Positions 1-64,000 of a DNA stretch of 64,000 nt are shown here, piece by piece. The notes beneath the pieces were generated by a model. The model was not told the origin of the DNA and did no database searches. It was given only the letters and a program-made list of their open reading frames with translations. This DNA comes from Epithemia pelagica. Taxonomy: Eukaryota; Protista; Bacillariophyta. The stretch spans positions 3,038,001 through 3,102,000 of the forward strand of contig OX337229.1 in assembly GCA_946965045.2 (NCBI GenBank), given 5' to 3'. Position numbers and translations under genes: made by a program. The first letter of the stretch is position 1. Each line of letters opens with the position of its first letter.

Positions 1-516
1 GACATACTCTAGCCACGCGGGCCGTCCATAAGTATCCTTCGCCGTTTCGCGACTTCTCAACGCACCAGTCGCCTCTCTCACTTTTTCGGCGTCGCAGATT
101 CCCACTGAGCGGAGGCGGAAGCAATCAACTCACATTTGGTTTGACGAGGAGCATCGCAGGCCACTGAGTTGCTGCGCCATCCGAAGAAGTCATAGATTAG
201 TCGTCGGGAAGAGAAAAAGCGAAAGACCGTAGTCGTCGAATCCTTTGGATTGATTTTTGGTGAACGATTTTGGACCGGGTCTTGCTACTTTCATTGCTTC
301 CCACACTCAAGTCGGCCATTAGGAATCTTGGAAGCCGTTGTTGCAACAGATATATTCACAATCACGACTACTACATCGCCGGATTCACGTTCTGGCTTTC
401 CTGCTGAAAGGGAAAGGCCACCCGTTCCGTACTACCCCGTTGGTCGTTCGCCCGTGAAACGGCGGACATTAATTGGCAAGACGGCTTCTCCACTCAGTTA
501 CATCTTGCAGGCGGCG

Positions 517-1863
517 ATGGGGCAGTGTTCCACGCTGCCTGCGGAGGGATCAAGGCCCTCCTCCTCGGTTTCTTCCAGACTGGAATCGCTCCAAGCCCGC
601 GACCCAATCTACGCCGAACAACGGCATAGACTTCGGGACGAACGAGGAAGAGAAAGTCTCGACTTTAACAAACTTGTTCCCAACCAACAAAACTTTGACC
701 CAGAAATTTCAAAGGAAGAGGCGAAAGCCGCTGCACAACTTTCAAAGCTTGTAAAAGATGGGCCCAAGTCAGACATTGGCATGGTCCCTGTTCCAACAGA
801 GTCGACGACTCCTCCCAGACAGTCGCGTGATCTTGATGCCATGCGAGCCGCTGCGGATAGCCCTGTACCCATGGACACGGAGCAACGCGATGAAATGCCT
901 TCCATCTTCCACGAACCACCTCCGCCACCTCCAGAAAACGCCGTACGCACACGGTGCTACAAGCTCAACCTCGACTCGGAAATCGTTGGATTGTCGAGTA
1001 GCCAAAAGCAAGGAATCTGTTTGGGACCTTTCAGTGAACCACCTCCGTATCTTACCTACAGTTCCTCGGAAGACTCCGAAAAGGACATTACACCAACTGA
1101 TGTTGCAATCAAAACCGCACAAATCTTTCGAGGAATCACGGTCGGTCGTGATGGCACCATTCTTTCTCAGAACGCACGCGCCACCCGAAGCAACCGTGGA
1201 AAGGGAACCAAGCGAGGTGAGAAGTCTCGGCAAGCAGCAAAAATCGACAAGGCGAAGGACCTAGTGGAAGAAACCATTGCATCCGGAAAGGCACCCGACT
1301 CGGACGACCCCGCATCCATGGTATCTCTCATCGTGGTGGGTGAATACGACGACATGAAACACTTGGTCCGAGATGGTTCCAAGAAACTCCGGGACGCTGT
1401 TGGTCTCCCAGACTCTCACTTGACATCGATCAACCAACTCAGAGTAGCCGAACATCCATCTTCATCGACGGCCATTAGCCCCCGCAAGCGTGTCTCACCA
1501 AGTCTGGTCCATAGCCAACGCAATGCCGCCTTGCAAAGTCCCGAAAAGATCCAAGCCACTGGACCATCCACGTCCCAAACGGCCCCACCAAAGTTGAAAA
1601 GCAACCCTCGAGATACCCGACCTGGTCGAAGGGAAAATGCCAAGATGCGATTGGATTCCTGCAACGACTTTATTGACCCTCGCCGTCCTGGGGGTGCGGT
1701 GGATGGTGACTGGAGCCATGCCTGGAACATTTGGAATTGCGGTGGAGTTGGTGCCGTCAGTCCCTTTCAACCCAGCAGTCCGACGGACCGCTCTGTTTTC
1801 GAAGGGAGAGAAGCCTCTCACAACACCAACCGCGAAGGTGCGGTGACAACAAGAGCTGATTAA
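517..1863 (+). CDS. Uncharacterised protein with N-terminal MGQCS acylation motif (448 aa)
   Basis: Long open frame 250-1863. The first in-frame ATG at 517 follows a 3' splice-like 'catcttgcag' (probable 5'UTR intron). MGQCS fits N-myristoylation plus palmitoylation. No recognised domain. Confidence 0.75.
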   Translation: MGQCSTLPAEGSRPSSSVSSRLESLQARDPIYAEQRHRLRDERGRESLDFNKLVPNQQNFDPEISKEEAKAAAQLSKLVKDGPKSDIGMVPVPTESTTPPRQSRDLDAMRAAADSPVPMDTEQRDEMPSIFHEPPPPPPENAVRTRCYKLNLDSEIVGLSSSQKQGICLGPFSEPPPYLTYSSSEDSEKDITPTDVAIKTAQIFRGITVGRDGTILSQNARATRSNRGKGTKRGEKSRQAAKIDKAKDLVEETIASGKAPDSDDPASMVSLIVVGEYDDMKHLVRDGSKKLRDAVGLPDSHLTSINQLRVAEHPSSSTAISPRKRVSPSLVHSQRNAALQSPEKIQATGPSTSQTAPPKLKSNPRDTRPGRRENAKMRLDSCNDFIDPRRPGGAVDGDWSHAWNIWNCGGVGAVSPFQPSSPTDRSVFEGREASHNTNREGAVTTRAD

Positions 1864-2381
1864 ACAGCCATTCAATAAAAACTACCTTGAGAGAGCCACT
1901 GGTCATTTTGGACCCGTGCGTTTCTCTTCCTAACTGTCAAAGTAGACCAATATTTTTTATCTCCTAGTTTTTGTGTTCAATCCTTGTGTGTACAAGTTTG
2001 ATCGGTGACCCATCATAGCCATTTTGTCATTCTGTTCCAACTATTACCCGTGTACTAGTGCTGTTCATCTTTTCAGTCGAAAACCACTCGCATCAAGACA
2101 ACTAACAACGTACGTTACACGAACGTGACCTGGAGTTATGTCCTCATCGTCAAACTACCTGATTCTTTGAAATGGGTTTTCCCATGTTGAACCCATAATT
2201 CCCATTCTACAAATCATTTCTAGTTAGATACATTCATATGCGAGGTGGTAATGCAAAATATCTAAGGTAACCAAGAAGAGGCAGTGTTACCAATTTTACG
2301 CCCAAATTTCCTTAGCTATGGAGACCTCGTACCCCATGAATCCATCCATCTCTATCGAATTGCTCAAACATACTGGGTTGT

Positions 2382-3092
2382 TTAACGGACGTAGATGGAG
2401 CTGTAATGTAACAAGAGAGAAGTTAGAATGCGCAATCAAAAGATTGCCATCACCTGGGCAGATCTTAAACTTACGCAGCAGATGTTCGGACTCGGTAGTC
2501 GTAATCACTGGAGTATCCTTGTCCGTAGGAGTTGGTCACTGATGGCAAGCCAGAGATGCCGTTGGCGGAAACATATGTGTCGTAGGCCTTTTTGACGGCA
2601 GCCTTGTCACCCGCACGAATTCCGGCAAAGATGGCATTGGTTTGTGCAATGGCATCGGCCTTGGCGGTCTTGTCGACGACACGTGGGTAAGCACCCGAGT
2701 TGAAAAGAATAAAGGCATTCTTTTCGTCGGCAATGGCGGCAAAGTCACCGGCATCCACAGCAGTCTTCAAGGCGGCAATGCGGTTTCCGTACACACCCTT
2801 GGCACGTTGCATGGTGGCGGCAGAGACGGCACCATCGGCAAAGGCGAGTTGAGGGACAGCGGCCACAGTGGCGGCACCGGCGGCGATTTGGCCAACGGCA
2901 GCACGACGGTCCACCGACTATATACAACACAGGAATCGGTACAAGAAACGATTTGGAATGGAACAAAAGGCAAGCATGAGGAGTGGTCCTGTCGCGGGAC
3001 ATTGCAGTAAAATTGACAGCCCTAGTACATACCGGAGAGAAGGCGGCGGCAGAGGAAGCCAAGAGAGCACAGACGACGGCAGAGAACTTCAT
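2382..3092 (-). CDS. psb31: Photosystem II extrinsic protein Psb31 (diatom), 3 exons
   Basis: Exon 1 MKFSAVVCALLASSAAAFSP (bipartite signal, 3092-3033), then a GTATGT intron. Exon 2 ...DRRAAVGQIAAG..PQLAFA|DGAVSAATMQRAKGVYGNRIAALK...NAFILFNSGAYP...GQGYSSDYDYRVRTSAA. A GTAAGT intron (2474-2401) precedes exon 3, giving the C-terminus SIYVR* that matches the Psb31 end as I recall it. Confidence 0.93.
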
Positions 3093-3329
3093 GGTGTTGA
3101 TTGTGTAGATGGATGAAGTTGTGATGCACTAATTTGCGACCGGTCCTGAAAGATCGCACGAGGAACCACTTCAAGCATGGAGTCAACAGCGATTTATCAG
3201 CGAATCTGTGCGATTTGGTTTCGCGAGACTCGAAACAGCCACCGAAACGCGATCCTAACGTGACTCCAGTCTGTCACGGGCATCACGAACACCGTCGACA
3301 CATTCGCCCACAAAGAACAACATATCACC

Positions 3330-5546
3330 ATGTCGGACGGCAACGGCACTCGGTCTCCTCTTCATCCTCCTGCTCCACACAACAATCATGCGGCGGTAGT
3401 ATCCGATCAAGAGAACAATCATCCGTTCCGGGTACAAGGAATTGCTTTTGTCGTAGACCAGAAGGGAAAGGAACCGAAATTGGTCTTTCGATATCCGCCC
3501 ACTCCTCCCCAAGGAATCAGCGACGAAGAAGATTTGTTCTTTCGAATGGATTCCAGGCAAATGGCCAAACTATTTCGTCCTAAATCGTCTCTTTGCGGGG
3601 AACCAGTGACACTATCCGTGGGAGTTACCATTTTTTGTTGTCGAGCCGTCTTGTTGGAGCAGCAAGATCCGACGGATGACCACCCGGACGATCCCCCCGT
3701 GGAACTCTTTAGCATCATTGTTGCCTTGGTTCCGCGAGCACGAGAACCGTCCATGACGACCAACAATGCCGGGGGATGGTACGAAGAAGAACGAAATATA
3801 CAAGGCATCTGGGGAGGATCCACACAGCCATCGTCCAACCACCACTCTTCCAAGGTGTGGGCCTCCTTGTTGGCCGTCGTTCGCGTTCACGTCTCACTGG
3901 CACGTATTTGTCCCATCCTCGAGCAAGAAGAAGCCAACTGTCACTATGTCACGTTACAAACTAAACTCTGCCTCGATACACGCAAATCCTTTCGGATTTC
4001 CCCACCCTCGTCATCACCGTCCGGAGAATCTGCGGCCACTCCCAGTGTGGTGGTTCCAACCGTTTCGTCGCTTCGACCACCCTCTCGAAACAGTCAACTT
4101 TCATCCAATGCGTCGATGGATCATTGGTCCAACAATAATCGACCCCCTTGGACCGATTCGGCCGACGGTCTGGCCACAGAGGTGGAAACCGCCATGCGGG
4201 ACCAAGAAACCTTGGATGCGATCGTGTCGGCTCCCGCCCCCGTGGACTCGCGTACGGGTGTGACGCATCAAGGCAATTTGGTTCGAGAATTGATTCATTT
4301 GTTCCATGCCTTGGGGCGGAACGAAGATGAGTATGCTCCTACTCCTCTCATGCTCCTGGGAGGAGAAGGCGTGGTCCATGTCAATGGTCACATTGCCGTG
4401 GCCGTCGAAGCAGTGGCTCCCCGGACTCTGGGAGATCGGGAAACTGGACAAGTCGTACGGCCGTACCAGACCTTGCTCTTCCCCCATACATCCACCCAAG
4501 ATCTGTTGGAGGCGCTCTCCTCTTCCACTTTGTCCTCGTCGTCGTCGTCTTCTTCTTCAACATGCTCTTCCTTGTCGCCTCCCCCACAGGTGCATCAATT
4601 TCTTCGGGCGGCAACTCCCCGCAAATCCCTGGTGGACATTGCCAAGGATGCTGGATTGCCCCTGGAAAAAACCATGGAAATTGCCAATTATCTCGTCCAA
4701 CAAGGAGTCAGTTTGTCGTCCAGTGTCTTGACCGGACACTGTCGATTGGCCAGTGTTGGCATGCAACCCATTCACACTGCCACCTTGCCCTTTTCCTACA
4801 CTTTTGGATTTGATGTCCATGTTTTTCAGTTGGTGGCCTTTTTGACCACGCCTGGCTGGACTCTGGGAGAAGCGGTACAGGCCTTGGTATCCAGTAGTCC
4901 CCAATCATCATTGGAGGCCCAACAATTGCGAACCAAACTTGAAAGCTGTCTCGCGCTCCGACCAGCACGCAACCACAACAACAACACAAACTCCGCCACG
5001 GAGGACCAGGACAAACTCACTGCGTCGTCGTCTGCCCCGGTGGTGGGTGCAGCGTCCTGGAAATTGCCACCAGCACCAGGAACCGTGGAGGAGGCCTTGG
5101 TCGATCTCTTGTACGATATGGTGGCGTGGTTGTGTGGACATCGTGTCGTGACGCACCTGCAGGAATATTTGGTGGAATCCACCTTTGGCTCGGAAGGGAC
5201 CATTCCTCATTCTCTCACGACAACAACGACAACAACAACAACAACAAGTACAACGGGAGAATCCAACAACAACACTGCCTCGTCCTCCTTGTACCACGAG
5301 TTGCGGGCGGCCGATGGCTTGTCGGGTCGAGCCTCGCTTCCCGCCTTGTCGTGGCGATTGGGAGTGTCGGTCGACCGCTTGCGGTCGTGGGTGTTGGACC
5401 AGAACAAGAAGGATTCTTCCAACAGTAGTAGTCTTTGTATTCGAACCCGTCCCTCGGCGCCGGGAGACGATTGGATTCCCGTCACCATGGATCCCAAAGC
5501 CGTCCTTCAAGAACTTCGACAGACACCACCCACATTCGCGTCGTGA
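3330..5546 (+). CDS. NPRL3: NPRL3/Npr3-like GATOR1 subunit
   Basis: N-terminal longin-like motifs GIAFVVDQKGKEPKLVFRYP and MAKLFRPKSSLCGEPVTLSV, plus a central VRPYQTLLF, all typical of the Npr3 family. 738-aa single ORF. Confidence 0.78.
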   Translation: MSDGNGTRSPLHPPAPHNNHAAVVSDQENNHPFRVQGIAFVVDQKGKEPKLVFRYPPTPPQGISDEEDLFFRMDSRQMAKLFRPKSSLCGEPVTLSVGVTIFCCRAVLLEQQDPTDDHPDDPPVELFSIIVALVPRAREPSMTTNNAGGWYEEERNIQGIWGGSTQPSSNHHSSKVWASLLAVVRVHVSLARICPILEQEEANCHYVTLQTKLCLDTRKSFRISPPSSSPSGESAATPSVVVPTVSSLRPPSRNSQLSSNASMDHWSNNNRPPWTDSADGLATEVETAMRDQETLDAIVSAPAPVDSRTGVTHQGNLVRELIHLFHALGRNEDEYAPTPLMLLGGEGVVHVNGHIAVAVEAVAPRTLGDRETGQVVRPYQTLLFPHTSTQDLLEALSSSTLSSSSSSSSSTCSSLSPPPQVHQFLRAATPRKSLVDIAKDAGLPLEKTMEIANYLVQQGVSLSSSVLTGHCRLASVGMQPIHTATLPFSYTFGFDVHVFQLVAFLTTPGWTLGEAVQALVSSSPQSSLEAQQLRTKLESCLALRPARNHNNNTNSATEDQDKLTASSSAPVVGAASWKLPPAPGTVEEALVDLLYDMVAWLCGHRVVTHLQEYLVESTFGSEGTIPHSLTTTTTTTTTTSTTGESNNNTASSSLYHELRAADGLSGRASLPALSWRLGVSVDRLRSWVLDQNKKDSSNSSSLCIRTRPSAPGDDWIPVTMDPKAVLQELRQTPPTFAS

Positions 5547-6805
5547 GACCGACACGAGACGTTTTTTTGGGTTTGCGTGTGCACTGGACACTGCGAACGA
5601 AAAAACACCACTGGAGTTCGACTCGACGCAACGTCTCTAGAGGTAGTGGAGTGTCTACCTACCTAGAAGGCACCAAGAGGGATACTCGTTTGGATGCCAC
5701 CAAAACTACGACACAGATTGCCAAGCTATACAATCTACTCTGATTGAAAGACTTGTGTGTGTGTCGTTCGAAGCCGCAATCATGGATACTGCCTTCCTTG
5801 CTTCTCCTGGGGCCATGGATCGAGGGCTGAACGAGCTTATTGACACGCACTTGTCGTCTGGAGGATGGACCAAGCGCGGTGAACTACCTACCTAGTTTCT
5901 GTGGAGAATTTGGAATGGTATCCTCCATCATGGAGGATACCATATGCCATGCGGTGTCACCGTGCTCTCTGTGCTAGCTAGGAGTACCACTCATTATTTG
6001 TTCGTTCATAAAACTGTAGCAAAATCGTTTGAATGACAAGATTCATGTTTTTCTAGAATTTCGAATGGCATTGGGAGCAGTATGGATAGTGGTGTTCTAG
6101 TCGGAACGATACTATCCATCCAAGCATTATTTCTCTTTCTATTATTTTTGTGAGAGGGCACAATGGGTTGTGTTCTGCGTAGGTAGATACGAGAGTGGGA
6201 ATGAGTTTCCAATGGTTTGAATGAGACTTCCTTGGGAACAGTAGTGGGAGTTGCAACCAAACAACCAATCCAAACATCACCGAGAGCACATGTAGATTCG
6301 CGCGAAGATCCTCCATGGCGGGCAGTGGTCTGTTTGTAATTTGTGAGGACGTGTGTGTCGTGTGGCCGTTGGCTGGGTGCGACACCCAGACTCTCTCTCA
6401 CTACGTAGTTATTTTTGTCAAAACCGTTATGGGTCGTAAGTAGTTGTTTCGTTGTTGGAATCGTTTCGTCCCGATGGATCGTCTGACACGAGTCCAGGAA
6501 TACTTAGCAGCAATCCCATAAAGTCGAACCGACGGCGCCGGCTGGCATCCGTGTGTGTGTGCTTGGCTCCCACCGCCGTTGACGCACTACAGCCCGTGTT
6601 CTGGTTCTCTCTTTGGATCTCTTTCTTGTTGTTGGCGCTCTTCTGTTGTTGTGGATTGTGTGGATATATTTTATATTAATTGGTAATTGGATCGTTTGTA
6701 CGTTCCTTGAATTATCACCAAGGGGAGAACATTGTCATCCTTCACACTAGAGCTGGATCGATTCGTTCGACACTACTGGACTGATCCTCCCGGATTGCGG
6801 ATTCT

Positions 6806-9273
6806 TTGGCCAGTCCACCAATAACCATGACGACCACCACCATGGCATCGTCCTCCAACCCACCCACGGCACGACAAGCCTATTTGCAACATTTGCAAAG
6901 CAAGAGTCAGCCATCCATGGCTGGTGGAGGATTTCCAAACAATACTACTACTACCAATCCTCTCAACAACAATCACAACAATCCAAACAACAACAACAAC
7001 ACTCAACAACCTCCCTCCTCCACGGTACCCGTTTGGAAACAACGATTGAGAAATCGGGAACAGCAAGTTCCCCGAACCAAACCGACAACAACAACAACGA
7101 CACCAAAAGCAGCAGCAGCATCACAATCCCATGGCGGAGCAGCCCCTCCTCCACCACCACCGCCGCCACCACCACCCCAATCCGAAGCCAGCAACGAATC
7201 GCCCACGCTCGTTTCACCCAGCCTGGCGCCCAGTCCGTCGTCGTATACACCCTTGTCGTCCTTGAGTGGCAGCCATAAAAGCGGTGGTCGCAAACACTGG
7301 CTCGGATCCGTTGTACAGGAGCCGGAATCTCCCTTTGCCACGCCCCTCTCATCCACTCGCAACCATCACAACAACAACCACAACAACAACAATAGTCGAG
7401 GCGCCACCCACGACGATTCCCTGGCTGGAATGGGCAACCACAACAGTACGACTCATCAGCATCACCAACCACCCCGCTTTGGCTTTTTTCAAGCCACCTC
7501 TCCCAACCCCAAACGGAGTAGTAGTTTGGTATCCGAAAAGAGTCAGGCGTCGCTCAAGGCACTGGCCTCCAAGGATCCCAGTGACGATACGCATACCACC
7601 TGGATGAGTAGCAGCCACGCCAGTCTCGAAGACGACACCACCACGGAAGGAGGAGGAGGAGGCGTTGTGCGGGCTTCCACAGACCCACAACCACAAGAAC
7701 GCGAAGACGAGGTGGACCGCACCGGCTTTGGCAGCTCCCAAACCAGTGTCACGGCCAAGTGGCAAGAACTCATTCGACAAAAACAAGACAAGCATCACAG
7801 TAGTCACAGTCGACAACCATCATCCAAGATGCAATCGCCCTTGGCACGACAGGAACGCAAGACCATGACCAGAAATAGCTTGGTGGAACAGCAACCTTCC
7901 AAACCAGAGGACCACCAACTCGTGGGTCCACCGACTCTCACTCGTCCCTTGTGGAAGCAACAACAACCACAACCGATGGAACAACCACCAAAGGGCCCTT
8001 CCTCCTGGTTTGGCTCTCCGGATCGCTCGTCCCACGACCGGTTTCCACTTCAAGACGACGAAGCAGAACACGAGTCTCCCGATCGATCCATGTCACGAAT
8101 CATGGTGCCCTTTTTCGATAGTGAAACCAAGCAAGAGGAGGACCCGGTACCACAGGGAGAAGAACACGAAGAAGGAGAACACGCCGTGGTGGTGGCCGAT
8201 CCCCAGGCACTGGAAGAAGATGCCGACTTTGATAATGTGGTCCAGACCTTGGCCGTCTCGGTGGGAACTTCACTCCAAGATTTGGAGGATCCTTGTAATA
8301 CAACTACATGGACGGTCCATCCTGACTTGTTGTGGGACATGATTCGCGATTGCGAAGAACGATGGAAGGACTCGGCCACGGTCCACCGACCCGTTCCCAA
8401 TTCGCCCTTGGCTTACCTGCAATTTTCCCCGACGGAATCGGAACAAACCAAATTGCTTAGCTTGCAACAAGCGGAAATTGCCGACTTAAGGGCCCAATTG
8501 ACGCAGTATTCGATGGCTCCCAAAACCCAAGCCGCCGTCCGAGACCAACAGCAACGACTACAACAACAACTGTTGCCCGACCAAGCCCCCGATACACCAT
8601 CCTCGTCGGGACCGGCCGCCTCCACGGTCTCACCCGTGGAATTGATTGATTCCGTCCCCATTGAACACATTGAAGTGGCCGTCATGGACGATCACGATGT
8701 TTGTTCCGTCACGTCCGGATTGACCAATTTGCAAGATTTGACCACCCGTGTCGTGGGGGGTGGGAATGGTGGTATCGGCGACGATGCGCACTCGTCGTCG
8801 GCGACGGATCCCTTTTTTGGACATCAGGAACCCAAGAGTCCCGCCGATCGCTTGGCCTCGTCGTCGACGAATATTGTTCGACGGGCGGCGGTGGAATTGC
8901 ATGCCGCCGATGGATCCCATCGCAAGGCGTGGTATACCGGTCCCGTCGTGGCCAATGGCCAGTATACCGGCTTTGGATACTTTGAATTTCCCGGTACGGG
9001 CGATGTCTACAAGGGAGAAGTCCACAATGGCAAAATGCACGGACAAGGCACCTATACCTATGCCACCAAACAACAACCACAAGGACGACGACCCCGACGA
9101 GGCAATTCAAAAAAGAATACTACACCCAAGGTACTCCGAGGAAGATTTGAAAACAATGTCTTTGGTACGTGGTGCAGGAACCAGGAAGATGCGGAATCGC
9201 GTTTGGTTGCAGAGTGCAGAGACTGATTGTTCTCACACACATGTTTGTGCTCCTGTTTCGTGCAGTCGGCTAG
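6806..9273 (+). CDS. Low-complexity protein with a short coiled coil and C-terminal MORN-like repeats
   Basis: 806-codon ORF with poly-N/T/P tracts. C-terminal WYTGPV..NGQYTGFGYFEF..GDVYKGEVHNGKMHGQGTYTY (MORN consensus). A probable intron 9165-9265 (GTACGT..TGCAG) gives the end NNVFVG*. Confidence 0.75.
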
Positions 9274-9914
9274 AGGACACGCAGAGGATTGAGAACACGT
9301 GAGACAAGTGACATGTGTCATTGTCCGTCCGTTTCGATACAGTGTGGGATTGAGGAAAGAGCTCCAACGTTGTAAGAAACAAACGGATACGGAACGTGTC
9401 GTCGTCGTCATCGTTCTTGCGGCGGCATTGGTGATTCATCTAACATGTATCCCGAACCTAGGCGATGCGAACTCTTGAGACGACTGGATCCTATACTCTA
9501 GAGACACATTGGACTCTGGAAGCACAAGGCATGACTCGAATCTCCTGCACCAAGAAGTTCCCAACCGTATTCCGTGAATGCATCATGAGTTGAGGGAAGA
9601 TGGAAATGTCGATGCTTTGTAGCAGGAACCAGTCGATACAGTTCTGCTGTCGCTCAGATCAGAAAAAATGTTTGTCTTTTGACGTCAAGACGAGGACGTC
9701 CAAAGGTAGTCATCCGCTTTCTTGATCATGCCTAGTACATGAATGAATGAAACTAATAAAGTATACATTGTTTTCAATTCATTGAACTAAGATGCAAGAA
9801 TGGATCTTTTTTTATCCGCTGGAAGTTATAGTGACTGATTCTCTTGGCCGGAATCCGGCACCACTACAATCATTTTTTTGCGTAAGACACTACCTCCATG
9901 TCCTCTGTTTTTTG

Positions 9915-11978
9915 TTATCCCGATCCACACATGCAACAACTGCACGTTTCGGGTGTACACGTGGCTCGGACATCTTGGAGGGATTCCAAGGCACAAAACT
10001 CGTTGGAAATGGATCGATTCAATTGGGTGCCCACGACATTGAGGGTTTGCAGGTTGGTCAATTGGACAAATTCGCTCGGCAAGCTGCCCGTGACGGCCGA
10101 TCCCTGCAAATACAGGCCCAATAAGGAATTGGACAAGCGGGCCAATTCCGTGGGAATCGTCCCGTGCAAACCCGTCAAGAATTGCAAATCCAACACTTGG
10201 AGACGGGTCAACCGACCCAATTCGGTGGGAATGGTGGACTGCAATCGATTCGTGGACAAGGACAAGAACTGCAAGTCGGCCAAATTCCCCAATTCCGTGG
10301 GAATGGTCCCCACCAATCCCGACGACGCATCATCGTCGGATCCACCAAGATTCAAGGATTGCAAGGTGGTACAGGCTCCAATCGAGGTGGGAATCGTGCC
10401 TTGAAACTGGCTAAAGCCGGCACTCAAGGTGGTCAAGTGAGTCAAGTGCGTCAAGGTATCCGGCAAGGATCCCGTGCAGGACGTCCCACCCACTTGAAAG
10501 ACGGCCAATTGCGGCCAATGGGCCAACAAACGAAAGGCATTGCCCACCAAATGTTCATTGGAGGACAAATCCAAGTGCTCCAAGTGGACCAATTGATCCA
10601 AGGCCCCCTTTGACACATTATTATAATTGCCAGTCGTTGGATTCCAAGGGACGGCTTTTTGCAACCAATTGCTGCTCAAATCCAACCGTTTCAATCCGGT
10701 CCATTGTCCCACGGTACCAAAGTCCACGTGGGACAAGCGATTAAAGGACACATCGAGTGAGGTCAAGGCTGGCAAGTGGGCCCATGCCGATGGAATGGAT
10801 CCCTGGAGGGCATGGCTGGCCAAGCCCAATTCTTGCAAGTGGTGCAAGGTAGCCACTATGGAGGGCAAGGTGCCCACAATGGAAACGCCGGAATCGTCCC
10901 GATTCAAGGCGAGAGATGTGACTTGTTGATGCTCGTTGCACCCAATTCCCACCCAATCGCATTCGTGTTCCGGTGCCGCCAAGACTTGGGGTGATTCTTC
11001 TTGTGGTTGCTCTGGTTGCTCGGGTTGTGTCGTTGTTGTTGTCGTTGTCCAGGAATTGGAAGTATGATGGGGTTTCAAGGCATGACGACTAGTGGCACTG
11101 AGCCATCCATCGCGGGGTAACAAGACCCAGTGCGGACCAGACCATTCAAAATACAAGGTGGCCAAGGTAAAGCGTTGCAGCACGACATCATGATCGTCGT
11201 CCCACTCTGGTTCATTGTCGTCCTCCACAATGGTGTGAAACAAGGACTGTCGCAAGGGATCATCCAACACCATCCATTGCAAGGCATGCCACATGGGAGA
11301 TCCGGGTGTAAACCACAAGGCCGTGTCGGCGGCGACTGTACTAGCAGTACCATTGGCCAAGAAGGAAGCATTCGTAGTACCGTCCCCGAGTATCCCACCA
11401 TGGACTTGGTGCACGACATGGTTGCGCAAGCGCAACCAATACGCTTGTGTTTCCGACCGACTCAGAACTTGGTCCACAGACGACTCGGTGGTAGTTTGAT
11501 GATGCTGCGAAACAATGAGGAGGGACACGCCAATCACCAATGTCACGAGACTGGTACAAAACTGCAAGGCAACCGTACACGGAAAGGACTGTTTGCTTTT
11601 GCGACTGGAAAACCACCACCACCAACAGCAACACGCCGCGTCGTCCGCATCATCATCATCATTCTGCAAACACAAGACACCACTGTGTCGAGAGCCCGAG
11701 GCCGACTGCGACGGAGGAGCAAGATCCACCGTGGTCGTGGTCGTCGTCGTTGTAGGAGTACCGTCGGGAATGCGAGTCACTGTGGCCGTCGCCGTGAGCG
11801 GAGCCGGTGGTGCTTGTTCGGGTGTGGGAGGCACGGAACCCGAGGACGGTGTAGCAGCAGCAGCAGCAGGTCCTTCGTCCCCCACGACCGCGGGAGAAGA
11901 CGACGACAATGGTGGGGGTGGTTCCAGACGAGCCATGGTGGCTGGCATCATATCCATGGTGGCAAAACAAAACGACAA
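9915..11978 (-). CDS. Type II membrane leucine-rich-repeat receptor-like protein (no kinase domain)
   Basis: Single hydrophobic segment (SLVTLVIGVSLLIVS), then LQRFTLATLYF and ECDWVGIGCN LRR N-cap motifs. About 11 plant-type LRRs (LxxLxxLxLxxNxLxGxIPxELG) and a Cys C-cap. Confidence 0.9.
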   Translation of the reverse strand: MSFCFATMDMMPATMARLEPPPPLSSSSPAVVGDEGPAAAAATPSSGSVPPTPEQAPPAPLTATATVTRIPDGTPTTTTTTTTVDLAPPSQSASGSRHSGVLCLQNDDDDADDAACCCWWWWFSSRKSKQSFPCTVALQFCTSLVTLVIGVSLLIVSQHHQTTTESSVDQVLSRSETQAYWLRLRNHVVHQVHGGILGDGTTNASFLANGTASTVAADTALWFTPGSPMWHALQWMVLDDPLRQSLFHTIVEDDNEPEWDDDHDVVLQRFTLATLYFEWSGPHWVLLPRDGWLSATSRHALKPHHTSNSWTTTTTTTQPEQPEQPQEESPQVLAAPEHECDWVGIGCNEHQQVTSLALNRDDSGVSIVGTLPSIVATLHHLQELGLASHALQGSIPSAWAHLPALTSLDVSFNRLSHVDFGTVGQWTGLKRLDLSSNWLQKAVPWNPTTGNYNNVSKGALDQLVHLEHLDLSSNEHLVGNAFRLLAHWPQLAVFQVGGTSCTGSLPDTLTHLTHLTTLSAGFSQFQGTIPTSIGACTTLQSLNLGGSDDDASSGLVGTIPTELGNLADLQFLSLSTNRLQSTIPTELGRLTRLQVLDLQFLTGLHGTIPTELARLSNSLLGLYLQGSAVTGSLPSEFVQLTNLQTLNVVGTQLNRSISNEFCALESLQDVRATCTPETCSCCMCGSG

Positions 11979-13117
11979 TCTAAAATCCCAAGAGCTCTCT
12001 TTGGGGAATTTATAATGAATGAATGAATGAATTGGTTGGTTGGTTTGGGGAACGTTTCTGGTTTGTCGTTTCTCTACGAATAGGACACTGTGTGTGTAGT
12101 ACCCCTACTGGTACTGCTGGTCCCACACGCGCATGGTTTCTGTAGGAGAAACTGATCGTTGTTGTTTTGACTCCCACCATCCTGATCCTTCTTCTTCTTC
12201 TTCTTCCACACTGACCCCCCACAAAATTTTGACTCCCACACGAATACAAATACATGGTCCTACTAGGTTGTATATTGTAGCGCAGTGCTTCCTGCTCTTG
12301 CGTTTCATTTGGCATTGTGTTTGCCGGGCAGAATCTTTCTGTTTTCATCTCTCTTTCATTGGCCTAAAGAAGCATGACACAGAAAGAAGCAGCCTTGCAC
12401 AATTGCGAGGTTTGTCCTATGGCCCTATGAATAGAAATCGAGGAAGAGACCCAAAAAATGGATGCTGTGTTGTTTGTGGCAGAAGACGCCTGCGCCTGCG
12501 CGCGGTGGCATCCGTCGTCATCCCCCAAATGCCACCGCGCTTCTTGCTTGTTGGGGGAAACCCCAAACGTGGAGGATGATCCGGCGCTAAAGAATTCCGT
12601 TGCAAAGAATAGCCCCTCTCCGTTGCCCCTAATTCGACAAGACTCTCTTGCGTACTTAGAAGAACCTGTGACCACTTGGCGATGGGAGGAATCGCTGCGC
12701 CGCTCACAAACTCTCTCTTTCTCTCTCTTGCTGCGAGCGACAGGATACCCACAAGGGCAGGCGATGGACAACAGCAGGGGAACCCATCAACACTAGCTAT
12801 TTGTAGAGCTAATGATTACATTGTACTGTCCAATCGCTCCAAAAGTGTGCCAGCGACAGTCTTCTTGGGTTCAACAATAAAAAAAGAGAACCACCAGCGG
12901 GGCATTGGATGATCCCCAACAGTTCTCGAGCTCTCTAGAGTAGCATCAATTGCAAGAAGAGTGAGCCGCCACTCTGGACCGAACTCCAACATCACCACTG
13001 GAACAACAACAAAACCAGAAACACACCTGTGTCGTTGTTGTTGTGGGTATATATCCTTGATGGAATCGGTCTTGTATACAACAACAACAACAGAATAGAA
13101 TCCATCCATCGGGTGCC

Positions 13118-16100
13118 ATGCGCACAAGAATACCACAATGGCTCCGGGCCGTACTACTATGGCATCTTGTATGGGGTACAACCTGTACTACTCCCGACCA
13201 CAAGAACGATAGTGACAAGCACGAAATAATGAAATCCCAACAACTACGGGGTGGACGACGAACCTTGAAGCTGGACGACGAAGCCTTTTGGAACAACTTT
13301 CTCACCGATTTCTTTGGTACCGACGACAACAGCAAACAACAACCAGGTGGTGGTTCCAAATTCTCACTCCCACCCACTCCGGCACCCACTACTCCCTCGG
13401 AGAGGCCCAGTGTCGTCCCATCCATTTCCCCGTCCTCCAATCCGACCAACCGTCCGTCGCAAGTGCCCTCGGATGTTCCCAGCATACGGCCCTCCTTCAC
13501 TCCGTCTGTGCCACCAACCAATTTTCCGTCGCTACAGCCTTCGAATCCTCCATCGATGGTACCGTCCGGGACACCATCTACCGTTCCCTCCACAAGTCCT
13601 TCCCGCCAACCCAGCAACACTCCCACTATTTCGGCAAATCCCTCCACCAGTCCTTCCAGCCAACCCAGCAACACTCCCACCATCTCGGCAAGTCCCAGTG
13701 TGTCTTCCCAACCGACCATCGCCGTATTGCCCAATTGTGAACCATTGGATCAAACATTTGAAAGCATCCGGGGTCAAAACATGGCGGGCCGAATCCAACG
13801 AAGCCCCGTACCAATCCCCGTCACGTGCGATCAACCACGACCCTTCCCAGGTACATTTGGTGCCTCACGAAGATTCTTTAATATTATTGGTCCCTTTGTC
13901 AATGACAGTCCCAATGAAAGATGTGCTACCTTGGTGTGGGACTACGGCACTTGTTGGAGACCTGGTATCGACGACCAAGGCGTGGAATTCGAAGATGTGC
14001 TAGTTCATCCGTCTGGTACGAACAACAATGATACTTTCCTCTTATACAGTTGCATCGTGCCATGGGACCTCTCACAGAATGATATATTTTGTTTTTCTTT
14101 CAGTGTACAACACTTCCTCTTTTGACCGGAACGACTTGTCCATTGGCTACATCAGTACTAGTGCCACAAGTGAAGTGGCGAACTTTAGTTTCGTGCTGGG
14201 TCCTCGTCAACGGTTTGACTTTGTCGCTCAGGGGGTTGTGCCAATCACTTCAGGTCTAGGCGGTGGTGTCCTGGGATGCCAGTACTCGATTGCGATTCTC
14301 TTTGATGAATGCTTTACCGACACTCCCACGGCCTTGCCTTCCTCTACACCAAATGCGTCGCCTTCCACTTCGCCTTCCACTTCGGTGGCTCCGTCCGTGA
14401 GTCCGACGGACTTTATCTGTTTGGCCGAATGTGACTTTGCCAATGCGACAATCACAGAATCCTCTCCCACGTCGAATGGTGCGGTTCTTATCACCAGTGA
14501 AGTAAGCACTTGTACTGAGGAGAAGGTGTTCCCCGGCATTGTGAACCAAGGCGGGGAAATTCCATATGAACGTATTGGACCGTTCTGTAACGAATCGCCC
14601 CAAGAAGCATGTGCCATTGTGAATATTGACTTTTCCGCTTGCCAACAGCCATCTGGGCTTCCTCTTGCACATGTCGTTGCGTATTCGTCATTCAATCCGG
14701 CCAATGTGTCACAAAATTATCTTGGAGATGGACAGCTGTCGAGCAACTTTGAGATTCCCTTGCAGTCCCAAGAGAAATTCTTTTTGGTTGGCTTCTTTTC
14801 AATCCAACTGAATCAAACGCTCCTCCCATGTACGTTCAGCGTATCGGTCGACTTTGGGCAGTGCACTCCATCAGAAGCCCCTTCATCCGTGCCGTCATTG
14901 ATTCCGTCGGAAGCACCAAGCATTGTGCCCACTCAGAGACAGATACCTACATTTTTGCCAAATTGTGAAACTCTTCCACAAATATTCACCAGAGTTACTG
15001 GTCAAAACATGGATGGCCGTCTTGAACGGAACGACACAATGCCCAGCAATTGCGATGGACCACGACCCTTCCCTGGTGTAATAGGTACCGAACCACGATT
15101 TTTCAACCTCGTTGGTCCTTTTGTCAATGACAGTCCTAATGAGAGATGTGCTACCTTGGTGTGGAACTTTGGTACTTGTACGAGACCTGCCGTGCCACCA
15201 GAGACGGGATTCGATGTGCTAGTTCATCCTTCTGGTAGGTCTTACTACGATACCTCACATGGTGTATGGAACACGGCACTCTCACAAAATGGCATGTTTT
15301 TGCTTTTCAGTGTATACGTCGTTTGACCCTGACGATTTATCCTCTGGGTATATCAGTGACAGTGGCAGCAGTGATGCAGCCAACTTCAGCTTTTTGGTTC
15401 GTGGCGGAGAACAGTTCTTGTTTGTGGCTCAAGCGGTTGAGGCGATTGAAAACGATCTGGGTGGTGGTGTCCTTGGGTGCCAGTACTCGATTGCTGTCCT
15501 CTTTGACGATTGTGTCACGGACGCACCAACTGCGTTACCTACGGCCGTCCCAACATCGCCTCCCACTTTGAGTCCGACAAATGTTCCCACCTGTTCAACA
15601 ATCGAGTCGACATTTGCAAACAATAGTGAAACAACAACTGGTAGGATTCGTCGGAGTTCTGTAGTTTCCACTTGCGAGAACAACAAGCAATTCCCGGGAA
15701 CCATATTCTCAACTCCATTCTTGTTCAATGTCATTGGTCCCTTTGTCAACACCGACGCCGAAGCACAGTGTGTTACAATAGAATGGGATCAAGGAACTTG
15801 TACAGCAAATGGTGAAATTCTTCTGCAGCCAATGGTAAGTCGACCAACCGAGATATCTTGTATCAATGAACAAGCTGCAGAGCTCACAGACTACAATCGA
15901 TACAGGCCTATACGCAGTTTGACCCATCCAATCAGGCATCGGGCTATCTGGGAGACGGAGGCTTGGGAGAAGAAGGGGCCTTCAGTTTCTTTGTTCCGCC
16001 ACAAACTGAGTTTGTTTTTGTAGCTCAGGAAGCCCAACCTTCTGGGGCTTCCCAGCCAGGTTTGGCAGTTGGGTGTTCATATTCAATAAGGGTTCTGTTG

Positions 16101-16328
16101 GATTGTCCCGATATCAATTCTTCAACAGCGGGGGGATTTACACAGAGCTCGGTTCAGACAATTTCAGGCCCCACTTCTTGTACGGGGAATAATTGTGACG
16201 CTTTCAACAAGGCTTTAGCTCTGAAGGTGAACCCATCTCCAGATGCAAATGCGAAAAGGTCTTCTTATTTTAATTCATATCGATCGGCTAATCCGGCCCT
16301 CAGAAGGCATTCGGATCCCGGTAACTGA
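13118..16328 (+). CDS. Secreted Pro/Ser/Thr-linker protein with four copies of a Cys-containing ~150-aa domain, 4 exons
   Basis: Signal peptide MRTRIPQWLRAVLLWHLVWGTTC; PT/PS-rich repeats (PSxxPSxxPT). Introns 14016-14103, 15235-15310 and 15835-15905 join the ORFs 13118, 14028, 15259 and 15963 in frame. Confidence 0.82.
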
Positions 16329-16649
16329 ACAGGCACTTGCACCAACTGGGTGTGCCTTTGTAATTCATAACGACATGTACTCACTTCATTATTTGCGCAA
16401 CGTATCGAAATTCAACTCACCCAATAGATTCATATTTCAGCTCTGGGTCAGTGAAGAACGAAAAAAACTCAACTCAACATCTTCACGTTCTTGGGATCAG
16501 CAGTTAAACATATAGAGTTGGAGGATTCTTTTAGAGAAGAATAATCAATACTCCTACTTCTAACCTTACTACTACCACAGCTAGGAGTAGCTATCAGACT
16601 TCTAGGAGTATGAGCAGAAGACGCAGACCCGGATATACCGGAAAATGCT

Positions 16650-18300
16650 ATGACTAGTACTGCCCAATGGGCGTTGAGAGTCTATCTCGACCATGTGCAT
16701 TGTTCTGGATCGGACGAAATAGGGAATGTTCTCCCACCATCGACCATACAACTACCTGAGACTTCTGAAACTTCTATCTTGATTGAGATGCAAGAGGTTC
16801 CGAAAGTGCTTTGTCTCGGGGTTTCATATCCTTGCTTGAAGTCAACGGTCGAACGCAAAGGCATTGGATTCGACCGCCAAAGCGGTCCGATACCGTCGGA
16901 CGCTGAGTTTCCAACTCCAGCCACAGGACCAGCACAGCACAACACGACTAGAAAGTACAAGACAGAAAACAAAGTTGGATTGAGTCCAAAAAATGGTGCG
17001 GTCTCCGAAATGATGGAGCACTGCAATGGCAGAAAGCGTTCATATGTTGAGTTTCGTGATTCGATTGACGCTGTATTGGATTTTGTCAAGCGCAGCTGCA
17101 TCACAGCCATGGATGGCCGTGATCTTGTGCGTTGCTTAGCAACTGAGAATCACTGCTCTGTCCATGTGTACACCGTGTCTCAAGAAGATGGAGCTGTGTA
17201 CGACCAGAGGCGACATATGTGGGCAAATTTCAATCGTCCTTCTTTTGTTCGTTCATTGCAGAAGAAATTCCATGAAATGACGTTTGACCAAGTCATTTTA
17301 GACTATTACTGGATTCCATGTGGGTGGGATGTTACTCACTGGAGGTCGCATTTGTTTGAGTATACTTTGGTACATCTAGCTCGATACGATGTTCTGAGAC
17401 GACCGAAAGAACAGCAGCCGATTGACAAAAATAATTTTCATGGAAAAGGATCCGATCGAATCAAGACAGGAGTTGTATATTTACCGTTTTGCTTCCATTG
17501 CTTTAAAGAAGTAATTGCGCATATTGACTGCTTGAGAGAGTACTACGATATATCGTTTCTGCGGAAAGGTGACTTGGAAGAAATCACTCTCTGGTCTGGA
17601 ACACAGCAAATTGAAGCTGAGTCTATGCGTAAGTTTTCTTTGTTCCCTTGCTAGTGGATTGCCGCTGTTGGACTCATTGTTGTATGCGTCTCCGCTGTTT
17701 CACATAACAAAAGAGGGCATTCTTGGTAAACGACGCGATCAAGAGGAGATATACTGCTCGTTTGGTCCATGTGATGTTCGTGAGGCATTTGAGGATCCCC
17801 GAGTTTCTAAAGAAAACTTGGTTGAGATTGCTCGCCGATTAAAGGATTTTTCATCAATTCGTTTTATCGAGCTGAGGCGGCTGACTAACAATCAATCGAA
17901 GGGACAGATCCGCGGTCTATCGCTCCCTAACGACATCGATCACAGCTTTGACAATGTCGTGCCATTGAAAACACCTGCAAATTCAAACAGAAAACAGTCT
18001 TCTCCAATTGTTTCCTCGGGATCAGCGTCTTGCCTTACCCCCAGCCTAAAAGGCCGTCAAAGGGCAAATGTTGTGAGTCCAAGTCCTCTTCACGTCAGCT
18101 CATCGCCTTACCGAACAAGGTCTGCCGCAAGACGAGAAAGAGAAGCTCGCTTGGTCTCCATCTCCTCCAGTCCAAAATGCCGCAAGCGACTTTGGGAAAG
18201 TGCAGAAAATCGTCCCAGTGAAAGTCACAACAGGCGTAGCTCGGCTGGATCACAACAGGTTCGACGAAAACGCAGAAGAGTGTCGACAATATCATCATAA
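16650..18300 (+). CDS. Uncharacterised protein, 2 exons
   Basis: ORFs 16650-17654 and 17569-18300 are joined in frame by intron 17629-17713 (GTAAGT..AAG). Globular core FDQVILDYYWIPCGWDVTHW..GVVYLPFCFHC and a basic Ser/Arg-rich tail. Confidence 0.7.
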
Positions 18301-18525
18301 GTAGGCGAATCTCCAAACGATAATGCTATCAAATGAATAAGACTGGGATTTTCGTCCTCTCATTCATAGAAAGTGTCATATAGTGCTATGTACACAAGTT
18401 ACCAGTTTCTATTGTGTTACAAACAACAACAGTTTCAATTCCGATCTCCAATCCAGTGAACCAGACATTAATATTGAAACAACCATCCTTCTCCGGCTCT
18501 TCCGCATGAAAAGCACAAGTAGTCA

Positions 18526-19608
18526 CTATCCGAATGATTCATTGTCTTCGTCCGCGGAGTTCTTCCGCTCACCACGAATCTTCCCTGTTGTCTTCGATGA
18601 CCGCCGTCCGGTATTTCCAGAAGGTTCTTCGTCCTCCGTATCGCTGGGAGGCGTCAATGACGCACTGTGTGCTGACTCGTGAGAAGATTCGTTGTGCAAT
18701 GATCTTCTTCGCGATGAGCGACTTGTGTTCATTTGGCACCCAGTGGAGCTTCGCCTTGAAGTCCGCATAGGGTCCTTGCCCGACGATAGTCGTTTGGAAT
18801 GACTACTTGAGCTTAATTTTGAATGACTGCTGGATCCCAGTTTTGAATGGTTGCTTCCACTGATTTTCTTTGACTTATCAGCAGCCTCGGAATCCGGTGA
18901 GCGAACTGGCGCAAAATCCCCCGTTGAACTTCGGCGCATGCCCCGTTTTCTCTCCTTCTCCTTGGTATTGACTTCTGGGGTTTCCTCTTCCACCAAACTC
19001 TTAAGATTTCCGGTAGAACTGCGTCGTGAAAGGCCTCGTTTGGGGGGGATTCGTTTTGGAGGAGAGTCTTCTTTAGACTCGCTTTGCTTTTTTGAACGGG
19101 GTCCTCGCCTCGACCCAGTAGCACGGGGATTCTCGTGCGCGCTCTTGGAAAGGCCATCTGAAAACGTGCGAGCTGACTCTGCACGACGCAGTCTCCTTTC
19201 TGGTTTTTTGTTCGAGTCTGCCCCAGCGGTAAATGAATTTCCTCTCCCTCCATTTTGCACGCTTGCCCTTCGACTACTCCTCTTTGGAATCGATTTTTCC
19301 GAAGGCTTACCACCGAAAGCCATCATTATCGCGTCTTCTCCTGAGCCAAACCCATCGTCTGCTGGATTGGACTGAAGTGGCGATTTCTTGAACTGTTTCT
19401 CCATAGGGTCACTGTTATTGAACGAAATCCCAAAATCATTGGACCGTTTGTCATCTGCTGGATCCGGACTACCAAACTCTTTGAAAAACGTGGGAGGTTT
19501 GTACTCGCCTTCATCTGGAAACAGACTTGCATCATCGGAAGCTGATGCCAGCAGTCGACGCGAATCGTCGGATTTCTCAAAAACTTTTAACAGTGAAACT
19601 CGCACCAT
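18526..19608 (-). CDS. Low-complexity Ser/Arg/Lys-rich protein with repeated RRxS motifs
   Basis: 360-aa ATG-initiated ORF with three RRSSTG motifs plus RRAS and RRRS. No folded domain recognised. Confidence 0.65.
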   Translation of the reverse strand: MVRVSLLKVFEKSDDSRRLLASASDDASLFPDEGEYKPPTFFKEFGSPDPADDKRSNDFGISFNNSDPMEKQFKKSPLQSNPADDGFGSGEDAIMMAFGGKPSEKSIPKRSSRRASVQNGGRGNSFTAGADSNKKPERRLRRAESARTFSDGLSKSAHENPRATGSRRGPRSKKQSESKEDSPPKRIPPKRGLSRRSSTGNLKSLVEEETPEVNTKEKERKRGMRRSSTGDFAPVRSPDSEAADKSKKISGSNHSKLGSSSHSKLSSSSHSKRLSSGKDPMRTSRRSSTGCQMNTSRSSRRRSLHNESSHESAHSASLTPPSDTEDEEPSGNTGRRSSKTTGKIRGERKNSADEDNESFG

Positions 19609-20719
19609 GGTCTAGTATCATGGATCTGTGATGGTGCTGGTTCGGACGCAGAACAATGTTTTTAACAACACACAGTATGTGAGCCTGAAAAGGCCCAATA
19701 AACTACGATTTTTCAAGCACATGATTCGGTTGGATATAATTGCCCTTTGAAACACCAATACAATCTACCAGAGTATCAAGGGGGCAGGGGAGGTAGCTCG
19801 TAGACGTAAACTATTTTTCAAGTAGAGCGTGAGATAGTCTTAAGTCTTAATTTTCTCGTATTTGTACCACAAAAACATACGAGTACTCGTTAGGTTACCT
19901 CGTACCTCGTACTCGTACCCTCGAGTTCTACCAGTAGCTAATAGCTACGAGTATTCGTAGTAGAGCTACCAGCTACGGGACATTCATCAATCATCACTAG
20001 GAGTACCACCTACCACTACCTCTCTAGACGGAGGTCTGAGGTCTGAGTACTCGTACCTCCTACCTGCCACTACCACCTAGGAGTACCAAACATCCCTAAG
20101 GTTATCTCCACCAGCTGCAGGTCGGCCTGAAACATAAAAACATAATGTTGTTGTATTATTGTTAATCGTGAACTCAACCTCACACAACCCCGCCAACTAC
20201 GAACTACGAGTAATCTCCCCGCACTGAACACCCAATAGTGATCGGTTGGCTAGAAGCGCAGGGGCACCTGAGGATTGTAGCCAAAGCTGTTCGAGAAGTC
20301 TCCAGTGACATGTGACATTGAAATTTGGAATTGATTTTTCCGTCCCCGTTCGTTAAAAACAAGAATTTTGAACACAGCATTACATCCAAGCGGTAAGGAA
20401 ATGTCTTTCGATGAACAAAGTAGCTAAGGAGACTGTTTCCTCTGCAGCAAGATGATGAATATGGGGGATGAGGATTGAGTCGTTATTACCAGCAGGTTGA
20501 GATTTGAGATGACCGAAAGACAAGCTATCAAAATGTCCCCATCGGAAGCAGATTAGTCCGTCCGAAGACACGCCAGCCTGCGCATTAGCGAGCGGGAAGT
20601 AGAACACTAACTCCATACCTGACTGTGTAGGTAGTTCGTCTCACATTTTTATACTACAGTAGGAATTTTTTGTACGACCGGGAAGTAGTTTCGTGCGAGT
20701 CGCGCGGTTTCCCTCTCGT

Positions 20720-20759
20720 GTGTGACACTTGTGTGACACTTGTGTGACACTTTGTGACA
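20720..20759. repeat. Tandem 11-bp repeat (GTGTGACACTT) x ~3.7
   Basis: Direct reading: gtgtgacactt gtgtgacactt gtgtgacactt tgtgaca. Confidence 0.9.
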
Positions 20760-20849
20760 TGGCTTCCAGGAATTTCTCACTACCTACACAGCTTGATAGG
20801 GAGTAAGTTTACTACTTCCCTGTGTCTGGCCGTCCTCTCGCGTCGGGCG

Positions 20850-20952
20850 CGCCCGGCTTGTCGGGAGAATGACTCGACGGGCAATTGTCTTGTCGGGCGT
20901 GCGCCCTCCTCGACCATTGCCCTCGTCGTCATTCTACCCTCCGCGCCGGGCG
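20850..20952. other. GC-rich imperfect inverted repeat / rod-like hairpin (candidate structured RNA or cruciform)
   Basis: Paired blocks CGCCCGGC/GCCGGGCG, GGG/CCC, AGAATGAC/GTCATTCT, GGGCAAT/ATTGCCC, GTC/GAC and GGGC/GCCC are separated by symmetric internal loops. Confidence 0.7.
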
Positions 20953-21891
20953 GTCCCTCCTTGAAAGGACTCGACACCGGGAAGTATTAATACTCCCAGT
21001 ACTAGGATAGAAAAGAACCTAAACTAACATCCACACTCTTTGCTGTTTATCCAATCTGATCATTCGATATTGGAGAGTTCTTGCTTGGGCCTTATGAGTT
21101 TGTCCAAAGATTCAAGGGCTTATAGTATAGCCGTTTGATAAGTAATAATAATGAAACTTACCCAACCACGCTGTGAACAGGAACACTAATAATTCGAGTG
21201 CACAATGTTCAGGTTGTACTAGTACGAGTACGAGTAACTCGCGTACGGGTACTCGTAATCTACTCGTTATTGAATCGGAAAGAAGCGACCTTAATACGAC
21301 CGATGAGCGGTGATTGGAAATGCCAGTACCCACCAAGCATCATAATTATGTTGGTTAGCAGAAGTAAGGTAAACTAGGTAGGCGCACGAAGTAGGACAGT
21401 CAAGTCGTTCAATATGCCATCATCATGGCATTCAATATGCCAATGAAAGAACCGTTGATCAGATTTGCTCTGGTTCCTGAAGCAAAAAATGGCAGAGGAC
21501 GACGAGCTTCTTCTCTGAGAACTGAGAATGGTCAAATTCCTTCAAGCCATGCACTTCTTCCTAACCTTTCGTAGTCACCATCTGTGCCAACTGGTTACCG
21601 TACGTGTCATCCAACAAATTGTTTTGGCTTCTGCCTATCCAGCATTCAGAGCGCTGGAGAAGAAAAAGACTGTCGTTTTATCAAAGCGGTGTATCGAAAA
21701 AGTGCGTTCTCGTTCATGTTCCTATACAGGCCTAGATCAGCGTTGGTTGCACCCAGTATACATTCAGCCAATCTTGCCCAGAGGCTTCATTCAATCAGTT
21801 AATGCATAGCCATGACGTGCTTCTGTTGTGTGATCCTTTGCTTGTTTGGATCAATCGATACAAAGTATTCCGCTTCCGGCAAATTGAGTTC

Positions 21892-22410
21892 TCAGTATTT
21901 CACACGGCTGTTCCGTTTGTTTGCCACACCCTTACTCTTCGACGGCGACAATTTCTGCTTTGGAGCTACCACTTTGTTTCTTGCCCTCCGTCTGTTATTG
22001 ACCTCAATCTTTCGCGATGCTCGGCTTTGATTGACTTGCTCGCCGGATCCTCCTTGAATACTGCCAATGAGCGCACCAAGAAACTTGTCATCAGTTCTTA
22101 CTGAACCAGTCGGTCTCTCCAATGTTGTCTGCAATAATTGACCTGCATGCGGCTGTGAAGCACTAGTCGATTTCTGTCTACTTTTTTCCATTTTCTCTTT
22201 ACGTTGTTGTATAATCTCTTGCATTCGGATCTCTTCCATTTCTTGATACTCCTTATTTAGAGCCTCTTTTTCTTTGACCTGTAAGAGATGGAATGACGCC
22301 GATGTACCTTCGTCAGCGCCAGTTTTTCCTTCGTTTCCAAACTCGGACAGATCGAGTCCAGTTGCAAAGCAGGCTTCAAACGAACCGCGTCCATTGGTAT
22401 TGCTGGACAT
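21892..22410 (-). CDS. Small basic coiled-coil protein, unknown function
   Basis: 172-aa ATG ORF with an EK-rich helix and a Lys/Arg-rich C-terminus. A short in-frame intron is possible. Confidence 0.5.
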   Translation of the reverse strand: MSSNTNGRGSFEACFATGLDLSEFGNEGKTGADEGTSASFHLLQVKEKEALNKEYQEMEEIRMQEIIQQRKEKMEKSRQKSTSASQPHAGQLLQTTLERPTGSVRTDDKFLGALIGSIQGGSGEQVNQSRASRKIEVNNRRRARNKVVAPKQKLSPSKSKGVANKRNSRVKY

Positions 22411-22779
22411 GGTGAATCCCTTATATTAGATCGCGTTGTCGATTGTCGTCGTCCGATGGATCTATTTTGGGTTATGGGCCATAACGCTACGTATCCGTGT
22501 CGTCTTTCTCCCACATAGCTATTGCTATGGCCAATGGCCATAGCTCATCAATGATTTTTTAGCTTGGAACAATGTACCTAATCCAGCAAGAAGGGCAGAA
22601 ATGAATCGGAATCAGTTCTTTCGCTCTCGTTTTGTTGTTGAATTTATCATTTAGGAGTAGCTAGCTTTTAAATTGGTGCCAGTAATTTGTATGATTGTAT
22701 CTTTTGTAGCTAGCTCAACAATAATCAATCATCTTTCTGCGCTTTTCTCCCAACCACAAAATTTGTTTCATCTCTACTT

Positions 22780-23877
22780 CTAGTACGCAAGAACTTTCCC
22801 ACCCTCTCCCCATACGTTTCGTCTAGCACCAAGACGTGTGGTGGACGCCGACATGGCTCGTCGGCTAGAAACCGAGGACACGGATGACGGCGAAGGGAAG
22901 GGCGGGCGGCACGAGGCGGGCGAAGATGGGAGTGAGGTGGAAGAAGAGGACGACCGAACGCGATTGGCACTCATACTGCGACGGGGCAAAGTTTCACTCC
23001 TTGGACTTCGTACAATGACGCTGAAATCAGACTCTCCTTCCTTGTCTTCGCCGCGATTTCTCCAGCGCTTGCTACTGCTGCCACTGTACAACGATGAAGA
23101 CTTATCGTCTCTCGTCGACCGTGTTTCATGACTTTGCTGAGTAAGTTTGAGAACTTCAGCCGAGATCGATTCCAGAACGTCGTCACTGTTAGCATCTAAG
23201 CTGGAGATGCTGTTTTCTTTTGGGGTTGGTAAGCTCTGTGGACCTCCAGATGGAGAGGCCGGCGTAACAAAAGACAATCCCCGTAGGCCTTGGTCCTCGT
23301 CGTCGTCTTCATCATCGTCCTCGTGATAAGCCTTGGGAGAATGTGAAGAAACGGTGTTGTTTACCTGCTGAAGCGGAGATTTCGTTCCGCTCTTACGGAG
23401 CTGTATTAGCCCCTTGCTCTTTTCCTTCAATTCGACTGTTTGCTTACTCAGATCTGCTGTTTCATTCTCCAGCTTAGCCATGGCTTCTCGCATTCGACTG
23501 ATTTTGCGGTCGAGTTCAGCAATTGGATCCAGTGCAGTCCAGGAAGCCATATTCATGTCCTGCCTCGTCTTGGTTTTGTTTGTGCGGCTCATTTCGTCCA
23601 ATGTTCGTGGTGTAAGAGAAGGCGATCTGGATTCCATGATTGTGTCAACGTGAAGTGGCGAAGTACCAAGCGTGTAATTGAGATTATGTAGTTCGGCCTC
23701 CACACTCGTCGATGGGAACGATTCTTTTTGGTGTCTGGCATGACCTACAAGTTGCCGACTTCGCGCATTTGAAACAGGAGAGGCTGTGTAATTGCGAGCC
23801 GATCCAACGGAGCAGTCATCATCTTGGAGCTTTTTTAGTAGTTGAGTGGCCGCCAATGGCGAATTGGATCCTTTCAT
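22780..23877 (-). CDS. Low-complexity protein with central coiled coil
   Basis: 365-aa ATG ORF with heptad stretch ELDRKISRMREAMAKLENETADLSKQTVELKEK and an acidic patch. The 3' end is uncertain. Confidence 0.6.
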   Translation of the reverse strand: MKGSNSPLAATQLLKKLQDDDCSVGSARNYTASPVSNARSRQLVGHARHQKESFPSTSVEAELHNLNYTLGTSPLHVDTIMESRSPSLTPRTLDEMSRTNKTKTRQDMNMASWTALDPIAELDRKISRMREAMAKLENETADLSKQTVELKEKSKGLIQLRKSGTKSPLQQVNNTVSSHSPKAYHEDDDEDDDEDQGLRGLSFVTPASPSGGPQSLPTPKENSISSLDANSDDVLESISAEVLKLTQQSHETRSTRDDKSSSLYSGSSSKRWRNRGEDKEGESDFSVIVRSPRSETLPRRSMSANRVRSSSSSTSLPSSPASCRPPFPSPSSVSSVSSRRAMSASTTRLGARRNVWGEGGKVLAY

Positions 23878-24563
23878 GATGAAATGACGCTAAAGGCAAT
23901 CAAGCGAGGTGCTTCGACAAAACAAGGATATGAACACTGCGTCTCATTCGAAATGAATGAGACTGCCACAACATGATCGATGGTCTTGATGGTGGTCATC
24001 TACGATAAATCGCACCGCCATTTGGCGATCGACGCGATTTCTGCAAGCGACTGAATTTCTCTAGAAAATCGCATATCCCACGGCCGGCAGACAGACCAAT
24101 CCTTATCCCTAAGCCAAAGTTACTTTCGCCGCAATTTTTTCCGTCTCGCGGTAGTCTACATAGTTTGGTGCATATCATCCTCTAGTTCGAGAAGGACAAG
24201 CGGTTCCATCAACATGACAATGTGATTTTGGCCGTGCTTGCTGTCCCTTTGACTCTTTCCAACTCTCTATTGACCATTCCTGGGAGATATCTCTCAATAC
24301 AAGTCTTCCTTAGAAGTCAAATGTTTCTGTCTCACATGTTCATTGCCCAAACTTTGTGAGTCTTTCTTATCAGGAAACAAGGCTAAGTCCAATTGTGCAC
24401 AATACAATATCCATGAATATTCGCTTTGAGTTTTTGACAAAATGCGTCTTTGACCTTCCTTCCATTATGTATACCATGCAGTTGCCTGTGTGGATGCTGA
24501 TGATGAGAGATGAATCAAGCAATGTTTACAATAGCAAGGTAATTGATCCGATTCATATCTATA

Positions 24564-25892
24564 TCATGTTCTGGGTCTTAATTCTGCCGAGTTACAAGAC
24601 GATCCGACAGATAACCTCTTTCGATTCGCTCCGTGTGAACTTCCACGTAAGGGATCGGTTCCACTTCCCAAAGAAGAGCTTGGTGCACTAAAGGAATTGC
24701 TTGTTCCCACCGATCCTCGTCGAGAGGCTCCAAACGATGAGCTTGTGGGTTTTGCTACTACAGTCGAAAAGGGTGTTGGTATCGTAGTTGTGGAGGACGG
24801 TACATGTGACGCAACAATTTGAACCGAAAACGGAGGACCGCTCGTGACAAAGTTGCTGCCGGTGTATCCACCCGTGGCGTTCACCCCAAACACCGAATTG
24901 TTCGATTCCAAAGAAGCTCTCCGTCTTGCCTTGTACGCACCGAACCCGGGGAGGTCGTTGTTTCCAGTAGAGCTTCGTCTTGTAAAGATGCGTCGGGTCA
25001 GAGACGAGTCTTGAAGCGATCTTCGGCGTCGATTCTTATTTCCATAGTCTGTAGGAACAGCGCCCATGGAAGCTCGCCGTCTTAATGTCTTCCAATTTTT
25101 CAAAACAATCGTTTGTTTTGGTGGTTGCGGTTGAATCAGATTATAATCGGAACTCCGTGTAGTACAGCTCTCCAGGGAACCTCGGCGGTGATGGGAAGAG
25201 GGGTGGAAGGTCAAACCTTGAGGGTTCAAACTGACCGATCGTACCGAACGATCATCCATGCCAGTTATGGAACTGCAATTGCTCATGCATCGTCGCGCTC
25301 GGAACTCATTGGGAGAGCGATGCAATCCTGCAAGTCCAGTAACACCCACACCACTGGAGCTGCGAGGGAGACTACATTTGGAAGAAAGGTGAGTCGGATG
25401 ATGACCCCCGTGAGCAGCTAGCGCAAAAGAATCACGCGCATAAGACTCAAACGAGAAGCTGTCCACTGTTGCGTTGTCGTCAGATCGCAACAATTCTAAC
25501 CCTGTGATTTCAATTTCTTCAAAGGAAGATTGCTTTCGTGATTTCAGTTCATACTGAGCACCATATTGAACCTGATGTGGCTCCTTGAGTTTCGTGGGAG
25601 GGGACGCCTGTGTAGGAAACGGCGGTGGAGGAAGCGGCGATTGGGTTGCTGACGGTGGTGATCGAGTTGGTGACCGGGTGGATGTTGCTCGTGCGGTCGA
25701 TTTGGCCGTTGTTGGTCGTGGTTTGGATGGTGACTGTGGTAGCGAGGATGTTCGGTGCACGGAACGAGACGGACTCAATCTCTTCGGAGCTTTCGTTTCC
25801 ACGTTTTCAGTTGCTGAGAACCATGATAACATGACAGGGCCCGAGGCCGTCGTCGAAGCCCTTCGTTTCGGCTTGAACGGAGTTGTCGTCAT
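24564..25892 (-). CDS. Disordered Ser/Pro/Arg-rich protein with repeated RRxS motifs
   Basis: 442-aa ATG ORF containing RRAS, RRGS, RRRAS, RRRRS and RRSSTG motifs. Confidence 0.65.
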   Translation of the reverse strand: MTTTPFKPKRRASTTASGPVMLSWFSATENVETKAPKRLSPSRSVHRTSSLPQSPSKPRPTTAKSTARATSTRSPTRSPPSATQSPLPPPPFPTQASPPTKLKEPHQVQYGAQYELKSRKQSSFEEIEITGLELLRSDDNATVDSFSFESYARDSFALAAHGGHHPTHLSSKCSLPRSSSGVGVTGLAGLHRSPNEFRARRCMSNCSSITGMDDRSVRSVSLNPQGLTFHPSSHHRRGSLESCTTRSSDYNLIQPQPPKQTIVLKNWKTLRRRASMGAVPTDYGNKNRRRRSLQDSSLTRRIFTRRSSTGNNDLPGFGAYKARRRASLESNNSVFGVNATGGYTGSNFVTSGPPFSVQIVASHVPSSTTTIPTPFSTVVAKPTSSSFGASRRGSVGTSNSFSAPSSSLGSGTDPLRGSSHGANRKRLSVGSSCNSAELRPRT

Positions 25893-26548
25893 GGTCGCTA
25901 TGCTGGTTCATTCAGATGTTCTTCGCCTGTCGTGATGCCGCTGCTGCTGCATTCACGTCGGTGCGTGTTTCGCAAGATAGGGTCGGAACTCGGGGAGCTA
26001 TGGTTTGTCACGTTTCGCACCATCTCTTATTTTTGCTTATTGCGCTACTACCGAACGTGTACTCATATTTCCAACATCCATGTACTCGTAATAACTTATA
26101 CTGATATACGTTTCGAGGACGAGTGGGAGTACGGAGTATGGAAGTTGACTCTTGTCTCCCCAAAATGGAAATTGGGCTATTGTGGGGATCCGAGTTTTTC
26201 TGGTTGGGAGTGTCGTCCTGACTCTGATCATGAGAGTGGAAAATAAACCCTACCAGTCTGCCCCTTCCAAGCCTAAACTCATATTATTGCCTTTTCCATA
26301 TGTTGACGATATGCGAAGACCCATACGGATATCTAAAGAAATGTGCGCAGACACAGGGACACCCGCTATTTTTGTAACCATAGTGCTTATGGACCTTGAA
26401 CAGAATATACCAAAAAGGGCGAAGGACGGACAAGCTTATTTTCTTTTTGGTACACTATAATAGAACAAAATACTTATCGACATTGATATTTCTGTATATT
26501 AGAATACATAGAGAGGAAAATACACGAATCGGAACATTTGGCGAGGGT

Positions 26549-26726
26549 CGATACAACCCGATACAAACCATACAACTGGTCGAAACAACATCCGATACAA
26601 CCGATACAAATTCCGATACAACCCGATACAACCCGATACAACCGATACAACCCCGATACAAACGATACACGGGGGTCGATACAACCGATACAAATCGACG
26701 AAACCCCGATACACACACCCGATACA
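26549..26726 (+). repeat. Left subterminal array of CGATACA heptamers (14 exact copies plus variants)
   Basis: Counted by eye: tcgatacaa, cccgatacaa, tccgatacaa and so on, with irregular short spacing. Confidence 0.92.
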
Positions 26727-26872
26727 ACAACAAGAATGAGTCTTCACAACAAAAATGAGCTTCACAAAACGAGATCGCAAAACACGTCGAAGTTATCGAC
26801 AACGATCGACGAAATGGAACACGACACAACAACCAACCTTTTTTGTCGCCAGGTAGTGGACAAAGAAAGAGG

Positions 26873-27487
26873 ATGAGCAAGCAGGTCTCTGTATCGAAGA
26901 AGGAGAAGGAGAAGGAGAAGTTTGTTGATTGGAGGAAATGCGAGGGGCGGGCGATCCTCATCGAGGATTTGGAGCCAGGTGGTCTGCTCTACAACATGAA
27001 CATGGTGCCGGCAGACCACCTTTTCAAGTTTTACAAGCGGCTCCCGGAGTTCAAAGGTGTCCCCTTCCAACAATTCAAGGCACGGCTGCAGGATCATCGA
27101 CGCCAAGCAGACTACGCGAATGAAAGGGCAAGAAGTGACGAAAGGGCCCTTATTCATGACAGAAGGTTATATCCAAGACAACAACACAACAACAAAGGTG
27201 AACTTGTCTTTGACCTTCACCCTGCAAAGCTGCTTCTTCGGCAGGATGTGAAGAATGGTGTGCACCTACGCTTGAAGCCATCCGAGCTTCAAAGGACACG
27301 TCCTGCCTACAGAGACTTTAAGCCAGCAATCTTCAAGCACCGCATTTACCAGGAAGCACGCCACCAACGTTTTTTCAACTATCTGGCACTGAAACGCGAG
27401 GAGGAGCAAGGACGAGGACCTGTTGTCCCCTGTGATGAGCTGCGACGACGACATGATTTGGCAAATCATATACAAGACTATACGTAA
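26873..27487 (+). CDS. Transposon ORF1: protein with two ~55-aa internal modules
   Basis: ATG at 26873. Module 1 W..CEGRAILIEDLEPGG...LPEFKGVPFQQFKARL; module 2 F..HPAKLLLRQDVKNG...RPAYRDFKPAIFKHRI. Confidence 0.75.
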   Translation: MSKQVSVSKKEKEKEKFVDWRKCEGRAILIEDLEPGGLLYNMNMVPADHLFKFYKRLPEFKGVPFQQFKARLQDHRRQADYANERARSDERALIHDRRLYPRQQHNNKGELVFDLHPAKLLLRQDVKNGVHLRLKPSELQRTRPAYRDFKPAIFKHRIYQEARHQRFFNYLALKREEEQGRGPVVPCDELRRRHDLANHIQDYT

Positions 27488-27532
27488 ACAAATAGAAAAC
27501 ACAAACAAACTTTTCTCTACTTTAGACATTCA

Positions 27533-28522
27533 TTAGGGTTGAAAGAGATGAGAGCTGCCATTGTTCATGGCATATTGCAACGTAACAGCGACAGCTCGAA
27601 AGGCAAGTCCATGATTCGTGTCGCTGTGCCTCCAAGTTTGGTGCATGGAGGCAAAGGTAGACATTTTTCCGTTGAACGATTCGTGTCGCAGGCGGATGCG
27701 ACTCTTAATATTGTTTGCCATCCTTGAATCGTGTTGTGGGTTGGGCCAAGCAACCTTGTCGCGGAAAGCATTCTTGATGTAACCGCGATCAGCCACAACC
27801 TTTTTTCCATCCGCGAGGTGCTCCAGCACACCAGACCTCTCGAGCATCTCCTTGTCACCCATGCCTCCGCGCACTGGTCCAAAGATATCCACGACTTGCT
27901 GGCGATATGCACATAGAGTGATTTGATATTTCACTCCACCGTGCGCATGCTTCTGTGAGAAATTTCGTCGATCAAACGGAAGCAGTTCAGTCTTGTGCTT
28001 TCGTTCCCACGTTTTCTTATCAACACCATCCACAGATAGCGCGAAAATCTCCGAGTCAGGATTGTTCAGGTCGTGAGGCCAGAAAATTACCTTCTCCTCA
28101 AGCGCTGCGATCTTCCGAATCCATTTCCAGAGATTCTTGCCTCGGACGTTGCACGCACAAATTCGGAACCTGTCACCAAGCTGTACGCTGCTTCGAGGAT
28201 AGCTGTAGATAAAGAAATGCGCAACCATGAACATGCGAAAGCCTTTTTGTTTATCCTTAGTACTTAGCTTTGCCTCTTCAATTGTCGTATGGCACAAGTC
28301 ATACCACATGGTTGCAATTGTAAGAGGCACCGATCCATAGTGTTGTTGGAACTTGTTGATGCGTTGCTCCCTCGTCAGACGGCCATCCACGTCCAAGGAG
28401 AGATAAGCTAAGCCTCGCGTGAGAACCTCGTCTGGCTCGACCAGTGGCACCATCTTCTCTTTATGTTGAACAGTAGGAAGATTCCGATGCGACCAACTTG
28501 GGGGAAGGAAGACAGCCTTCAT
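27533..28522 (-). CDS. PIF/Harbinger-like DDE transposase (329 aa)
   Basis: Catalytic-type motifs SVDGVD, FSQKH..GGVKYQI, GPVRGG..DKEM, VVADRGY and RIRLRHESFNG..F give a D-D-E triad as in IS5/PIF-Harbinger nucleases. No stops or frameshifts. Confidence 0.88.
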   Translation of the reverse strand: MKAVFLPPSWSHRNLPTVQHKEKMVPLVEPDEVLTRGLAYLSLDVDGRLTREQRINKFQQHYGSVPLTIATMWYDLCHTTIEEAKLSTKDKQKGFRMFMVAHFFIYSYPRSSVQLGDRFRICACNVRGKNLWKWIRKIAALEEKVIFWPHDLNNPDSEIFALSVDGVDKKTWERKHKTELLPFDRRNFSQKHAHGGVKYQITLCAYRQQVVDIFGPVRGGMGDKEMLERSGVLEHLADGKKVVADRGYIKNAFRDKVAWPNPQHDSRMANNIKSRIRLRHESFNGKMSTFASMHQTWRHSDTNHGLAFRAVAVTLQYAMNNGSSHLFQP

Positions 28523-28790
28523 GGCTCATTCCCTAGTAGTGTCACAAATTGGCGGAAAGGTGCTTCATCCCGAACACGAGTAGAAGGATCCGTGGGTCCA
28601 CACACACCAATCTGCCCTAAGTAAACTAAAATACTGCTTATGATCAAGCAATCAAACACATTCCTATGATATTAGTAGCTGTAGACAAACCAACGACACA
28701 AGAGGAGCATGTTGGATCAAGAGGGAATGGCTTGCGCTTCGCAAACCTGTCTACTTCTCTCGTTGATTGTTGGATCATTGATTTTCTATC

Positions 28791-30248
28791 ATGACAGAGC
28801 AACAACATGATCATAAATTGGACGAAGAGAAGAAACCACCGCCAAAGAGGCCAGCCAAGTTCCCCGCTCCAGGTGGATTGCCGTTTGACCAAACAAGAAA
28901 ATTAATCAAGGCCATCGAAAAACAAGGCCAGTCGAGACACTCCTTTGATCTCCTTTCGTTTTGCAGTAATAATCCCACCGACTGGGGATTTGAAGGCTCG
29001 TTGAAGCGACGACAAGTACAACTTCGCTGGGGCAAGTGCAAGTCCCGGTCCATCCAAGCCTACGTCAACTACCTCCATCGACTGGGAGTTGATCCAAACG
29101 AGAAGACTCTCAAAGAACTTGAAAACAAAGAGTCAGGAACCATGGTGAAGAGCAACAAGATTTCCGACAATGACACTTACACCACTGATGTTGCCGACGA
29201 CGTCAGCCCCGAAGAGGAGCAGATGTACAAGGACGCTTATGGGCGCTTGTATGGTGATCAAGATTATGCTGCTGGCATGGCTGAGCAAGACGACGACAGG
29301 AAGCCAGCTCCCCGCAATCTCAACCGCACACCTGTGAAGGGAGGAGAATCACCGGCGGTGTTTCTTGGCAACGATGCCCACGATGCCCACGATCAGCAGA
29401 TGGGACAGGTAAACGCCTCCAACTTCTTCGCAAGTCCCAGCCCAGCACGCCACAACGTTGCCGCCGCTTATGCTGTCCCTGGTGTTGACCTCAATGGAGG
29501 TGATCCACCGCAACATGTCTTCGGGAGGGTGTCTCCACTTCTTTCTCGTATCCCTCCTCGTCCCCCACAACTGCCTAACGACGTGTTGCACCCATTTGTT
29601 CCGACAAGTTGGTTGGTGAATCAAAATGGGACGGTCAAGCACCCTTGGATAATCGCCGTCAACCATTTGTGTGCCGAACGTAACAGAGATTTCGACATTC
29701 AATACGTTGAAGGGATCGACCAGGACGAACTTTTCACTCGCAACGGCTTCCACTTACGCCGTTCAGTCCCTTGCCAGGACCATCATTTATGGGATGCGAG
29801 CATTCCCGACGATGTTTTCGGAGAAAGCTGGCGTGGTCGTTTAATCTCGATGAGGGGGCCGGCGCAGGACTTCTGGATCCGCGATCCCGAGCGGTACCAC
29901 AAGGACGAGAAGTTGTCCAAGATCAAGTGTGCCGCTACAAAGAAGGCCCATAGTGCTACTATGGTGGCTATTGAGGATTCTGACGATGGCAGCTACTGGG
30001 CCCACTATAGGTTTGCCTTTCACCCGTCTATCAAACTCGACAACCAGATTTTCTCCAAGGATGAGACTGTCATCCCTACGGAGTACAACCCCATCAAAAT
30101 GAAATCAAATGACTCAGAGAATGATTTCGGCCGTGATCTCCTTGGTATGACTATCTTTTGGCGCATTGCATGCAAGGGTGGCACCAAGATTGCCACCAAA
30201 GGCAAGAAGAATGCGGAGGCTGCCAAGAACATGTTTGGTGACTTGTAA
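28791..30248 (+). CDS. Transposon ORF3: putative DNA-binding accessory protein (485 aa)
   Basis: Intronless ORF divergent from the transposase. Basic helical N-terminal region (FDQTRKLIKAIEK..WGFEGSLKRRQVQLRWGKCK) loosely resembles Myb/SANT-like domains, followed by an acidic linker and a globular C-terminal region. Confidence 0.7.
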   Translation: MTEQQHDHKLDEEKKPPPKRPAKFPAPGGLPFDQTRKLIKAIEKQGQSRHSFDLLSFCSNNPTDWGFEGSLKRRQVQLRWGKCKSRSIQAYVNYLHRLGVDPNEKTLKELENKESGTMVKSNKISDNDTYTTDVADDVSPEEEQMYKDAYGRLYGDQDYAAGMAEQDDDRKPAPRNLNRTPVKGGESPAVFLGNDAHDAHDQQMGQVNASNFFASPSPARHNVAAAYAVPGVDLNGGDPPQHVFGRVSPLLSRIPPRPPQLPNDVLHPFVPTSWLVNQNGTVKHPWIIAVNHLCAERNRDFDIQYVEGIDQDELFTRNGFHLRRSVPCQDHHLWDASIPDDVFGESWRGRLISMRGPAQDFWIRDPERYHKDEKLSKIKCAATKKAHSATMVAIEDSDDGSYWAHYRFAFHPSIKLDNQIFSKDETVIPTEYNPIKMKSNDSENDFGRDLLGMTIFWRIACKGGTKIATKGKKNAEAAKNMFGDL

Positions 30249-30270
30249 GCCACCAATTCCTACGAGTGTT

Positions 30271-30311
30271 TACATGATGAGTTTTTACATGATGAGTTTT
30301 TACATGATGAG
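30271..30311. repeat. Tandem 15-bp repeat TACATGATGAGTTTT x ~2.7
   Basis: Direct reading between the convergent stops of ORF3 and ORF4. Confidence 0.9.
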
Positions 30312-30390
30312 AGTTTCTACATTGACGAGTAGTTAGTAATCTTCCTTTATCCTATATTAGTTGAGAATTTGCATTGACCATGATGTTGCA

Positions 30391-30837
30391 TTAACCGTGA
30401 CCATAGCGCACACGACGCCAACGAGCCTTGTCCACACGTAGGTTACTTTGACGTTGCACAGCAACCGTCAAATAATTTAGGAACAAGTTCCCAATCCGAT
30501 GGCCAGCTTCTCCTTCGGAGGAGATGCCCTCACACTGGGACAGCCTCCTCGTAAGGTCGCGTAGCAGCTCTTCAATGTCACAGTGCTGCTGGAGAACAGC
30601 CTCTTCATAGCTTGCCGGTGGTGCTTCCTCTCCGACTCGGATCGATTCGTGATGAAGCCGTGTTGCAATCTCCTCCTCGTTCGGCTTGATGACGATAATG
30701 ACGTAGGTAAAGAACTCTGTCCTGCCCTTCTTCTTGTCGAGGAAGCCCCTCTTTCCACGGTACGTCCCACCAACAATCCGGATCTTGGCTCCCTTCCGGT
30801 CGGCGGGGTAAACCTTCGGTTTCTTCTTCTCGGCCAT
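30391..30837 (-). CDS. Transposon ORF4: small KOW-motif protein (148 aa)
   Basis: ATG at 30837. RKGAKIRIVGGTYRGKRGFLDK fits the KOW consensus (G..V.I..G.Y.G..G); helical C-terminal half. Confidence 0.72.
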   Translation of the reverse strand: MAEKKKPKVYPADRKGAKIRIVGGTYRGKRGFLDKKKGRTEFFTYVIIVIKPNEEEIATRLHHESIRVGEEAPPASYEEAVLQQHCDIEELLRDLTRRLSQCEGISSEGEAGHRIGNLFLNYLTVAVQRQSNLRVDKARWRRVRYGHG

Positions 30838-30969
30838 GATTGCGACTTCTTCTTCTTGCTTTCGTCTTGAAAAATGAGTCTGATTGTTGTGTTGCTGTTG
30901 TCGCAAGCAATTTCATTGGCGAGTTTGGCAGGAACCAATTCTTCGATTGCTTGATCCATCGCTTTATCA

Positions 30970-31050
30970 TTGTATCGCTCTCATTTCAAAAGTCGCCTGT
31001 TTATTCCATCTTGTATCGCTCTCATTTCAAAAGTCGCCTGTTTATTCCAT
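30970..31050. repeat. Exact 40-bp tandem duplication
   Basis: TTGTATCGCTCTCATTTCAAAAGTCGCCTGTTTATTCCAT at 30970-31009 and 31011-31050. Each copy contains TGTATCG, the reverse complement of the array heptamer. Confidence 0.92.
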
Positions 31051-31064
31051 GGTGACCGTCAACC

Positions 31065-31254
31065 CGATACATCAGGCCGATACAAATCGCAACAAATTCG
31101 GAAGACCCGATACAGAGGACTCGAGTCCCCCGATACAAATACGGTTACAAATCCGTTGTATCGATACAGTACCTAAGCCCCCCGATACAACTAGATACAA
31201 CCCCGATACACGACTGGATACAGTTGTATGTGCATCGATACAGAATCCGATACA
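31065..31254 (+). repeat. Right subterminal array of CGATACA heptamers (9 exact + strand copies plus variants)
   Basis: Counted by eye; same strand orientation as the left array. Includes the palindrome TGTATCGATACA. Confidence 0.88.
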
Positions 31255-31791
31255 TTTGGCGAGCTCAGCGCAAGGCTTCCCGAAGTTCAATAATTGGTAC
31301 ATTTAAGTAATTTTTTAGACACGTGCCGGTTCCTCTTTTGATAGTGTACAAAAATCGGGTACAGTCATCTCAACCAATCAGAAATAAGCCCAGTGGGGTC
31401 ATGGTTACAAATATAGCGGGTGTCCCAGACAAGCTAGCCGCACTCTTTCGATCACATATTTTGCTCTACTTACTCCTAGTAAGGAGTGAACATTCATCGC
31501 CTCATGTCTCATTCGATGCAATCGCAAGTTCATTACCTTCGGATTTCACCGTCATCGGCCATGATGTCAATCTTCATCTCACCAGTGGAAACCTGGTCGC
31601 TGGAAGAGCCAAACAGAATTTGATCGTTCGTGATAGCGCAACCTTTGATTCAAATAATCATTACCCTGAACAGGAATCAAGGGAATGAAAGAATGGAGGA
31701 TGCGCGATAAAATCTCTAATATTCGTTAGTGAAATGCAACAAGAAAATGAGAAGCCATTTCGAGTCGTCTCTCCAACATGTAACACGGTTG

Positions 31792-32411
31792 CTATGACGA
31801 AACAATCTTCACAATAGCGTCCGTCACGCATTTTTCCAAGGTGTCCAAGTACGCATCACATGGTCGAGAGTCGACAGCGTATTTCTTTTGACAGTCGAGC
31901 CAATGAGCTCTGGGTCCCAAACAGGGCAGTGTTTTTTTGTTTTCTCGTATTTTCTCGTCCAAATCCTCGGATAATATTTTGGTTCCATATTCCAATGATA
32001 AAAGACTGTCGTCAAATTCCTTACGCAAAGCACTGATTCGACCATCCAGATGCTGGTGACGTGTCTGCAATTGATGCAACTCTTGTTCGGCAGCGGCAGC
32101 TTGCCGTGCCTTGGATTCCTCCATGGCCATGGCTCGTTGATTCTGTCGCTGCAAAACGCCAATCTGCACATCTCTCCACGCTTCCTGGATCTTTTCATTC
32201 TGAAAGTCCACCGCGATTTTTCCTATGAAATGAATCAGTAAGATCATAGCAGCCATTCAATTGGTATGAGCAAATTCCATTCGTTTAAACATGGCTGACT
32301 TTGTTGACATCCACACATCAACAACGTACTCTGCAAATCAGGGGATAGCGACACTCGCGGCTCGTCCTCACCGACCCCCGTGGCGCTTTCGGTGGAGTTT
32401 GACTGGCCCAT
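31792..32411 (-). CDS. MIC19/CHCHD3-like MICOS subunit (myristoylation motif, coiled coil, twin CX9C), 2 exons
   Basis: Exon 1 MGQSNSTES...SPDLQ; intron 32329-32223 (GTACGT..CATAG) in phase. Exon 2 has a coiled coil and CLGPRAHWLDC-x10-CDAYLDTLEKC (CX9C-X10-CX9C). Confidence 0.72.
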
Positions 32412-32673
32412 TATTTGTTTTGAATCACAATGATGGCAAGATCCTATTCTACCACGGTGTGGGTTCAAGATCGCAATGCGGTCGCGATGCGATGCCCGAA
32501 TTTGATTCGGGAATACGATTTTTGTACACGACTGATCTACCTGTTTCTTTTCTATCGCGGATGCTAGGGTGACCTCGATCGATGGGGGCATTCTACTCCT
32601 AGCTTTCCTGTGCCCCAAACAAAAAGGAAGGAGTACTAAAGCAAAAGAGGAAAGGTAGAAAGTTTTTTTACAA

Positions 32674-34542
32674 TTAAGATGGATCAGCATGTGTATCAAG
32701 AGCTGTCAAGTGCTCTTTGGATGTTTGGCGACGAATTTCGGTGGAACTAATGTCTACCCGGAAATCATCGAGCAAGGAAAAGTTGTCTTTCAAATCGTCC
32801 GGAAGTTGATCCACATCTGCTTGCCCACTCACAAAGACGGGATGTTCCGTGTCACCGCCTACCCCTTTCTTTTGTTCAACCCGTCCTCCAACTACAAAAT
32901 GACAGGGCATGGACCGCAGAGCAGCAAACATGTTGTCACGTGAGTTGTCGTAGTATTTGGGATTCAAGATACGAACCAGGGTATCGGTTCCAATCACAAA
33001 ATTCAAACTTGGAAGAACTTCTTCCTTTTCGTCGTTGTACGAGCGAGAAACTTGCAGAGGATGCAAGAGATCCACTTTTTGCTTGAAGAGCGGAGCATTG
33101 GTCAAAAGAATTCCCCAATGGACCGGCATTTCCTCCCGCAATCTCAAAAAGGCAGTCAGCCGCTCGACGACATCATCAATTTGCAAGGGCGGCTTATCAG
33201 CATTCGTCAGTGACAACTCAAACCAAACAATTTCACAATCAACCTTTTTAAGAGCGGCCTTGGCAAGCTGGATATGGCCCTTGTGAGGTGGAAAAAAGCT
33301 TCCTGGAAATACAACCGAGAGGGGTGGTAATACGGTCCGTTCGATAATTTGAAAATCTGACGATCCTCCTACATTGTCCGCTTTATTGGCATCCTTTTTG
33401 GCGAGGAGCATGACTGATTCTTGTTTCCCATCCAGGATCAGCTCGGCCGCTTTGCTCAAGACATCTGGTGTCGTGGTCGGTTGCTGGAGAGATGCCGTAA
33501 TACCAATCTCATCGCCTCTCTTGGTTGTGGCACGTTCATCAATCATTAAGGGTCCATTTCCATTCGTTGTCAAAGACGCAAACTTTCTCCGCATATCGAG
33601 TGCACATTCGAGAGTGGCCAAAATACAATGCGCCACAAAGACATCTTCTTCCATCCGCGTTCGATCGGCGTCCGTGCCAGTTTTGGCCAAGCGGGCATGA
33701 AAGGTGATTTTGTACGAGTCACTGGTCGTGACAGTCACGTAGGCTCTACTGCGCTTTTGTGTTCCATCGTTGGAACTCAAGGCCGATGCAGCTCCAATCC
33801 CCACAGCATTGGCCAAGTTGCTCGTGGGATGGTGGCCATATCGTGGATCGGCGGCGGCCGCCAAGGACAAGGCTTGTTGGAGGGCAGCATCCGAAGCGTA
33901 CTCCGACGATTCCACGGACGCGTATCGAAAGGATTCCCCGGGCAAGGTTCGTCGTACAAAACGACGGTACGATTCGCGATCGTACAATATACTCCCCTTG
34001 AGTAAAATTTTGGAAGCGCCGGGTGTCGATGCCAATGTACTCAAAAAATGACCTCCTCCACCAGCTACAGCCAGAGAGAGTCGGCACATTTGTCCGTAGT
34101 TCTCGACAAATTGTTGAATGCGTTTCTGGAGGTTCTCCAGAGATGAAGATTCCAGGTCCTCTGTGATGGAGGAAAGCGTAGTTACAGACATGGCGATGCT
34201 AGATGAGGCCGCTACTCTCGAGAAAAGCTGTTCCTTCAATCGAAAGAGACTGTTTTGACGTAAGTCTTTTGATGAACGACAAACGAGGTTTCGAGTGAGA
34301 TGGATCGAAGCAAAGGCTGTGTTCATGCACGCGTGTTGTTTCTGATAAGAATTCTGGAACAGGGGGCGATAGTGAGGAGAAGTTTGTTTCCCAGATGATT
34401 GCGCAGACACGACAAGAAGTAAAAGTATAAGCCACGTTGAGTATGATGCTCGTTCTCGGAGATTGGATGGAAACCAGTTTCGTAATCGGTGGACCTCCTT
34501 CACAATGGGCCAACTCTTCTTCATGGTTGTCTGACACCACAC
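32674..34542 (-). CDS. CinA/PncC-like domain fused to a HxGH nucleotidyltransferase (NMNAT/NadD-like) domain
   Basis: LAVAGGGG..LASTPGASKILL.G.ILY (CinA-like). FPGSF.PPHKGH, ELSLTNADKP, FVIGTDT..R...PKYY and DISSTEIR (cytidylyltransferase superfamily). True start uncertain. Confidence 0.8.
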   Translation of the reverse strand: MWCQTTMKKSWPIVKEVHRLRNWFPSNLRERASYSTWLILLLLVVSAQSSGKQTSPHYRPLFQNSYQKQHACMNTAFASIHLTRNLVCRSSKDLRQNSLFRLKEQLFSRVAASSSIAMSVTTLSSITEDLESSSLENLQKRIQQFVENYGQMCRLSLAVAGGGGHFLSTLASTPGASKILLKGSILYDRESYRRFVRRTLPGESFRYASVESSEYASDAALQQALSLAAAADPRYGHHPTSNLANAVGIGAASALSSNDGTQKRSRAYVTVTTSDSYKITFHARLAKTGTDADRTRMEEDVFVAHCILATLECALDMRRKFASLTTNGNGPLMIDERATTKRGDEIGITASLQQPTTTPDVLSKAAELILDGKQESVMLLAKKDANKADNVGGSSDFQIIERTVLPPLSVVFPGSFFPPHKGHIQLAKAALKKVDCEIVWFELSLTNADKPPLQIDDVVERLTAFLRLREEMPVHWGILLTNAPLFKQKVDLLHPLQVSRSYNDEKEEVLPSLNFVIGTDTLVRILNPKYYDNSRDNMFAALRSMPCHFVVGGRVEQKKGVGGDTEHPVFVSGQADVDQLPDDLKDNFSLLDDFRVDISSTEIRRQTSKEHLTALDTHADPS

Positions 34543-35001
34543 GAGAAAGAAAGGCCGAACAGAAACGCACTAATCTCCAGCGTCCAACATTTTGGACGCG
34601 GGGGTGTGGTGGTTCGACGGCAGACAGACGACGGAAGGAGGATCACACAGACGCGCTTCTTCTTGTGGTTTTCTGTGGAGCGAACGACAATCGCAACGGC
34701 GACGACAAATGGACGACAGACAGCTGTGGGGATGAGAGGTTGTTGTTGTTCTATTATAGAGCCAGTTTGTCTTGCTGAACAAAGCGGAAGTCGAAGGCTT
34801 TCCGGAGAAGGCGAGAGTCACTCCAACAGACCTCAACGATCAGCTTCCATTGATCCGTTGCCGGTCGTCTGACGCCAATCGCACTGCGTGATTTATCGGG
34901 GATTGAACGACCCAAACTCCTGTTGAGTAAAGGTTGTGTCGGCCGCGCCGCATAGCCATCGGAATCTCAGCTGCGCGTTACGTTGCAAAAGTCACGCAGT
35001 C

Positions 35002-38000
35002 ATGAATCATACAGGTCCACGGCCAGGGCCAAATCAGACTGGAGCCTACAATGGTAGCAATCCTGCTCCTGGTGCGTCGTCGACCATGGTAACTCCTGAA
35101 CCAGAACTGGACTTTTCTGCTTGGTATCAGATGACGCGTACGTTGGCACATTATGAACGCTTAGAGCAGATCGGTGAAGGCACATACGGGCAAGTATATC
35201 GTGCTCGATGCAAAGATACTGGACGGATTGTCGCAATGAAAAAAATGCGCATCCACCATGGCGGATATTGGGGAATGCCATTGCAGCTTATTCGAGAAAT
35301 TAAAATCTTGAAACGTTTACATCATCCTCGTCTCCTTTCCATGATTGAAGTGGTGACCAGCAAAGGTGTAGAGCATTTAGATACGGATGATCCACCCCTC
35401 AAATCCGTGGGAGGTGGTGCTGGACCGGCCGCCGCGGCCGATCAGCCCGTCTCGGACAAAGCATCCGATGCCCGTGAAGCGTACAAGGGCAATCTATTTC
35501 TGGTATTGGAATATGTTGAGCATGATCTAACAGGGCTTTTGGATGTTGCCTATCACTTTGAAGAAGTCCAAATCAAAAGCGTCTTCAAGCAACTCTTGGA
35601 AGCGCTCGCCTTTATGCACGAAAACAAGTACGTGCATCGCGACATCAAGTCGTCCAACATTTTGTTGGACTCACACTTTCGTCTCAAGCTGGCTGATTTT
35701 GGTCTGGCTCGATGCATTGAGCCGTCCATCCTGGAACAAATGCAAAGCAACAACTCTTCGTCTGTGTCGTCATCCAACGACTTAACCAACAAAGTCATTA
35801 CACTGTGGTATCGACCACCGGAAATATTGTTGGGTGCGTGTCAGTATGGACCAGCAGTCGATGTGTGGAGTGCGGGGTGTATCTTGGCAGAGCTTTTGTT
35901 GGGGAAACCGCTCTTTGCGGGAAAGTCAGAACTGGAAACCTTGAATCTCATTATTGACCTTCTGGGGACTCCAACTTCGGAAAGTTGGGAGTTTTTTGAA
36001 CGCATGAAAAAAGCCAAACCGCTGTCGTCACAGAGTGCCCCTCCTCTGGATTTGCCATCAATTCGAAAGGATACGCCTCCCACATCGAGTCGCTTGAGAG
36101 ACAAGTACCATGCCAAAGTGGGTGGTCCTGCCCTGAATCTGTTGGAAAAGTTGTTGGAATGGGATCCGCGCAAACGCTTGACCGCCGCCAATGCTTTGCA
36201 ACACTCGTATTTTTGGAAAGCACCAGCCGCCCCTGACGATCCCACTCAACTAGGGCGGTTGGAGGTTGGACCCATGGGTCATTTTCACGAGTTTCAAACA
36301 AAAAAGAAACGCAAAGAAGCCAAGGCAGCGGCGGAAAAAGCTCGCAACGATGCACGTACTGGGGGCGCCACAGAAAAGGAAGCTGATGCCGAATACGATA
36401 AAGTTTACACGAGTATCATGAAAAAGGTTGCTCAGGATGGTATTGGTCCAGCTCCTGGCAATGGAGCCGAAAAGGCGACTGAAACCTCGGGTGATGTCCT
36501 AGATCAACCAATGGAAGAATCTCGTCAGCAAGGTGCTGCATCCAATGAAGCAGCTGTCAAAGGAGAACCTGTTTCACGTATTTCTGCAGATAACGATGGA
36601 GAATATGCTGGGAGAGAGCGCGATGGTTCAAGTAGGACTGGAGGTCGATCACGCCGTGATGGAAGGCCAGACAAAAGTAGTAGTCGCGGTGATCATCATC
36701 GACGCCGAGACGACCATCGTGGAGATCGCGAGGAGTACCGAAGAGACCGCGATCGTGAAGATTATCGAAGAGAAGATCGACGGGATCGCGAAGACCATCG
36801 AAGAGATCGTGAGAATCGACGGGATCGAGGAGATAGTCGTAGGGATCGGAGGAGAGATGATCGAAGGGATCGAGACAGAGGTGGGCGCCACGACCGTAGG
36901 GACAAAGAAGAACACGATGATCGTAAACAGAGAGACGACGAAAGGAGATCACGTGAACAGGCTGCTGATTCTGTGGATGTGCCAAATGACGGGAAGGAAT
37001 TCACCAATAAAGAGTCCAGAGAAGATAGGAAAGCCCACGAAAAGAATGACGAACCAAAGCGAGGGGACTCAGATGGTCGGAGTAAAGCAAATAACGAGAC
37101 GAATCAAGGTGAAACACAGATGGACCAGGATGCAGTTCCATCAGAAGGCGTCACCGAACCTGGTGAAGAAAAGGATGTTAAAAGAAAAGATGAAGATACC
37201 AGTGATCATCGACAAGGTGACGAAAAACAGAGGCGACCGAGGGAGGAACCTGGTCGAGACGACTTCAACCGTGAAAAGGATTCTCAGCGTGCTTTTGAAG
37301 AGTCGGATCGTCGTCAAGTGAAAGTGGGGTTCGACGACAGATCGAAAGGCGACCATGATCGTAGATACAATGATCGCAATGACAGGAGACCGAAAGGCGA
37401 CAGAGACTACAGTCGCAGAGATAGGGATGGATATGGAGACTTTCGAAACAGAGACCGTGGGGAACCTCGAGATCGGGATCGAAGCAGTCGTCGGGATGAT
37501 CGGTTCCATAGAGATGATGATGATCGCCGCATGAGACGCGAAGGAGATGATCGGAGGAGGTATCGCGAAAGAGACGAAGACTCACACAAGCGTCGACGCC
37601 GTGACGAGGAAGGTTCTGAAAGGAGTCGAAAGAAACGAAGTGTAGATCGTCCTTCAATGGACGAAGATGACCGTTCTCTCGGGGACCGTGATAAGTCTCG
37701 TTCTCAGAAAAGTTCTCAAGAATCTAGTGAAAAAACGGATCAAGCGGGAGCTCAGGAACAACGGGGTGAGGCGGATGGCCGGAAATCGGAGGCACTCCCA
37801 GGCCCGTCGACGAAGATTGACAAAGAGCATGACGATCGACCAAAAAAGGATGAACAAGATACTAAATCAGATGAAGTAAAACGAGAGCCGATGGAAGAGG
37901 ACACAAAGAGAGATATTGGCGACGGTCGCAACGCTGAAGATCCTCACGATGACGATCGAGGCAGCAGATCTCGAAGTGACCGATCCGACCGTGGAAGTGA

Positions 38001-38829
38001 TGGGCGAAGATCAAGCGACCGACGCGAACGATCAGGTAGAGGGGAAGATCGAGAACGCAGTAGTCGACGTGATGAAGATCGCGACTATCGCCGGAGATCG
38101 AAGGGAGACCGTCATCGAGGTGATAAAGATCGACGCGGAGGTGATCGGAGCAGTCGAAGCGACAGAGGAAGCAGAGGAGAGCGTGATGATGACGATGATA
38201 GGGAGAGATATCGTTCGTCTCGCCGCCGCCGATCTCCCAGTTTTGACAGGGACGACCGAGACTGGAGAGATCGTCATCCTCGTGACGGTCCAGATCGGCC
38301 TCGCCAGTACTATCCTCACGACGACGGCCATCCGGATGGTCCTCCAAATTACCGAGAAGGTCGAAACATGGGTCCACCTCCCCCTCGCGGACGCGATGGC
38401 AGAGTGGGACGAGACGATGGACCCTCACCGCGTTCATTTAACCGAGAGGGCGAAGGGCCTCCTTCTTCTCGGGATGGAGACCGCGACGGGTTCCAACGTG
38501 GACCACCAGGTCGAGGTAGTGGCAATGCAATGGGCCCCAGGGACGGGCGCCCGGGGAACTGGGATGGTCCTCGCTTCCGTGGCGGCGAGGACGGTTCGTC
38601 GGGTAGACGCAGTCCTAACCGTGATGGAGGTGGTCGGCACGGACCCCCGGATGGAAGGTATGACAATGGTTTGCCAAGACAGACTGCACGAAGTGGGGAC
38701 TATTACGGTAACCGAGGACCGCCATCTTCTGCGTCATCTCGAGAGGATGGACGACCACGGAGCGGGGAAGGGCGAGGAGATCCATACGCCCGTCGACCCC
38801 CACGTCGAGGAGACTTTGGTCGTCGTTAA
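35002..38829 (+). CDS. CDKC/CDK9/CDK12-type cyclin-dependent kinase with very long Arg/Asp/Glu/Gly-rich C-terminal tail
   Basis: IGEGTYGQVY, AMKK, PLQLIREIKIL, HRDIKSSNILL, DFGLAR, TNKVITLWYRPPEILLG and DVWSAGCI motifs; ~780 aa of RD/RE/RG low complexity after the kinase. Confidence 0.9.
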   Translation: MNHTGPRPGPNQTGAYNGSNPAPGASSTMVTPEPELDFSAWYQMTRTLAHYERLEQIGEGTYGQVYRARCKDTGRIVAMKKMRIHHGGYWGMPLQLIREIKILKRLHHPRLLSMIEVVTSKGVEHLDTDDPPLKSVGGGAGPAAAADQPVSDKASDAREAYKGNLFLVLEYVEHDLTGLLDVAYHFEEVQIKSVFKQLLEALAFMHENKYVHRDIKSSNILLDSHFRLKLADFGLARCIEPSILEQMQSNNSSSVSSSNDLTNKVITLWYRPPEILLGACQYGPAVDVWSAGCILAELLLGKPLFAGKSELETLNLIIDLLGTPTSESWEFFERMKKAKPLSSQSAPPLDLPSIRKDTPPTSSRLRDKYHAKVGGPALNLLEKLLEWDPRKRLTAANALQHSYFWKAPAAPDDPTQLGRLEVGPMGHFHEFQTKKKRKEAKAAAEKARNDARTGGATEKEADAEYDKVYTSIMKKVAQDGIGPAPGNGAEKATETSGDVLDQPMEESRQQGAASNEAAVKGEPVSRISADNDGEYAGRERDGSSRTGGRSRRDGRPDKSSSRGDHHRRRDDHRGDREEYRRDRDREDYRREDRRDREDHRRDRENRRDRGDSRRDRRRDDRRDRDRGGRHDRRDKEEHDDRKQRDDERRSREQAADSVDVPNDGKEFTNKESREDRKAHEKNDEPKRGDSDGRSKANNETNQGETQMDQDAVPSEGVTEPGEEKDVKRKDEDTSDHRQGDEKQRRPREEPGRDDFNREKDSQRAFEESDRRQVKVGFDDRSKGDHDRRYNDRNDRRPKGDRDYSRRDRDGYGDFRNRDRGEPRDRDRSSRRDDRFHRDDDDRRMRREGDDRRRYRERDEDSHKRRRRDEEGSERSRKKRSVDRPSMDEDDRSLGDRDKSRSQKSSQESSEKTDQAGAQEQRGEADGRKSEALPGPSTKIDKEHDDRPKKDEQDTKSDEVKREPMEEDTKRDIGDGRNAEDPHDDDRGSRSRSDRSDRGSDGRRSSDRRERSGRGEDRERSSRRDEDRDYRRRSKGDRHRGDKDRRGGDRSSRSDRGSRGERDDDDDRERYRSSRRRRSPSFDRDDRDWRDRHPRDGPDRPRQYYPHDDGHPDGPPNYREGRNMGPPPPRGRDGRVGRDDGPSPRSFNREGEGPPSSRDGDRDGFQRGPPGRGSGNAMGPRDGRPGNWDGPRFRGGEDGSSGRRSPNRDGGGRHGPPDGRYDNGLPRQTARSGDYYGNRGPPSSASSREDGRPRSGEGRGDPYARRPPRRGDFGRR

Positions 38830-39023
38830 ACGCCGCGACGGTGTGCTTGCGATAGTGGAAGGGTTCTCCGAACGCACTTCAACTCACTCTACGATTATCA
38901 AAATCTTCAAGATGTTACATAAATGCGGATGTCTCGTCTATTGATAGCAGTGTTTGGTTACATACTATTTTTGGCACATTGAAGAAGTAAGACTGCCTGT
39001 TCACGGCTTGGTCTTCTTCGCTA

Positions 39024-39878
39024 CTATGTGGATGCGAGAGATGAATTGAAGGGATGAGAGCATTGCAGAAGGTGTTGCTTCAGCGTGGGAAGATTGCGTT
39101 GTGCTTGTCCACATTTGAAGCAGCGCAAAGGTTGTTTGAGTTTGTCTTCCTCTTTCTGTACATTGATGGGATGAATGGATCCGGTCTGAAGCAATTCCTG
39201 TTCGACTTGATCGGCGTTGACAAAGAAGCTAGTCGTAAAGCTATTGTAATGTTTTTTGTTTTTGAGGCATGGTGAATCAAGGTCGGTGCTTATAATATGC
39301 AAGTGCAAGTCGTCCATGGACGGCACAGCGTGATATCCCATTCGAAACAACTCGCTTTGTTCGACAGACGTTGAGTCTTGGTAGAGGTTATGATATTCGG
39401 TTGTCAAATGGTGGATGAGTTTGCGGGTAGTCGCATGACACTTTTGGATTTGAGGGTAATGCAGTTCTCTCCTCAAATCAGCAATGGACCGAATCTTGCC
39501 AGAATTTTGTCTGCGCTCGGTCGTTGAAATCTTTTCTAATCCCCGAGGGAGAAGCAAGAGATGCATACGAGCTTTGGGATATCCATCGTAAATCACGACA
39601 CAATTCTCGTCTTGGTAATACACGTTGTCTTGTAACGATGGTGGTAAGGGTGACTTGCCCTTATCATCATCCTCTTTCAAATACACTTGCAACGCGTCTT
39701 GCCATTTCCCGCCGATCGCCGCTGCAGTACGGGATGGTTTCCCCGGAAAGCGATAGGGACGAGGAGAAAATTTCATTTCTACCAACGATATTTCAGGTTG
39801 TTCTGTAGTAAGATATTCTTGCTCTGAAGGTGGTGTAGTTTCTTTGAGCTTTTTGAGCGGACGTTCGGCTGCTGCCAT
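39024..39878 (-). CDS. APTX: Aprataxin-like HIT protein with C-terminal zinc finger
   Basis: YDGYPKARMHLLLLP, GYHAVPSMDDLHLHIISTDLDSPCLKNKKHYNSF and C2H-type finger LRCFKC...LPTLKQHL. Start at 39878 (MAAAERPLKK) is inferred. Confidence 0.88.
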   Translation of the reverse strand: MAAAERPLKKLKETTPPSEQEYLTTEQPEISLVEMKFSPRPYRFPGKPSRTAAAIGGKWQDALQVYLKEDDDKGKSPLPPSLQDNVYYQDENCVVIYDGYPKARMHLLLLPRGLEKISTTERRQNSGKIRSIADLRRELHYPQIQKCHATTRKLIHHLTTEYHNLYQDSTSVEQSELFRMGYHAVPSMDDLHLHIISTDLDSPCLKNKKHYNSFTTSFFVNADQVEQELLQTGSIHPINVQKEEDKLKQPLRCFKCGQAQRNLPTLKQHLLQCSHPFNSSLAST

Positions 39879-40046
39879 GGTCAGAGATAAGATTTCTATA
39901 GTTTGAGGCGACAGAAGACTTGCTTCCAGAAAAGGCGACCATTTCTGACGTAGATCGCGGATGGATCGCCAACATTCTGTGTGACTCATCGTCTCATCAT
40001 TCGCACACACAGGTTTTCGACCAGAACAAAAAAACCACAAACCTTG

Positions 40047-41726
40047 ATGATGACAATGGACGACACAGATGATGCCAGCAAGGATGCCAGAGTCGAGGAT
40101 GAACACGGGTTCAGATCCAGTCCAATCGAAGAGATGGCTGCTTCCTCTTCACCTATATCCATGACGAATTGGATACGACCGGGATTTATTTTTGGTTGTA
40201 TTTTTGTGTGGTTGTCCATTACGGGGGGCCGATTTCTCGCACCCTTTCTGGAACAAGAAGTGGGCATGACACCCAAAACGATTGGCCTTTGTTTGGCAGG
40301 ACAATCCGTTATCACGACACTTGGTGGATTCATAATAGGACCTTGGGCTGATCGACGCGAAGCACGGTATCCAGGACGGGGTCGGACACAAATCATGGCA
40401 CTTGGTGTATTGGTTGGTACCGCATGCAGTCTGTTACACAGTGTGCCACATCTTCTGCCTCACGCACCACCCAACGAATCACCTTCAAATGACCAGCAAC
40501 CACAATCGCCAGCGAACCAAGCAGAATCTTTTGCATCCAGTGGTCTGTTTTCTTTCACCTCCTACCATTTCGCTTTGCGCATGTTGTATGCGGCCTGTGT
40601 TTGTTGTATCTTTCCAGTGATTGATGCTGTGACTCTTCAGTATCTGGAAAATCATCCTCAGATGTCGAAAGATGATTACGGACGAGAAAGATTATTCGGA
40701 GCCGTTGGATGGGCAATCACCCATCTCGGCTATGCCGTTCTGATCGACTGGTTTGGATTCCAAGTCACCTATCCCCTCACACTCATCTCCGTGGTTGTGG
40801 CGTTGTTGGCAATCTACATTTACACACGTCAAGAAATGCACGACCGTAAAAAATTCTTGGTCAAGAGAAAAAGTGACATTATGTTGCCCGACGATCCACA
40901 GGATATTTCACCCTCACAAGAGGTGGATTCTTCTGCTCCAGAAGTGGCACAACAACATGCAGACGAGTCAATACTTCCTCGAGGCACTTGGATTCTTCGA
41001 CTATTCTTTGGAACTTACTTCTCGACTGCCTTCATGATCTGTTTGTTCCTATTGTCATTCGGTCAAGTGCTAGTCGATTCCTTGGTGTTCCTATTCTTTG
41101 AAACGTTGGAAAGTTCTTACACCATGATGGGTTTCACAGTGATTCTCACGGTAGCGTTTGAAATCCCCATTTTCCAAGTGGCTCCAACCTTGCTTGAACG
41201 CAGCAATGCGAGTACGTTGCTTTTGGTAGCATGTGTGTCCTACATTGTGCGTGTCTTGGGATACGCAGCGATTCCAAAGGGTCACATTGCTTATGTACTC
41301 GTCTTGGAACCTTTACATGGTGTCACATATGCTTGTACTCATACAGCTGCTGTTGATACTGCCGCGCGATATTCCCCTGTTGGTTGGGAGGCCACTGGAC
41401 AGGGCCTGATTTCCATGGTACGAGGGGCAGGGTCATTTCTGGGTCTCTTATACGGAGGATGGGCGGTTCAGCATCAGGGTGGCCGAGTCATGTACGAAAT
41501 CAGTTCATGCCTCGTATCTTTTGGAGTCCTTTGCTTGGGTATGGGATATTACTTTCAGACACCAGAAACATCCGCGCCAGCTGCGGTTCAGTCATCATCT
41601 GTTGGTGGGTCTCAGTACTCTGGACTTCAGCAACAAGAGGAGGGCGATTCAGAAACATTTGTCATTGATGACGACGACGACGAAGAAGAAGATTCATCAA
41701 GTGAACTCGAACTTAGACCTCTGTAA
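40047..41726 (+). CDS. Major facilitator superfamily transporter (MFSD6/LacY-like)
   Basis: About 12 hydrophobic segments; GPWADRR, YGRERLFGAVGW, VAFEIPIF and LEPLHGVT motifs. Confidence 0.88.
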   Translation: MMTMDDTDDASKDARVEDEHGFRSSPIEEMAASSSPISMTNWIRPGFIFGCIFVWLSITGGRFLAPFLEQEVGMTPKTIGLCLAGQSVITTLGGFIIGPWADRREARYPGRGRTQIMALGVLVGTACSLLHSVPHLLPHAPPNESPSNDQQPQSPANQAESFASSGLFSFTSYHFALRMLYAACVCCIFPVIDAVTLQYLENHPQMSKDDYGRERLFGAVGWAITHLGYAVLIDWFGFQVTYPLTLISVVVALLAIYIYTRQEMHDRKKFLVKRKSDIMLPDDPQDISPSQEVDSSAPEVAQQHADESILPRGTWILRLFFGTYFSTAFMICLFLLSFGQVLVDSLVFLFFETLESSYTMMGFTVILTVAFEIPIFQVAPTLLERSNASTLLLVACVSYIVRVLGYAAIPKGHIAYVLVLEPLHGVTYACTHTAAVDTAARYSPVGWEATGQGLISMVRGAGSFLGLLYGGWAVQHQGGRVMYEISSCLVSFGVLCLGMGYYFQTPETSAPAAVQSSSVGGSQYSGLQQQEEGDSETFVIDDDDDEEEDSSSELELRPL

Positions 41727-41739
41727 CGCATATCGTTCC

Positions 41740-43014
41740 TTACGTGTTGGATTCGATAGTCTCGAGATAGAGCGAAGCCAGGTGACGATTGAATTTCTGT
41801 GCTCTGCTTAGAAGGTGGGAATCTGGATCGAAGGCCATTTTCCCCTGTGACACCTTTTGTTTCCACTCTTGGTCTACCAATGACCAGTCCAAGAGGTCGT
41901 TATTTGAGTGCACGAATGAATCGCCGGCGTGATTCCCTGGTTCGTCGAGCCAAAAACCGTACTTGTCCAAGAGATCCAGAGACGTTTCCAAACCGGTACC
42001 ATATGTCATGGTCAATTCTTCTCCTGCAGCAATGTCTCGTGTCGCTCGCAAGGCAAACATGGAACACTCATCAGCTTCATCATCAGGGGTCTCAAAAACT
42101 TCCAATTCTACGTTGGCTTGGTTTACATCGGCGTGATTCACAAAGTCTACCAATGGAAGAAGAAAACAACGCTTTCGAAGATGTGATGATTTGCCTTCCC
42201 CATCACTGTGTTCATTTGTGTCTATTATCCGAAAAGTGCTAAAGCCACGTGTTCGAATTACCCAGGTGGCCCACTGCAGCAAAGCTGCTGGCGTTTGATC
42301 TCCAAAGATCTGGCTGGACACCATGTCTGCAACAGAAGTTGACATTTCTTGCACCATATGCTTTCGGAGCCATGTCGACTGACGCAGACGAGGGACAGGG
42401 ATTTCATCGATTTCCGGAATTTTCCAAAAATCAGGAGTGGTGACCTCATCCATTGAATCACCAACCCTTGGGAGGCTAGCAATGTAGGCCTGATAATATC
42501 CTTTGGTTTGAAGCATTTGTTGGATAAAGCTAAGTGCTTTCTCGATTTCATCACAGATCATAGACTCAGACGAATCAGTGCCTACGTCTTTATCGGAGGG
42601 ATCAGATGAATCTTGCACAAGAATGGCAGCTGAGAATGGGACGGCACAAATGTACTCGCCAACGGTCAAGTCCGTTGTTGTATAGAGACCACGAAGGGTT
42701 CTAGTAGAGCTGTCATCAGCACAGTGCCTGCTTCTCACCACCAAGGAATCCAAGCCTTCAACTTCCTCTTCTCTTAATGATTCAAACAACTGTTCAAGCG
42801 GTTTTGTAGCACCTGGCGACAAATCGTCGGCACCATCAAGGTGCCCTCTCGGATGCGAAGAGAACAAGCCAAACGAAAAGGGTTTAGACTTGAATTCATG
42901 TGATGCTTGGAAGGACTGAAATCCGCAGACCGACCACCGAGAGTAACAGCAAAGAAAGAGTAATAAGAGGATAATACTGGAGCAGTGATGGCCAGAGTTC
43001 ATCATCATCGACAC
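41740..43014 (-). CDS. SET-domain protein lysine methyltransferase (Rubisco LSMT-like), probably plastid-targeted
   Basis: RGLYTTTDL..GE.ICAVP, LLPLVDFVNH and LRATRDIAAGEELTMTYG motifs. N-terminal signal peptide ending VCG-FQ. Confidence 0.85.
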   Translation of the reverse strand: MSMMMNSGHHCSSIILLLLFLCCYSRWSVCGFQSFQASHEFKSKPFSFGLFSSHPRGHLDGADDLSPGATKPLEQLFESLREEEVEGLDSLVVRSRHCADDSSTRTLRGLYTTTDLTVGEYICAVPFSAAILVQDSSDPSDKDVGTDSSESMICDEIEKALSFIQQMLQTKGYYQAYIASLPRVGDSMDEVTTPDFWKIPEIDEIPVPRLRQSTWLRKHMVQEMSTSVADMVSSQIFGDQTPAALLQWATWVIRTRGFSTFRIIDTNEHSDGEGKSSHLRKRCFLLPLVDFVNHADVNQANVELEVFETPDDEADECSMFALRATRDIAAGEELTMTYGTGLETSLDLLDKYGFWLDEPGNHAGDSFVHSNNDLLDWSLVDQEWKQKVSQGKMAFDPDSHLLSRAQKFNRHLASLYLETIESNT

Positions 43015-43324
43015 ACACCCATCCCATCGTCCGAGCCAAAAACATGTGGTTCTGAAGTTTCCACATCTTCCCCAACCCCAGGTTCACTCCATCCTAGTTA
43101 CCACACTGTCCCGCGATCGACAAGTCAGACAGATCCAGAAACTATTGTAATAGTAGGTAAAAGTGTACACAATATTCCATAACATCGAGTTGAAACTAGC
43201 AGAAACTCCCAGAGAGTGATGCACATTGAGGTCGACGAAACAGCGAACAAGCACATACATACGCTCCCAAAAGAATAAAACTGGTCGACTTGACATCACC
43301 TTGTCGTCCTTTGTCTTGAGCATC

Positions 43325-43921
43325 ATGTGGAGATCGCCTCGGACTTCTTCAAATGCTGTCACGCCTGCAACCATTGGATTAGCTGTAGGTGGAGCTGCGA
43401 CTGCAGTTGCCGTTTATTTCTTTGTGGAGTTGGTTCATGAGCATGGGTTCGAAGGCGCCTTGTACTACATCTGGGAAGGAGATCCCTATCCACCACATAT
43501 CCGGTCCTATATGCACGAATTAGATGAGTCATCCACCAAACTGGGTCAACAGCGAGACATGATCGATGCACTACAAAGTGCCTTGGACCGTGCACGATCC
43601 TTCACTTTTCAATCGGCCAACCAGCATGTTCCCACATTGACGGAGGCATGGACAAAATGTTTTAAACATGAGTTGGCCACAAAAGGCGTCAGTGCATCAG
43701 GAATAAATCTCAATACTATTGATCTGAAAAAGGTACTGGGTGGAATATCGTACATCTTGGACCAAATAGCTGCCTCGATTGACTCCATTCCTGCCTCTGT
43801 CGATCCAATCGTCAAGCAACGAAAGAAGGACCTGTCAACACAAATTGTGGCACTCATGGAGAGAGCCGATACCTTGATTTCAACTTACAAGAATGAGACG
43901 TCAGAGCAAAACAACACATGA
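43325..43921 (+). CDS. Membrane-anchored BAG-domain-like protein
   Basis: N-terminal TM (IGLAVGGAATAVAVYFFV). C-terminal LDQIAASIDSI...VKQRKKDLSTQIVALMERAD matches the BAG helix 2-3 pattern. Confidence 0.65.
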   Translation: MWRSPRTSSNAVTPATIGLAVGGAATAVAVYFFVELVHEHGFEGALYYIWEGDPYPPHIRSYMHELDESSTKLGQQRDMIDALQSALDRARSFTFQSANQHVPTLTEAWTKCFKHELATKGVSASGINLNTIDLKKVLGGISYILDQIAASIDSIPASVDPIVKQRKKDLSTQIVALMERADTLISTYKNETSEQNNT

Positions 43922-44295
43922 GATCTCAGAATGAAAGTTTCAGTGGAACACCTTTCTTTGATGTCTCGACTTGATATGGAAAGAAAGATAAAACTTTGCG
44001 GCTCATTGAATGAATCTTTCCAACAGGTACAAGATTTGAACGGTTATTTCTTCAGAATAGTCGCTGTGTCCTAAAGGCGTATCATGGTATGCTCTCGTCG
44101 TAATACGGCTTGGTGGATATTGAGATTCCATGGATGGGTTACAAGTGGTAAACATCCGCTCGTTCTTGCAGTCGATTTTCTGTTAAACAGAGGACGGCCA
44201 TGGGCGAGTAGTTCAGAAACTAGATTGGAACTGACAAGATGTCACTTTTTCTCGACTATCTAGAACAACTAGTTTTCTATGGCGATCTTAACAAA

Positions 44296-45956
44296 TTACT
44301 CTCCAAACCATACACGGGTGGATTTATCAAAAGCGGTAGTGACCAGCATGTTCATGGAATGGCCTGTGCATAAATCTCGAATAGGTGACGTGTGTCCGGG
44401 TGGTGCCGTGCTGGTGGTCATGGGGTCGTTTGACGAGTCTTCGTTGGGCTCTTGTCGAGGAAGTCGTTGGACCAATTGTTCCGAGGCAATGTCCCAAACA
44501 CAAACGGCAGCTTCATCTTGTGTATTTCCGAGAAGGTACTGTCCATTCAACGCCCAAGCCACTTTTGGTTGTGAAAATCCATCATTGGCGTGTCCATACA
44601 AATTTCGAATAATGCGACATGAGATGGACCGTTGGTTGTTGGGGTCACGAGATGAAGACCATGACAGTTCCATGATCAAATTGCGTGACGTATCCGTGGC
44701 CGCAGCCAGATACTTGCCATTGGGGGAGGGACGCAAATCCAAAATTGCAAACGAGACGTGATCCGACGCAAAACCTCTACTTGTGGCCGACGTGGCCGAC
44801 GACTTTTGTGGTTGTTGATTGAGATTGATTTTCGTTTGTTTCATATCATTGGTCAAATCAAAGAACGTTAAATGCGGTGTATCACGAACGTAGCAAATCA
44901 GCAAGTCCTCGCAGAAACACATGGCTTCGACGGGTCCGGACAAGTGGAAACTCTCCACAATTGTTGCTTGCAACGTCATTGGGTTGTCGTCATTCATGTC
45001 GTCCATCATCATATTGTGTTCGGTCTTTTCGACCTTGTACAAATAAATGCATGCATCGGCTGAACAAGTGGCAAACATGGGCTCCTTGTTGGACCAGGCA
45101 ATGGCCCTCACGTATTTCACATGCTTTTTCGGCAAGGGAACGCGAGTGGTTAAAAGAGACGGTTGGCCATGGTTGGATTCGTAATGGATCAACGCAACCG
45201 ACCCATCCATACAACCCACGGCCAAGACATTCCGCAGTGTAGTTGAAAAGGCCACGGCAATGACAGGTGCCAGACATGAAACGGAAGCGGCACGTTCCAC
45301 GGTCGTCTGGGCCAGTTCGTCCTTGTTTTGACTAGACGAGGAAGCTTGTGCAGCACCCCATGGCACTAGTCGAAGTATACCATCAGCACCACCCGACGCC
45401 AAAACCACATCATCCGGAGACAGGGCACATGTCAAATTGTTGGATGGACCATGCAACTGCATCAAGGTAATATCATTGGTTTTGGGATAATCGTCATTGC
45501 CCGATCGCACAAAGGCATCCTCTGACATGGACTCGAGTGGCTGTTGCTGTTGTTGGGATTCGTCACCCAATGCCATTTTCGAAAAATTGGGCAAGGCCAT
45601 TTCGTTTCGATAGAGTTCCACTTCGGCCTTGAGGGTTTTATTCTCGACCAAAAGTCGTTTAACTTGTGCTGAAAGATCCTTGACCTTTTGCTGCAAAACG
45701 ACATTCTCCGAACGAACTTGGAAACGATAAAATGTAGAAAACGGAGATGATAGCAACAACATGTTGATCAGATGAGAAAAGACAAGCGTGTCCAGCAAAC
45801 AATCGGTAAATTGGTTGGTGCATGTCGTATGTTTGCTGCTTAGGCAAAGTCAGGATGAAGACTTGATCCTTACATCAGACTGGCGGTTGTACTTCTACCT
45901 AATTACTCACCTGAAGTCAACTGATCTTCCAACCCGAGATCACCCAACAGATCCAT
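44296..45956 (-). CDS. WD40-repeat protein with N-terminal coiled coil, 2 exons
   Basis: Exon 1 MDLLGDLGLEDQLTS; a GTGAGT..CCAAG intron joins it in phase to VRSENVVLQQK. Multiple WD repeats (LASGGADG.LRL, GH..PIRDL, TTAFDKSTRVW). Confidence 0.85.
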
Positions 45957-46318
45957 GGTGCAAGAATGTTATTGTATCGTTTGACTGTGTTGATTGTTGA
46001 TACAATGACGAGAGGAATGAAGAGGAAATGCGAAATGCGATCAATCGCGACTCCTACACTTCAGGATTCAGGATCGGCTTTTCGAGAAAATTTGCTGGGA
46101 TGTCCCTAACCGGCATGCTCGACGTTGGGGGAAACACGATTGATAAAAAACAGTCTCTCGTACTCGTAGTTGTAGTGTACTCGTACAGAAAACTCAATAT
46201 GTGCGCCGGCTCGATGGACAGCGCAAGAATGAAACCACGACGGTCATCATCCTCTCACTTGAAACAGATTCTTTGGCCAAACCTACCTGAACAACACAGC
46301 TTTTGAGAAAAACGAGTG

Positions 46319-47989
46319 ATGACGGCAATGGCGCAGTCTTCTTCACTTGCCGCAAAGTGGGAGAAGGATCATATGACAAAGATGAAGCGACAGGAGCCGA
46401 CTGCGACTGTCACGCCGACGCGGGGCAAGGTGCCCAAAATGGTCAAATCCCTACAATCCGGTTCCTTCATGGCCTCGAACCACGTAGTTCAAGTGTTGAA
46501 AGATTGTGAGGCGTTCATTCATGACAATCCAGATCTGCAATGGGAACTGGGACAAACCGAAGACGGCGTTCCAGCCTTGATCAAAATAATGAATCGCTTT
46601 GAAGATGACGTGTCTGTGCAAGAATGGGCCTGCGCCATTGTCCGTGATTTGTGTGCCGTTCACGACGATAATCGAGTATGGGTGGCTACACAGGGTGGCC
46701 TACAGGCCGTGTTGGTGGCCTTGCTGAAGTATGAAAAGGCCATGACGGTTCAAGTTACGGCGCTTCATGCCTTGGCCAACCTCTCCATGAATGAAACCAC
46801 CAAGTTGCTCGTACCCGAATTCAACGGGATGGAAGTCCTCAAAACATGTATGGATGCTTACAAAGACAATCTGGCCATCCAAATACAAGCTTGTCGTGTT
46901 GTCTCCGCACTGGCGCAAGTTCCAGCCAATGCTCGAGCACTCGCGTCTTTGGGATTGATGCAGTCCGTCATTCAGACGATGCAACAGAGCCACTACAAAC
47001 ATCAAGAAGAACAGCATAGAGAAGAGAACAGTGAAACAGTGGAGAAATCACAAGATCCTGCCAAGAAAAAGAATGAACCAAACAGTGATATCAACGAAAA
47101 TTCTAAGACAGACGACGAAACCTTGCAGTATCATGCCTGTGCCGCCGTTTGGGCATTGACTGGAGAAAGTGATTGGAACCGTACCCAAATGGAACCCATT
47201 CTTCCCTATATCCTAGTGGCCATGAAGAATTACGTATCCAATGCTTCCTTACAAGCGATTGCTTGTGGTGCCTTGTGGAATTTGACGACACATAATCTGG
47301 ACAATGCGCAAGAAATTGTGGGATACGACTATGAACAAGGGATTCGTATCATAGTCCATGCCTTGAAATCACATCCCGATGATCCCAATGTCCAAGAGGC
47401 AGCCTGCGCTGTGATTAAGAATTTGAGCATGACAGTGGACAATGCCAACGTGGTGGGCCATGCCGGAGCAATTGTTCCCGTGCTCAATGCCATGCGACAA
47501 CATGAATCGAATCAGGCCGTCCAAGATGAAGCCTGTAGTGCCTTGTGCAATTTGGCCATGGTTGATGATCACAAAGCGCCCATTTTGAATGCAGGTGGTA
47601 TAGGGATGATTGTCTTTGCCATGAGGCAAGCTCTGGAAACGAAAAATGACGATAGGGGGAGTAACAAGAGTCGGGAGGAAGTACACAAACATGCCTGCCA
47701 AGCATTGCATTCGCTAGCCTTGCACAATGAACAAAACAAAGTTTCCATTGCTGCCTCGGGTGGAATTGCAACCATTTTGTTGGCCATGGAAGAGTATCCG
47801 GAAAATACGGCCTTGCAAGTTGCGGCAGTCAACGCCTTGCTGACCTTGACAGAAGTTCATCGCAATCGCTCCATTGTCCTCAGTCATGGAGGCGTGCCGA
47901 TTGTGGAAGCAGCGCTCAACAACCATCCCTACGATACTTATTTTGAAGAACGGGTTCTCAAGCTGTTGAAAATCTTGTCAGAAACTTAG
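46319..47989 (+). CDS. Armadillo-repeat protein
   Basis: Repeated ~42-aa units (VQE.AC.ALxNL, GG...I..AM..H). Confidence 0.88.
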   Translation: MTAMAQSSSLAAKWEKDHMTKMKRQEPTATVTPTRGKVPKMVKSLQSGSFMASNHVVQVLKDCEAFIHDNPDLQWELGQTEDGVPALIKIMNRFEDDVSVQEWACAIVRDLCAVHDDNRVWVATQGGLQAVLVALLKYEKAMTVQVTALHALANLSMNETTKLLVPEFNGMEVLKTCMDAYKDNLAIQIQACRVVSALAQVPANARALASLGLMQSVIQTMQQSHYKHQEEQHREENSETVEKSQDPAKKKNEPNSDINENSKTDDETLQYHACAAVWALTGESDWNRTQMEPILPYILVAMKNYVSNASLQAIACGALWNLTTHNLDNAQEIVGYDYEQGIRIIVHALKSHPDDPNVQEAACAVIKNLSMTVDNANVVGHAGAIVPVLNAMRQHESNQAVQDEACSALCNLAMVDDHKAPILNAGGIGMIVFAMRQALETKNDDRGSNKSREEVHKHACQALHSLALHNEQNKVSIAASGGIATILLAMEEYPENTALQVAAVNALLTLTEVHRNRSIVLSHGGVPIVEAALNNHPYDTYFEERVLKLLKILSET

Positions 47990-48568
47990 TAAACACGGCA
48001 GCTTTTGGCTGTCAACACACTATGGGGGAAGGGAAACCAAAACGGGCCTTGGTTTGGACAACCGAAGACGTAACCTTATAACAATGAGAACGTTCTCTCT
48101 AGGGAGTTCATGGCGACCTTTGGACCAGCTATGAACGAATAACTGTACGCGCTATCTAGTCCCATATTTCTTCGTCGTGGACTCACAAAGTAAACTACGC
48201 ACTATCTACCGACCATCCACCATAGGTGGGTTTGACACAAAAGTATCGCAGTAGAGAAAAATACATTTAATTGAATGGCATGACATCTACTCCTAGGAGT
48301 AGATCAATGCATTTGCTCTTCGGACATGTTAGGCATGATAGTTTCGAGGTGAAATTGGGCGATCGAATACCGGATAGGGCAATGATCCTGGAAACGCAGG
48401 GTGACATGCACGGGCGCTATATTCGCGCGTGCCCCAGTCCCACAATCGAACGGGAAGGAATCGCCTCTCAGAATAACCGTGTGTTGCTCGTCCACGCTCT
48501 TGCTCGATCATTGACAGAAAGACAAGACAGCAAAAGCATTCACACCGATTAGAGAGCATAGAAACAAA

Positions 48569-50062
48569 ATGACAATCCCAGTGGTCCAAGGTGTCCCTGT
48601 CGAGTCCGCGTCTGCTGGAGGGGGAAGCAGTTATCAAAGGCCTGATCCGCCCCAGGCTCCAATTTACGGTACATCGAGCGCGACCGCTCCCTACGGAGAC
48701 GATTCGTCTCCGTCGGCCGGGCTTTTGGGTGAAGGTCACATTTACTCTCATCAAGAGCTGAAAGATCTTCGTCAAAATCCTTCCAAAAAGTTTCAAGATG
48801 TGTTTTGGGCCCTCCTGTTTTGGGTTCATTTGGTGGTTGTGGTTGGCGTATGTGTCATGATGTTTACCTCTGGAAATGCTGCTCAGGTGGATGGTTCGAT
48901 TTCAATTGGAGATGTATTGTTTGTCACTGGCGTCTGCGGCTTTGTGGCAGTTGGTCTTTGTACTTTGACGCTGAATTTTATGATGAACAATGCTGAACAG
49001 CTTGTTCAAGCAGCCTTGGTGTTCTCTGTTTTGACCTCCTTGGCCATGGGTGTCCTTGGACTAGCCACCGGAAATATCATTTTGGCCATTGTCGGCTTTC
49101 TTGGATTTGCTGCTGGATCCTGCTATGCTTACTTTGTCTGGGGCCGTATTCCATTTGCGGCCGTAAATTTGAAGACAGCGCTTTCGAGTGTTAAGAAGAA
49201 TCTTGGTTTGGTTCTGGTTGCCTACATCTTTATTGCGCTCGCCTTTGGGTGGAGTATTTTGTGGATTCTTGGTCTTGGAAATGCCCTTTCTGGAAGCTCT
49301 CTCGCAGTTGCCTTCTTATTGTTCTTGTCCTATTATTGGACTCACCAAGTGCTTCAAAATACCATGCACGTGACGACAGCTGGTGTGGTTGGAACCTGGT
49401 GGTTTGCTCCAATGGAAGCGGATCGTTTCTGGGCTCCCGCTCTCTCTGATTCTCTGACTCGTGCTACCACCTATTCGTTTGGATCGATCTGTTTTGGGTC
49501 CTTCTTGGTGGCAATTGTACAAGCGCTGCGAGCTCTGGAACACTTTGCCCGCAACAACGACGATATGGCGATCGTGTCTTGTATTATCCAGTGCATCTTG
49601 GCCTGCATTCAAGGCATCATCGAGTTTTTGAACCGATGGGCGTACATCTACGTTGGTCTCTATGGATTTAACTACATTGAGGCTGGACGCAATGTCATGA
49701 CGTTGTTCCAAAACAAAGGTTTTACGGTTATTATTTCCGATGATCTTGCCAGCAACGTTTTGTTCATGATGGCGGCCGGCATTGGTTTGGCCACTGGTAT
49801 TGTTGGATTGTTACTAGGCTATTCCGATGGCAACCTTTTCTCCGGCATGGGATTCCAAGATGGTGGATTACCTGGATTTGTGGTAGGATTCTTGATTGGG
49901 TACCTCTTCTCTGCCATATTTATGGGTGTGGTAGATTCTGCCATTACCACGGTCATTGTTTGCTATGCGGAGGCACCCGCGGAGTTCCAGATGAATCACC
50001 CTGAATTGGCCACAGAGATGCGGACGGCATGGATGCGGGCCTATCCCGAAGTGATTCAGTAA
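48569..50062 (+). CDS. Choline transporter-like (CTL/SLC44, PNS1) membrane protein
   Basis: FQDVFWALLF, VTTAGVVGTWWF, TYSFGSICFGS, FLNRWAYIYVGLYG.NYIEAG and DS..TT..VCYAE motifs. Confidence 0.9.
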   Translation: MTIPVVQGVPVESASAGGGSSYQRPDPPQAPIYGTSSATAPYGDDSSPSAGLLGEGHIYSHQELKDLRQNPSKKFQDVFWALLFWVHLVVVVGVCVMMFTSGNAAQVDGSISIGDVLFVTGVCGFVAVGLCTLTLNFMMNNAEQLVQAALVFSVLTSLAMGVLGLATGNIILAIVGFLGFAAGSCYAYFVWGRIPFAAVNLKTALSSVKKNLGLVLVAYIFIALAFGWSILWILGLGNALSGSSLAVAFLLFLSYYWTHQVLQNTMHVTTAGVVGTWWFAPMEADRFWAPALSDSLTRATTYSFGSICFGSFLVAIVQALRALEHFARNNDDMAIVSCIIQCILACIQGIIEFLNRWAYIYVGLYGFNYIEAGRNVMTLFQNKGFTVIISDDLASNVLFMMAAGIGLATGIVGLLLGYSDGNLFSGMGFQDGGLPGFVVGFLIGYLFSAIFMGVVDSAITTVIVCYAEAPAEFQMNHPELATEMRTAWMRAYPEVIQ

Positions 50063-50504
50063 ATCACGATATTACTATGAAGACCTTTGATTGACATTGT
50101 TGTCCATGTCTGTGTCAAACTTTGAGCTCTCAGCACTTGTGATCGTAAGGGTTCCTTCTAGTATATATTATTGATGATCCCTTAATAATCTTTTGTTTTA
50201 TGTTGTTCTTTGGTTTGACTTGACACCGATACCGAGTTCACGTCCTGTTCTCTTAAGGGAGTAGAAAATAATACTCCTAGAGGAGTGTACTCCTAACCTC
50301 TACGAGTAGCTACCTATGCTATGTCCCCACAAGACAATAGCCCTCATTAATATGACGTCATGGCTGTCCTTTTCCGTCCACAATGACGTGGGATTGATTG
50401 CTCTCCTTTCTTGAGACGCAGAGAACAGAGAACGCCATATCCTTCGTCCATCAAAGAATCGACAAGGACCCTGCCCGTAAGCAAAGCAGGCAACGACAAC
50501 AACC

Positions 50505-51962
50505 ATGCTATCCAGTGGAAAAAGACTTGTAGCATCAACCGTTCCCCGAGCTGTCCGGTTAGCATGTCGGGCGATGAGTTCCTCGACGGCCGCCGCCTCA
50601 GAAGATCCTCAGGCACTGAGCTCGTTCTCGACCGACAAGATGGAACGAGATTCACGATACAAGGGGAGCCTTGAGGTTCCCGAATCACTCTTCCAACCGT
50701 TTGACTCGGAATACAGCATTCGAGGAAAGTTTCGTGAAGGCCGGGCTGCTTATCTGGATATGTCTGCCACCACTCCCATGGATCCACGTGTCTTGGACGC
50801 CATGGCGCCCTACATGATTGGGTCGTACGGAAATCCACATTCACGAACACATCAATATGGGTGGGAATCCGAAACCGTTTCGGAGATTGCTAGGCAGCAG
50901 GTCGCTGACCTGATCAAGGCGGACAGCAAAGAAATCATTTTCACAAGTGGAGCGACCGAATCCAACAATCTTGCCATTAAGGGTGCAGCTCATTTTTATT
51001 CCAAACGAGGGAAACACATTCTTACTACGCAAACAGAGCACAAATGTGTCCTTGATTCTTGTCGTTTCTTAGAACAAGAGGGCTTTGAAGTTACATATCT
51101 TCCAGTGGCTCATGGGACAGGGCGCGTCGACATGGATCAATTGAAAGAGGCCATTCGGGAGGACACGGTCCTGATATCCGTCATGGCAGTGAACAATGAA
51201 ATTGGAACTTTACAGCCTATCAAAGAGATTGGTGAACTCTGTCGGTCGAAGAAAATAATTTTTCATTGCGATGCTGCTCAAATGCTTGGAAAGATGCCGA
51301 TTGATGTCGACGACATGAAGATTGATCTCATGTCCATGTCGTCCCATAAGGTCTATGGTCCCAAAGGAATTGGTGCACTTTACGTTCGTCGACGACCTCG
51401 CGTACGTCTCGAACCCATCTTCTCGGGTGGCGGACAAGAGCGTGGCTTGCGAAGTGGTACTCTTCCTCATAGTCTTTGTGTTGGATTTGGAACCGCATGT
51501 GAGTTGGCGCGTACGGAGATGGTGTACGATCATGAATGGATCCACTACCTCTCGGAGAAACTTCAAAAAGGCATTGAAGACAACATCCCGGAAGTGACAA
51601 GAAATGGTGACCCAGAACACAATTACGAGGGATGCCTCAATTATTCGTTTGCTTACGTGGAAGGCGAATCGCTGTTAATGTCCTTAAAGAACATTGCTGT
51701 TTCGTCTGGATCGGCGTGTACATCGGCCTCCCTGGAGCCATCGTATGTCTTGCGTGCTTTGGGCGTGGACGATGAACTGGCTCACAGTAGTCTCCGCTTT
51801 GGTATCGGCCGCTTTACAACGGAAGCAGAAGTGGACTTTGTCCTAGAGTTACTGAAGAAGCATGTCACACGGTTGCGCGAAATGTCCCCCCTCTGGGAGA
51901 TGGTTCAAGAAGGCATTGACCTGAAGACAATTCAGTGGACACAAGATGCTCATCATCATTAG
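50505..51962 (+). CDS. NFS1: Mitochondrial cysteine desulfurase
   Basis: [34 protein letters not shown] (PLP lysine) and [21 protein letters not shown]; mitochondrial-type presequence. Confidence 0.97.
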
Positions 51963-52062
51963 AAATTTGTGAATAGCATGCAACTTTCGTAGCAATGAAC
52001 ATACCTAGACTATCTAATGATTGAACGGTAGTCGAATCTATCTAAAGGAAATCTTAGTAGAC

Positions 52063-53450
52063 TTATACGATACCTCCACCGTAGCCACGATCATAGGCAT
52101 ACATATCGGGGTAGTCTCGTACACTTCCAGGACGAGGCTTGACCAACGAAGGTCCTTCTCGCTTCAGGTCGGCCACTGTGGGCGTTCCCAAAAGACCCAT
52201 GGCACGGTCAAGTTCAACCTTCAGAATGTCGTACGCCTTGATGACACCGTCGGAGCCTCCAGCAGCAAGTCCCCACAAGTAGGGCTTGCCTACACCTACC
52301 GAGTCAGCACCCAAAGCAAGTGCCTTGGCAATATCAGTTCCACGTTGTACACCACCATCAAGAATGATCTCAACATCCGGACCCACAGCTTCACGAATTG
52401 AGGGAAGGACGGAGATGGTGGCAGGGGATGTATCAAGCTGTCGGGCACCGTGGTTCGAAACCCATATCGTCGAAAAACCGATCTCGACGGCACGTTTCGC
52501 GTCGTCCGGTCGGATGACACCCTTTGGTGCTGCTGGACCATTCCATTCTCCCAACAACCATTCAGCATCGGACCAACTGAATTCAGGAGCAATCTGGCTG
52601 TTCACAAAGGCAGCCAACGAGTCGGCGGGCACATCAGTGTTGATGCAGGCATATGTGTATGGCTCGTGCGTCAAGAAATCCCATGTCCACGCCGGTTTCT
52701 TGAGAGCTTCAATGGTTTGTTTAATATTGTACTTTGGAGGGATGGAAAAGTCATTACGAATGTCACGTTCACGGTTTCCATACCAGGTAAAGTCTACAGT
52801 CAAGGCCAACGCGTTGAAGCCTCCCTCTTTAGCCTTGGCGATCACATCTTTCACCAACTCACGATCTTTCCAAACGTAGAGCTGGAAGACCTTTGGACCG
52901 TTGTGAAGCTTTGAAATTTCTGTGATACCCGTGGTCGCTAGTGAAGAAAGACCGTACATAGTCCCGTGATGTTCAGCAGCTTTGGCGGCGGCAGCTTCTC
53001 CCTCCCAATGAAACATACGGTTTCCGGCTGTTGGGCAACCAAAGAAGGGAAGATTGACATCCTGGCCAAAGATCTTTGTTGACATATCAAGAGGGGGTTT
53101 AATCCCAGCAAGAATTTTGTAGTGCATTTCAAGTTCAGTGTAGGCATCCTTTCCACGACGAAGACTGATCTCGTCATCACCACCGGCATCAAGATAATCA
53201 AACACCATCTACCGGGAGGAAAGTGGCAACAGAAGACAAGGAGAACCGTAAGATCCAAACCATACGAATGGAATCATGACGCTAATCCGTCAAATCATAC
53301 CTTATGAGCACGCGATTTCGCAATCAACCGCAAATCGGCAATATTGACGGCCTTTTTGACGGCATTCTTGTAGGGAGCGTCCAATATTCCAGCAAGGGGA
53401 ATGTGCTGCAAGACTTTGTGCAGTCCGAGTTTGTGTGGATTGAAGATCAT
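52063..53450 (-). CDS. FMN-dependent alpha-hydroxy acid oxidase/dehydrogenase (glycolate oxidase / L-lactate dehydrogenase family), 2 exons
   Basis: Exon 1 MIFNPHKLG...AVNIADLRLIAKSRAHK (ATG 53450), an intron, then MVFDYLDAG, LTVD, SNHGARQLD, LDGGVQRGTDIAKALALGA. Confidence 0.92.
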
Positions 53451-53959
53451 TGTAGAGGATCACGTCGGCTGATGGACCGATGGAATGGACTGTCAAAGAG
53501 CGGAGTAAATGACAACCTTATATTAGATAATGCCTTGAATAGGCTTTTATCTCCTGAAGATGTAATAATCGAGAAAGTGAGAAAAGATGAAAGATCCGGG
53601 ACAAACGTATGCGCGGAATCTGGAATTTCCAGCGCTCCATCTCTGTTAAGATCATAAACAAGTTTTTTATTACAACGACATACGACGATGAGAAATACAA
53701 ATGTAGGTGACGTGTGAGATGACGTCATATTTTCTTTGGGAAGCGGAAATGAGGTAGGCACCGTAGCTATGCCTCTATTATGCGTATCTTAGGAGTACTA
53801 CCCTGATGCGAGGAGCCTCGAGAGGTAGTTTTTCTCCAACGATCGAAATCCCATGGCCATTGCCGTGTTGGCCTATCGGACCTTGCCCATGGAACGAGAA
53901 ATACGATATTGGACCACTTTCTCTGCCCCTTCCACCACTACTGTCTGTCTATCGTCTGG

Positions 53960-55484
53960 TTACCACTGTTCACCGACACTTGCTCCTCGGCGCTTTCGGC
54001 CCCGACTGCCTCGCAAACTAGGCGTGAAACGGCATGGATCGAATGGACGAAGATCAATCGTGGAACTTTCTCCATCTACAATCAATTCCGACATGGCCAA
54101 GCCGCAAGCGGGTGCCCAAGCAATGCCCCTGTTGTAGGTGAAACACGGCAAACAAACAAACACGGCAAACAAACAAACACAAGACATGAGCAATACCAAG
54201 GCATGACCACACTCTCTCCACAGGTGTCTATATTCTAACGTACCAGCAATTGTGTCCCGCATTGATATAGGCACCATTGTATCCTGGAATGGCTCCCATA
54301 TAGGGCATGGCATCGGGAGGGCAGGGCCTCATGCAGGCCTGGGAACGTTCCAGTTCTCCATCCTGTTGATAGGAGGCCGACATTTCCTGAAAGGAAGACA
54401 TGGCGGCTTTGACTCGTGATTCATTGGCCTTACATTCGACACGGAATGCGCCATCTTTCAAATCCTGTTTTGGAATGTAGTCACTCCCACCAATGCCACA
54501 AATATAAATGGTACCGTCCGGTCGAGGGTACACCTCCACTGATAGCGAAACACACATATAATAATTGCCCGAAAAGAACCACAGAGAGTCAATTCATTGA
54601 TAGCATTTGCACAGGAACGTTTTGCATTGATACTCGCAATTCTTACAGTGAGTTCCAAACCGATTGTTTTCCCCACAAAACAAGGCAGTAGCATCGACGG
54701 ACGAGATAGAGTCTGGCTGTTTCCAAACAATGCTGGTGGACTTGATGCCTTCCATGGGCAACTGCACATTGCTGGCGGGGAACCAATCTTCGGCCGCACA
54801 GGACCATGGACCCGCTGATACGACAACACAATCGGCCTCCAAGGTTTCAATGGTGGAAGATCCCTTCTCGTTGACACGATATTGGACCCCCGTCACTCGA
54901 TTGGCTCCATCCTCCGTTTCGTCGTCCGAAATGCTTTCCACGCCCACACACGTTCCCTTGACAAGTTGAATTCGATCGGCCGAATGATCGAGCATGGCTT
55001 GTACAAATTCTTTGGGAGTGATTTGAGCCGTATCATCCCCGTATCCCATGGGAGAGATGCGTCCCGTCGAACCATCCAACCATGAGGGTAACAATTCCGA
55101 GAAGGAGGAAGTTGTTTGGGAGGAGGCACGGCTTTTGCCATCACGTGATGGTACGACAGACAAGACGGGCAATTTGCGATAACTGGTACATTTCAACTCT
55201 TGGGCCAGTGTTCCATACATATCAAACGCCACATGATGCAAGGATTGAGTCGGCGATCCATCACCCCACGATCGTGCCATGAAACCTCCGCCTTTGCCAC
55301 TGGCGGCTGATGCAGGCTCTTGACTTTCCAAGAGCGTAATTTTGGGTGGTGCGGCACTATCCGCACTACGCTGAGCCAAATGGTAGGCCACAGAAGTTCC
55401 CTGAATGCCACCACCAACGACGACAATGTGAGAAGGGACTTTCGGCACCGCAGACGCCGCTGCGCCTCGAATAGCCGTCGACAT
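53960..55484 (-). CDS. FAD-dependent oxidoreductase, DAO family (TDA3-like), 3 exons
   Basis: VVVGGGIQG (Rossmann), ASGKGGGF, EVYPRPDG, QACMRPC..D..P..G and GHNCW|GIAWAPACG. Pieced from ORFs 54594, 54228 and 53960; the start may lie further upstream. Confidence 0.82.
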
Positions 55485-55856
55485 GGCCACTAATGATACT
55501 GCGAGACGAAAAATCGAGTTGATATCACAAATCCTTGAAGACAGGAAACGGAGACCATGTGCTTGCACCATGGTCAACGTTTCATTCTGGGCCAACAGAC
55601 TGGAAGTTGATCTCAGTGTGTCGTCTGTCGTCAGAAAAAATGAAGGACGTTCTCATTGGGCATGCCAATAATCCGCGACCGATAGACTTTTGTTCGGCCG
55701 CAGATTTTTTTCTGCAGAAGTCTGTTTGGTCGGCATGTCTGTTCCTGTTGATGTTGTGATCCACAACAGAACTTGTGGGTGTTTCGAACGTCGTCTCGAA
55801 CAACCACTCTTCCTACGCGCTTGTTGTTTGTGGATTCATTGTCGTTCACCAACAGG

Positions 55857-57440
55857 ATGTTGTTTCGTCAAGTTTGCAATGGTGGTTTCGTCCTTGGTGT
55901 GGTTGGACTTTTGCTTCCCACGACCATTGTGGCTTCTTCCAATGGCGGCGGTAAAGTCCCTGGGGCAAAGTGTTTGACCATGGATACCATTTTTTCCGGT
56001 CTCAAGGAAATGGAATACGCTGTCCGAGGAACTGTGGTAATTGCGGCCGATCGCATTCACGATGAACTCCAAAAGAAGCAGGAGGACAACGACACTGTGC
56101 ACCACCCGTATCCATTTGATCGGATTGTCTATACCAACATTGGCAATCCCCATTCGGTGGGCCAATCGGCCTTGACGTGGCCCCGACAAGTCATGGCCTT
56201 GGTGGACTTGCCTGATTCGGTGGGTGTGGATCATCCCATGGCATCGACCATGTTCCCTGCCGATGCCATTTCTCGGGCTCGACAAATCAAGAATTATTTG
56301 CAAGGACATGGTTCTGGTGCCTACACGCATTCCAAGGGTGTGGCCCAAATTCGAAGCGAAGTAGCCGACTTTATTACGCGTCGCGATGGTGGAATACCAA
56401 CGGATGCGGACAATATCTTTTTGACCAATGGGGCATCGGCCGCCATTGAAATGGTCTTGTCAGCCCTGATTGCCCATGACAAGTGTGGCGTCCTCATCCC
56501 CATTCCACAATACCCGTTGTACTCGGCAACCTTGGATCGGCTGCAAGGCCAAAAGGTGGGATACTATCTCAAAGAGGAAGAAGGATGGGCACTGAGTTTG
56601 GACGAGTTGGAACGGGCGTATCAAGAAGCCACTGAACAGGGCATTGATGTGCGAGGGTTGGTGGTGATTAATCCAGGCAATCCGAGTGGATCAGTCTTGA
56701 CGAGATCGAATTTGCATCATGTGGTACAGTTTTGTTCCGACAAGAACCTAGTCCTCTTGGCGGATGAAGTGTATCAGGAGAATGTCTACGACGACAATGC
56801 CGAGTTTATTTCTTGCAAGCGGGCGGCACACGAAACAGGCTTGTTGGAACGCAATGCCATTGAATTGGTCTCCTTCCATTCCACGAGCAAGGGTGTCTTT
56901 GGTGAATGTGGCCGTCGAGGAGGGTACATGGAGTTGATTGGCATTGATCAAGACGTGATGGATCAATTGTACAAATTGGCGTCGTCCTTCTTGTGCAGTA
57001 GTACGAATGGTCAAGTTATGACCTCCCTCATGGTACGAGGACCGTCACCAGGAGATGTCTCGTACGAGAGCCACGAATCCGAAAAGAAAACAATTTGGGA
57101 ATCTTTGAAACGACGGAGTGGATTGGTCAGTCAAGGGTTGGATCAAATACCTGGCTTTAGCTGCCAACCAGCCACTGGATCCATGTATTGCTTTCCCTCG
57201 GTACAAATGCCGGACAAGGTGTTGCAGGAGGCAGAAGCAATGGGGACCGCCCCGGATACCATTTATGCCGTGTCCCTCCTCGAACGAACGGGGATTTGCG
57301 TCGTCCCTGCGTCTGGGTTTAGTCAACGCGAGGGACGATTTGGATTTCGCACCACCTTTTTACCCAGTGAAGAGGACATGTCGGCCGCCGTAGAACGAAT
57401 TCGGGAGCATTATACAGAGTTTTGCCAAAAGTATAGTTAA
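55857..57440 (+). CDS. Alanine aminotransferase family (AlaAT/GGAT), PLP-dependent
   Basis: NIGNPH, GAYTHSKG, IPIPQYPLYSA, VINPGNPSG, LLADEVYQ and SFHSTSKG..GECGRRGGY motifs. Confidence 0.93.
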   Translation: MLFRQVCNGGFVLGVVGLLLPTTIVASSNGGGKVPGAKCLTMDTIFSGLKEMEYAVRGTVVIAADRIHDELQKKQEDNDTVHHPYPFDRIVYTNIGNPHSVGQSALTWPRQVMALVDLPDSVGVDHPMASTMFPADAISRARQIKNYLQGHGSGAYTHSKGVAQIRSEVADFITRRDGGIPTDADNIFLTNGASAAIEMVLSALIAHDKCGVLIPIPQYPLYSATLDRLQGQKVGYYLKEEEGWALSLDELERAYQEATEQGIDVRGLVVINPGNPSGSVLTRSNLHHVVQFCSDKNLVLLADEVYQENVYDDNAEFISCKRAAHETGLLERNAIELVSFHSTSKGVFGECGRRGGYMELIGIDQDVMDQLYKLASSFLCSSTNGQVMTSLMVRGPSPGDVSYESHESEKKTIWESLKRRSGLVSQGLDQIPGFSCQPATGSMYCFPSVQMPDKVLQEAEAMGTAPDTIYAVSLLERTGICVVPASGFSQREGRFGFRTTFLPSEEDMSAAVERIREHYTEFCQKYS

Positions 57441-57621
57441 ATCAGTATAGTGATGGTGCTAGTGATACGACCCAAACATTGTTGTTCATTGAAAGCTCAC
57501 CCTCTATCATGTATAAAAAAGAGTCTTGGTCATGTGAGCATCCTTCTCTGATGCGACATACAAAACCTCGTCTTTCCAATGCTGGTCAATCCAAAACGAC
57601 TGAAATTCTCGCGCACACGCA

Positions 57622-59220
57622 TCATGAAATTCTCGCCGATTCATTCTGCAAGGCCAACTCCTCATCATGATTTGGCCGTGTCGCCGAGTTAGCACCTTCT
57701 TCCTCATCATCATTGTCATCCGCCGGTGCGTCGTCACCACTGGAATCTCCTGCTGCCCGAACAACGGATGCAAATTCCGATCGAATGCGCTCTTCAGCTT
57801 CTTGTTCGGCTTCCATCAGCAAATGTTGAAATTGCCAAGCACGAAGACAACACAGAGACCATACCATACCGGGCAATACCATTACGGACACGGCTTGCCA
57901 CCGAATGTCACCATCCGTGAGGGAGTCGAAATCGTCATTACCATCTTCCTGCTCACGGTTCGCGGCTTCCTTGTCAATTTCATAAGTCATGACATAGTTG
58001 AAGACCATCCACGCCACACCGGTTATGGCAGTGCCAATCAAGTAATACTTGGCCAATCGCAACGTATTGTGAGTCGTGGCCTGCAGACCCAAAATACCGA
58101 CATAGACGCCCATGATGGAAATAACCAGGTCCACCCAATTGGCAGCTTCCCAGGTTTCCGCGACATTCGACGAATTATCAAAGGCGTTGGTACTGTTCTG
58201 TGCCGGACTGGGATCGCTCGTGTTAAAAATATCGTCATCAATAGTGACCGTAAACTCCCCATTGGGAGAAATTCCTCCTCCTTCGTTTGCTTCTTCTTGA
58301 GGAACTCCCAAGGCAACTGCCAATAAATTCATTAATTCAATGGAGGAGATAATCAGCAGCATAAAGGAAAAGAGTTTGACATTGTTTTGGGCCTCCAAAT
58401 AATCGGAGGATCCCAACACCAAAATTTGAGATCGGCGCTCCGCTTCATCGGCATCCAACACAATGGTAGGAACGCGAGCGCCCTGGTCTTCTTCATCTCC
58501 ACTCTCATGGTTGGAGGAAGATGTGCGATTCGAATTGGCTTCTCCAGTGGCGCTTTCCGAAGCGTTGGCAGTCGAGTGATTCTCTTTAATAACGACCCGT
58601 GGCTTTGGAAACAAATGAACAATGGTCCGATCAGAGGTAATCCCAACATCCGCCAACTTATCTTCGTCTTGCAACATTTTTCCTCGGTAAATCAATCGTT
58701 GTCGATCGGAGGATACCTTGTGTATTTTGGCCCCTGCCTCCTTGAGTGCGGCCACGGACGCGGTTGGATGGACGGGCACTTGAAATTTCTTTTGTGCCAC
58801 ATCGAGAATCACGACAGTTAATCTTCGTCCATCATCGTCGCTGTCAAGTTCCTCCTCGACGGCGTCACCCTCTTTGGATTGGTTGTGCAATGTATCGTCA
58901 CCGTCCGGATCTTCTTCCGTCATTAACCTTGTCTTGGAGGATCCTTTTCCACGTTTGGTCCTACGCTTTTCTCTCGCAGTGTTTCCCGATGATTCTCCAG
59001 TTTCAACGTCATGGTGGTGATCGTCATCGTCCTCTTCAGAGAGACGATTGTAGCGATTGTTCCGCTCCGTGCGCCCCGTTGTGGTACTATTGCTACTGCG
59101 ATTCGATTCGAGATCCTCCGTTCGACGGCGAGTATTGCTTTGTGTAGTTTCCGATGACCCTTCTTCGGAAGAAGAGACTTGTGCGTAATTGCTTCGTCGT
59201 TGTGGACCTCGTGGAGCCAT
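57622..59220 (-). CDS. Ubiquitin-like domain protein with C-terminal multi-pass TM region
   Basis: UBL: VAALKE....HKV..DRQRLIYRGKMLQD..KL.DVGI. About four hydrophobic helices and acidic linkers. Start MAPRGPQRR is inferred. Confidence 0.8.
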   Translation of the reverse strand: MAPRGPQRRSNYAQVSSSEEGSSETTQSNTRRRTEDLESNRSSNSTTTGRTERNNRYNRLSEEDDDDHHHDVETGESSGNTAREKRRTKRGKGSSKTRLMTEEDPDGDDTLHNQSKEGDAVEEELDSDDDGRRLTVVILDVAQKKFQVPVHPTASVAALKEAGAKIHKVSSDRQRLIYRGKMLQDEDKLADVGITSDRTIVHLFPKPRVVIKENHSTANASESATGEANSNRTSSSNHESGDEEDQGARVPTIVLDADEAERRSQILVLGSSDYLEAQNNVKLFSFMLLIISSIELMNLLAVALGVPQEEANEGGGISPNGEFTVTIDDDIFNTSDPSPAQNSTNAFDNSSNVAETWEAANWVDLVISIMGVYVGILGLQATTHNTLRLAKYYLIGTAITGVAWMVFNYVMTYEIDKEAANREQEDGNDDFDSLTDGDIRWQAVSVMVLPGMVWSLCCLRAWQFQHLLMEAEQEAEERIRSEFASVVRAAGDSSGDDAPADDNDDEEEGANSATRPNHDEELALQNESARIS

Positions 59221-59826
59221 GGTATTTTGTGGGGAGTCAAAAATGTCTGGGAATGAGAAACAGAGTACAATCACTGTAGACAACAACACACCGTTATCCT
59301 CGAACCACAGAGCAGTCCTTGGTATCAGCAAACGCAATTCTGATTGTCTTGATTGTGTAGTTTGGTTGTCTTACGATTCAATGGGAAGCACAATGAATCA
59401 TCCACAATGCATCCGCGACAACAACAAACCCAACCCAACTCGAGACAACACCATAAGGAAAACAAGAAACACAACAGAAACGTGGAAGCACGACCGCCGG
59501 CACCAAAGAGACACACACCCAGCCCAAATTTTGATGCTTCCCCACAATTTACCGAGGTTGCGTGTTGTGCCCGCGAGAAGACGGGAGAGGAAGACGGCCC
59601 CGCGTCAACCCTCTTCTCGTTTTTGTCGAGTCAAGCCCGCCCGACGTTCCTACACATAGACGATCTCGCGCGGGATTCGTCTTGGGGGAGGAGGGGTGAC
59701 TCGGGTGGAAAGGGTCTATTTGGGGGTGGATGTCTTTAATAAAGCGATCTATAAGCGATCCACAGACGTCTGAAAATGCCGCACTTCTTCCCCCCCGCCG
59801 CCCGCCGCGCGCAGCCCATCATTGGC

Positions 59827-60056
59827 ATGCGTTTTGTCGACACCGGGTTCCAAGGATTGTGTTCCATGCATATTCGGCATTGGTCATTGGTCAAGTCATT
59901 CCATTTCATGGAATTTGATTGGATGACATGCTGACATTCGTTTGGGTCGCGCAGGTGCGCACCGACACAGACACAGCGCAGTAGAAGATGTTCTTTTGAT
60001 GTGTGTCTGTCTTTGACAGAACAAATCTTTTGGAACCCCGTGTCGACAACAAGCAT
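59827..60056. repeat. ~230-bp segment bounded by long inverted repeats (MITE-like or hairpin)
   Basis: TTGTCGACACCGGGTTCCAA (59834-59853) vs TTGGAACCCCGTGTCGACAA (60030-60049): 19/20 complementary, extending imperfectly both ways. Confidence 0.65.
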
Positions 60057-60351
60057 ACACACGCGATCGAAAGTCCCTTCTTCACATTGCACTAGATCTT
60101 ATCGTTGGTCTACCCTCCTGTGCCATTGACGGAACAGAACTCTTGGGTCTACACATACGTGCCCAACCCAAACTGGTCGTCGACGTTGTCCTCCTACCAC
60201 CAGCTGCAGTGTATCATTTGAGAACTGTCTTTGAGCAACGTTCGCAACAAGGACAGGTGCCCGCAGCAAAAGAGAATAGAAAGACTTGAGTGTGTCACGA
60301 GACGAACGCATAATTGCGGCAAAGACCCAGTAGGTAGTTACTTGTTACACC

Positions 60352-61938
60352 ATGAGTCAACCAAATGTGGATGTTCGTCGCCGCAATTCTTTACCGGCAC
60401 GAGTACGAAGGTCATCCTTGTCACTGCAACGCATGAGCCAACAAATGAAACTCAATCCCTACGTTGGTTGGTTCCGACATTCTCCGGATACATCCTCCTC
60501 TTCCGTAGGCTCAACGACCATTGCAGCCTCTTGGAAGAAACATCAGCAAGCCTTTTACAATTCTTCACGGACTTCAGCTTTGGCGCTGTCATCATCATCA
60601 TCCCTGCATGTCCAGAAATTGGCGCCCTTACATGCATCTCCCTATGTGGGCTACTTTCGGCATTCTCCTACTGCGGCTCTCTTCAAGGCCATGGAAGATG
60701 AGCTCTTTACCCTTTTCAAGGCATTTCTTCCTTCGCTCAAGGTCTCGTGTGTCCAAGAATTGGCCGACTTTTTGGCCGGCCGATTGCGTGGTGGAAGTCC
60801 CTGGTGGTCCGAGAACCCGGCGAAAGAAGGTGGAGGAAACCACAGTGCTCTCTTGAATGCTCGAGTCTTGTCTCGCATTGTCGGGTGGATATTAGCACCC
60901 TTGCTTGGAGAGAAAACCACGGCAGCCTACAAGTCCTTGTTGGTAGACAGCACCAGTCGTACGAATAGAGAGGAGTCTTTGGCCGCAGCCTTTGGCTCCT
61001 CCGATGTGGAACAGGAAGCCTCGGTCGCGCGGTCCAATGCGGTGGACTCGAACCAAGAGGACGATCTAGACTCGTCCGAACGAGATGTTGAGGAGGCATG
61101 GCATGTGGATCATGCGTCGGTACCACCACCCGATACCATTTCGAGACACGCGGAGTCACTCTTTGCGCAACAAGCGGCTAGAGAATTGAATCCAGACGAA
61201 GCCATACCTTCCAGATTAGATTTTGTCATTACGCAACTGGACATAATACGGATGCAACGAAATGCCAGTCGCCATTTGGATGTTCAATCCATTTACCAGC
61301 TTCCGACTGTCACCTATCTGAAACATCAACGGACAAGCACTGGCTGTATCAAGGCAAGCGAAGGATCCGGTCGGCAGAACACCACAGGTGTCAAAGACAC
61401 TCAGGTTCCAGACCAATCCACTCGTCCTGCCGAAGAGGGTTGGAGCTGGATGCTCGTCGCAGAGCATGATGAGTCGACCCTGTCACCGCCATTGGAAAAC
61501 AGTACTCAAGACGATCCAAGTGTCTGTTGCCCTGGACAACGAAATCTTGCAAAGGAACAACAACATCCCGTCGAAGATGTTTGTGTCATTTGTTTGGAGC
61601 CATTTGCCTATGGCGACCGTCTTCGTGTTTTACCCTGTGGTCATTCGTTTCATATGGGATGTATTGATCGATGGCTTTCTGGATCGGCCAGTTTTGATGA
61701 ATGTCATACTGCTGGATGTCCCATGTGCAAGAAACGACCAACCGTTGTGCAAGAAACAGACGCTGCGGAAGATCAAGAACAACGGCATCATCTTTACTAC
61801 GAGCATGATGGTGAGGAAGAAGAACGCGAAGGAGAATTACGGCCCGATGGCTCCGTGCCTTCTTGGGCCTTCAGCCAATTGGGTTCGGCCCTTTTGGAAC
61901 GAGATGCCCAACAGATACGGTATTGCTCCAATGCGTAG
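60352..61938 (+). CDS. RING-H2 zinc-finger E3 ubiquitin ligase
   Basis: [32 protein letters not shown]...CPMCK (C3H2C3). Confidence 0.88.
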
Positions 61939-62286
61939 GAAAAGATGCACTGGCTGCCAAGGAAGCTGCCTCTCCTAGTTACTTATTTTGTTCTGATTGG
62001 TTTCGTGCGATGACGTCTTGGTTCATAACTCTTACAGTGAGATAGTAGATTGCTGAAATTATGATAGTGATAATAATGACTCCTCATATTGATTACTCCG
62101 CCCATGCTCCGCGTGCCCGATAACTTACCCCCTAACGCCGCTACCCGTCCGGGGTAGTCGAATGCACCCTCTCTCATTCACGACCAGGACTCACCCTTCC
62201 GCAAGGCGTATCCCCCCAGCGGGGGTGATTTATGAAGATAAGATTCGATTCTGGTGTGCAAACTTTGCACCGCGAGATTACGACAC

Positions 62287-64000
62287 ATGTGCGACCCGAC
62301 TATTCAACCCTGCTTGGAGGTACCGCTAGGGGGTATTCGTGTAAATCTGGGCCACGACCATCGGCAGAAGCAATCAAACCATGTGACGATGATGGCTCTC
62401 TCGAACGTTTTGAAAATCATCGAAAGTGTCGACAGAGACGTTGAAGATGAAAACAACTGGAATGATTTATCGCCAGAGCATCAAGAGGCGATCAAAAACT
62501 ACCAGCATGTCGATGGACGTGAGAGCACCTTGTTTAGTTTGGAGCATTTCGACAAAAGGAAATTGTTGAACCTTTTAAGCCCAGATGAGAAAGACGCAAT
62601 GAGGGAAACTAATCCCGACCAAAAGACTTTTAGCTTGCCCCTCACGATTGCTGCTCAGAAATTAGAAATCTGCTGCTTGCAAATTGAAAACAACTTACAG
62701 GCTCATATCGACGATGCTACAAGGGCCAACAACGACCCGCGTACACTGGAAATCCTTCAATTCTACGGAAAATTCTTTGATCGAAAATTTCAAAGGCCAC
62801 CACGCCAATCGGAAGGAGTAGTCAGTGACACCAACGATTGCAGCGTATGCACCGTTTGCGACACTCTCAAAGCGGAACAAATTCACTTCAACATGTTTGC
62901 TGATGAGAGTCAAATTCAATTCCAAAGATTCAAGAGTTTCGAGATGGGTGGAGACAGGGATTCTTTTCGAGGCCATGAAGAAGGAGAAACGGACGCACAA
63001 CACCTTGATCGTATCATGGCCCGTTTCGGTTTTGAAGATAATCTGCGGGCCAGCCTGTCTCCGTTCCTCGAAGATGCGCTGGAGAACCTCATTTGTGCAA
63101 GATGCTTCTTGTCATCGCGCCCACCTCCGACACTTGAACCGCTGACGCAACTTGTTTTCTCCGCCTTTCTGGAAAACCTCATTCGGAAGATGGAAAGAGC
63201 ATTTACCGGAACAAAAGCAAACGTAGTCCTCGTCAATGGGATGGACTCTGTCAATCGGGAGGTGGAAGTTTGTCGAAACTACATGGAGATGAATGCCAAG
63301 AGAAGAAGGGTGGCACCGAGAGGAACAAGCAAGAAAACAACCTTAAAAATCCAGTCAGATTTTGCTATCATCGAAGGACGCCCGAACGACACTCGGTATG
63401 CGGCAGAGAATAGCGACGTTGGAATACACCAAAAGCAAATTTTCCTGCATTGCAAAGTAAACGTGGAAATGAAACAATGGAATCTTTTATATGGGAGGAA
63501 GAACAGATCCCCATTGACACAAGTTGCGGCCGAATCAATGGTGCGCTACCAGGAACTACGACAAAACAGCCCCAAAACTCTGCCAGAAACACTGTTTTCG
63601 CTTTTGACGGATTGCTCGACGCTCTATTGTGTTCTTCACCATGTCGAGAATAAAGAATATTGGATATCGCGCTCGGTTAGTTCCCCTAAAGTTGTTCTTG
63701 TTGGCATATGTTGGCTGTTTCTCTCTTCGATTGGAAAAATGCACACCAACGTGCGTGATTGGGAGATACACGATAAGGATCTTGCTGGAAGAGTTAAATC
63801 TGAGAGCGAAAACAAATCGTGCTCAATTTTGGACAGTGTTGATGAGGAAGGGAAAGAGGAACATGCTAAGGACCAAGACGCTGACGGGACAGAGAACGCT
63901 ACATTCCCCCAAGACACGAATGTAGAGCCTGGTACATCTATGTCCGTTTTCAGATTTCGGGACGACGAGGAAGAGGAAGAAAGGCTGAACTGGCACACGT
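62287..64000 (+). CDS. Partial ORF (>571 aa, runs off window) with putative PD-(D/E)XK restriction-endonuclease-like domain
   Basis: Manually translated; no stop from ATG 62287 to the window end, so it is absent from the ORF track. Motifs SDFAII..., NVEMK, PLTQVAAE and LLTDCSTLY. Confidence 0.7.
   Translation, partial: MCDPTIQPCLEVPLGGIRVNLGHDHRQKQSNHVTMMALSNVLKIIESVDRDVEDENNWNDLSPEHQEAIKNYQHVDGRESTLFSLEHFDKRKLLNLLSPDEKDAMRETNPDQKTFSLPLTIAAQKLEICCLQIENNLQAHIDDATRANNDPRTLEILQFYGKFFDRKFQRPPRQSEGVVSDTNDCSVCTVCDTLKAEQIHFNMFADESQIQFQRFKSFEMGGDRDSFRGHEEGETDAQHLDRIMARFGFEDNLRASLSPFLEDALENLICARCFLSSRPPPTLEPLTQLVFSAFLENLIRKMERAFTGTKANVVLVNGMDSVNREVEVCRNYMEMNAKRRRVAPRGTSKKTTLKIQSDFAIIEGRPNDTRYAAENSDVGIHQKQIFLHCKVNVEMKQWNLLYGRKNRSPLTQVAAESMVRYQELRQNSPKTLPETLFSLLTDCSTLYCVLHHVENKEYWISRSVSSPKVVLVGICWLFLSSIGKMHTNVRDWEIHDKDLAGRVKSESENKSCSILDSVDEEGKEEHAKDQDADGTENATFPQDTNVEPGTSMSVFRFRDDEEEEERLNWHT

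Follow-up and report, generated by a model that had tools for sequence, protein, structure and literature searches.

The region 26357–31425 of the analysed window, a 64,000-nucleotide stretch of contig OX337229.1 of the diatom Epithemia pelagica, is probably (about 80%) an autonomous, recently active cut-and-paste transposon of PIF/Harbinger type (PHIS), with a CWG target and a linked module of four genes. The traits of PIF/Harbinger (PHIS) elements are present, namely a DDE_Tnp_4 transposase, a conserved D-D-E, terminal inverted repeats (TIRs) and a 3-bp target-site duplication (TSD). The lineage is a CWG-target (NuwaI-like) Harbinger, in which the four-gene module is conserved without a Myb/SANT partner. 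A distinct multi-gene lineage of Harbinger type had been proposed in the first-pass annotation, and the DDE_Tnp_4 transposase with its linked accessory ORFs supports this idea.

Harbinger elements are the textbook example of a DNA transposon with a strict two-protein requirement, and both proteins have repeatedly been domesticated as host genes. A large four-gene lineage without Myb/SANT implies that the partner requirement of Harbinger is more flexible than described. It also defines three sizeable protein families that have no Pfam model; for ORF3 alone, public data contain about 1,200 cluster representatives, and the named sources so far are all diatoms. In annotation, these ORFs would otherwise be miscalled as dozens of ‘hypothetical’ host genes per diatom genome. 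The near-identical, apparently intact copies are directly testable and might perhaps be turned into a tool for gene transfer or mutagenesis in diatoms.

Boundaries, copies and mobility of the element

By comparing eight genomic copies, we set the boundaries of the transposon at 26357 and 31425, giving a length of 5,069 bp. Copy-to-copy homology begins at the left TIR (GGACACCCGCTATTTTTGTAACCAT, 26357–26381, plus strand), which pairs with the right TIR at 31401–31425 on the minus strand. The TSD is a CAG on the left (26354–26356), matched by a CAG on the right (31426–31428). The computed inverted-repeat pair (26356–26381 and 31401–31426) is 26 nt long and 96% complementary, with CAG on both sides. 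We notice that its computed left arm takes in G26356 too. Short inverted ends had earlier been assigned to a 14-nt pair (26445–26458 and 31341–31354). This pair is internal and does not form the termini, because it lies inside the homology between copies, and positions 26445 and 31354 are thereby ruled out as element ends. Relative to the earlier limits, the true element extends about 94 bp further on the left and 76 bp further on the right.

The eight copies locate on seven contigs, and six of them start and end with bases identical to those of the window copy. One copy is without its right tip, and another has internal deletions. The four closest copies (L001–L004) are 5–10 substitutions apart over 5,071 bp, corresponding to 0.1–0.2%. 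Of ten insertions read, nine (six full-length copies and three short derivatives) are flanked on both sides by C-W-G with the same W. Such near-identical copies, together with the matching CWG duplications, argue for recent movement, in agreement with the earlier description of the element as probably recently active. The flank common to copies L007 and L008 has a tRNA-like look, and ARAGORN found no tRNA there. Meanwhile, deletion-type derivatives of approximately 1.3 kb keep only the inverted repeats and both subterminal arrays, so they presumably depend on proteins provided in trans.

Subterminal arrays and other repeats

Two subterminal arrays, built of a unit of about 10 nt (CGATACAA), lie inside the ends, and the four ORFs are located between them, as had been described. 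The left array (26549–26728) holds 14 CGATACA(A) motifs with a period of about 10 nt, all on the plus strand. The right array (31063–31255) has ten CGATACA motifs on the plus strand, oriented as in the left array, plus a single minus-strand copy. The window contains 37 CGATACA motifs against an expectation of 5.0, and no shuffle reached 37. In family B, the array units are of a different but related type, and the layout is the same.

Additional repeats accompany the arrays. The 12-nt motif ACATTTGGCGAG is found at 26534–26545 and again near the right end at 31252–31263, in the same orientation (plus strand). A 15-nt tandem repeat of 3.2 copies (30264–30311, plus strand) occupies the space between the convergent stops of ORF3 and ORF4, and a perfect 41-nt tandem duplication (30970–31050, plus strand) lies upstream of ORF4.

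Layout of the four genes and the transposase

The ORF list of the window bears out the reported arrangement of four uninterrupted ORFs on strands + / − / + / −. ORF1 (26873–27487, plus strand; open frame 26843–27487) encodes 204 residues from its first ATG and is supported by homologues and a structure model. The transposase gene (27533–28522, minus strand) encodes 329 residues, and ORF3 (28791–30248, plus strand) encodes 485 residues, the latter backed by homologues and a structure model. ORF4 (30391–30837, minus strand; open frame 30391–30906) encodes 148 residues from its first ATG at 30837 and likewise has homologues. Each of the four ORFs can be aligned end to end with diverged homologues, so no intron appears to be required. 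The divergent starts of the transposase and ORF3 are separated by a spacer of 268 bp (28523–28790), which, from the gene geometry, is presumed to act as a bidirectional promoter.

The minus-strand ORF that had been called the transposase is indeed a DDE_Tnp_4 protein, matching PF13359 with an E of 2e-11 (44.2 bits, cut-off 24.8). Aligning 14 diverged sequences (28–64% identity) revealed that D165, D245 and E281 are invariant, the last within the motif RHESFNG. These residues are candidates for the catalytic triad.

Linkage of the accessory genes to the transposase

The four genes occur together in 38 of the 52 clusters of the genome, 33 of them by tblastn and five gaining ORF3 by profile comparison (probability 99.6–99.8%). 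By tblastn, all but one of the 39 ORF4 matches share their cluster with a transposase match. The module is found in three gene orders, and each of three metagenome contigs from unrelated samples (L041, L047 and L050) carries all four genes. With this co-occurrence in the genome and on independent contigs, the accessory ORFs do not behave as genes independent of the transposase. Distant ORF3 relatives again adjoin ORF1, in one case with ORF4 as well. Between families, pS is 0.69–0.87 and thus saturated; the proteins are still 20–64% identical, with open frames. We detected no paralogy among ORF1, ORF3 and ORF4.

Predicted folds of the accessory proteins

Searches with ORF1, ORF3, ORF4 and their homologue sets returned no Pfam family, only low-complexity noise (YL1, SR-25), and sequence-profile searches of the PDB gave nothing below E 0.1 for these three proteins or the transposase. 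Likewise, Foldseek comparison of the ORF1 and ORF3 models with the PDB yielded no match at E 0.001 or better.

ORF1 is a basic protein (pI 9.9), whose model (pLDDT 90) predicts a pair of three-helix bundles. The two halves are homologous to each other (hhalign probability 94.5%, E 7.5e-8), and the second repeat has a pI of 10.5. The model weakly resembles DNA-bound homeodomain and Myb/GARP domains, at Z 4.2–5.0; all fold matches of ORF1 and ORF3 are at Z 6 or below, and a Z below 8 may reflect a common arrangement only. ORF1 and 11 relatives gave no Myb/SANT match in Pfam even at E up to 1, and the best TM in a structure search of the ESM Atlas was 0.38 or below.

ORF3 is predicted to consist of a helical domain (residues ~30–117, mean pLDDT ~94), an acidic disordered linker (118–267) and a beta-sandwich (~270–470, mean pLDDT ~80). 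The N-domain (residues 30–117, pLDDT above 90) is basic, with a pI of 9.6, and weakly matches the folds of PHR2, Reb1, TrpR and homeo-prospero (Z 3.9–4.3). For the C-domain, the top 27 rows of the fold search are nearly all sHSP/CS proteins, at Z 4.4–6.0 over 74–117 residues, values below 8 that possibly reflect a common arrangement. These matches weakly suggest an HSP20/CS-like (p23-like) beta-sandwich. Pfam HSP20 matches in the genome fall in host genes only, and a feature search of the ESM Atlas with ORF3 gave nothing usable.

In ORF4, the N-terminal half is basic with a glycine motif that, by eye, looks KOW-like, and the C-terminal half is helical-looking. The KOW profile PF00467 matches none of 14 ORF4 homologues, and none of its six matches in the whole genome lies at an ORF4 locus. 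Comparing ORF4 with the host KOW regions by hhalign gave a probability of 5.9%, with the glycine motif aligned in register. In the ESM Atlas feature search, the best score was 0.79 and a KOW cluster appeared at rank 10.

Possible mechanism and alternative explanations

The element inserts at CWG, with duplication of those 3 bp, and we propose that the DDE enzyme would cut the ends and then rejoin them. An element-encoded reader of the subterminal repeats would bring the enzyme to the ends. ORF1, with its predicted tandem bundles, is the likeliest such reader in place of a Myb/SANT partner, an assignment that we put at slightly better than even. Complex prediction for the transposase and ORF1 gave a median score of 0.33, just below the mark of 0.34, with controls at 0.00–0.01, which speaks neither for nor against binding. 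ORF3 and ORF4 would most likely join the transposition complex as additional subunits or act as its chaperones, or else secure expression of the element. The roles suggested earlier for the extra genes, namely targeting, RNA binding or anti-silencing, are conjectural. More tentatively, the three accessory proteins may possibly be obligate subunits of a multi-protein Harbinger machine that took over from the Myb/SANT partner and is made up of a tandem three-helix reader, a crystallin/CS-fold chaperone and a KOW-like factor. If so, this widespread group would represent an undescribed sub-type of PHIS with three unnamed protein families.

Different divisions of labour are conceivable. The DNA-binding partner might be the N-terminal helical domain of ORF3, and ORF1 an FF-like adaptor that ties the element to transcription by binding proteins such as phosphorylated RNA polymerase II or splicing factors. 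FF domains are protein-binding modules, whose arrays are typically tandem units joined via long helices, which would suit the tandem layout of ORF1. FF domains account for nine of the best 50 structural matches of ORF1 (Z 4.2–5.2), tied with homeodomain/Myb folds and including Prp40 (Z 5.2), the tandem FF domains of TCERG1 (Z 4.8–4.9) and FF1 of p190 RhoGAP (23% identity). The basic ORF3 N-domain, with its weak likeness to Myb-type and other DNA-binding domains, fits this alternative, as does the divergent pairing of ORF1 and ORF3 in most gene orders. However, ORF1 and its relatives match no Pfam FF model even at E up to 1, ORF1 is strongly basic, especially in its second repeat, and genes resembling ORF1 are also neighbours of far more diverged transposases at which ORF3 went undetected. 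Every Z score is too low for a choice between folds. We consider this assignment rather unlikely.

Quite improbable, in our view, is that ORF3 and ORF4 are host-captured passengers or selfish add-ons outside transposition, possibly engaged in regulation or anti-silencing. Acquisition of additional genes is known in DNA transposons, PHISTA being an example (PMC12730594), and the reshuffling of the module into its three orders would suit such an origin. On the other hand, we saw no free-standing host copy of ORF3 or ORF4 in this genome, where the matches lacking a nearby transposase amount to two ORF3 fragments and a single degraded ORF3–ORF4 remnant. Both genes still accompany the transposase after divergence to saturation, as well as on contigs of unrelated samples. 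A neutral passenger would be expected to be lost in some autonomous family; the retention of ORF3 and ORF4 in every such family speaks for a requirement in propagation of the element. An ordinary two-gene Harbinger, with the additional ORFs open by chance or wrongly called from parts of a spliced gene, is effectively refuted. The ORF listing is purely mechanical, which leaves room for such frames, but each of ORF1, ORF3 and ORF4 has homologues whose frames stay open at more than 30 loci, with 20–60% amino acid identity and saturated synonymous sites. Adjacent genes lie on opposite strands, the models of ORF1 and of both ORF3 domains reach the pLDDT values given above, and an ORF1 homologue is present in the EukProt record P0048 of Cylindrotheca fusiformis, which we take to be a transcriptome assembly.

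Comparison with known PHIS transposons

Canonical PIF/Harbinger elements encode two proteins, of which the partner carries a Myb/SANT/trihelix domain (PMC4482050, PMC2836001). The element described here shares with Harbinger3_DR and Ping/Pong a DDE_Tnp_4-type transposase, short TIRs, a 3-bp TSD, subterminal repeats, a separately encoded partner protein and short deletion derivatives. In contrast, it has four conserved genes, none of which matches a Myb/SANT model, and its target is CWG instead of the canonical TWA. Across the whole 60.5-Mb genome, Myb_DNA-bind_4 (PF13837) gave one sub-threshold match only.

The 5'-CWG-3' TSD is the defining trait of the NuwaI group of PHIS (Han et al., 2015, PMC4482050). 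NuwaI elements have been described mainly from animals and have two ORFs, encoding a transposase and a Myb/SANT protein (PMC4482050). Our lineage resembles them in the CWG TSD and in a DDE transposase without other domains, a likeness based on these two traits, whereas it belongs to a diatom, has four ORFs and is without detectable Myb/SANT.

Non-Myb partners are found elsewhere in the PHIS superfamily. ISL2EU elements pair their transposase with a YqaJ-type exonuclease and duplicate 2 bp of target (PMC4482050). Our element is likewise a PHIS member with a non-Myb second protein, but it has neither a YqaJ-type exonuclease nor a 2-bp duplication. PHISTA of Pucciniales fungi encodes a TET/JBP dioxygenase along with a third protein that has no Myb/SANT domain, and has been placed near Nuwa and the family Harbinger4_TP (PMC12730594). 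Both PHISTA and the lineage here are Harbinger-related, with more than two proteins and non-transposase proteins without Myb/SANT. PHISTA differs in its 2-bp TA duplication and its dioxygenase, whereas the transposase is the only recognisable enzyme of our element. From its name, we take Harbinger4_TP to be a family of the diatom Thalassiosira pseudonana.

Organization and boundaries of the element

The element under study is a recently active Harbinger-type transposon, part of a large lineage whose named sources are so far all diatoms and which is marked by a conserved four-gene module. The ORF listing confirmed four long ORFs on alternating strands (+ / - / + / -), in the order proposed by the first-pass annotation. 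ORF1 locates on the plus strand at 26843-27487 (first ATG at 26873, 204 aa), followed by the transposase ORF on the minus strand at 27533-28522 (329 aa), ORF3 on the plus strand at 28791-30248 (485 aa), and ORF4 on the minus strand at 30391-30906 (first ATG at 30837, 148 aa). The repeat arrays reported on either side of the genes are present at 26549-26728 and 31063-31255, both built of a ~10-nt unit (CGATACAA). The window contains 37 occurrences of the CGATACA core where 5.0 are expected, and no shuffle reached that count. The left array has 14 of these copies and the right array 10; every one of them is on the plus strand, making the arrays direct rather than inverted.

The short inverted ends at 26445-26458 and 31341-31354, which had been taken as the termini, proved to be internal to the element. 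Homology between copies starts and stops at a 26-nt inverted repeat (26356-26381 / 31401-31426). Flanks were read for ten insertions, of which seven are full-length and three are short derivatives. L005, the remaining full-length copy, is truncated by ~12 nt at the outer end of its right repeat and hence lies outside this set. A C-W-G triplet with the same middle base stands on both sides in nine of the ten (CAG in six, CTG in three). On the basis of these matching flanks, the element proper spans 26357-31425 (5,069 bp), bordered by CAG at 26354-26356 and 31426-31428. In the remaining insertion, the copy L008, the two sides do not match, one being CAG and the other CTG. The four-gene feature is real, and its boundaries are corrected here. 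A 442-aa Ser/Thr/Pro-rich ORF (window 24564-25892, minus strand) is situated a short way to the left of the insertion.

The transposase and the superfamily assignment

The minus-strand 329-aa ORF matches the Pfam model DDE_Tnp_4 (E 2e-11; 44.2 bits, cut-off 24.8). Across an alignment of 14 homologues with 28-64% identity, residues D165 (SVDGVD), D245 (ADRGY) and E281 (RHESFNG) are invariant. This D/D/E motif arrangement is the usual Harbinger pattern. The element has the transposase type, triad, inverted repeats and 3-bp duplication of the superfamily.

Copies and recent activity

Searching the window's own assembly at the DNA level (60.5 Mb in 23 contigs; G000, with contigs numbered C1, C2 and so on) revealed eight full-length copies on seven contigs. 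Any two of the copies L001-L004 are separated by 5-10 substitutions over 5,071 bp, while L006 and L007 carry 17 and 48 substitutions relative to the window's copy. All four frames are open over their full length in five of the eight copies. In L008, ORF1 has lost 91 bp, the transposase has lost 1 bp, and ORF3 contains a stop codon; besides this copy, the three without the full set of open frames include one with a shortened transposase match and one whose ORF4 match is interrupted by a stop codon. Several derivatives of ~1.3 kb consist only of the inverted repeats and both arrays, at ~87-91% identity to the ends of the full element. They carry 15 + 10 unit copies, oriented as in the full element, and CAG duplications. 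Two longer elements (2.5 and 6.4 kb) share the same ends. The near-identical copies and the CWG target duplications support the initial view of a recently active, multi-gene Harbinger-type transposon.

We notice that L007 (G000:C7:1186266-1191355) and L008 (G000:C7:1296761-1301753), with 110 kb between them, have a common left flank over ~800 bp (96.5% identity), whose final ~100 bp are near-identical. This shared flank and the mismatched duplications of L008 suggest that the target of insertion was another repeat, or that copies have been rearranged with one another. A tRNA-like GGTTCGAGTCC motif stands at the end of this flank, where ARAGORN found no tRNA. At the 1.3-kb derivative L011 (G000:C9:3211475-3212791), another GGGACACCCG terminus follows five bases past the end, and a four-gene element of the related family D (L023, G000:C9:3212000-3219000) is its neighbor, indicating that elements of this group lie nested or end to end.

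Linkage of the four genes

A six-frame protein search of the genome gave 53 matches for ORF1, 122 for the transposase, 50 for ORF3 and 39 for ORF4. All accessory matches and the 47 strongest transposase matches were clustered within 12 kb, yielding 52 clusters, of which 33 contained all four genes. Five clusters seemingly had no ORF3. In the two that we inspected, an ORF of 494-530 aa occupies the ORF3 position and is ORF3 by profile comparison (probability 99.6-99.8%, E 1e-23 to 4e-28), and a genome profile search found ORF3 matches in all five, raising the four-gene clusters to 38 of 52. Almost every ORF4 match (38/39) shares a cluster with a transposase match, and the solitary ORF1 and ORF3 matches are partial and weak. 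The accessory genes are therefore found together with the transposase in most clusters, rather than independently of it.

Three gene orders are displayed. The window's family and the related families B-F have ORF1+ Tp- ORF3+ ORF4- (Tp, transposase). In the loci L026, L027 and L030, the order is ORF1- ORF3+ Tp- ORF4+, with its mirror image in L035. The third order, Tp+ ORF1- ORF3+ ORF4-, is seen in the metagenome contig L050. Synonymous differences between families have reached saturation, with a proportion of 0.69-0.87, while the proteins remain alignable at 20-64% identity with open frames. This indicates long-term purifying selection on all four genes.

Some loci vary in structure. In a family C copy (G000:C2:3622474-3634834), the ORF3 match is split into two parts ~8.4 kb apart (3624463-3625404, 3633806-3634225), probably by a nested insertion. 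The locus L032 (G000:C16:891000-900999) contains a tandem duplication of the transposase/ORF3/ORF1 block inside one element; tblastn gives the order ORF4, Tp, ORF1, Tp, ORF1. The ORF1 homologue of family F (L025 1348-2439; G000:C1:4639000-4648000) has an N-terminal extension of ~115 aa of histidine-rich repeats, which looks like an open frame reading through the subterminal array of DNA repeats rather than genuine coding sequence.

Distribution outside the genome

The co-occurrence of the four genes extends to public metagenome contigs. L041, a JGI contig of 5,071 bp, carries all four in the order of the window's family at 35-57% identity, and the set is present in other orders in L047 (ENA) and L050/L051 (JGI). 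In Epithemia clementina, a single contig has ORF3 and a partial ORF4, and matches to ORF1 or the transposase are absent from their vicinity. An ORF1 homologue is found in the Cylindrotheca fusiformis record of EukProt (P0048), which we take to be a transcriptome assembly. An exhaustive profile search for the ORF3 family retrieved 1,202 cluster representatives at E <= 0.001, and 246 at <= 1e-30; none of 38 sampled representatives contains a Pfam domain. Two distant members of this family adjoin ORF1, and one of the two adjoins ORF4 too. All named source organisms of the homologues are diatoms.

Accessory proteins and a possible DNA-binding partner

ORF1, ORF3 and ORF4 match no Pfam model and no PDB sequence, and no paralogy was found among them. 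The predicted model of ORF1 (pLDDT 90) shows two three-helix modules, each ending with a long basic helix. The two halves are homologous to each other (hhalign probability 94.5%, E 7.5e-8), and the pI is 9.9 for the protein and 10.5 for the second module. The fold matches of ORF1 are weak and of two classes, FF domains (Z 4.2-5.2) and DNA-bound homeodomain, Myb/GARP and SANT domains (Z 4.2-5.0).

By inference, the DDE enzyme would cut out the element and reinsert it at CWG, and a sequence-specific partner would tether this enzyme to the subterminal repeats, like the Myb-like protein of canonical Harbingers. We consider ORF1 the best candidate for the partner that reads these repeats, with a probability of about 55%, because it is a basic protein whose build resembles tandem helical repeats that read DNA, has the most relatives among the accessory genes in a word-index search, and also occurs with much more distant transposases. 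Alternatively, the N-terminal domain of ORF3 rather than ORF1 may read the DNA. In the ORF3 model, a confident helical domain (~30-117) is joined through a disordered, acidic linker (118-267) to a beta-rich domain (~270-470). Small heat-shock (alpha-crystallin) and CS/p23 domains make up nearly all of the best fold matches of the latter (Z 4.4-6.0, 74-117 residues aligned), where Z < 8 may mean a common arrangement only. We speculate that this sandwich domain and ORF4 help to assemble or stabilize the complex, or else influence expression or silencing.

Family B has the same terminal tip as the window's family (GGGACACCCG) and CTG flanks; its arrays, direct at both ends, are built of a related but distinct unit, TTTGTTTCGAC. 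The end architecture of family H, which belongs to the same four-gene clade, is very unlike that of the window's family: its 675-bp inverted repeats (L026 757-1431 and 5793-6467; G000:C9:2305000-2312500) are 99% complementary, each with ~20 tandem copies of an 8-nt unit, ATCCACAA. Ends and proteins that change in concert among families would fit a family-specific DNA reader.

A KOW-like motif, KG-x-I-R/K-F/I-V-G-G-T-Y-x-G-x-x-G-W, lies in the basic N-terminal half of ORF4. The Pfam KOW model has no match to ORF4 or its relatives, and the probability is only 5.9% when ORF4 is compared with KOW regions of the host itself. An 82-aa ORF with a KOW motif at G000:C23:56247-56342 resembles organellar ribosomal protein L24, and contig 23 may thus be an organelle genome.

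Comparison with known Harbinger elements

In the classification of Han et al. 2015 (PMC4482050), the CWG duplication defines the 'NuwaI' group of the PHIS superfamily; the elements of this group come mostly from animals and contain a Myb/SANT domain in the second of their two ORFs. The window's element shares the CWG hallmark. However, it differs from both NuwaI and canonical Harbingers in having neither a detected Myb/SANT partner nor the two-gene layout. The Myb_DNA-bind_4 model gave one sub-threshold match in the whole genome, and the usual partner seems, by this profile search, to be absent genome-wide. Among published relatives with several genes, PHISTA elements of rust fungi come closest. 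Besides the transposase, these encode a TET/JBP dioxygenase as well as a third protein that lacks Myb/SANT; they produce TA duplications and are placed near Nuwa and Harbinger4_TP (PMC12730594).

Our literature search found no account of a four-gene Harbinger or of the ORF1, ORF3 and ORF4 proteins. The superfamily itself is known; what seems new relative to described Harbingers is the four-gene module with no detected Myb/SANT partner. From its name, we take Harbinger4_TP to be a Thalassiosira family, so that diatom Harbingers would already be catalogued in Repbase. The window's own genome contains well over 100 Harbinger-type transposase matches, belonging to several families.
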